Of a stretch of DNA of 35,923 bases, positions 1-35,923 are shown piece by piece. A program made the position numbers and the translations under genes. The notes beneath the pieces are model-generated. The model ran no database searches. It was not told where the DNA came from and saw only the letters and a program-made list of their open reading frames with translations. This DNA comes from an uncultured Rhizobiaceae group bacterium. GTDB lineage: Bacteria > Pseudomonadota > Alphaproteobacteria > Rhizobiales > Rhizobiaceae. Each line of letters opens with the position of its first letter. The first letter of the stretch is position 1. The stretch spans positions 1 to 35,923 of the forward strand of contig CALHHQ010000028.1 in the NCBI GenBank assembly GCA_938030645.1, read 5' to 3'.

Positions 1-164
1 GCCATTGAGGGCACACTGGAAAAATGCTTGCTGATTTTTGCAACGGCTTTCTTATCGTTCTTGCCGATGCGTGCTTCCACTGCCGTTGAAAAAGAACTGG
101 TCGCGACAACCACGCTCACAAAGGCGGCGGCGCATAGTCCGGTCATTTTACGAAATGGAGTCAT
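1..164 (-). CDS. lolA: Outer-membrane lipoprotein carrier protein LolA, 5' part only (runs off the window)
   Basis: Not in ORF track. Manual translation from ATG 164: MTPFRKMTGLCAAAFVSVVVATSSFSTAVEARIGKNDKKAVAKISKHFSSVPSMA, a signal peptide followed by a LolA-like start. Lies downstream of ftsK, the usual order. Confidence 0.75.
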   Translation of the reverse strand, partial: MTPFRKMTGLCAAAFVSVVVATSSFSTAVEARIGKNDKKAVAKISKHFSSVPSM

Positions 165-274
165 AAAGAATTGCTCACACATTTGAGGTCTGTTTCCGAG
201 GCCGCACACAACTTACGAGCCAACATTGGTATAGTCATCGATTTAGGCATCACTGTGATTCACAGTTACACCGT

Positions 275-2980
275 TTAGATCGTTTCATTTTCATCTGGTA
301 CAAGAATTTCACGTTTGCCAGCATGGTTCGCGGCACTGATGAGCCCCTCTTCTTCCATGCGTTCAATCAGAGACGCTGCCCGGTTGTAACCAATTGATAA
401 ACGTCGCTGGATGTAAGACGTGGAGACCTTGCGATCACGAAGAACAACAGCCACGGCTTGATCATACGGATCATCTGAATCACCCATATCACCGGCGCCA
501 GCGCCGCCACCTGCAGCCGCCTCTTCTTCTTCATCTTCTTCGGTAATGGCTTCTAGATATTGCGGCACACCTTGTGTCTTGAGGTGGTTCACAATGTCTT
601 CAACCTCTTGGTCGGCAACAAATGGACCGTGAACACGCGTAATACGACCACCGCCAGCCATATAGAGCATGTCACCCATGCCCAGCAGTTGTTCAGCACC
701 CATTTCTCCAAGAATAGTTCTCGAATCAATTTTGGAAGTCACCTGGAATGAAATACGTGTTGGGAAGTTGGCTTTAATCGTGCCAGTGATCACGTCCACT
801 GAAGGCCGTTGTGTTGCCATGATAACGTGAATACCAGCAGCACGCGCCATTTGCGCAAGACGCTGAACAGTGCCTTCAATATCTTTGCCGGCCACCATCA
901 TAAGGTCAGCCATCTCGTCGATAATCACGACGATGAACGGCATTGGTTCTAAATCCAGTTCTTCGGTTTCGTAAATCGCCTCACCCGTATGGCGGTCAAA
1001 ACCAGTTTGAACGGTGCGGGAAACAACTTCACCCTTTGCTGCAGCCTCAGCAACGCGGGCATTGAAACCGTCAATGTTACGAACACCAACCTTAGACATC
1101 TTTTTATAGCGATCTTCCATCTCGCGGACGGTCCACTTGAGGGCCACCACCGCTTTCTTTGGGTCAACCACAACAGGGGTCAGCAAATGCGGAATGCCAT
1201 CATAGATCGACAGTTCCAACATTTTTGGGTCGATCATGATCATCTTACATTTGTCCGGACCCAGACGATAAAGCAGCGATAAAATCATCGTGTTGATACC
1301 GACGGATTTACCCGAACCAGTCGTACCCGCCATCAACAAGTGAGGCATTTTTGCCAGGTCGGCAATCACTGGTTCACCACCAATGGTTTTGCCCAAACAC
1401 ATCGCCAGTTTGGCTTTTGTGTTCTTAAACTCTTTGCTCGACAATTGCTCGCGCAAGTAGACGGTCTCGCGACGTTTGTTCGGCAGTTCAACACCAATGG
1501 CATTACGACCAGGTACAACAGCAACACGTGCAGCAATCGCGCTCATAGAACGTGCGATATCTTCTGCCAATCCGATCACGCGAGAAGATTTAACACCCGG
1601 CGCTGGTTCAAGTTCGTAAAGCGTAACCACTGGGCCGGGTCGCACTTTGAGAATTTGCCCTTTAACGCCAAAATCTTCCAACACACCCATTAAACGTTGA
1701 GCATTTTCTTCCAATGCTTCGTTAGATAGGGACGGATCATCAACAAGGTTTTGCGCCTCAGAAAGCAATTCAAGTGCTGGAAGTTCAAACTTGCCTGTGG
1801 GCGCCTTTGGCTTTGCACGTTTCACATCGCGTACGATAACAGGTGTCGTATCTGCAGCGTCCGTGTGCGGTACGGGATCGTCAGACTGAACACCCGGAGC
1901 TTCTACTAAAACACGTTCTGATGACTGTGATGTTGAGGATTCCGGCACGTAGTCCTGAGTCGCAGAACTAGGTTCGGAAACAACACTGTGCATTTCAGAT
2001 GGATCAGCGGAGACAGGTTCAACACTCATATTTTCCGCAAATTCGGCTTCCATCAAAGAGGGTTCAACACGATGTGTTGGTGCTTCGGCAATTGGAGCAC
2101 CAGCAGAATGGTGATCTGCCATTGGTTTTGCAACAGAGGCCTGTACACGACGACGACGCATAAAGGACGTTGCGCTGTGGCCAAAATGCATGACTAAGCC
2201 AAGCGGAACAGCAAAAAAGCCTCCCCAATCAAAGCCGTCTTCTTCAATCTGCATTTCACTTCCGGGTTCAGCACGATCAACGGCAACGGGTTGGCTTGAG
2301 CTTTGTTCTTCCACAGCTGTTTTCTTAGGCGGAATACCATTGGCAAGGTTTGTTGCTTTGCCAAAAGCCCATAGTCCTGGCACGCCAAACACAATGAACA
2401 GAATGGATGCAAAGATCCCAGATGGATAATCACCTGTGAATGCCTTGGGAATGTTTAAAACAGCATCACCAATCACACCACCGAGCCCCAATTGCAGAGG
2501 CCAACCCGATGGAATGGCAATGCAACCCAAAGCTGCTGAAAGGAGAAGAATGGATAGTGCGGAATAGCCAAGTCGCTTCTTGGCAGACATCACTTGGCGA
2601 TGGTTCAGTCGCAAGCACCCCCAAATAAAAGGCAAAGCCACAAAGAGCAGTGATGAAAACCCTACAAACTGCATAGAAATATCTGCGAAGCTTGCGCCCC
2701 AGAATCCGAGCCAGTTTTCGGCTTCGGACCCGTTGGCAAATGTCAGGCTTGGGTCACTAATGGTCCAAGTGGAAAGTGCAACCGCGCATAAGGCAGCAAC
2801 AAATAATAGAATAAAACCAGCAGCTCTCGCAAATGGTCTTGATAACCATTCTGGAACAGCATTGCGCATAACACTTAGCAAAGTGTGTTTTGGATAGCGG
2901 CTCGGCGATCCAACTGGTGAGGCTTCATGTCCGGCTGGAGAATAGCCCGCTGCACTGATTTCAGGTGCCTGCATACTCAA
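275..2980 (-). CDS. ftsK: DNA translocase FtsK
   Basis: N-terminal TM segments, low-complexity linker, Walker [24 protein letters not shown], gamma domain [17 protein letters not shown]. Start may be ATG 2974. Confidence 0.97.
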
Positions 2981-3086
2981 ATACCCTTTTTGCGCTGCCC
3001 TTTTGGCAACTCATACAAATTGCTGCGAAGCTGAACGCACGAGGTTCAAGTCCGAGTCACATAGTCAAACAATAGGAGTTTGATGG

Positions 3087-3102
3087 TTAAGAGCCTGTTA
3101 AC
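3087..3102. promoter_or_regulatory. CtrA binding box upstream of ftsK
   Basis: TTAA-GAGCCTG-TTAAC matches TTAA-N7-TTAAC on both strands, inside the palindrome atggttaa-N7-ttaaccat. Confidence 0.75.
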
Positions 3103-3128
3103 CATGGAGAAGAGATGAGCTCTTTTGC

Positions 3129-3163
3129 AAAAAAAACGGCCCTGAAATCGATTTCAGAGCCGT
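3129..3163 (-). terminator. Intrinsic terminator after the second amt gene
   Basis: Minus strand acggctctgaaa-tcga-tttcagggccgt followed by a T run. Confidence 0.8.
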
Positions 3164-3204
3164 CAGTTTTCCAAAGGCCTCTTTGGGATTTACTTTTTGA
3201 AAGC

Positions 3205-4413
3205 TTACCCGATGCGATCGCTTTCAGGATTTGCACCAATTTTGTGAATTGAGAGATCGGCACCAATGCGCTGATCATCATCACTCATCCGCAAGCCAAT
3301 GAACATGCGCAGCACACCATACACGACCGCGCCTGCAATCATGGCGTAAACAACACCAGCGACAGATCCAATCAACTGACTGGTGAAGCTGACGCCACCC
3401 ATGCCACCGAGCGCTTCTGAACCAAAGATACCGCAAGCTAAACCACCAAGAACGCCGCAAAGTCCGTGTAGCGGCCAAACGCCCAAAACATCATCTACTT
3501 TCAACTTGTTTTGACACCAACCGAATGCCCATACAAACAAAGCACCCGCCGCTGCACCAGTTATCAAAGATCCGACCGGATGCATGACATCTGAACCCGC
3601 ACAAACTGCAACCAGACCAGCCAAAGCACCGTTATGAACAAAACCTGGGTCATTGCGCCCCACTATGAGAGCCGAAACAATACCGCCAACCATCGCCATC
3701 AATGAATTGAGAGCGACCAAACCCGAAATTCCTTCCAAGCTCACTGCTGTCATGACGTTAAAGCCGAACCAACCCACGCAGAGCATCCATGATCCCATTG
3801 CAAGCCACGGAATAGACGATGGTGGAATACCTTGAATACGACCATCTGCGCGATAACGATTGAAACGAGGCCCCAGAAGAAGAACGGCAGACAATGCCAT
3901 CCAGCCGCCCACCCCGTGAACAACAATTGAGCCGGCGAAATCATGGAATGGAGCACCAAATGAAGCTTCCAACCAATCATTGATGCCAAAATTACCACCC
4001 CATACGATCCCTTCAAAGAAAGGATAGAACAGGCCAACAATCATCACTGTTGCCAGACACTGGGGTAAAAATTTCATGCGCTCGGCGATACCACCGGAAA
4101 TGATCGCCGGAATAGCTGCCGCAAATGTGGTTAGGAAAAAGAACTTAACAAGATCGTAGCCCTGAAGCGCAAATCCTGTTCCTTCTCCGCCAGACAATGT
4201 CTGCGCGCCCACTAGGAAAGTCACACCATAAGCGATCCAATACCCAATGAAGAAATAAGCGATGGCTGACAGCGCAAAATCCACAAGGATTTTGACAAGC
4301 GCATTCACCTGATTTTTGTGTTGAACCGTTCCCACTTCGAGAAACGCAAAACCGCCATGCATGGCAAAGACAAGTATCGCCCCCATTAGAACGAAAAAGA
4401 CATCAGCACCCAT
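3205..4413 (-). CDS. amt: Ammonium transporter (Amt family), second divergent paralogue with no signal peptide
   Basis: GFAFLEVG, DFAGSIVVH, GWFGFN, NGALAGLVA, DDVLGVWPLHG. Twin His retained. GGGGA RBS. Confidence 0.93.
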   Translation of the reverse strand: MGADVFFVLMGAILVFAMHGGFAFLEVGTVQHKNQVNALVKILVDFALSAIAYFFIGYWIAYGVTFLVGAQTLSGGEGTGFALQGYDLVKFFFLTTFAAAIPAIISGGIAERMKFLPQCLATVMIVGLFYPFFEGIVWGGNFGINDWLEASFGAPFHDFAGSIVVHGVGGWMALSAVLLLGPRFNRYRADGRIQGIPPSSIPWLAMGSWMLCVGWFGFNVMTAVSLEGISGLVALNSLMAMVGGIVSALIVGRNDPGFVHNGALAGLVAVCAGSDVMHPVGSLITGAAAGALFVWAFGWCQNKLKVDDVLGVWPLHGLCGVLGGLACGIFGSEALGGMGGVSFTSQLIGSVAGVVYAMIAGAVVYGVLRMFIGLRMSDDDQRIGADLSIHKIGANPESDRIG

Positions 4414-4493
4414 AATAATCCCCGTTTTCTGCGCGCTGACCAGACAAAACGTCTCCGCAGAGAGACTAAAATGCGCGCAAGTATCCGGTGACT

Positions 4494-4509
4494 ATCAATA
4501 TGTGTGCCA
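4494..4509 (-). promoter_or_regulatory. sigma54 (-24/-12)-like promoter of the second amt
   Basis: Minus strand TGGCAC-ACATA-TTGAT against consensus TGGCAC-N5-TTGC, about 80 bp upstream of the ATG. Confidence 0.65.
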
Positions 4510-4571
4510 GATTCTTAGATGCTTGAATTCATTAACGAATTCAAAAGCATCATTATATCGCGCATATCATA

Positions 4572-4588
4572 TGTCTAAATTTCAGGCA
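4572..4588. promoter_or_regulatory. Putative NtrC-type site
   Basis: TGTCT-AAATTTC-AGGCA, a 17-bp TGC-N11-GCA-like dyad with AT-rich core, about 60 bp upstream of the sigma54-like motif. Confidence 0.5.
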
Positions 4589-4598
4589 GACATGCAAA

Positions 4599-4629
4599 CA
4601 ACCTGCCTGTTTTTTCAACAGGCAGGTTG
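4599..4629. repeat. Perfect 13-bp inverted repeat (possible amtB terminator, stabiliser or operator)
   Basis: caacctgcctgtt-ttttc-aacaggcaggttg, with only a short T run after it on the minus strand. Confidence 0.7.
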
Positions 4630-4688
4630 CATTTCCAAAGACAGGCGCCTCTCTTACGGGGTTTTTGATTTAAAGCGCCCGATAGAAG

Positions 4689-6026
4689 TTAGCCCCGTCC
4701 GAAAGTGAATTCCGGATAGGCCTCCACACCGATCTCGCTGCGGTCAAGACCGTTGGCTTCTTCTTCCTCGGAAACCCGGATGCCGATTGTGTATTTCAGA
4801 GCCAGCCAGATGACTGCGCTGAACACAACGGTGAACACTGCGTAAGCTGCGATGCCATAGATTTGAGCGCCGAAGTTGGCACCACTGTTGGTCAATGGAA
4901 CCGCAAGTGTGCCCCAGATACCTGCAAGCAAGTGAACTGGAATAGCACCAACCACATCATCGATTTTTAGCTTGTCGAGAAGCGGTACTGCTAAGACCAC
5001 GATCACACCACCAACTGCTCCGATAGCAACAGCCGCCAATGGTGAAGGTGTTAGTGGTTCAGCTGTAATGGATACAAGACCTGCCAACGCGCCGTTCAGC
5101 GCTATTGTAACATCAAGCTTGCCGTACATGAATTGCATCACGATCAGTGTTGCGACCACGCCACCTGCTGCAGCAAGGTTTGTGTTAGCAAAGATGCGAG
5201 AAACATCAGACACATCGCCAATGGTGCCCATGGCCAATTGTGATGCGCCGTTGAAGCCAAACCAACCGAGCCACAGAATGAATGTACCCAGTGTTGCAAG
5301 TGGAATGTTGGAACCAACCATTGGAACAACGCGACCATCAGCAGAGTATTTGCCTTTACGTGCACCGAGAATGATTGCGCCGGTCAAAGCAGCCCAGCCA
5401 CCAACTGAGTGAACGATTGTGGAACCCGCAAAGTCGTTGAAGCCTGCTTCTTTCAGGAAGCCTGCACCCCAGTGCCATGAGCCTGAAATCGGATACATGA
5501 TGCCGGTTAGAACAACTGTAAAAATGAGGAACGGCCAGAGTTTCACACGCTCGGCAATGGTACCTGACACGATAGACGCTGTTGCAGCCACAAATGCCAT
5601 TTGGAAGAACCAGTCGGACGCCGTGGAATAACCAGTGTCGAGAGCGTTTCCGCCCACATCATCAAAGCCATAACCAAACACGCTGAACGTACCCATCACG
5701 CCACCATCAACACCGGTGTACATGAGATTATAGCCGATCCAGTAATACATCAGACCAGCGATAGAATAGAGAGCGATGTTTTTCAGACATTGCATTGAAA
5801 CGTTTTTGGCCCGCACCAACCCCGCTTCCAACATAGCAAAACCAGCTGCCATGAACATGACGAGAAAGCCGCCAATAAGGAACAGCAACGTGTTGAAGAT
5901 ATATGCTGAATTTGCGGCAACACTTTCTGCAGTGACCGCATCTTGCGCAAGGCTTGGCCCTGCAAACGCTGAGGCAGCAAGGAGAACCCCTGCAACACCA
6001 GCGCATTTCTTAAATGAAAGTTTCAT
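4689..6026 (-). CDS. amtB: Ammonium transporter AmtB with cleavable signal peptide
   Basis: GFAMLEAG, FFQMAF, DFAGSTIVH, WFGFNGAS, DDVVGAIPVH. Start moved from 6176 to ATG 6026 (or 6032) because of the AAGGG RBS and because the longer form overlaps glnK. Confidence 0.95.
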   Translation of the reverse strand: MKLSFKKCAGVAGVLLAASAFAGPSLAQDAVTAESVAANSAYIFNTLLFLIGGFLVMFMAAGFAMLEAGLVRAKNVSMQCLKNIALYSIAGLMYYWIGYNLMYTGVDGGVMGTFSVFGYGFDDVGGNALDTGYSTASDWFFQMAFVAATASIVSGTIAERVKLWPFLIFTVVLTGIMYPISGSWHWGAGFLKEAGFNDFAGSTIVHSVGGWAALTGAIILGARKGKYSADGRVVPMVGSNIPLATLGTFILWLGWFGFNGASQLAMGTIGDVSDVSRIFANTNLAAAGGVVATLIVMQFMYGKLDVTIALNGALAGLVSITAEPLTPSPLAAVAIGAVGGVIVVLAVPLLDKLKIDDVVGAIPVHLLAGIWGTLAVPLTNSGANFGAQIYGIAAYAVFTVVFSAVIWLALKYTIGIRVSEEEEANGLDRSEIGVEAYPEFTFGRG

Positions 6027-6054
6027 TTTCATACCCTTTGAATGATGTATCGAG

Positions 6055-6393
6055 CTAGAGCGCTTCTGCGCCAGCTTCGCCTGTACGAATGCGCACGGCT
6101 TGTTCCAGATCCAGAACGAAGACTTTACCGTCACCGATTTGGCCTGTGCCTGCTGCTTCGCGCACGGTGTCAACAACTTGCGCAGCAGCTGAATCGTCGA
6201 CAGCTATTTCCAGTTTGAGTTTTGGTACAAAATGGACCGCATATTCTGCGCCACGATAAATCTCGCTTTGTCCTTTTTGACGTCCATAGCCTTTGACTTC
6301 AGTTACGGTCAGACCCTGTACGCCAATAGCGGACAGAGCATCGCGAACTTCATCAAGCTTGAACGGTTTAATGATTGCTATGACAAATTTCAT
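6055..6393 (-). CDS. glnK: P-II nitrogen regulator GlnK
   Basis: 112 aa, IIKPFKL, T-loop YRGAEY with Tyr51, GDGKVFV, RIRTGE. Directly upstream of amtB. Confidence 0.97.
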
Positions 6394-6481
6394 GTCTTTC
6401 CCGTCTCTCCTTTGAAAGCCTGAAACCCCTCAGGCTTTTTCTTCAGCAACCGCAGTTTGAACGGCTGATAGAAGACGGGTT

Positions 6482-6497
6482 TTCAAGTGGCGTGCCA
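6482..6497 (-). promoter_or_regulatory. sigma54-like promoter of glnK-amtB
   Basis: Minus strand TGGCAC-GCCAC-TTGAA. Confidence 0.75.
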
Positions 6498-6560
6498 GTT
6501 TTGCAAGCTATTGAAATTATGAGAAAAAATGTAGAGAAGGGGATTTTTGACGCAACACTA

Positions 6561-6577
6561 TGCATAAATTATGTGCA
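6561..6577. promoter_or_regulatory. NtrC binding site 1 for glnK
   Basis: TGCAT-AAATTAT-GTGCA, a 17-bp TGC-N11-GCA dyad upstream of the sigma54 motif. Confidence 0.7.
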
Positions 6578-6596
6578 CAATATCTCAAACATCAAT

Positions 6597-7523
6597 TTAT
6601 GACTGTTTTTTAGGCATGCCAGAATTTGTACGATTTGGATCGCGCGGACGGATAAGCCCTTCTTGAGCACAAGATGCCACCAACAAACCATCACGGGTGT
6701 AAAGCGAGCCGCGTGTCAGTCCACGCCCTCCGTTTGAATTGGGGCTGTCTTGGGCAAACAACAGCCATTCATTCATATTAATTGGGCGGTGAAACCACAT
6801 AGCATGATCAAGGCTTGCCACTTGCAAGTCTTTATCGAACACTTTGCGACCGTGAGGATAAAGCGCTGTGTCGAGCAATGTCATATCAGATGCATAAGCC
6901 AAAACAGCAGCCTGCAAAGCCTGATTTTCAGGTATCGGGCCCGTTGCCCGCACCCAGACATATTGCTCTGGGGGAAGTTTTTTATTGGAAATGAAATGTT
7001 CAAACGATGTGGCCCGCACTTCAATAGGCCGCTCACGCTTCCAATAAGCTTTGACGTTCTCAGGCGCAAATTCCATAAACTTGGATTTCAATTCCTTTTC
7101 ACTCATCAAGGTTTCAGGATCTGCCTGATTGGGCATGGACATGTGAAAGTCCAACCCTTCCTCTTGAATTTGAAATGACACTGAGGTGGAGAAAATTGCC
7201 TTGCCGTGCTGAATACCAATCACCCGACGTGTGGTGAAAGATCCACCGTCACGAATGCGGTCCACTTCATAAACAATGGGAACAGATGGATCACCTGGTC
7301 GCAAAAAGTACCCATGAAGCGAGTGCACGTGGCGATCTTCTGGTACCGTTCGTTGCGCCGCCACCAAAGCTTGTCCGATCACTTGCCCGCCAAAAACCCG
7401 CTGCCAACCTGTTTTGGGGCTGCGACCACGATACAGGTTGCGCTCAAGCACTTCGAGGTCGAGGATGTCGAGTAACTCTTCGACAGCGGTTTGCGTGTTT
7501 GTTTTTGAATTTTCACTGGTCAT
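6597..7523 (-). CDS. tesB: Acyl-CoA thioesterase II
   Basis: RVFGGQVIGQAL, HSLHGYFLRPGD, RDGGSFTTRRV, ASLDHAMWFH, QEGLIR. Confidence 0.95.
   Translation of the reverse strand: MTSENSKTNTQTAVEELLDILDLEVLERNLYRGRSPKTGWQRVFGGQVIGQALVAAQRTVPEDRHVHSLHGYFLRPGDPSVPIVYEVDRIRDGGSFTTRRVIGIQHGKAIFSTSVSFQIQEEGLDFHMSMPNQADPETLMSEKELKSKFMEFAPENVKAYWKRERPIEVRATSFEHFISNKKLPPEQYVWVRATGPIPENQALQAAVLAYASDMTLLDTALYPHGRKVFDKDLQVASLDHAMWFHRPINMNEWLLFAQDSPNSNGGRGLTRGSLYTRDGLLVASCAQEGLIRPRDPNRTNSGMPKKQS
6600..6616. promoter_or_regulatory. Putative NtrC binding site 2 inside the 3' end of tesB
   Basis: TGACT-GTTTTTT-AGGCA, offset 39 bp from site 1. Confidence 0.5.
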
Positions 7524-7619
7524 AAGAACTTTCGCACACCATATAAACGTCGAGACAATTTAAACCCGTTCCGCTTCTATGGGACAAGTGAGAAATAGTG
7601 CTTTGCTATTGGGATCGTC

Positions 7620-8858
7620 ATGACAAAACTATCTGCGAAACATTTTGATTGCGTGATTGCAGGTGGCGGATATGTCGGCCTTTCCACTGCCGTGGCTATT
7701 AAGGCATCAGCCCCGCATCTCAATATTTTGCTAGTCGACGCCGCTCCTGCAGACGCAGTGAACTCTGACGAGCGGGCATCGGCAATAGCTGCTGCTGCCA
7801 GCCGCATGTTGGATCAGCTTGGTCTATGGGCTGATCTCATAAAAGAAGCCCAACCCATCACAGAAATGATTGTCACGGACAGCAAAACATCAGACCCCGT
7901 GCGACCTGTGTTTTTGACCTTTGGCAATGCGGAAGAGCCCAAAACAAATGAGCCGTTTGCCCATATGGTGCCAAACAAAGCAATGATCAAAGCACTGCGC
8001 GCAAAGGCAGAAGAACTAAAAATCGAATTGCGGCACGGCGATACCGTTGCATCCTTTGAAACAGGCGACGTTACGACTGATGTAAAACTGGGTTCAGGGT
8101 TATCCATCAACACAAGACTGCTTATTGCAGCTGACGGCGTGCGTTCATCGCTTCGCGATCAGGCTGGCATAAAGACAGTCCGTTGGGCCTATGATCAGAT
8201 GGGCATTGTCACCACTGTTGCCCATGAACGACCACACAACGGCCGCGCAGAAGAACATTTCTTGCCCGGTGGACCATTTGCGACTTTGCCATTGACTGGA
8301 AATAGATCTTCACTGGTTTGGACAGAACCAAATGACAACGCCAAACGATTGATGGATGCAGACGATTTCACATTTGAACTGGAACTGGAAAAACGTTTTG
8401 GCCACAAACTAGGTGACATTGAAGTGGCTGGACCGCGCAAAGCATTTCCGCTGGGGTTGACGCTGGCGAGAGAGTTTGTGGCGCCACGTTTTGCATTGGT
8501 AGGTGATGCCGCACATGGCATTCATCCAATTGCAGGCCAAGGCCTTAATCTCGGTTTCAAAGACGCCGCTGCACTTGCTCAGACGATCGTGGAAGCCGAC
8601 AGGCTCGGTCTCGACATTGGTTCAATCACAACGCTCGAACGGTATCAAACCTGGCGCCGTTTCGACACAGTGCAAATGGGTGTGGTGACCGATGTGTTGA
8701 ACCGATTGTTCTCCAACGACATAGGCCCGTTGCGCATGTTGCGCACGGTCGGTCTTGGAATAGTGGATCGATTGCCAGCTCTGAAAAACAGCTTCATCAA
8801 CCAAGCCGCGGGACGTGGAAACAGCAATCCGGCACTGTTGAACGGTGAAGCTATTTAA
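7620..8858 (+). CDS. ubiH: FAD-dependent ubiquinone biosynthesis hydroxylase (UbiH/UbiF/COQ6 family)
   Basis: GGGYVG FAD motif, AADG, GDAAHGIHPIAGQGLNLG. Exact paralogue identity is uncertain. Confidence 0.85.
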   Translation: MTKLSAKHFDCVIAGGGYVGLSTAVAIKASAPHLNILLVDAAPADAVNSDERASAIAAAASRMLDQLGLWADLIKEAQPITEMIVTDSKTSDPVRPVFLTFGNAEEPKTNEPFAHMVPNKAMIKALRAKAEELKIELRHGDTVASFETGDVTTDVKLGSGLSINTRLLIAADGVRSSLRDQAGIKTVRWAYDQMGIVTTVAHERPHNGRAEEHFLPGGPFATLPLTGNRSSLVWTEPNDNAKRLMDADDFTFELELEKRFGHKLGDIEVAGPRKAFPLGLTLAREFVAPRFALVGDAAHGIHPIAGQGLNLGFKDAAALAQTIVEADRLGLDIGSITTLERYQTWRRFDTVQMGVVTDVLNRLFSNDIGPLRMLRTVGLGIVDRLPALKNSFINQAAGRGNSNPALLNGEAI

Positions 8859-9658
8859 CTGTCGGGATCTTTATCTCGCTTCTGGAAAAGCAAAATTATC
8901 GCCAGCATTCCAAATGTTGGAAATATGAACCATGGCGTGGTTATGCCCGAAAATAGTACATTGATAGAAAACACAAACGGTATGATCACCACTGCCAATT
9001 GAACAAGTCTGTTTTGATTGAGAAACCAGTTGAATGGTCGAATACCTTTGGTATTTCGAGGGTGATCAATTTCAGAAAAACCATCTGATTTAAGTCTGCG
9101 GACAGCATTCCCGGTAACCGTCGATTGGTTGTTGAATTTCGTTCGAACAACAAATGTGTCGATGCCCTCTTCTCCATCTTTAGCGACTTGTTCGCCAAGA
9201 TAATCAAATCCAATGGCCAATTGTTTGTGTGCAAGATCGTAAACCGACCGAGACACAAGAATACCACCTTCAGGAGCCGAGGCTTCTAAACGCGCAGCAA
9301 CGTTTACGCCTTCACCATAGAGATCATCGCCATCAACCATGACGTCACCAAGATTAATACCAACACGAAAAACCATATCACCATCGTCACCAACAGCAGC
9401 GTTTTCAGAAGCAATAGCTTCTTGAATATCAACGGCACATCGAACAGATTCAACGACCGAGGCAAACTCAGCAATAAATGCGTCGCCCCACGTATTGACC
9501 AAGCGACCATCGTATTGATCAAATTTGGCTTCAAAAATGGAGCGATAGCGCTGCAAACGATCAAACGCCTTGTCTTCATCTTGAGCCATATGTTGGCCAA
9601 ACCCAGAAACGTCCGCGCAGAAAATAGTGGTCAGCTTACGGCGTTGAGATTTGGCCAT
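8855..9658 (-). CDS. Class III adenylate/guanylate cyclase domain protein with two C-terminal TM helices
   Basis: FCADVSGF, NTWGDA, FRVGINLGDV, YGEGVNVAARLE, hydrophobic C-terminus. Confidence 0.9.
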   Translation of the reverse strand: MAKSQRRKLTTIFCADVSGFGQHMAQDEDKAFDRLQRYRSIFEAKFDQYDGRLVNTWGDAFIAEFASVVESVRCAVDIQEAIASENAAVGDDGDMVFRVGINLGDVMVDGDDLYGEGVNVAARLEASAPEGGILVSRSVYDLAHKQLAIGFDYLGEQVAKDGEEGIDTFVVRTKFNNQSTVTGNAVRRLKSDGFSEIDHPRNTKGIRPFNWFLNQNRLVQLAVVIIPFVFSINVLFSGITTPWFIFPTFGMLAIILLFQKRDKDPDS

Positions 9659-9677
9659 TTTGGTGAACCCCTTTCAA

Positions 9678-10382
9678 CTACCCGAACGGTTTTTCAAACT
9701 CGCCAGAATTTTCATCCATAGTCCACAACTCGCCTGACGAAATATCAAACCAAGCGCCGTGCAAGCCAATCTGTTCACGTTCCAACAAAGTGGATACGCA
9801 AGGGAATGTTTTCAAATGCTCGATGGACTGACGAATAGATTCTTCTTCCATCATCCCTTGCAACTTCTCAGCCGATTCAGCACCGGTGCACTTTAAATTC
9901 TGCGCAACAGGTTCAAGAAGTGAAATCCACTTTCCAATAAAATCACCAGGAGACAATGGCTCCATGGCTTCTCCCGTCATTTGCTGACGAAATGCCGCAA
10001 TCCCCCCACAGCGGCCATGGCCCATAACGACGATATGCTTGACGCGTAACACTTGCACTGCAAATTCAAGTGCTGCCGAAGTTCCATGATAGTCACCATT
10101 CTGCTCGTAAGGTGGCATGATGTTGGCCACATTGCGCACCACAAACATTTCACCGGGAGCTGATCCAAAAATGGTCTCTGGTGCGGAACGAGAATCACAA
10201 CAAGCGATAATCATGACATCAGGTTTTTGACCCAAACTCGCCAATTCTTCATAGCGCTCGCGCTCTCGCGACAAGCGGTTTTTTCTAAAATGAGCGTAGC
10301 CGCCCAAAAGTTTTCTGGGAAAGCCCGCGTCAACAAGTTCGCGTCGTGGCTTTTGCGCTTCGGGATCTGTGCTGTCGTTCAT
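9678..10382 (-). CDS. Beta-class carbonic anhydrase
   Basis: Zn ligands in IACCDSR and HGRCGG, plus GEMFVVRNVAN and AALEFAV. Confidence 0.93.
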   Translation of the reverse strand: MNDSTDPEAQKPRRELVDAGFPRKLLGGYAHFRKNRLSRERERYEELASLGQKPDVMIIACCDSRSAPETIFGSAPGEMFVVRNVANIMPPYEQNGDYHGTSAALEFAVQVLRVKHIVVMGHGRCGGIAAFRQQMTGEAMEPLSPGDFIGKWISLLEPVAQNLKCTGAESAEKLQGMMEEESIRQSIEHLKTFPCVSTLLEREQIGLHGAWFDISSGELWTMDENSGEFEKPFG

Positions 10383-10428
10383 GATACATCCAAACTTTCA
10401 GTTCCGATGTGTTTGGCATAATTGAACT

Positions 10429-10620
10429 TCAATCGTCCAGTTCACGCGCTTCAGAAATCAAAAGAATTGGCACACCGTCGCGCACCGGATAGGCCAGCTT
10501 GGATTTCGCACAAACCAATTCTTGTGCCGCCTCATCATAAATCAAAGAAGCTTTAGAGTGTGGGCAAACCAGAAGCTCAAGCATTTTTATATCAAGAATT
10601 CGCTGAGCTTGTTCAGACAT
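10429..10620 (-). CDS. Trm112/YcaR family protein
   Basis: LELLVCP...LAYPVRDGVPILLISEAR. Confidence 0.9.
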   Translation of the reverse strand: MSEQAQRILDIKMLELLVCPHSKASLIYDEAAQELVCAKSKLAYPVRDGVPILLISEARELDD

Positions 10621-10622
10621 TT

Positions 10623-11297
10623 TTATTGAAGAGTTCCAGAACTGTCACCCGTTTCCCGGGCAAGCATGACTTCTGTGATCGCAACCAAGGTTTCTGATCG
10701 TGTTTTCAAATCCGGCGCTTCCAGCAGGGCCTGCTTTTCAGCCGGACCATATGGGCTCATCATGGACAATGTGTTCACCAATGCTTCCGTGCTTGCTTCC
10801 CGCACACCATCCCAATCAGCTTCCATTTCGTTGGCCTCAAGAAATTGCTTGAACGTGGTCAACAGCCCATCCCGGTCAACAGCTTTGGCTGCTTCTTCAT
10901 TGTCCAGCAGGTCATCCGGAAATCCCTCGACCCGCCCAACACGATATCCGTTTGTATTTTCCAGTTCCTCTAATAATTGGAAGCGGCTCACGCCAGCCAA
11001 ATTGACCATCAATCGACCATCACCTGATTCTTGATAAGCAGTGATCCGCCCAAGACACCCAATTGCGCACAACGACTGAACATCAGCTTCTTGATTATCT
11101 GTATCGAATTGAGGTTGGATCATGCCAATGATCCGGTCGCCAGCCATGGCGTCATCAATCATCGCCAAATATCGTGGTTCAAAAATATTCAACGGCATGT
11201 TTCCCGCAGGCAAAAGAAGAGCGCCTGTTAAGGGAAACAAAGGCACACTTTCAGGCAAATCGGAAACCTTGGTGTAGGTCGAATTTCCAGCCTTCAT
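10623..11297 (-). CDS. LON peptidase substrate-binding (N-terminal) domain protein
   Basis: PLFPL, LLLPAGNMPLNIFEPRYLAM, EKQALLEA. No ATPase or protease domain. Confidence 0.92.
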   Translation of the reverse strand: MKAGNSTYTKVSDLPESVPLFPLTGALLLPAGNMPLNIFEPRYLAMIDDAMAGDRIIGMIQPQFDTDNQEADVQSLCAIGCLGRITAYQESGDGRLMVNLAGVSRFQLLEELENTNGYRVGRVEGFPDDLLDNEEAAKAVDRDGLLTTFKQFLEANEMEADWDGVREASTEALVNTLSMMSPYGPAEKQALLEAPDLKTRSETLVAITEVMLARETGDSSGTLQ

Positions 11298-11333
11298 TTC
11301 AAACTCCTCAATTCAACATGCAAAGTTATTCAA

Positions 11334-12362
11334 CTAGGAAAACAGCACAGAAGACAAAGCCCGGCGTCCTGAAACAGTTGCCGGATCCATGTTCCCCCAC
11401 GCTGCGAAAAACTCAAGCAACTTTTCTCGCGCCCCATCTTCCTCCCACTTTCGATCTGCTTTCACAATCGCGACCAATTGTTCCACCGCCTCTTCTCGAC
11501 GGCCGTGAGCATTCAAAGCAATGGCATAATCATAGCGAGCCTGATGATTGTTAGGCTCCTTTTCAGATGCTGCAGCCAAACTTGAAATATCACCAAGTTC
11601 ATTTGCTTGATCTGCCAGTTCAAGGCTCTTCACCAAAGCTGCGAGAGCGCCTTGGGTGTGATGTTCTTCAGGAATTGTCGCAACAAGTTCGCGTGCTTTG
11701 TCATGCTCACCCACGGCAAAATAACATTGCCCTATTCCTGCAAGGGCATCCACGCTACCTGGTTCTTGCGCCAACACTGAACTGTAAAGATCTGCGGCTG
11801 CACCGAAATCTTCGTCTTTCAGCAATTGGTCAGCTTCATCCAGAATCGCGTTCAAATCTGCACCGGGTGGATTTGGGTTCATGGCAGCAATTTTATCAAT
11901 GAACGCCTGAACTTCGCCAGCAGGTTTCGCACCCATAAAAGCATCCGCAGGCTTACCATCCACAAATGCCACAACAGCCGGAATGGACTGAATGCGCATT
12001 TGGCCAGCAACATCGGGGTATTTTTCAATATCCATTTTTGCCAGTGTTACAGCACCTTTCGCAGCAGCAACCGCATTTTCAATGACAGGGCCAAGTTGTT
12101 TGCAAGGACCACACCAAGGCGCCCAGAAATCAACAATCACAGGCGTTGATTTGGAAGCTTCCAACACATCAGCCATAAAGCTGTCGGTGGTAACATCTTT
12201 GATAAGTGGTCCAGCTGCGGCCTGAGCCGAAGCAGAAGGAGCAGATGGCGCACCACCAAATGAGGCGCCGGCAGACGTCGGTGTCATAGATGCACCAGCA
12301 GAAACACTGCCGCCCATCGAGTAAGACATGTTCTGTTTTGGAGGTGTCGTGTCGTCACTCAT
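11334..12362 (-). CDS. cnoX: Thioredoxin-TPR chaperedoxin (CnoX/YbbN)
   Basis: VDFWAPWCGPCK, IQSIP, TPR region, C-terminal RRALSSVLFS. ATG 12362 preferred over TTG 12368. Confidence 0.92.
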   Translation of the reverse strand: MSDDTTPPKQNMSYSMGGSVSAGASMTPTSAGASFGGAPSAPSASAQAAAGPLIKDVTTDSFMADVLEASKSTPVIVDFWAPWCGPCKQLGPVIENAVAAAKGAVTLAKMDIEKYPDVAGQMRIQSIPAVVAFVDGKPADAFMGAKPAGEVQAFIDKIAAMNPNPPGADLNAILDEADQLLKDEDFGAAADLYSSVLAQEPGSVDALAGIGQCYFAVGEHDKARELVATIPEEHHTQGALAALVKSLELADQANELGDISSLAAASEKEPNNHQARYDYAIALNAHGRREEAVEQLVAIVKADRKWEEDGAREKLLEFFAAWGNMDPATVSGRRALSSVLFS

Positions 12363-12409
12363 AATCAATTTCCTGAATTCAACGCAGTAAGCCCTGCATG
12401 CTGGGTCTA

Positions 12410-12437
12410 AAGTGGGGAGAAGACCGAAATTTACAAG
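12410..12437 (-). promoter_or_regulatory. RpoH (sigma32)-like promoter of cnoX
   Basis: Minus strand CTTGTA-N14-CCCCACTT against consensus CTTGAA-N13/14-CCCCATNT. ybbN/cnoX is a known heat-shock gene. Confidence 0.65.
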
Positions 12438-12968
12438 TTAGATCTCTTGATCCAAATCCACAATCATCGGGTCGTGGCCACAGTTTTTTGCAAATGCAAT
12501 TAAGTCGTCGCGCCCAATAGTTGTTGTCGCATCGTTGGTTAGCGGGTGGCAATTAATCTTTTCATGACGCATCAACCTTTGATCAATAGCAAATGTCACT
12601 TTGTGTTCACGGTCATTGATCACGCCAAGCGCTGTCACGGCACCGGGAATTACGCCTAAAAATTCCAACAACGCTTCAGGCTTTCCAAAAGAGAACTTGC
12701 TCGATCCACCAAGCAATTTGTGTAGAGTTTTGAGATTGACCGCGCTGTCTTCCTCAGCAGTCAGTAGAAAATAATTTCCCTTTTTGTCCTTCAAAAACAG
12801 ATTTTTCGTGTGTCCACCTTCCATCTCTCCCCGCAAGTTCTGGGAATCTTCGACTGTAAACAAAGGTGCGTGTTCTTTGGTTTCAGTCTGAAACCCACAA
12901 TCATCAAGATATGCAAGGAGAGCATCGCGCTGCACTGGCGCGGCGGGTAGCGGGTTAGACATGTTCAT
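12438..12968 (-). CDS. YbaK/ProX-type aminoacyl-tRNA editing (deacylase) protein
   Basis: HTKNLFLKDKK, LGVIPGAVT, NCHPLTNDAT. Start uncertain (12974, 12968 or 12962). Confidence 0.9.
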   Translation of the reverse strand: MNMSNPLPAAPVQRDALLAYLDDCGFQTETKEHAPLFTVEDSQNLRGEMEGGHTKNLFLKDKKGNYFLLTAEEDSAVNLKTLHKLLGGSSKFSFGKPEALLEFLGVIPGAVTALGVINDREHKVTFAIDQRLMRHEKINCHPLTNDATTTIGRDDLIAFAKNCGHDPMIVDLDQEI

Positions 12969-13082
12969 TTCCAAAGGCGTTTATGTTGCCTTGTGACTAA
13001 CACCGACCACATGTCAGCGAAAGCCTGTTTCCAATTCCTTCATACTGGCAAAACTTTCCGCCTTTTTGAGTGCATTTGCGGC

Positions 13083-13111
13083 TTGCAATCGGTTCAATGT
13101 TGGCCCATATA
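13083..13111 (+). promoter_or_regulatory. sigma70-type promoter of tRNA-Gly
   Basis: TTGCAA-N17-CATATA, 33 nt upstream of the tRNA. Confidence 0.6.
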
Positions 13112-13144
13112 CAGCGCGCTGGCCAACCCGGGTCAGTCGCTCGA

Positions 13145-13219
<75 letters not shown>

Positions 13220-13348
13220 ATTTTCCCGCTTTAGATCAAACGCGTTTGGACAAAGACGAGCCTTCCGTTCGCGCGTTCGCTTGAATAGCTTCCCAAATTT
13301 TTTGAAAAAAGTGTCAAATCATACAGACAAATTGCAAAATCAAATGTA

Positions 13349-13363
13349 GAACAAAACATAAAC
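13349..13363 (+). promoter_or_regulatory. Putative alphaproteobacterial LexA (SOS) box
   Basis: GAAC-AAAACAT-AAAC, one mismatch to GAAC-N7-GAAC. Ends 13 nt before the ATG and overlaps the expected -10 of TTGCAA at 13332. Confidence 0.65.
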
Positions 13364-13376
13364 ATTTGGAAATTCG

Positions 13377-14621
13377 ATGCGCAAACTCAATCTACAAAAG
13401 AAGCTGGAAATTCTCGCAGACGCTGCGAAATACGATGCATCATGCTCTTCTTCGGGTTCCGAGCGTCGCTCTTCTGTTGGCGGCAAAGGGATTGGGTCCA
13501 CGGAAGGATCAGGAATTTGCCACGCTTACGCGCCTGACGGTCGTTGCATTTCTTTGCTGAAAATTCTTCTCACAAACTATTGCAAATATGATTGCCTTTA
13601 TTGCGTCAACCGCGTGTCCAGCAATGTACAACGCGCACGTTTCACAGTGGAAGAGGTGGTGAAACTGACGCTCGATTTCTACAAACGAAATTATATCGAA
13701 GGTCTATTTTTATCCTCCGGCATCATCCGCGATGCGGATTACACAATGGAACAGGTTGTAGAAGTCGCTCGGCAATTGCGCGAAGTGCACGACTTTCGAG
13801 GCTATATCCATCTCAAGACGATTCCAGAAGCATCTCCTGAACTGCTCGAAAAAGCGGGCCTATACGCAGACCGCCTGTCCATAAACATTGAAATGCCCAC
13901 AGAAGCGGGTTTGCAAAAACTGGCCCCCGAAAAAGATCGACCAAACATCAAACGCATGATGGCACGTTTGCGATTGAACATTGATGGTTTCAAAGAAGAA
14001 CGTGAGAAAATCCGCAAAGCGCCCAAATTCGCGCCTGCTGGCCAGTCAACCCAAATGATTGTGGGGGCAGACAATTCCGCTGACAAAGATGTGCTTTCGA
14101 CGTCAAGCACATTGTATTCAAGCTATAAAATGAAACGTGTCTATTATTCAGCGTTCAGTCCGATACCAGACGCCAACAAAGCTCTGCCTTTGATCAAACC
14201 TCCGCTTATTCGCGAGCATCGACTGTATCAAGCGGATTGGTTGTTGCGGTTTTACGGTTTCAATGTGGATGAAATCACCCGCAATCAGCCCGACGGAAAT
14301 CTGGATCTGGCCATTGATCCTAAACTCTCCTGGGCGCTCGCCAACCGTCACTGGTTTCCAGTGGATGTGAACACAGCTTCAAAAGAAATATTGCTACGTA
14401 TTCCCGGAATTGGCAGCAAGGCCGTGGGAAAAATTTTGTCTGCGCGCCGTTACCAGAGGCTAAGGCTCGAAGACGTCACACGCCTGTCCAATGGAGTAAA
14501 AAAAGCGATGCCATTTATGATTGCAGAAAACTGGCAACCGGGCGCTTTGACAGACAGTCCAAACTTGCGCGAACGATTTTTACCGCCACCAAAACAACTG
14601 TCCTTGTTTTCTACAACATAA
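13377..14621 (+). CDS. Putative DNA modification/repair radical SAM protein with helix-hairpin-helix domain (TIGR03916-like)
   Basis: CKYDCLYC (C69/C73/C76), AKYDASC, GICH, YIEGLFLSSG, GYIHLK, FAPAGQSTQMIVGA, REHRLYQADWLLRFYGF, HhH VNTASKEILLRIPGIG. Confidence 0.92.
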   Translation: MRKLNLQKKLEILADAAKYDASCSSSGSERRSSVGGKGIGSTEGSGICHAYAPDGRCISLLKILLTNYCKYDCLYCVNRVSSNVQRARFTVEEVVKLTLDFYKRNYIEGLFLSSGIIRDADYTMEQVVEVARQLREVHDFRGYIHLKTIPEASPELLEKAGLYADRLSINIEMPTEAGLQKLAPEKDRPNIKRMMARLRLNIDGFKEEREKIRKAPKFAPAGQSTQMIVGADNSADKDVLSTSSTLYSSYKMKRVYYSAFSPIPDANKALPLIKPPLIREHRLYQADWLLRFYGFNVDEITRNQPDGNLDLAIDPKLSWALANRHWFPVDVNTASKEILLRIPGIGSKAVGKILSARRYQRLRLEDVTRLSNGVKKAMPFMIAENWQPGALTDSPNLRERFLPPPKQLSLFSTT

Positions 14622-14627
14622 GGTCGA

Positions 14628-16100
14628 GTGGCAGGAATGCAGACATTTTATCTCAAAGCAGCTGATGATTTTGAAGGGTGGCGCAAAGCTTCAAGGTCTG
14701 CCTTTGAAAACAGCCTTCCTCCAGAGATGGTGTCGTTTCAAATCGAAGGCGAACAGCAATCATTGCTCGACGCATTGAACGAAACCAACACGGCAACAAT
14801 GGCCTGCCAAAAAGACATTGCGACACGAAATCTTATCGCAACAAAAACTTTTCTCGCTCTTGCCAAGCTTGTGGTTTGCCATTCGGATTCAGAGCGGTTT
14901 TCGCTTCTCTACAAACTGTTATTGCGGCTGCAAAACGAAAGAAACCTCCTTGGGAAAACGGTTGATCCCGAAGTGCATCACGCAAACGCACTTGCCAAAG
15001 AGGTACGGCGCGACATGCACAAAATGAAGGCCTTTGTTCGCTTTCGCAAAACAGATGAATTGAAAGATGGTACAGAACAATTTGTAGCGTGGTTTGAACC
15101 CACACATCATATTGTAAAAGCAACAGCGCCCTTTTTCATGCGCCGGTTTGCGGGGATGCACTGGTCCATATTATCGCCAAATGACTGTGTCCATTGGGAT
15201 GGTAAGGTTCTTCGTTTTTCAGAAGGTGTCCCGAAATCCAAGGCACCGAAAGAAGATGCTTTGGAAGATTATTGGAGGTCTTACTACGCATCCATATTCA
15301 ACCCAGCGCGCCTAAAAGTGGGTGCCATGACGTCTGAAATGCCCAAAAAATATTGGAAAAATTTGCCCGAAGCAGATCTCATTCCGGGCCTCATTCAACA
15401 GGCGCAAAGCCGCGAACAATCGATGCTGGAAAGCGCACCAACAGTTCCCATTGAAACCATGATGCAACACCGTCAGCATCCAGTTGACTACGCGCAAGAC
15501 AATCCGACAACGTTCAACTCATTGGAGGAATTGAATTCAGGGCTAAATGGCTGTCGGTTATGTCCGCTCTACAAGCCAGCAACGCAGGTGGTGTGCGGGC
15601 AAGGCGTCGCCTCAAACGATATCATGTTGATCGGCGAACAACCCGGCGACCACGAAGATATTCAAGGTCAACCGTTTGTCGGCCCTGCAGGACAATTGTT
15701 GAAAAGTGTAATGGCCGATCTTGAAATAGAAATTCCCTACATCACAAATGCGGTGAAGCATTTTAAATTCGAACCGTGCGGAAAACGCCGTATTCACAAA
15801 ACTCCAAACGCCAGCGAAATTGATCACTGTCGCTGGTGGCTGCAAAAAGAAATTGAACTTGTGAAGCCAAAAGTAATTGTTGCCATGGGCGCGAGTGCTT
15901 TACGAGGAGTGACTGGGAAGTCCGGTAAAATATCTGAACTCAAACGCAAGCCCATCACACTAGAAAATGAAATTGTATTGGTTGTAACAAGGCATCCATC
16001 ATCTATTCTAAGAACAAAGGACGTGGCCCAAAAAGCAGCAGCCCATCAAGAATTCAAGGAGGACCTTCGCTTTGCACACCAATTGGCAATAGAAATCTAG
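14628..16100 (+). CDS. Fusion of DUF4130/TIGR03915-like domain and UdgX-family uracil-DNA binding protein
   Basis: N-terminal part: HKMKAFVRF, AWFEPTH, FFMRRF, YYASIFNPARLK, EMPKKYWKNLPEA. C-terminal part: CRLC, GEQPG, PFVGPAG, TNAVKHFKF, KRRIHKTP, HPSSILR. Confidence 0.92.
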   Translation: MAGMQTFYLKAADDFEGWRKASRSAFENSLPPEMVSFQIEGEQQSLLDALNETNTATMACQKDIATRNLIATKTFLALAKLVVCHSDSERFSLLYKLLLRLQNERNLLGKTVDPEVHHANALAKEVRRDMHKMKAFVRFRKTDELKDGTEQFVAWFEPTHHIVKATAPFFMRRFAGMHWSILSPNDCVHWDGKVLRFSEGVPKSKAPKEDALEDYWRSYYASIFNPARLKVGAMTSEMPKKYWKNLPEADLIPGLIQQAQSREQSMLESAPTVPIETMMQHRQHPVDYAQDNPTTFNSLEELNSGLNGCRLCPLYKPATQVVCGQGVASNDIMLIGEQPGDHEDIQGQPFVGPAGQLLKSVMADLEIEIPYITNAVKHFKFEPCGKRRIHKTPNASEIDHCRWWLQKEIELVKPKVIVAMGASALRGVTGKSGKISELKRKPITLENEIVLVVTRHPSSILRTKDVAQKAAAHQEFKEDLRFAHQLAIEI

Positions 16101-16124
16101 AGTCGCACCTACGAGATGATCATT

Positions 16125-16158
16125 AAAAAACCCGAGTGGCAAAACCATCCGGGTTGTT
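16125..16158. terminator. Terminator hairpin between the convergent UdgX fusion and leuD
   Basis: aaaaaa-cccgagtgg-caaaa-ccatccggg-ttgtt, with a strong T run on the minus strand and a weaker one on plus. Confidence 0.7.
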
Positions 16159-16186
16159 CAATTCAATATGATTTAAGATCGCTTGA

Positions 16187-16789
16187 TCAGGTCCAAGCAC
16201 GTTCACTCAGTTTGCTTTCGTAAGCATCAATGCTGTCGACCTTTTCCATCGTGAGGCCAATGTCATCAAGACCGTTCAACAAACAGTGCTTTTTGTGCGC
16301 ATCCAGATCGAATGATATCGTGCCACCATCTGGTCCTGAAATAGTCTGACTTTCCAGATCAACAGTCAAAACGGCATTCGAACCGCGATTGGCATCATCC
16401 ATCAATTTCTCAAGTTCTTCTTCACTCACCTGAACAGGTAAAATGCCATTCTTGAAACAGTTGTTGTAAAAGATGTCAGCAAAGCTCGTTGAGATCACAC
16501 AACGAATGCCACGGTCCAACAAAGCCCAAGGCGCATGTTCGCGCGACGAACCACACCCAAAATTGTCACCAGCCACCAAAATAGTTGCTTCGCGATAAGC
16601 AGGTTTGTTCAAAACAAAATCCGGGTTTTCACTGCCATCTTCGTTCAAACGCATCTCAGCAAACAAACCTTCAGATAGGCCTGTGCGTTTGATCGTTTTC
16701 AGATAATCCTTCGGAATGATCATATCGGTGTCGATATTGATGATCGGAAGTGGTGCAGCAACACCAGTCAATTGTGTGAACTTGTCCAT
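16187..16789 (-). CDS. leuD: 3-isopropylmalate dehydratase small subunit
   Basis: [44 protein letters not shown]. Confidence 0.97.
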
Positions 16790-16873
16790 AGATAAAGGCT
16801 CTTGTCTGATCTGTTGAGGATGATCTACACCAGACTCTTCAAATCGCCAAGATCAAGACGGGCTAAGATTGCA

Positions 16874-17080
16874 ATGAAACTCTACAGAATGATCACAGGA
16901 CCTGATGACAACGAATTCTGCCATCGGGTTTCCAAGGCGCTGTCCAACGGATGGGAATTGGCTGGGAGTGCATCACTCACATTCGACGCCGTACGTGGCC
17001 GCACGATGTGCGGTCAACCCGTGATCAAAGACGTTCCTGATGAAGACTATTCACCAGATCTCAAACTCGGCGACTATTGA
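16874..17080 (+). CDS. DUF1737-like small protein
   Basis: MKLYRMITGPDD...CHRVSKALSNGWELAGS...CGQPVIK. Start moved from 16802 to ATG 16874. Confidence 0.75.
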   Translation: MKLYRMITGPDDNEFCHRVSKALSNGWELAGSASLTFDAVRGRTMCGQPVIKDVPDEDYSPDLKLGDY

Positions 17081-17083
17081 TTT

Positions 17084-17470
17084 ATGTACTCAGAAGATTC
17101 GTTCTTCACGCTAACGATATTGGGCCAAATCGGATTGGTTGCACTATCTATCAGTTTGGCTGCTCTTTTTTTATACGTGTGCTGGGCAACCACGAGCAAA
17201 AAACCCATTTGGCTGCGGCTTGCAATCGCCATCTTTCTGTTCATGTTGTTCATCTGGCTGATGCCACAGGTTTATTACACGTACTATATTTTCCTAATCG
17301 ACGTGCCGTGGCAGGTGATCATTCAACCGCCACCAACACCCGTTGATTTGGCGCGTATCCTGTTTTTCGCAGAAAACACCAACCTGTCATTTCATGCTCA
17401 AGCAGTTATTGGGTGGCTGCTGATTTTAGTTGGTTTGTTCAGACCGAAACTGTCTAAGCTTGTTCGCTGA
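17084..17470 (+). CDS. Hypothetical membrane protein
   Basis: 128 aa with three or four hydrophobic segments, starting 3 nt after the upstream stop. Confidence 0.65.
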   Translation: MYSEDSFFTLTILGQIGLVALSISLAALFLYVCWATTSKKPIWLRLAIAIFLFMLFIWLMPQVYYTYYIFLIDVPWQVIIQPPPTPVDLARILFFAENTNLSFHAQAVIGWLLILVGLFRPKLSKLVR

Positions 17471-18392
17471 GATATTTGGCATACAGAACACCCAATGCAC
17501 ATGATGCAATGCGGGCTTCAGCACTATCTGCACGACTGGTGAGAATGACAGGGGCTTTTGCACCCACAACCAGTCCAGCTGTTTCGCTGCCCGCCATAAA
17601 CGTTAGTGCTTTGAAAAATATATTGCCCGCTTCAATTGTGGGAACAACCAAAATATCTGCGTCTCCAGCAACGGGTGAATCGATCCCTTTTAATTCCGCC
17701 GCTTCTTTGCTGACAGCATTGTCGAGCGCAAAGGGTCCATCAACCAGACCACCCGTAATTTTACCTTCAGCTGCTGCATCGGCGATTGCTCGCGCTTCCA
17801 TGGAAGAGGGAATACCAGGGTTAGGGCTTTCTACTGCCGACAGAATAGCGGCCTTGGGTGTTTCAACACCAAGCGCCCGCGCAAGATCAATCCCGTTCTG
17901 TGTAATTGAAATTTTATGATTCTCAGTCGGCGCCACATTAAGTGCTGCATCAGTAATAATGACGGGACGATCCCAATTGGGAATGTCCATGACAAAGCAA
18001 TGACTCGTGCGTTGCGATGTGCGCAACCCATTTTCTTTTCGAATAACAGCGGCCAGATAAGTGTCGGAATGGATAAAGCCTTTCATCAAAACTTGAGCAG
18101 ATCCATCTGCCACCAAATCAACGCCTCGATGGGCCGCTTTTTCTTCCGTATCGGCTTGCACAATTTCAAGATCAGAGATGTCAAATCCGGCTTCTTTTGC
18201 CGTTGTTTCAATGCGCGCGCGATCTCCAACCAAAATAGGAATGATTAAACCTTCATCACGAGCGTCCAAAGCGCCTTCTAGTGCAGTCGCTTCTTCGGGG
18301 CAGATCACCGCCGTTTTCAATGGGTCAAGCGGTTTGCACATCGCCAACAGTTCTGAAAAATGTGGGCGCGTTTCTGGGGTAATACTGTGCAC
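17454..18392 (-). CDS. Phosphate acetyl/butyryltransferase (PTA_PTB family), stand-alone
   Basis: LMKG, SHCFVMD, ITDAALNVAP, VDGPFALDNA, AGNIFFK, PVILTSRADS. Confidence 0.9.
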   Translation of the reverse strand: MHSITPETRPHFSELLAMCKPLDPLKTAVICPEEATALEGALDARDEGLIIPILVGDRARIETTAKEAGFDISDLEIVQADTEEKAAHRGVDLVADGSAQVLMKGFIHSDTYLAAVIRKENGLRTSQRTSHCFVMDIPNWDRPVIITDAALNVAPTENHKISITQNGIDLARALGVETPKAAILSAVESPNPGIPSSMEARAIADAAAEGKITGGLVDGPFALDNAVSKEAAELKGIDSPVAGDADILVVPTIEAGNIFFKALTFMAGSETAGLVVGAKAPVILTSRADSAEARIASCALGVLYAKYLSEQA

Positions 18393-18529
18393 GAATAGCT
18401 CCGAGTGGGTTGTTCGATTTCATTCATGTCATAGAGACATTCTTTGATTTGGGAAAGCACCACATCGCTTCCCCAAAGTTAAAAAAAGGCTTAGATATAA
18501 AGAAAAACATATGCGTTGAGGAACCACCC

Positions 18530-19489
18530 GTGACCGCAAGAATTTTGACCATTGGAAACTTCTTTCCAAGCGTAACCAAAGATTTAAGCAAGACATTCAC
18601 GGTTGTTGAATGCCCAAACAGAACAGACATCGATGTCTTGTCAGAAGATCAACGCAGCGAAATCTCCGCAATCGCAACCTTCGGATGGGCGCCAGCCGAT
18701 CTGATCAAAAAATTTCCAAACCTAAAGCTCATTTCAAGTTTCGGCGTAGGATATGATGGCGTAGATGCAGACTATGCAGCTTCAAAAGAAATTTTGGTAA
18801 CCCATACACCAAACGTATTGAACGATGATGTTGCCAACACAACAATTGTTCTGATCCTCACCACAATGCGTCGGATCATTGCCCAAGACAAATATCTGCG
18901 CGAGGGCCGTTGGGTGTCAGAAGGCAATGCGCCACTGACCAAAAGCATTCGCGGCAAGAAAGTCGGTATTGTTGGGTTGGGTCGTATCGGAGAAGCCATC
19001 GCGGAAAAACTTTCCGTGTTCAAATGCGAAACCGTCTATCATTCCCGCAATCAAAAACCGGATGTCCCTTACACCTATTACGGAAGTCTGTTGGATATGG
19101 CCCACGACTGCGATGTGTTGGTGGCGATCACACCGGGTGGTCCTGCCACAGACAAGTTGATCAGCCGTGAGGTCATGGAAGCGCTTGGTCCTGAAGGCAC
19201 ATTGATCAATGTCGCGCGCGGCACTGTGGTTGATGAGGCAGAGATGGTGAAGGCTTTGCAGGACGGCCGTTTAGGCGCTGCGGGTCTGGATGTGTTTGAA
19301 GACGAACCGAACGTTCCTGAAGAATTGTTCCCTATGGAAAACGTGGTTCTCACGCCTCATGTAGCCAGCGCAACGTGGGAAACCCGTCAGGCAATGTCAG
19401 ATTTGGTGGTGGGAAATCTTGTGTCTTATTTCTCGACAGGAAAAGTTGAGACCCCTGTTCCTGAATGCGCTGACATACCGGGCGCTTAA
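18530..19489 (+). CDS. D-isomer-specific 2-hydroxyacid dehydrogenase
   Basis: FGVGYD, GIVGLGRIG, INVARG, GLDVFEDEP, TPHVAS. Start moved to GTG 18530 (GAGGA RBS). Confidence 0.92.
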   Translation: MTARILTIGNFFPSVTKDLSKTFTVVECPNRTDIDVLSEDQRSEISAIATFGWAPADLIKKFPNLKLISSFGVGYDGVDADYAASKEILVTHTPNVLNDDVANTTIVLILTTMRRIIAQDKYLREGRWVSEGNAPLTKSIRGKKVGIVGLGRIGEAIAEKLSVFKCETVYHSRNQKPDVPYTYYGSLLDMAHDCDVLVAITPGGPATDKLISREVMEALGPEGTLINVARGTVVDEAEMVKALQDGRLGAAGLDVFEDEPNVPEELFPMENVVLTPHVASATWETRQAMSDLVVGNLVSYFSTGKVETPVPECADIPGA

Positions 19490-19491
19490 GG

Positions 19492-20187
19492 TCAGTCTTT
19501 CTGTCCAAACAAAATCTTGCGTTCTTCATCAGTAGGTGGCCTTTGTCGCCTACTATCTTTTCCAAGAGCAACACCATGTTGAACAGCAGGTCTGTCCTTC
19601 ACGACTCCACGCCACCGCACGAGATTTGGAAATTCGTCCAATGACAATTGCATCGCTTTGGCGATCAAAACCCATGGCCAGCAGATCATATCAGCGATTG
19701 AATAGTCGTCGCCAACAATCCAATCACGGCCTTCTAAGCGGGTGTCCAGTATCTTAAGGCAACGTATGGATTCAGCTTCGTAGCGCTTTCGACCATAGCC
19801 CTCTTTTTCTTCACCTGGCGCGTAATTGAAGAAATGACTGTGTTGACCCATCATCGGACCTTGATTGCCCGTTTGCCAAAACAGCCATTCCAAAACTTCT
19901 TTTTCGAGCACAGCGTCATCAGGCAAAAATCGTCCGAATTTTCGTGCCAAATAAAACATAATTGCGCCGGATTCAAAGACCGAAACTGGGTCGCCTTCCA
20001 CATCATGATCAACAATCGCTGGCATACGGTTGTTTGGGCTGATGGCTAAGAACTCAGGTTTAAACTGATCACCCTGTCCGATGTTCACGAAATGGGTTTC
20101 ATAGTCTATGCCGAGTTCTTCCAGCAGGATAGAAACCTTCCAGCCATTCGGTGTCGGCCAATAGTAGAAATCGATTGGTTTGGTCAT
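19492..20187 (-). CDS. Glutathione S-transferase, YfcG/YghU (Nu-class)-like
   Basis: YYWPTPNGWK, SPNNRMPAIVD, FESGAI, YSIADM. Confidence 0.9.
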   Translation of the reverse strand: MTKPIDFYYWPTPNGWKVSILLEELGIDYETHFVNIGQGDQFKPEFLAISPNNRMPAIVDHDVEGDPVSVFESGAIMFYLARKFGRFLPDDAVLEKEVLEWLFWQTGNQGPMMGQHSHFFNYAPGEEKEGYGRKRYEAESIRCLKILDTRLEGRDWIVGDDYSIADMICWPWVLIAKAMQLSLDEFPNLVRWRGVVKDRPAVQHGVALGKDSRRQRPPTDEERKILFGQKD

Positions 20188-21410
20188 GACATGTCTCCCA
20201 AACTCGTCACACCATCATCAGCTAGCGTTTCAATTTCAGCATCACTCAAACCCAAATGACCGAGCAGTTGATGGCTGTCCGCACCTAATGATGGCGCCGG
20301 CAATCGAAACGTTGTTGGAGTTTTGGAAAACTGTGGCGCTGGTCTCGCTTGTCGCAGTGTTCCCGCAAGCGGGTGGTTGGTTTGAACAACGGTTTCATTT
20401 GCTACTATTTGCGGGTGCGAAATCACTTCGAGACGCGTTAAAACAGGCGCGCATGGAACATCTTGTGCTTCCAGTTTAGCAAGCCAATTGGTGGCTGTAT
20501 CAGTCATCAAAACATCTTGCGTCAATTGCAAACGCTCATCGATGTTTTGTCCTCGTAAGGCTGATGAAGCAAATCGCTGATCATTCAACCATTCAGGCCT
20601 ATTAAACGCTTTGCAAAGACCAGCCCATTCTTTGTCTGATTGGACAGCTACGCTGATATACCCCTCAGCTGTTTCATAAATTAGGTCGATAAAACTTTGT
20701 GCCGTTTCGCGTTCCAATTCATCACCCACAAATGTGTGGGCACCCATGTCCGATCCCCATAGAAATGACACCACCGTATCCAGCATCGACAGCTTGATGT
20801 GTTGTCCTTCGCCCGCCTCGCGACCGCCTGTCCGTTCACGGTGAAAGAGTGCTGCGCTGATTGATTGTGCAGCCGCATAGCCGGTCAATTTATCAGGAAC
20901 GATCGTGCGCACCAAACGAGGACGCGCTTCGTCGGAACCACCTTGCACTGTCGTAAGACCTGACAGCGCTTGAACCAATGGATCATAAACCGGTTTCTGG
21001 GCATACGGTCCAACATCACCAAAACCGGAGATCGACACATAGATGACAGAAGGCGCGATCTTTTTAACGATGTCATACCCAATCCCTATACGGTCCACCA
21101 CTCCAGGGCGGAAATTCTGAACAATCACATCCGCTTCAACAGCCATTTGCATGAAAATATCGACAGCTCGTTTTTCTTTCAGGTTTAACGTCAATGATCG
21201 TTTGTTGCGATTGTTGTTCACGAACGAAGCAGAAAACCCATTACGTTTAGTCGAGACCGAACGTGTGTGATCTCCCCCTTTGGGATTTTCGATTTTGATC
21301 ACATCAGCACCTTGATCCGCCAACATGAGCGTCGTCATTGGACCTGAAATCATGGACGTCAGATCAAGTACTCGAATGCCTGAAAGTGGGCCCGAATTGG
21401 AGGTGCTCAT
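20184..21410 (-). CDS. Family III CoA transferase (CaiB/BaiF)
   Basis: LSGIRVLDLT, GADVIKIE, NRNKRS, QNFRPG, SISGFG, candidate catalytic Asp in VPDKLTG. Confidence 0.92.
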   Translation of the reverse strand: MSTSNSGPLSGIRVLDLTSMISGPMTTLMLADQGADVIKIENPKGGDHTRSVSTKRNGFSASFVNNNRNKRSLTLNLKEKRAVDIFMQMAVEADVIVQNFRPGVVDRIGIGYDIVKKIAPSVIYVSISGFGDVGPYAQKPVYDPLVQALSGLTTVQGGSDEARPRLVRTIVPDKLTGYAAAQSISAALFHRERTGGREAGEGQHIKLSMLDTVVSFLWGSDMGAHTFVGDELERETAQSFIDLIYETAEGYISVAVQSDKEWAGLCKAFNRPEWLNDQRFASSALRGQNIDERLQLTQDVLMTDTATNWLAKLEAQDVPCAPVLTRLEVISHPQIVANETVVQTNHPLAGTLRQARPAPQFSKTPTTFRLPAPSLGADSHQLLGHLGLSDAEIETLADDGVTSLGDMS

Positions 21411-21471
21411 AATTCTTGTCCTTGCCAGAATTTATCTCAGCATGACCGCAAGCACTCAAATTTGAAAGTCA

Positions 21472-22200
21472 TTACTTCCGGGAAAAAACGCCAATCATCG
21501 GGCCAAGGTCACGCCATCCCCCACGAGATCCCGATTGGGTTTTGATCGCAGAGACCGTGCCATCAAGAAAAAGCGCATTGGGCGTTTTCAACTCATTCAA
21601 AAAGAGATTGCCAAAATTCCAGAAATTGATGGGCCGATGTGAAATCACGAAATGAACCGTATCGCCATCTTTGGAAACACCCACACCATTTCGAATTTTC
21701 AAACTGTCGGACTCTTTCAAAAACCGAGGGTGTAATTTTCCATCGATCACCAACATTGGGCCTGATTGGGTGGCAAAATCCACCTGACGTTTTGCATCAA
21801 TAAACGCTTTGGTTTCACTTACGCCAACTTTTCCATCCTGACCCCAAAACACGCCATTGGGCAGAAGATGAAAATTACCCCATCCTCCTTTTGTGGAAAT
21901 TTGTTTTTGTTCAAGACTGTTTTCCACATATAGGCCAACAGGCAGTAAGTCGGCGTGATACATGCCGCCATTCATCAACATTAGGGGCTGGCGGCTTTCG
22001 CTTTCGAGCGCACTTTCAAGGCGAGACAGGCGCGCAAAAGGTTCACCAGATGGGTTGGTCAAAAACAATCGCGTTTCAATTTCAGCAACGGAATAAGAAC
22101 ATACTGTGTGCTTTACATTTGCATGGGTGAGTATGCGACAATCACCATCATGGCACCCGCCAAACAGGGAGCAGAATATTGCAGTTAAAAATTCTAACAT
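21472..22200 (-). CDS. Phosphodiester glycosidase (NAGPA/YigE-like) family protein
   Basis: MNGGMY, GNFHLLPNGVF, ATQSGPMLV, RNGVG, ALFLDG. ATG 22200 gives a hydrophobic leader. Confidence 0.8.
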   Translation of the reverse strand: MLEFLTAIFCSLFGGCHDGDCRILTHANVKHTVCSYSVAEIETRLFLTNPSGEPFARLSRLESALESESRQPLMLMNGGMYHADLLPVGLYVENSLEQKQISTKGGWGNFHLLPNGVFWGQDGKVGVSETKAFIDAKRQVDFATQSGPMLVIDGKLHPRFLKESDSLKIRNGVGVSKDGDTVHFVISHRPINFWNFGNLFLNELKTPNALFLDGTVSAIKTQSGSRGGWRDLGPMIGVFSRK

Positions 22201-22278
22201 GAAGTTCGCAGCCAGCCTTGATCTGCAAGTAGCACCAGATGATTGCGTATCAATCAACCACGGCGTGATTGCGACATA

Positions 22279-22689
22279 CTAAACGTTGTCTATGGGCGCC
22301 AGCAACATCCAGCGATGTCCAAACGGATCGTAGAACTGACAAAACCTGTCACCCCAAAACATATTTTCCGGTGCAAATGATTTTGTGGATCCGTTTTCCA
22401 TCGCAAGACCGTAGATCCGGTCAACTTGTGACGGAGATTCAACCGTGATGCTGACAGCCACTGGTGAGCCCTTGCCTGGAACAGCCCCCGGTTCAGAATC
22501 AAACTCGGGAAATTCATCAGACAGCATCACAGGATTGTCTTGGATCATCAATGTGGCATGCATGACTCGCTCTCCGTCTTCCGCATCCATGACATTGGAA
22601 CACGTTGCATCAAACACTGTCTCATAAAATTTGATGGCGGCTTTGGCACCCTTAACGGTCAGATAGGGAGAAACTGAAATTTTGGTCAT
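22279..22689 (-). CDS. VOC/glyoxalase family protein (PhnB-like)
   Basis: PYLTVKGA, AIKFY, MHATL, MLSDE, FWGDR, DPFGHRW. Confidence 0.88.
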   Translation of the reverse strand: MTKISVSPYLTVKGAKAAIKFYETVFDATCSNVMDAEDGERVMHATLMIQDNPVMLSDEFPEFDSEPGAVPGKGSPVAVSITVESPSQVDRIYGLAMENGSTKSFAPENMFWGDRFCQFYDPFGHRWMLLAPIDNV

Positions 22690-22728
22690 GCGTCACCTTT
22701 TCAATATGCACAGTTTATCTCGAATTTC

Positions 22729-22757
22729 TTGACGTGAACCCTTAGATTATCGCATAT
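22729..22757 (+). promoter_or_regulatory. sigma70-type promoter of leuC
   Basis: TTGACG-N17-GCATAT. Confidence 0.6.
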
Positions 22758-22795
22758 CTTCTATCAAAATTCGACTTTTGCAAGGAATGCAATTT

Positions 22796-24199
22796 ATGTC
22801 TGGTGCAACCACTCTTTATGACAAAATCTGGAACGACCATCTGGTTCACGAACAAGAAGATGGAACATGTCTTTTGTACATTGATCGCCATCTTGTGCAC
22901 GAGGTCACAAGCCCACAGGCTTTTGAAGGTTTGCGCATGGCTGGTCGTAAGGTTCGCGCACCTGAAAAAACGCTGGCAGTTGTAGATCACAACATCCCAA
23001 CCACCAACCGTGCCGGCGGAATTGCAAACGAAGAAAGCCGCATTCAGGTAGAAGCGCTTGCCAAGAACGCAGCCGACTTCAATGTGGAATATTATTCTGA
23101 AACCGATAAGCGCCAAGGCATTGTGCACATTATTGGCCCTGAACAAGGTTTCACTTTACCAGGCATGACGATTGTGTGCGGCGACAGCCATACATCAACC
23201 CATGGTGCATTCGGCGCTTTAGCCCACGGAATCGGAACATCTGAGGTTGAACACGTGTTGGCAACGCAGACACTGATTCAGAAAAAGGCCAAGAACATGA
23301 AAGTTGAAGTCACTGGTGGACTCAACAGTGGTGTAACCGCAAAAGACATTATTCTCGCAATCATTGGCGAAATCGGAACCGCTGGCGGTACGGGTTACGT
23401 GATTGAATTCTGTGGCCCAGCCATAGAAGCTTTGTCCATGGAAGGCCGCATGACGGTTTGCAACATGACAATCGAAGGCGGTGCACGTGCTGGCTTGATT
23501 GCACCTGATGAAAAAACGTTCGAATACATCAAAGGCAAGCCCAAAGCGCCGTCCGGTAAAGCTTGGGACATGGCCTTGGAATATTGGAAGGGCTTGAAAA
23601 GCGACGATGATGCTCACTTTGATAAAGTCGTCACAATCGATGCTGACAATCTCACACCCATCGTGTCTTGGGGGTCCAGCCCAGAAGATGTGATTGCGGT
23701 TACAGGTGAAGTGCCTGATCCAGCTTTGATCAAAGACGAAAACAAACGTGCTTCCAAAATGCGTGCCCTAGAGTATATGGGGCTGACAGCTGGAACAAAA
23801 ATCACGGACATCAAGATTGATCGTGTCTGGATTGGCTCGTGCACCAATGGTCGCATCGAAGATCTACGTGCAGCTGCTGAAGTGCTCGATGGCAAAAAGA
23901 TTGCAGACACAGTGTCCGCGATGGTCGTACCCGGTTCTGGTCTGGTAAAAGAGCAAGCCGAAGCAGAGGGTTTGGACAAAATCTTTATTGAAGCTGGTGC
24001 AGAATGGCGTGAGCCAGGCTGTTCCATGTGCCTTGCCATGAATGATGATCGTCTGAAACCAGAGGAACGCTGCGCATCCACCTCAAACCGAAACTTTGAA
24101 GGCCGTCAGGGTTTCAAGGGCCGCACACACCTCGTGTCACCTGCGATGGCTGCAGCGGCTGGCATCGCGGGTCATTTCGTGGACGTTCGTGAAATTTGA
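22796..24199 (+). CDS. leuC: 3-isopropylmalate dehydratase large subunit
   Basis: [55 protein letters not shown]. Start moved to ATG 22796. Confidence 0.97.
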
Positions 24200-24227
24200 A
24201 TTCTGAAGCAAATTATTGCACAATTCT

Positions 24228-24264
24228 AAAAGGGTTCTGTCTGATTTGGACAGAGCCCTTTTTT
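24228..24264 (+). terminator. Intrinsic terminator after leuC
   Basis: aaaagggttctgtc-loop-gacagagccc-tttttt. Confidence 0.85.
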
Positions 24265-24365
24265 GTTTGGTAACCTAATATTTTGAAACTGTGGCCCAAC
24301 GTCTCAACAATAACAATCTTGAAACTTTGAAGCGCGATTGTGATCCCAACAAACGGGGACGCACC

Positions 24366-25550
24366 ATGACTGAGCAGTCATACTTTCAATTGATATCGCC
24401 TATGATCTTTCTGGTCTTCGCCGGCGGATTGTTCTTGCTGTACACATTTGAAAAACGTCTGATCGCCGCGAAGATTTTCGGCTTCTCTTATCTATTTGGC
24501 GCCGCGGCAGTCACATTAGAATTTTTCCGCGCGGGCATTGATCCTATTCTTGCGGCCTATTTGTCCAACACCTTTTACAACATCACTGCGATTTTGTTCG
24601 CAGTCGCTGCTGCCGTTCGATACAAACAAAAAATTCCAACGTCCCAAATGGCAATTGTCACAATCGCCTTGTTCGTTGGTATCGCTTATTTTTTACATAT
24701 CGAACCCAGCATTGCAGCACGCACAATTGTAGCCAATGGCGGCAACGGCATCATTTTCTTCCTAGCAGCACATTGCATCTACCAAGGACGTAAACTGCCA
24801 ATCGATAAGGTTTTTGCCTGGGTGGTTGGCGTATTTGCGTTTCAGTTTTTCATTAGAGCGCTTCTCACAATCTCGTTCTTTCATGAAACATTGACCAATG
24901 CCAATTACGCGACTTCCATGACGGCGTTGTCGATGCAATTTATTGTATCTATAGCTGCCCTATGCGTAGCTGCCTGTTTGTTTTTCTCATTTGGATTGGA
25001 AGTGTTCGGGAGCTTGAAACGAGAGGCTGAAACAGATCATCTTACATCATTGCTTAACCGTCGCGGCTTGAAACAAAAGTTTTTGGAATTGCGTGAACGC
25101 AGCATTCGAGCATCAGTGCCTGTGGAATTGGTCGTTTGTGACATTGACCATTTCAAAATGATCAACGACGCACATGGCCATGGTGCCGGAGACAAAGTCA
25201 TCCAGAAACTATCTTCTCTCATCGATGAAACAGCACGCAAAACTGATTTAACAGCGCGCATCGGCGGCGAAGAGTTTTGCATTGTCTTGTGGAACGCAAA
25301 CTCAGCGGCGGCAAAACTGTTTGCAGAAAATCTACGTTCCACATTCTGCGCCCATCAATTTGAGGGTTTGCCTTCCATCACAATGAGCTGCGGTATCACA
25401 TCTTTATATGTGGATGACAATTGGAACACTTTATTCGAACGGGCAGATAAAGCCCTGTATCTCGCAAAGAACACCGGGCGTGACCGCACGTGTGTTTTCG
25501 GAGACGATAGCACTCGGCCAGAGCCTCATAAACTATCAGTCGTCGCTTGA
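24366..25550 (+). CDS. Membrane-bound diguanylate cyclase (GGDEF)
   Basis: About seven TM segments, DHLTSLLNRR, DIDHFKMIND, I-site RKTD, GGEEF, ADKALY. Start moved to ATG 24366 (GGGGA RBS). Confidence 0.92.
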   Translation: MTEQSYFQLISPMIFLVFAGGLFLLYTFEKRLIAAKIFGFSYLFGAAAVTLEFFRAGIDPILAAYLSNTFYNITAILFAVAAAVRYKQKIPTSQMAIVTIALFVGIAYFLHIEPSIAARTIVANGGNGIIFFLAAHCIYQGRKLPIDKVFAWVVGVFAFQFFIRALLTISFFHETLTNANYATSMTALSMQFIVSIAALCVAACLFFSFGLEVFGSLKREAETDHLTSLLNRRGLKQKFLELRERSIRASVPVELVVCDIDHFKMINDAHGHGAGDKVIQKLSSLIDETARKTDLTARIGGEEFCIVLWNANSAAAKLFAENLRSTFCAHQFEGLPSITMSCGITSLYVDDNWNTLFERADKALYLAKNTGRDRTCVFGDDSTRPEPHKLSVVA

Positions 25551-26087
25551 TTCTTGATCACGCTCGCTCACCTCTAGAGGTGGTGAAATAGTGATCGCCC
25601 ATTTTTCGAAGTCGATGTGCGGGACATTCTCGTGGGTGAAATCGAGAAAATAAGTCTTTGAGCTCAAACCACCTACTTCGTTCAGAGGTGCAATTTCCAA
25701 AACAGAACCAGCGCCAAAATCTGGAACGGTCAACACAGCGCCGATGTGTTTTCCTTCACCATCAAGAACATCACAGCCAATCAGATCGGTGACATAAAAC
25801 TCGTCATCTTCTGTATCATCAGGAAGAGATGAGCGGTCCACAAACAACTCCAGTTTGTTTAAAGCCTCGGCTTCTTCTCTTGTGTTGATGCCTTTGAATT
25901 TCACCACAACAACAGTCTTCTGCGGTCGCAAATTGGTGATTTTGAACTTGCGTCCATCTTCCGACCACAGCGAGCCGTAGTCACCAATGGCCAATGGATC
26001 TCCCGTAAAAGACTTCACACGCACTTCACCGCGGATGCCATGGGCCGCACCCACTTGGGCAAGCAAAACTGGATTTTCGAGCTTCAT
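25536..26087 (-). CDS. rimM: Ribosome maturation factor RimM
   Basis: AAHGIRGEV, REEAEAL, EFYVTDLIG, DFGAG. Start moved to ATG 26087 (GGAG RBS). Confidence 0.95.
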   Translation of the reverse strand: MKLENPVLLAQVGAAHGIRGEVRVKSFTGDPLAIGDYGSLWSEDGRKFKITNLRPQKTVVVVKFKGINTREEAEALNKLELFVDRSSLPDDTEDDEFYVTDLIGCDVLDGEGKHIGAVLTVPDFGAGSVLEIAPLNEVGGLSSKTYFLDFTHENVPHIDFEKWAITISPPLEVSERDQESSDD

Positions 26088-26100
26088 CTTAACTCCATAC

Positions 26101-26136
26101 AAAAAGGGCGACTGGTCGCAAAGACCAACCGCCCTC
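26101..26136 (-). terminator. Intrinsic terminator between rpsP and rimM
   Basis: Minus strand gagggcggttggtc-tttgc-gaccagtcgccc-ttttt. Confidence 0.75.
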
Positions 26137-26158
26137 AATTGTTCAAAATGAACAGATG

Positions 26159-26635
26159 TTATTCAGCAGGCTTTTCTTCAGCTGCAGCTTCTTCTGCAGG
26201 AGCCTCTTCTGCTGGTGTTTCTTCTGCTGGTGCGGCAGCAGCTTCTTCAGCTGCAGCTTTGGCTGCTTCTTCTGCATCTGCTGCAGCTTGCTTCGCGTCT
26301 TCTTCTTTTTGTGCTTTTTCTTCAAGGCGCTCTTGAGCTTTTTTGCCTGGCTTCGCTTTGTTCGGGTTGTTGCGTGGCTCACGTTTTGCAAGACCGGCTT
26401 CGTCTAGAAGACGAAGAACGCGATCCGTCGGCTGAGCACCTTGATCAAGCCAATATTGAATACGTTCTGTTTTCATAGAAACGCGCGCTTCATTATCTTT
26501 CGCAAGCAACGGGTTAAGTGTGCCAAGCTTTTCGATGAAACGGCCGTCGCGTGGTGCGCGAACGTCAGCAGCAACGATTGAATAAAACGGGCGCTTTTTA
26601 GAGCCGCCACGGGCGAGACGAATTTTAGTAGCCAT
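26159..26635 (-). CDS. rpsP: 30S ribosomal protein S16 with Ala/Glu-rich C-terminal extension
   Basis: [34 protein letters not shown]. Confidence 0.97.
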
Positions 26636-26672
26636 AATTTAAGTTCCTTAGATGGTCATGTTCGTGTGTTGA

Positions 26673-26963
26673 TTAAGACTGGTTTGAAGCAGCCTGTTTG
26701 TGGTGCTGAATCACTTCGCGAATAACAAATTCGAGAAATTTTTCAGCAAAATCGGGGTCAAGATCGGCGCGTACTGCAAGGCGGCGCAGGCGATCCACTT
26801 GTTCTTCTTCACGCTTCGGGTCGGAAGGCGGGAATTCATTTTCTGCTTTCAATTGGCCAACAGCTTTAGTGATGCGAAACCGCTCTGCCAAAGTGTGAAT
26901 GAGCACCGCATCAAAGTTGTCGATGCTGTTGCGGTATTGCTGGAGTTGTTCTTTAGGAGTCAT
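26673..26963 (-). CDS. Chorismate mutase (AroQ type)
   Basis: RNSIDNFD, LAERF, VGQLKA, DPKRE. Usual position between ffh and rpsP. Confidence 0.9.
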   Translation of the reverse strand: MTPKEQLQQYRNSIDNFDAVLIHTLAERFRITKAVGQLKAENEFPPSDPKREEEQVDRLRRLAVRADLDPDFAEKFLEFVIREVIQHHKQAASNQS

Positions 26964-27505
26964 GCAAACCGCTCCTGAAATTGTTGTGGAGGCAAATGAC
27001 GCCAGATTTCAGCTTTGGTGTCGCCAAACAATGTTCCAAATTTCTCAAACTGTGCGCCCAACTTGGCGGCAACGTTTTTGGAAGCAGGGTTTTCAACGGC
27101 AATCATGCTGATCGCTGTGGTCCAGCCAAGATCTTCATAGGCGTGACGCAGAGTGCGCGTTGCAGCCTCTGTCGCATAACCCTTGCCCGTGACAGAAGGA
27201 TGAAATGTGTAACCAATTTCTGGCTCTGGCCAGCCATCGGGTTCCCACGGGCCGCACCATCCAACAGTATTTGACGTAGACTTTTCTTCCACGGCAAACA
27301 GGCTGAACCCACGCAATTGATAATGGCCGATCAGCGTTGCCAATATGCGCCAGGATTGCCAACGCGGTTTGGCACCACCAATGTAGCGCGCATGCTCCTC
27401 ATCGGCATAAATTTCAGCAATGCAATCGAAGTCTTTCTCTTCCCACCCACGCAGGACAAGACGCTCTGTCTCAAGCACTGGCATTTGGGACGGTAGATGC
27501 GTCAT
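26960..27505 (-). CDS. GNAT N-acetyltransferase (RimJ/RimL-like)
   Basis: LETERLVLR, PEIGY, GKGYATEA, NPASKNVAAKLG. Confidence 0.88.
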   Translation of the reverse strand: MTHLPSQMPVLETERLVLRGWEEKDFDCIAEIYADEEHARYIGGAKPRWQSWRILATLIGHYQLRGFSLFAVEEKSTSNTVGWCGPWEPDGWPEPEIGYTFHPSVTGKGYATEAATRTLRHAYEDLGWTTAISMIAVENPASKNVAAKLGAQFEKFGTLFGDTKAEIWRHLPPQQFQERFA

Positions 27506-29028
27506 TTCTTCTTACCCCCGAACGGCGAACCACCCAGGCCAGGAAGTTTTGGCATGCCACCCGGAAGACCACCGGGCAATCCGCCGCCACCCATTTTACG
27601 GGCCATATCTTCAAGTTGTTTCGGGTCCATGCCAGCCATATCCGGCATTCCGCCACCGCCCATGCCACCACCACCCAGGCCAGGCATACCCATGGCTGCA
27701 GCCATTTTGCCCATCATGCCCTTGCCACCTTTGCCAGACATTTTTTTCATCATGTCGGCCATTTGACGGTGCATTTTGAGCAGTTGATTAACTTCTTGAA
27801 CGGAGGACCCTGAACCCGCAGCCACGCGTTTTTTGCGGCTCGCGTTCAACAATTTAGGCGCTTTGCGTTCTTTACGCGTCATAGACGAAATAATTGCCTG
27901 CTGACGTTTGAAAACAGTGTCATCAATTCCTGCAGCTTCAATTTGCTTCGCCATTTTGCCAATGCCGGGCATCATTTTCATGATCGAACCCATGCCGCCC
28001 ATTTTGGACATCTGACCAAGCTGCTGCGAAAGATCGTCCATATCGAACAAACCTTTCTGCATCTTTGCAGCCATAGCTTGAGCTTGTTCAGCATCAATAT
28101 TTTCAGATGCCTTCTCAACCAACGATACGATATCGCCCATGCCGAGAATACGGTCTGCAATACGTTTGGGATAGAAATCCTCCAACGCATCCATCTTCTC
28201 GCCAACACCGAGAAGCTTGATCGGCTTGCCTGTTACAGCGCGCATTGAAAGTGCGGCACCACCACGTCCATCACCATCAATACGGGTGAGCACCAAACCT
28301 GTAATACCAACGCGATTGTCAAAGTTCTGAGCCAGATTAACAGCGTCTTGACCGGTCAGGGCATCAGCAACCAGAAGAATTTCGTGCGGGTTGGCAGCGG
28401 TTTTAATGTCCGCCATTTCCGCCATCAACGCTTCATCAATAGATGTGCGACCAGCGGTGTCCAGAATGACAACGTCAAAGCCACCAAGCTTTGCGGCCTG
28501 TGTGGCACGATTGGCGATCTGAACAGGTGACTGACCTTCGATGATCGGAAGCGTTTCAGTTTCGGTTTGTTCGCCCAATTGGCGCAATTGCTCTTGGGCC
28601 GCTGGGCGACGCACGTCCAAAGAAGCCAACAGAACTTTCTTGTTCTGCCTTTCCTTGAGACGTTTAGCGAGCTTACCCGTCGTTGTGGTTTTACCAGATC
28701 CTTGAAGGCCAACCATCATAATGGCCACAGGCGCAGGCGCATTCAGATCAATCTGAACATCTTCTTCGCCCAACATGTTGACCAATTCGTCATGGACGAT
28801 TTTGACAACCATTTGGCCAGGCGTGACGGATTTGACGACTTCCGCACCAACCGCTTTTTCGCGAACCGCTTCTGTGAACGAGCGCACAACATCAAGAGCC
28901 ACATCCGCTTCAATCAACGCACGACGCACTTCACGCAAGGCGGTGGACACATCCTTATCGGAAAGCGCACCGCGACGGGTTAGGCCGTCGAAAATACCGC
29001 TCAATCTATCCGAAAGTGATTCAAACAT
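27502..29028 (-). CDS. ffh: Signal recognition particle protein Ffh
   Basis: MFESLSDRL, GLQGSGKTTT, DTAGR, DGDGRGGAALS, Met-rich M domain. Confidence 0.98.
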   Translation of the reverse strand: MFESLSDRLSGIFDGLTRRGALSDKDVSTALREVRRALIEADVALDVVRSFTEAVREKAVGAEVVKSVTPGQMVVKIVHDELVNMLGEEDVQIDLNAPAPVAIMMVGLQGSGKTTTTGKLAKRLKERQNKKVLLASLDVRRPAAQEQLRQLGEQTETETLPIIEGQSPVQIANRATQAAKLGGFDVVILDTAGRTSIDEALMAEMADIKTAANPHEILLVADALTGQDAVNLAQNFDNRVGITGLVLTRIDGDGRGGAALSMRAVTGKPIKLLGVGEKMDALEDFYPKRIADRILGMGDIVSLVEKASENIDAEQAQAMAAKMQKGLFDMDDLSQQLGQMSKMGGMGSIMKMMPGIGKMAKQIEAAGIDDTVFKRQQAIISSMTRKERKAPKLLNASRKKRVAAGSGSSVQEVNQLLKMHRQMADMMKKMSGKGGKGMMGKMAAAMGMPGLGGGGMGGGGMPDMAGMDPKQLEDMARKMGGGGLPGGLPGGMPKLPGLGGSPFGGKKK

Positions 29029-29087
29029 GGTTCATTCCGTTGTCTTCAGGTTGCAAAAGCACCCCAAAGGTAGTGACTAATTGCAGC

Positions 29088-29197
29088 CAAAACCATACGC
29101 AAAAAGCACCCGTGGGCGTATAACGCTGACGGGTGGTGACCTCCGGAGGCTGTATGATGACAGGGGCCGGTCGGTTGCTCTTCGACAAATGGTTTTG
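29088..29197 (-). ncRNA. Structured ffh 5' leader RNA
   Basis: Hairpin CACCCGU-CA-GCG-UUAUA-CGC-CC-ACGGGUG followed by CUUUUU (29101-29136), enclosed by a 9-bp long-range stem. Resembles the alphaproteobacterial ffh leader family from memory. Confidence 0.6.
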
Positions 29198-29209
29198 TCT
29201 GATGAGCGG

Positions 29210-29238
29210 CATAAAGCCGTTTTACCGGCAAGAGTCAA
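29210..29238 (-). promoter_or_regulatory. sigma70-type promoter of ffh
   Basis: Minus strand TTGACT-N17-TTTATG just upstream of the leader. Confidence 0.5.
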
Positions 29239-29379
29239 GCGAACTCAGGCTTTTGGGATGATCATCACGTTTTGGCGACTTTACGAAAACGCCACACAAT
29301 GTGCCAAATCTCACTGCTAAACAGCACCAAGAAATCTAAAACTGCGATTCGGGGCATATCGCAAGTCAGGAGTGGGACC

Positions 29380-29565
29380 ATGTGGTTCATTGAAAATGAA
29401 AAACGTGCCCGTAAATCTGAGGGCATAAAGGATGCAGCGGCAAATGAAAGCTCGGCAGAGGAACAGACCAGTGCTCCTCTGCAAAGCAGCTTAGATAATT
29501 TGCTCGACCGCCGCATAGAACATCACAGCTATCGATTTTCCAAATCAAATGCCTATCCGTATTAA
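29380..29565 (+). CDS. Hypothetical 61-aa protein
   Basis: AGGAG 7 nt upstream of ATG 29380, fills an otherwise empty intergenic gap, no recognisable domain. Confidence 0.5.
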   Translation: MWFIENEKRARKSEGIKDAAANESSAEEQTSAPLQSSLDNLLDRRIEHHSYRFSKSNAYPY

Positions 29566-29654
29566 GCGACGTTTTGTTGGATACCACAGCTTCTTTTGAC
29601 GCACCCTGCACTCGCCGCTTGACTTGAATCCCGAGTCGCGACACGACTTCCGTT

Positions 29655-30746
29655 ATGAAACGCAGAAAATTTCTCAAAATCCTTGCTCTTTTGGGGCTAG
29701 GCGGAACCGCCGTTGCAACGGGAACAATCACCATCGCAAAATCTCGAAATCCATATTATTCTGGCCCTGAAAGCGATCACTTTGACGGCCTAAATTTTTT
29801 CAATCCGGGCGGTCATCCGCCAAAAAGCATTGTAGAATTCTTTAGAACGCGCTTTACAAGTCCTTCCAAAAAATGGCCGGACAAGTACCCCTCACCCTTC
29901 AAAGACGAACCGCCTCAACGGGTTGAAGGCGATGCATTGCGTGTCAGTTTTGTTGGCCACGCCACAGTACTCATTCAAACTGCGGGATTGAACATTCTCA
30001 CCGATCCTGTTTGGGCTGAACGTTGTTCGCCCGTCAGTTTTGCTGGACCGAAACGCGTGAATGCGCCGGGAATTGATTTCGAAAAACTGCCTCCTATCGA
30101 TGTGGTTCTTCTATCGCACAACCATTATGACCATCTGGATTTGGAGGCTATTTCAAATCTCCATAAAAAGTTCAAACCGCTCATTGTCACGCCCCTTGGA
30201 AATGACCGCATATTGAAAAACCACGATGCTAATCTGCGCGTAGCTGTGGGAGACTGGAGCGATACGGTTGAATTGTCGCCAGATGTAAAAGCCACATTTG
30301 AACCCATGCACCATTGGTCTGCACGCGGCATGGGCGACCGACGAAATGCTCTTTGGGCAGCATTTGCACTGCAAACACCCTACGGCAACATATACCATGT
30401 GGGTGACACAGGTTTTCATGATGGCAAAAACTACGAAGCAGCAAAGGCCAAATATGGCGGTTTTCGCTTGGCCATTTTGCCTTTTGGTGCCTATGAGCCT
30501 CGGCAGTTTATGCAGCATCAGCATCAAAACCCTGATGAGGCTGTGATGGGTCACAAAATCTGTGGTGCGGAATTCACGCTTGGCCACCATTGGGGTACGT
30601 TTAAATTGACCAATGAAGGCATTGAAGACCAGCTGGCGCATCTGGAAGAAGCTCGGTTAAAGCACAATGTCGGCGAAGACATATTTAGAGCGCTTCAACC
30701 CGGTGAGGTTTGGCATGTGCCATTGAAAGCACCCATTAAGGTTTAG
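29655..30746 (+). CDS. MBL-fold metallo-hydrolase (NAPE-PLD/RomA-like) with twin-arginine signal
   Basis: KRRKFLK followed by an h-region, GHAT, LTDPVW, SHNHYDHLD, HHWSAR, GDTG, HWGTF. Confidence 0.9.
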   Translation: MKRRKFLKILALLGLGGTAVATGTITIAKSRNPYYSGPESDHFDGLNFFNPGGHPPKSIVEFFRTRFTSPSKKWPDKYPSPFKDEPPQRVEGDALRVSFVGHATVLIQTAGLNILTDPVWAERCSPVSFAGPKRVNAPGIDFEKLPPIDVVLLSHNHYDHLDLEAISNLHKKFKPLIVTPLGNDRILKNHDANLRVAVGDWSDTVELSPDVKATFEPMHHWSARGMGDRRNALWAAFALQTPYGNIYHVGDTGFHDGKNYEAAKAKYGGFRLAILPFGAYEPRQFMQHQHQNPDEAVMGHKICGAEFTLGHHWGTFKLTNEGIEDQLAHLEEARLKHNVGEDIFRALQPGEVWHVPLKAPIKV

Positions 30747-30756
30747 AGATAGTCAT

Positions 30757-31383
30757 ATGAGTCAGACCGATTATCAAAAAGAACAAATTCGCCAATGGAG
30801 TCGGACCGATGTTCCCACCGGTCATCTGCCCGTTCACAAATGGTATTTGCGCATTGATGATCCCTCACAGGTTGAGGTGAAACAACCACCCCATGAAGCC
30901 GTCTCTATCATCCGTGCGCAGAATCCAACAATTGAGTTCTATCGATTTCTTTATAATAGCGCTGGCGAAGAGTTTTTGTGGGGCGATCGTCGTCGCATTA
31001 GTGATGAAGAATTGCTGCCGCTCATCACTCCAGAAACAATTCACCTCATGGTGCTCTACGAATACGGGACACCTGCAGGTTTTTTTGAGTTAGACGTAGA
31101 GAGCGAGACAGAAAGCGAAATAAAATATTTCGCGATGCTGCCCGGTTTCTTGGGCCGAGGCTTGGGTGGTTATCTTCTCAGCAGCGCTATCCGTTACTCA
31201 GCAGAGTTGCGCAAGCTTCCTCTCATATTGGACACGTGCAGTCTCGACCATGAAAGCGCCTTGGAAAATTACAGAAAGCGCGGGTTCAAAGTCTATAATG
31301 AAAGAGATTTCACAGATCCCGACCCTCGTTTGGACGGGACAATTCGCGCCGATGCTGGAAAGCACGTTCCTCTGGCAAAATAA
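30757..31383 (+). CDS. GNAT N-acetyltransferase
   Basis: [39 protein letters not shown]. Confidence 0.88.
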
Positions 31384-31445
31384 CCGTTAACGCCAGTGAG
31401 CACGAACATCTGGTAATTTCACCCGACCTCCGCCATATAAGCGCC

Positions 31446-32312
31446 ATGAACACGATGGTTTCCTTTGCGAAAATGAATGGCCTCGGCAACAAGATCATTG
31501 TTGCAGATATGCGCGCGCGCACTGACAGAATAACACCATCTGCTGCGATTGCCTTGGCCAGCGATCCTGAAACCCATTTTGATCAATTGATGGCTGTTCA
31601 TGCGCCGGGCAAAATTGGAAAAGATGCGGTGATCGAAATTTTCAATTCTGATGGTACGTTGGCTGGCGCTTGCGGCAACGGCACGCGCTGCGTTGTGAAC
31701 TGGTTAGACGAACCTGAAAACGGTGATTATTTTTCTTTCGAAGTGAACGGCCAACCGCTGAAAGCATTAAAACTGAAAGATGGTCGCGTGACCGTCAATA
31801 TGGGTGTGCCGCGGTTTGAATGGGATCAAATTCCGTTAGAAGACGAATTTGCAGACACACGCGGTATTGAATTGGAAGTTGGACCACTTGGTGCACCAAT
31901 TTTGCACACGCCGTCCGCTGCCAATATCGGGAATCCTCACATCACGTTTTGGGCCGACAAAGACGTGAATTCATATGCACTCGATAAATTTGGCCCAATG
32001 TTGGAACATCATATGTTGTTTCCAGATCGCATGAACATCACGATTGCGCAGGTGACAGGCGAAAACGAATTGACCATGCGCACGTGGGAGCGTGGTGCTG
32101 GATTGACTGAGGCTTGTGGCTCTGCGGCATGCGCGGCTGCAGTCAACGCTGCACGCACAGGCCGAACAGGACGCAAAGTCATCACCCATTTGCCCGGTGG
32201 GCAGCTGGATATTGAATGGCGAGCTGACAATTTTATTTTGATGACTGGCCCAACCGAACACGAATTTAACGGCATGTTTGACCCTACCACTGGTGCGTGG
32301 GAACGAGCATGA
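31446..32312 (+). CDS. dapF: Diaminopimelate epimerase
   Basis: [32 protein letters not shown]. Confidence 0.96.
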
Positions 32313-33601
32313 TGAGCAAGCTCGATGTCCTTACCTTTGGCTGCCGTCTCAACACCTATGAGAGCGAAGTCATGCGCCGCGAAGCCACTGAGGCAGGCTT
32401 ACCTGATCTGGATGGTGGCGCCGTCATCGTCAACACATGCGCGGTCACAAGCAAAGCCGTAACCGATGCAAAGCGCGCCATACGCAAGGCCCGTCGTGAA
32501 AATCCTCGAGCCCTCATCATTGTCTCAGGCTGTGCCGCCCAAACTGAACCAGACACATTTGCATTGATGGACGAAGTTGACTTAGTTCTCGGCAATGAGG
32601 AAAAACTTCACGCGCATTCTTACAGGCAATTGCCGGAATTTGGTGTGAACCAATTTGAGAAAGTCCGCGTCAACGACATCATGTCCGTGAAAGAAACAGC
32701 CTCCCACATGGTGGAAGCCATTGAAGGCCGCACACGCGCATTCGTGCAAGTGCAAAACGGTTGTGACCATCGTTGCACATTTTGCATTATCCCCTACGGA
32801 CGCGGAAATTCCCGTTCAGTTCCAGCGGGCGAAGTTGTCAGTCAAATCCAACAGCTTTGCGACAACGGGTATCGCGAAGTTGTGCTGACGGGAGTCGATC
32901 TCACTTCGTGGGGTGGCGACTTGCCAGCAACCCCGTCACTTGGTCGTCTGGTTCAATCCATTTTGAAAAAAGTGAGTGGACTGGAACGCCTACGCCTTTC
33001 TTCCATCGATTCCATTGAAGTCGATGAACCTTTGATGGAAGCAATCGCTGGCGATCATCGTTTGATGCCCCATTTGCATCTTTCGCTTCAGTCTGGCGAC
33101 AACATGATTCTGAAACGCATGAAACGTCGTCATTTGCGTGAAGATACAATTCGTTTTTGCAACGATGTTCGTGATGCACGACCTGATTTGGTTTTTGGTG
33201 CTGATATTATCGCGGGCTTCCCCACAGAAACAGAAGACATGTTTCAAAACTCTCTTTCAATCGTAGAGGAAGCGGGACTGACCCATTTACATGTGTTTCC
33301 ATATTCCGCACGCCAAGGCACGCCCGCAGCACGCATGCCCCAATTGGACAGATCTATTGTCATAGAGCGCGCCAAACGTTTGCGGGTTCTGGGTCAAAAC
33401 CGTCTCGAACAATTCCTCGACAGTCGCATTGGCAAAAATGTCGATGTGTTGATGGAGCGCGATGGACTTGGGCGCACGGTTCAGTTCACACCTGTAAGTG
33501 TTGATAAAGCGGAAGCCGGAAAACTGGTGACACTTCAAATCACGGGCCATGATGGTACAAGACTGACGGGAACTGTGCTTGATCAAAGCAAAGCGGCTTA
33601 G
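32309..33601 (+). CDS. mtaB: tRNA t6A37 methylthiotransferase MtaB
   Basis: [45 protein letters not shown] overlap with dapF. Confidence 0.93.
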
Positions 33602-33609
33602 GAAAAATC

Positions 33610-35328
<1,719 letters not shown>

Positions 35329-35336
35329 CCGATTTC

Positions 35337-35923
35337 ATGAAACTCATCGCATCCAACATCTCTGTCATGCGCGGTGAAGATCTCATCATCGAAAATGTCT
35401 CATTTGAAGTTGGTAACAATGAAGCGTTGATGATCCGCGGCGCCAATGGCTCGGGCAAATCTACACTTCTACGCGCCATAGCAGGCTTGTTGCCGCTGGA
35501 GGCTGGATCGCTTTCCATCGAAGACAAAGACAACGAATTTCGCGGCGCAAAACCAACAGAACTTTGTCATTATCTCGGCCATGAAAATGCGATGAAGCCT
35601 GCCATGACTGTGGGTGAAAACCTGAAATTTTGGCAAGAATTCGCCGGTCAACCTCATTTGGAAATAGATGAAGCCATGGACATGGTTGGCCTTGACGGTT
35701 TGCAAGATGTGCCATTCGCGCACTTGTCCACGGGTCAACGTCGTCGCATTTCAATTGCAAGACTGCTTGTCAGCTATCGTCCCATTTGGTTGCTGGATGA
35801 ACCAACCGCAGGACTGGACGCAAGCTCTGAGAAACAATTTGCAGATCTGATGAAAGCTCACCTCGACGATGATGGCATGATCATTGCGGCCACCCACATT
35901 CCGCTTGGTTTGGAAAACGCAAA
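35337..35923 (+). CDS. ccmA: Heme ABC exporter ATP-binding protein CcmA (3' end outside the window)
   Basis: Not in ORF track. Manual translation: MKLIASNISVMRG, GANGSGKSTLLRAIAGLL, HYLGHENAMK, TVGENLKFW, LSTGQRRR, WLLDEPT, ATH. Confidence 0.92.
   Translation, partial: MKLIASNISVMRGEDLIIENVSFEVGNNEALMIRGANGSGKSTLLRAIAGLLPLEAGSLSIEDKDNEFRGAKPTELCHYLGHENAMKPAMTVGENLKFWQEFAGQPHLEIDEAMDMVGLDGLQDVPFAHLSTGQRRRISIARLLVSYRPIWLLDEPTAGLDASSEKQFADLMKAHLDDDGMIIAATHIPLGLENA

Follow-up and report, generated by a model that had tools for sequence, protein, structure and literature searches.

A radical SAM–DUF4130 pair with a fused UdgX domain and a predicted LexA operator in a Rhizobiaceae group genome

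Two adjacent genes in a window of 35,923 nucleotides (the whole stretch of DNA that was analysed) encode a radical SAM protein with a DNA-binding module and a DUF4130 domain fused to a uracil-DNA glycosylase (UDG) of the UdgX type. Which of these domains form the working unit, and what might that unit do to DNA? The initial annotation had proposed a damage-inducible complex in which UdgX caps abasic sites and the radical SAM enzyme processes the adduct. The observation of the cassette was confirmed, and its interpretation was partly supported. The two-gene unit at 13377–16100 is an intact, ordinary copy of a widespread, catalogued radical SAM plus DUF4130 pair.

The two genes and their family

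Family HMM searches, as the initial annotation had suggested, placed both gene products: TIGR03916, TIGR03915 and TIGR03914 all scored above their cut-offs (Table 1), and Pfam DUF4130 was matched as well (residues 86–245 of the gene 2 protein, followed by Pfam UDG over residues 322–477). The reported composition of gene 1, a CxxxCxxC radical SAM protein with a helix-hairpin-helix (HhH) module and a C-terminal QLSLF, was borne out by the TIGR03916 score of 584 bits and by the location of every motif. The HHH_3 match itself (E = 1.5e-5, 25.4 bits) lies slightly below the 27-bit Pfam cut-off, and the radical SAM family profile matched ComEA-like HhH chains (E = 2e-7). Gene 2 likewise proved to encode DUF4130 and a UDG with the UdgX hallmarks GEQPG (333), KRRIH (383–387; 15783–15797) and HPSSILR (453), together with NAVKH. 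The spacing of 6 nt given for the two genes holds if gene 2 starts at GTG 14628; with ATG 14637, from whose Met the relatives of the protein align, the gap is 15 nt. The closest named proteins are those of Pseudahrensia aquimaris (84% identical) and Ahrensia sp. R2A130 (77%). An estimated ~27,000 stretches in the GTDB collection match the radical SAM family, and no assigned reaction for the pair was found in the literature searched, in agreement with the initial annotation.

Table 1. Features of the cassette and of its immediate flanks, with positions in the window.
Feature	Position	Strand	Remark
tRNA-Gly(GCC)	13145..13219	+	just 5′ of the cassette; marks where the cassette sits in this genome, not part of the cassette
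Predicted LexA-type operator, GAAC-N7-AAAC	13349..13363	+	7/8 core bases; 13 nt 5′ of the radical SAM ATG
TIGR03916 radical SAM-HhH protein, 414 aa	13377..14621	+	584.4 bits, cut-off 343.5
N-terminal segment with C23, C48, H49, C57	13443..13547	+	invariant in core homologues
CxxxCxxC cluster motif, C69/C73/C76 (residues 69–76)	13581..13604	+	183/183 aligned homologues
Helix-hairpin-helix module, residues ~329–358	14361..14450	+	Pfam HHH_3
QLSLF, predicted clamp-binding motif, residues 407–411	14595..14609	+	C-terminus of the radical SAM enzyme
TIGR03915/DUF4130 domain	14637..15374	+	216.9 bits, cut-off 112.25
UdgX domain and stop codon	15513..16100	+	TIGR03914 273 bits, cut-off 190
Hairpin	16129..16155	.	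between cassette and convergent leuD; z −3.06

Damage control and genomic setting

The alphaproteobacterial LexA operator has the consensus GAAC-N7-GAAC, which also stands upstream of lexA in the source genome (C366). The candidate site before gene 1, GAACAAAACATAAAC, differs from it by a single mismatch. Bare one-mismatch matches were no more frequent in the window than chance predicts (37 versus 32.5 expected), and the case for the operator is made by matrix ranking and conservation. With a matrix trained on orthologous sites it ranked 7th of 4,777,566 genome positions, the sites above it including those of comM, imuA, lexA and a RecD2-like helicase, and an identical site is carried by the relative G027. 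The strict box was found at 70 of 80 homologous GTDB loci, compared with 0.3% of shuffled upstream regions; seven of the ten remaining loci had a CTGT-N8-[AC]CAG box, and a LexA-type box of either kind was present at 77 of the 80. Both the ranking and this conservation uphold the LexA-like box and the damage control suggested earlier, and the two-gene unit is, as judged from these sites, likely to be induced by DNA damage via LexA.

Such control is not new, having been published for orthologues. SOS control was reported for the orthologous operon in Bacteroidetes (PMC8565304), and citations within that article extend it to Verrucomicrobia and Alphaproteobacteria. A LexA box was predicted for the orthologous genes of Clostridium acetobutylicum (PMC3828012), and PMC12392091 describes UV induction of the Acinetobacter orthologues (~14-fold and 8-fold) that was lost in a ddaA knockout. 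Across lineages, the signs of damage control of the pair involve four different regulators. The interest lies in the family, which several phyla place under a damage regulator; the single copy described here adds little by itself.

The position next to a tRNA gene is peculiar to this copy, in that no tRNA was found within 1.5 kb of the cassette at 15 other loci. The GC content of the cassette (~47–48%) matches that of its flanks; no marks of mobile elements were seen at the cassette, and no remnant was seen at the empty site of the close relative G023. The downstream hairpin, described before as a terminator of the cassette, is real, but its assignment did not stand. Because the sequence from 16125 onward is retained at the corresponding, cassette-free site of G023, the hairpin appears to serve mainly the convergent leuD as a terminator, possibly in both directions; the terminator scan made no call there, and a terminator of the cassette's own was set aside. 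Of 30 genus relatives, 11 carried the cassette, in three of them as a broken copy, so the unit is dispensable. The source genome is only 61.5% complete, and the failure to find recA and lipA in it is therefore uninformative.

Patchy presence and changing location would also suit a defence against phage DNA containing uracil or modified bases, the alternative raised in the initial annotation, and DdaA, according to PMC12392091, governs damage genes and defence genes alike. However, PADLOC 2.0 matched no families for either protein, no defence genes were among the five recurring neighbour clusters scanned, and the neighbours of the cassette in the window are housekeeping genes. The clamp-type tail (see below) points to host replication, and the uracil-reading domain is missing from most non-proteobacterial copies. 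Matches in phage records were few (10 of 50,697, eight of them unannotated faecal contigs; in IMG/VR three loci, one of full length), and we read them as host DNA. The defence alternative found no support and is extremely unlikely.

The partners of the radical SAM enzyme

A neighbourhood survey retained one of the two proposed partners. Of 85 loci from other clades, 79 have DUF4130 next to the enzyme; the domain was also matched in 78 of 80 GTDB loci, and in three proteins the pair forms a single chain (P0127, P0131, P0132). In contrast, a UDG was found within ~4 kb at none of the 85 loci of other clades. The core of the unit is the radical SAM enzyme and DUF4130, and the mechanism proposed at the outset needs revision because DUF4130, not UdgX, is the constant partner.

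That mechanism, in which the radical SAM enzyme breaks or processes the adduct that UdgX forms when it caps a uracil-derived abasic site, has an association in its favour. DUF4130 and UdgX are fused in 73 of 81 proteobacterial loci, and among 61 Rhizobiales genomes UdgX exceeded the cut-off only where the enzyme was present (14/14, unlinked in three). These are kin genomes, not independent cases, yet the co-occurrence fits a tighter UdgX link in Rhizobiales than the term add-on suggests; a Gammaproteobacteria sample had only 2 positives among 121 genomes, too few for such a count. The fate of UdgX adducts is, in PMC10359453, left open. On the other hand, Bacteroides thetaiotaomicron has a TIGR03916 match over the cut-off without any TIGR03914 match (Caulobacter vibrioides, by comparison, exceeds the cut-offs of both models), records from Acinetobacter and Pusillibacter hold the radical SAM/DUF4130 pair alone, and the conserved residues of the enzyme are identical with and without UdgX. 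A role of the enzyme in processing UdgX adducts is weakened because enzyme and DUF4130 persist without a UDG in other clades, and we regard it as decidedly unlikely. UdgX is best read as a proteobacterial add-on to the core pair.

UdgX is defined, in PMC10359453, by a motif A with Gln, an R-loop KRRIH with the linking His, and a motif B; here Ile in HPSSILR replaces a Leu/Val of HPS(S/A)(L/V)(L/V)R. C306, C309, H375 and C398 occupy the Fe-S ligand positions of the domain. Among homologues the motif A Gln was kept in 74/75 and, by pattern, the R-loop His in 71/75. From these residues, the domain would be expected to link covalently to the abasic site after excising uracil. Pre-formed abasic sites were not cross-linked by UDGX in vitro (PMC10776899), so UdgX could cap only sites of its own making.

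A structural model of the DUF4130 domain (pLDDT 91) gave DHH-family chains as all of its top 14 structural matches, which were weak (VIA Z 8.4–5.2; for the best, Z 8.4 and rmsd 5.7, with Foldseek E above 0.04); no solved structure of DUF4130 or of the radical SAM family was found in the structure and profile comparisons. The DHH metal-binding motif was absent from P0002, and the DUF4130 residues shared across clades, mostly R, F, P, W and Y, include neither such a set nor a clear catalytic one. The model suggests that DUF4130 may guide single-stranded DNA in the manner of RecJ/Cdc45 while being catalytically silent.

Sliding-clamp clients share a consensus motif of the QL[SD]LF type, carried on an exposed tail. 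In the radical SAM enzyme QLSLF sits in the low-confidence tail of the AlphaFold model. In 74 of 81 homologues the last 14 residues include a motif of the form Q-x-x-[LMIF]-[FL], compared with 18 of 1280 long ORFs of the source genome, and a looser tail rule was satisfied by 76 of 85 homologues from other clades (58 of the 1280 ORFs). The conservation of this predicted motif agrees with the clamp tether proposed earlier; dnaN is present in the source genome, and the enzyme likely docks on the sliding clamp through its tail. Residues 40–44 of DUF4130, QQSLL, form a loop that resembles a second clamp motif. A hydrophobic pair at this position was common (73/76 and 44/68 aligned domains), but the strict Q-x-x-[LMIF]-[FL] motif was not general (3/76 and 12/68).

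Possible reactions and known systems

The reading that we prefer, with about an even chance of being right, is that of a LexA-induced, clamp-tethered radical SAM–DUF4130 unit that alters damaged single-stranded template, UdgX being an add-on. DNA damage would induce the two genes through LexA; the radical SAM enzyme, predicted to pair with DUF4130, would dock on the replication clamp by its QLSLF tail, while DUF4130 would feed single-stranded DNA to it and the HhH module would grip the DNA. A SAM-derived radical would then alter the damaged nucleotide and allow repair or bypass. Reaction and lesion are inferred, the lesion most likely being an abasic site or a damaged pyrimidine within a gap left after replication. 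Genes for imuB-like proteins or dnaE2, which occur no more than 4 kb away at 16 of 81 loci and in two arrangements, are in keeping with this reading. Where UdgX is fused, it would excise uracil and stay on the abasic site, protecting or marking it beside the radical enzyme; in lineages without UdgX, abasic sites might come from other glycosylases or from spontaneous base loss.

A different outcome would follow if the pair converted an undamaged base of single-stranded DNA (T or C to a uracil-like base, for instance), from which UdgX and ImuB-DnaE2 would make mutations. The imuB-like and dnaE2 neighbours would suit this too, but 65 of the 81 loci are without them, and common LexA control suffices to explain the clustering. 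No modified base is known, and DUF4130 offers no clear catalytic set; we consider such a base writer unlikely. Alternatively, the enzyme might take a hydrogen from the sugar where the strand is blocked, nick the strand and pass it to recombination. In E. coli, UdgX adducts make RecA, RecB and Ruv functions necessary (PMC4787834), and tight repression would be apt for a harmful activity. Those E. coli experiments were, however, performed without the radical SAM enzyme of the cassette, and strand cutting of this kind is highly improbable.

The N-terminal segment of the enzyme bears on a third possibility. C23, C48, H49 and C57 were invariant in 159/159 core members (80/80 and 79/79), and these residues form a possible second metal or Fe-S site. 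In a sulfur-transfer or redox enzyme with two clusters, the three cysteines (with H49) would hold an auxiliary Fe-S cluster, as N-terminal cysteines do in lipoyl synthase (LipA), and sulfur would be inserted into DNA or an adduct, or a substrate radical quenched by the cluster. Auxiliary clusters supply sulfur in LipA, BioB and MiaB (PMC9585515). LipA (PDB 4U0P) was among the tied best structural matches of the enzyme model (pLDDT 89, residues 26–42 poorly predicted), aligning from residue 4 of the model onward (Z 17.5, rmsd 3.6, 232 aligned residues, 11% identity), and both have a cysteine-bearing N-terminal extension. However, three cysteines occur in the N-terminal segment of only 9 of 24 distant homologues, HydE and BioB score within 1 Z unit of LipA, and a profile comparison with a LipA (hhalign) reached a probability of 12% over 44 columns only. 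The Cx4Cx5C and RSSY motifs that define LipA (PMC9585515) are missing from the cassette enzyme, which has the spacing Cx24Cx8C, and the substrate of LipA is a protein-bound octanoyl chain. Identity with LipA was rejected on motifs and profile, and a two-cluster enzyme of this type is very unlikely. Joined to the clamp and a RecJ-like guide for single-stranded DNA, it could perform a new DNA reaction, either cleaving carbon-linked protein-DNA or abasic adducts or writing sulfur-containing bases while SOS is active; UdgX and DnaE2 would then be the downstream readers. This combination we hold to be quite improbable.

Spore photoproduct lyase (SplB), a direct DNA repair enzyme of the radical SAM class, offers an analogy for how the preferred unit may act. 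Its structure (PDB 4FHC) ranked 21st among matches to the enzyme model (Z 12.2), below 20 other chains, many of them unrelated radical SAM enzymes with Z up to 17.5; since it is no closer than these, the structure names no substrate. The SplB model was not among the NCBIfam matches of the enzyme, and with this and the low rank SplB identity was ruled out. The HhH module, the clamp-type tail and the partner are features of the cassette enzyme. Should the preferred reading be true, the family would join SplB as another type of radical SAM enzyme for DNA repair, in this case one attached to the replication clamp, and UdgX would gain a cellular context.

Among abasic-site proteins, SRAP/YedK/HMCES covalently cap abasic sites in single-stranded DNA. 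They are SOS-linked and found with mutagenic polymerases (PMC3765255), but their fold is unrelated, and UDGX links only to sites that it has itself created (PMC10776899). The best solved relative of the gene 2 UDG was M. smegmatis UdgX (E = 3e-42; PDB 6AIL, 6AJO; PMC4787834, PMC10359453), with which motif A Gln, KRRIH, motif B and the Fe-S ligands align; here, in contrast, the domain is fused C-terminally to DUF4130, and its gene shares an operon with that of a radical SAM protein. The DUF4130 model shows a weak fold likeness to the DHH-DHHA1 nucleases RecJ and Cdc45, whose catalytic motifs the domain does not carry. The same likeness, again without DHH catalytic motifs, is described in a preprint that presents an AlphaFold 3 complex of the Lachnospiraceae orthologues C806_00603/00604 (bioRxiv 10.64898/2026.08.19.745780). 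That pair belongs to the same families and lacks the UdgX domain present here; the preprint's main text makes no use of the words SOS, LexA, UdgX or auxiliary, and 'clamp' refers there only to another system. Damage control and a predicted radical SAM–DUF4130 complex are both already published and hence not new. With the catalogued radical SAM/DUF4130-UdgX loci the present cassette shares gene order, fusion, LexA-type site and all three models over cut-off; it differs in nothing substantive, only in its one-mismatch operator and its unusual site between tRNA-Gly and leuD.

The cassette and its place in the genome

Profile searches bore out the initial annotation's pairing of a radical SAM gene (gene 1, the enzyme) with a DUF4130-UdgX gene (gene 2), with matches to TIGR03916, TIGR03915 and TIGR03914 all above cut-off. 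For gene 2, ATG is the more likely start, judging by its relatives. The UdgX hallmarks claimed for its UDG half were likewise found (GEQPG, KRRIH and HPSSILR), with M. smegmatis UdgX as the best match (E = 3e-42). Three further UDG-superfamily matches elsewhere in the genome mean that this domain is not its sole uracil glycosylase candidate. Both cassette genes are intact and lie between tRNA-Gly and a convergent leuD, with housekeeping genes around them; the genome is 61.5% complete, and among named organisms Pseudahrensia and Ahrensia have the most similar proteins.

Coordinates of the cassette, its putative control elements and other features of the window
Feature	Position	Strand	Remarks
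Ammonium transporter genes	3205-6176		tandem pair
tRNA-Gly	13145-13219		upstream flank of cassette
Short inverted repeat	13335-13370		CAAATGT ... ACATTTG, encloses operator (by eye)
Putative LexA operator	13349-13363		GAAC-N7-GAAC with one mismatch
Gene 1, radical SAM	13377-14621	+	414 aa; TIGR03916, 584 bits (cut-off 343.5)
Gene 2, DUF4130-UdgX	14628 (GTG) or 14637 (ATG) to 16100	+	Pfam DUF4130 and UDG
Stem	16129-16155		z -3.06
leuD	16187-16789		6 kb from, and opposite in orientation to, the aconitase-family gene
Aconitase-family gene (likely leuC)	22778-24199

The downstream stem, previously taken as the cassette's terminator, is real and folds well, but the terminator scan made no call there and the hairpin belongs chiefly with leuD, because DNA matching the window from 16125 onward is present in the close relative G023, ~540 bases after tRNA-Gly, and the profile search found no TIGR03916 match in that genome. 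The cassette occupies another site in two genomes (G027 and G009) and stands beside yet other genes in five (G001, G005, G014, G020 and G025); no tRNA was found within 1.5 kb at the 15 other cassette loci examined. It is present in 11 of 30 genus relatives, with three copies broken. We conclude that the cassette changes location and is lost often. Frameshifted or decayed copies (L014-L018) were seen in three genus relatives (G005, G018 and G024).

DUF4130 and UdgX as partners of the enzyme

Fused DUF4130-UdgX was called at 73 of 81 proteobacterial loci, the other eight being either cut by contig ends (six) or accompanied by a DUF4130 match downstream beyond the filter distance (two). The Gln of UdgX motif A is present in 74/75 and the R-loop His in 71/75 by pattern, the loop being visible by eye in two of the four misses. 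Among 61 Rhizobiales genomes, UdgX was above cut-off in 14, every one with the enzyme gene, and in none of the 45 without it. At 85 loci of other clades (80 metagenome loci chosen by likeness to a divergent member plus five annotated records), DUF4130 was found at 79, against no UDG match in the flanks of any of the 85; for 58 of these loci the flanks covered 1.5 kb or more upstream and 2.5 kb or more downstream, and 55 of the 58 have DUF4130. Similarly, the B. thetaiotaomicron control genome contains TIGR03916 above cut-off and no TIGR03914 match. DUF4130 is therefore the constant partner and UdgX a lineage add-on; going by gene content, UdgX appears to depend on the enzyme-DUF4130 pair rather than vice versa. 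These observations run against the earlier proposal that the radical SAM enzyme processes UdgX-DNA adducts, and a dedicated UdgX resolvase is distinctly unlikely.

Enzyme and DUF4130 occur in a single chain of 666-729 aa in three of the 33 cluster representatives scanned, from 150 listed. In two of them (P0127 and P0131) QLS[LF]F persists where the two parts meet, so that these may be adjacent genes called as one; the P0132 junction has no clamp-like motif, and this protein looks like a true radical SAM-DUF4130 fusion. At L211 (G108:C1:1120798-1122087), a DUF4130-UdgX gene follows a TIGR03916 match that contains a single TGA close to the end, probably the normal stop codon of a match drawn too long. 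In a distant group (P0166, P0180, P0183 and ~20 others), at 37-45% identity, the radical core and HhH are retained, often without the extra cysteines; no DUF4130 match was found at L122 (Gemmatirosa), the one locus of this group seen.

Probable damage control and a putative clamp-type tail

The alphaproteobacterial LexA consensus is GAAC-N7-GAAC. The putative operator, GAACAAAACATAAAC, differs from it at one position, and the consensus also occurs upstream of lexA in the same genome. As a bare pattern the one-mismatch form is common (37 observed in the window, 32.5 expected). Scored with a matrix trained on 70 orthologous sites from other genomes, the operator ranked 7 among 4,777,566 genome positions; rank 1 lies upstream of a YifB/comM gene, rank 3 of an imuA-like gene, rank 4 of lexA and rank 6 of the gene for a RecD2-like helicase. 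The sites ranked 2 and 5 (C129:3052 and C321:16509) have no long ORF within 260 nt and could possibly serve small or cut-off SOS genes. A strict box lies within 150 nt of the start in 70 of 80 homologous GTDB loci (0.3% in shuffled upstream regions), a count unaffected by the classing of nine loci as non-alpha (eight by record title, L072 for its missing alpha box). Of the ten loci lacking it, seven have CTGT-N8-[AC]CAG and one GAAC-N7-GTAC; neither box type was found upstream in two Xanthomonadales loci. Matrix rank and box conservation support the SOS control predicted by the initial annotation, as far as sequence can tell. Where the DUF4130-UdgX gene is unlinked from the enzyme gene (L205, L206 and L207, in G045, G026 and G020), one copy of three, that of G026, has its own strict box.

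Damage control of the operon is already in the literature. Predicted SOS regulons of Bacteroidetes include it, with Verrucomicrobia and Caulobacter also cited (PMC8565304), and it is predicted to be under LexA in C. acetobutylicum (PMC3828012). After UV, the A. baumannii TIGR03915 gene rose ~8-fold and the adjoining 'radical SAM' gene ~14-fold (ratios computed here from three-replicate means in the supplement); both rises were absent from a ddaA knockout (PMC12392091).

Of 81 loci, 16 have imuB-like or dnaE2 genes within 4 kb: each gene was seen at 14 and the two together at 12. At 13 loci they surround the cassette on its own strand, and at three they are divergent from it. A single representative was used to name each gene (Pfam IMS, E 2e-10; error-prone polymerase, E 4e-272), and the representative labelled 'imuA' had no match in the family search. 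In many Sphingomonadales the cassette sits between the imuB-like and dnaE2 genes (e.g. L056, L059, L067, L075, L085, L086, L098 and L113); in Bradyrhizobium and Methylopila it is back to back with the cluster (L088, L090 and L094). Neither cassette protein matches PADLOC models, and phage defence, raised earlier as an alternative, is exceedingly improbable. On one 12.6-kb IMG/VR contig (L116), which may be host DNA, the enzyme gene is full length and preceded by a strict LexA box.

Sliding-clamp-binding motifs follow a QL[SD]LF-type consensus. Q-x-x-[LMIF]-[FL] falls within the last 14 residues of 74/81 homologues versus 18/1280 long ORFs of the genome, which upholds the C-terminal QLSLF as a putative clamp-type tail; QL[SD]L[FL] in that interval singles out the gene 1 product among the 1280. 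Under a looser rule (over 45 residues), the counts are 76/85 loci of other clades versus 58/1280. QLSLF itself occurs in sliding-clamp literature. A DUF4130 loop near residue 43 has a hydrophobic pair, with the full Q-x-x-L-F form in only 3/76 and 12/68 domains.

Proposed reaction and likeness to known systems

We give roughly even chances to an outline in which a LexA-induced, clamp-docked enzyme acts with DUF4130 on a damaged nucleotide in a single-stranded template. DNA damage would release LexA and allow expression; the enzyme would pair with DUF4130 and dock on DnaN by its tail; DUF4130 would guide the template into the active site, where a 5'-deoxyadenosyl radical would abstract hydrogen from the damaged nucleotide, making it repairable or bypassable. 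The substrate would most likely be an abasic or damaged-pyrimidine site, the exact lesion being much less sure than the outline. Beside the enzyme, UdgX would cap abasic sites of its own making from uracil; one report describes no linkage of UdgX to pre-formed abasic sites (PMC10776899). That the enzyme is instead a base writer or mutator is rather unlikely, and that it cuts strands by radical chemistry highly improbable. The curated families, the damage control and, as a prediction in print, the enzyme-DUF4130 pairing are already known; no published reaction for the family was found in the literature searched, drawn mostly from outside subscription journals (including PMC3765255, PMC13705206, PMC10359453, PMC4787834 and PMC1839093).

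The AlphaFold model of the enzyme is a radical SAM barrel (pLDDT 89), and structure comparison gave no close relative with a solved structure; the top scores (Z 16.7-17.5) are shared by lipoyl synthase, HydE and biotin synthase, against Z 12.2 for spore photoproduct lyase. C23, C48, H49 and C57 are invariant in both core homologue sets (80/80 and 79/79) and patchy among 24 distant homologues. This invariance, and the alignment of the N-terminal extension holding these residues with that of lipoyl synthase, which binds an auxiliary cluster (PMC9585515), favor a two-cluster sulfur-transfer enzyme; however, LipA motifs are missing and profile comparison with LipA fails, and we consider this reading very unlikely. 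We treat a second metal site as a lead, short of a result. For DUF4130 (model pLDDT 91), the top 14 matches are all DHH-DHHA1 proteins (RecJ, Cdc45, PAP phosphatase), though weak (Z 8.4-5.2). The same weak likeness is described in a preprint (10.64898/2026.08.19.745780), in whose predicted enzyme-DUF4130 complex single-stranded nucleic acid would fit a narrow channel.
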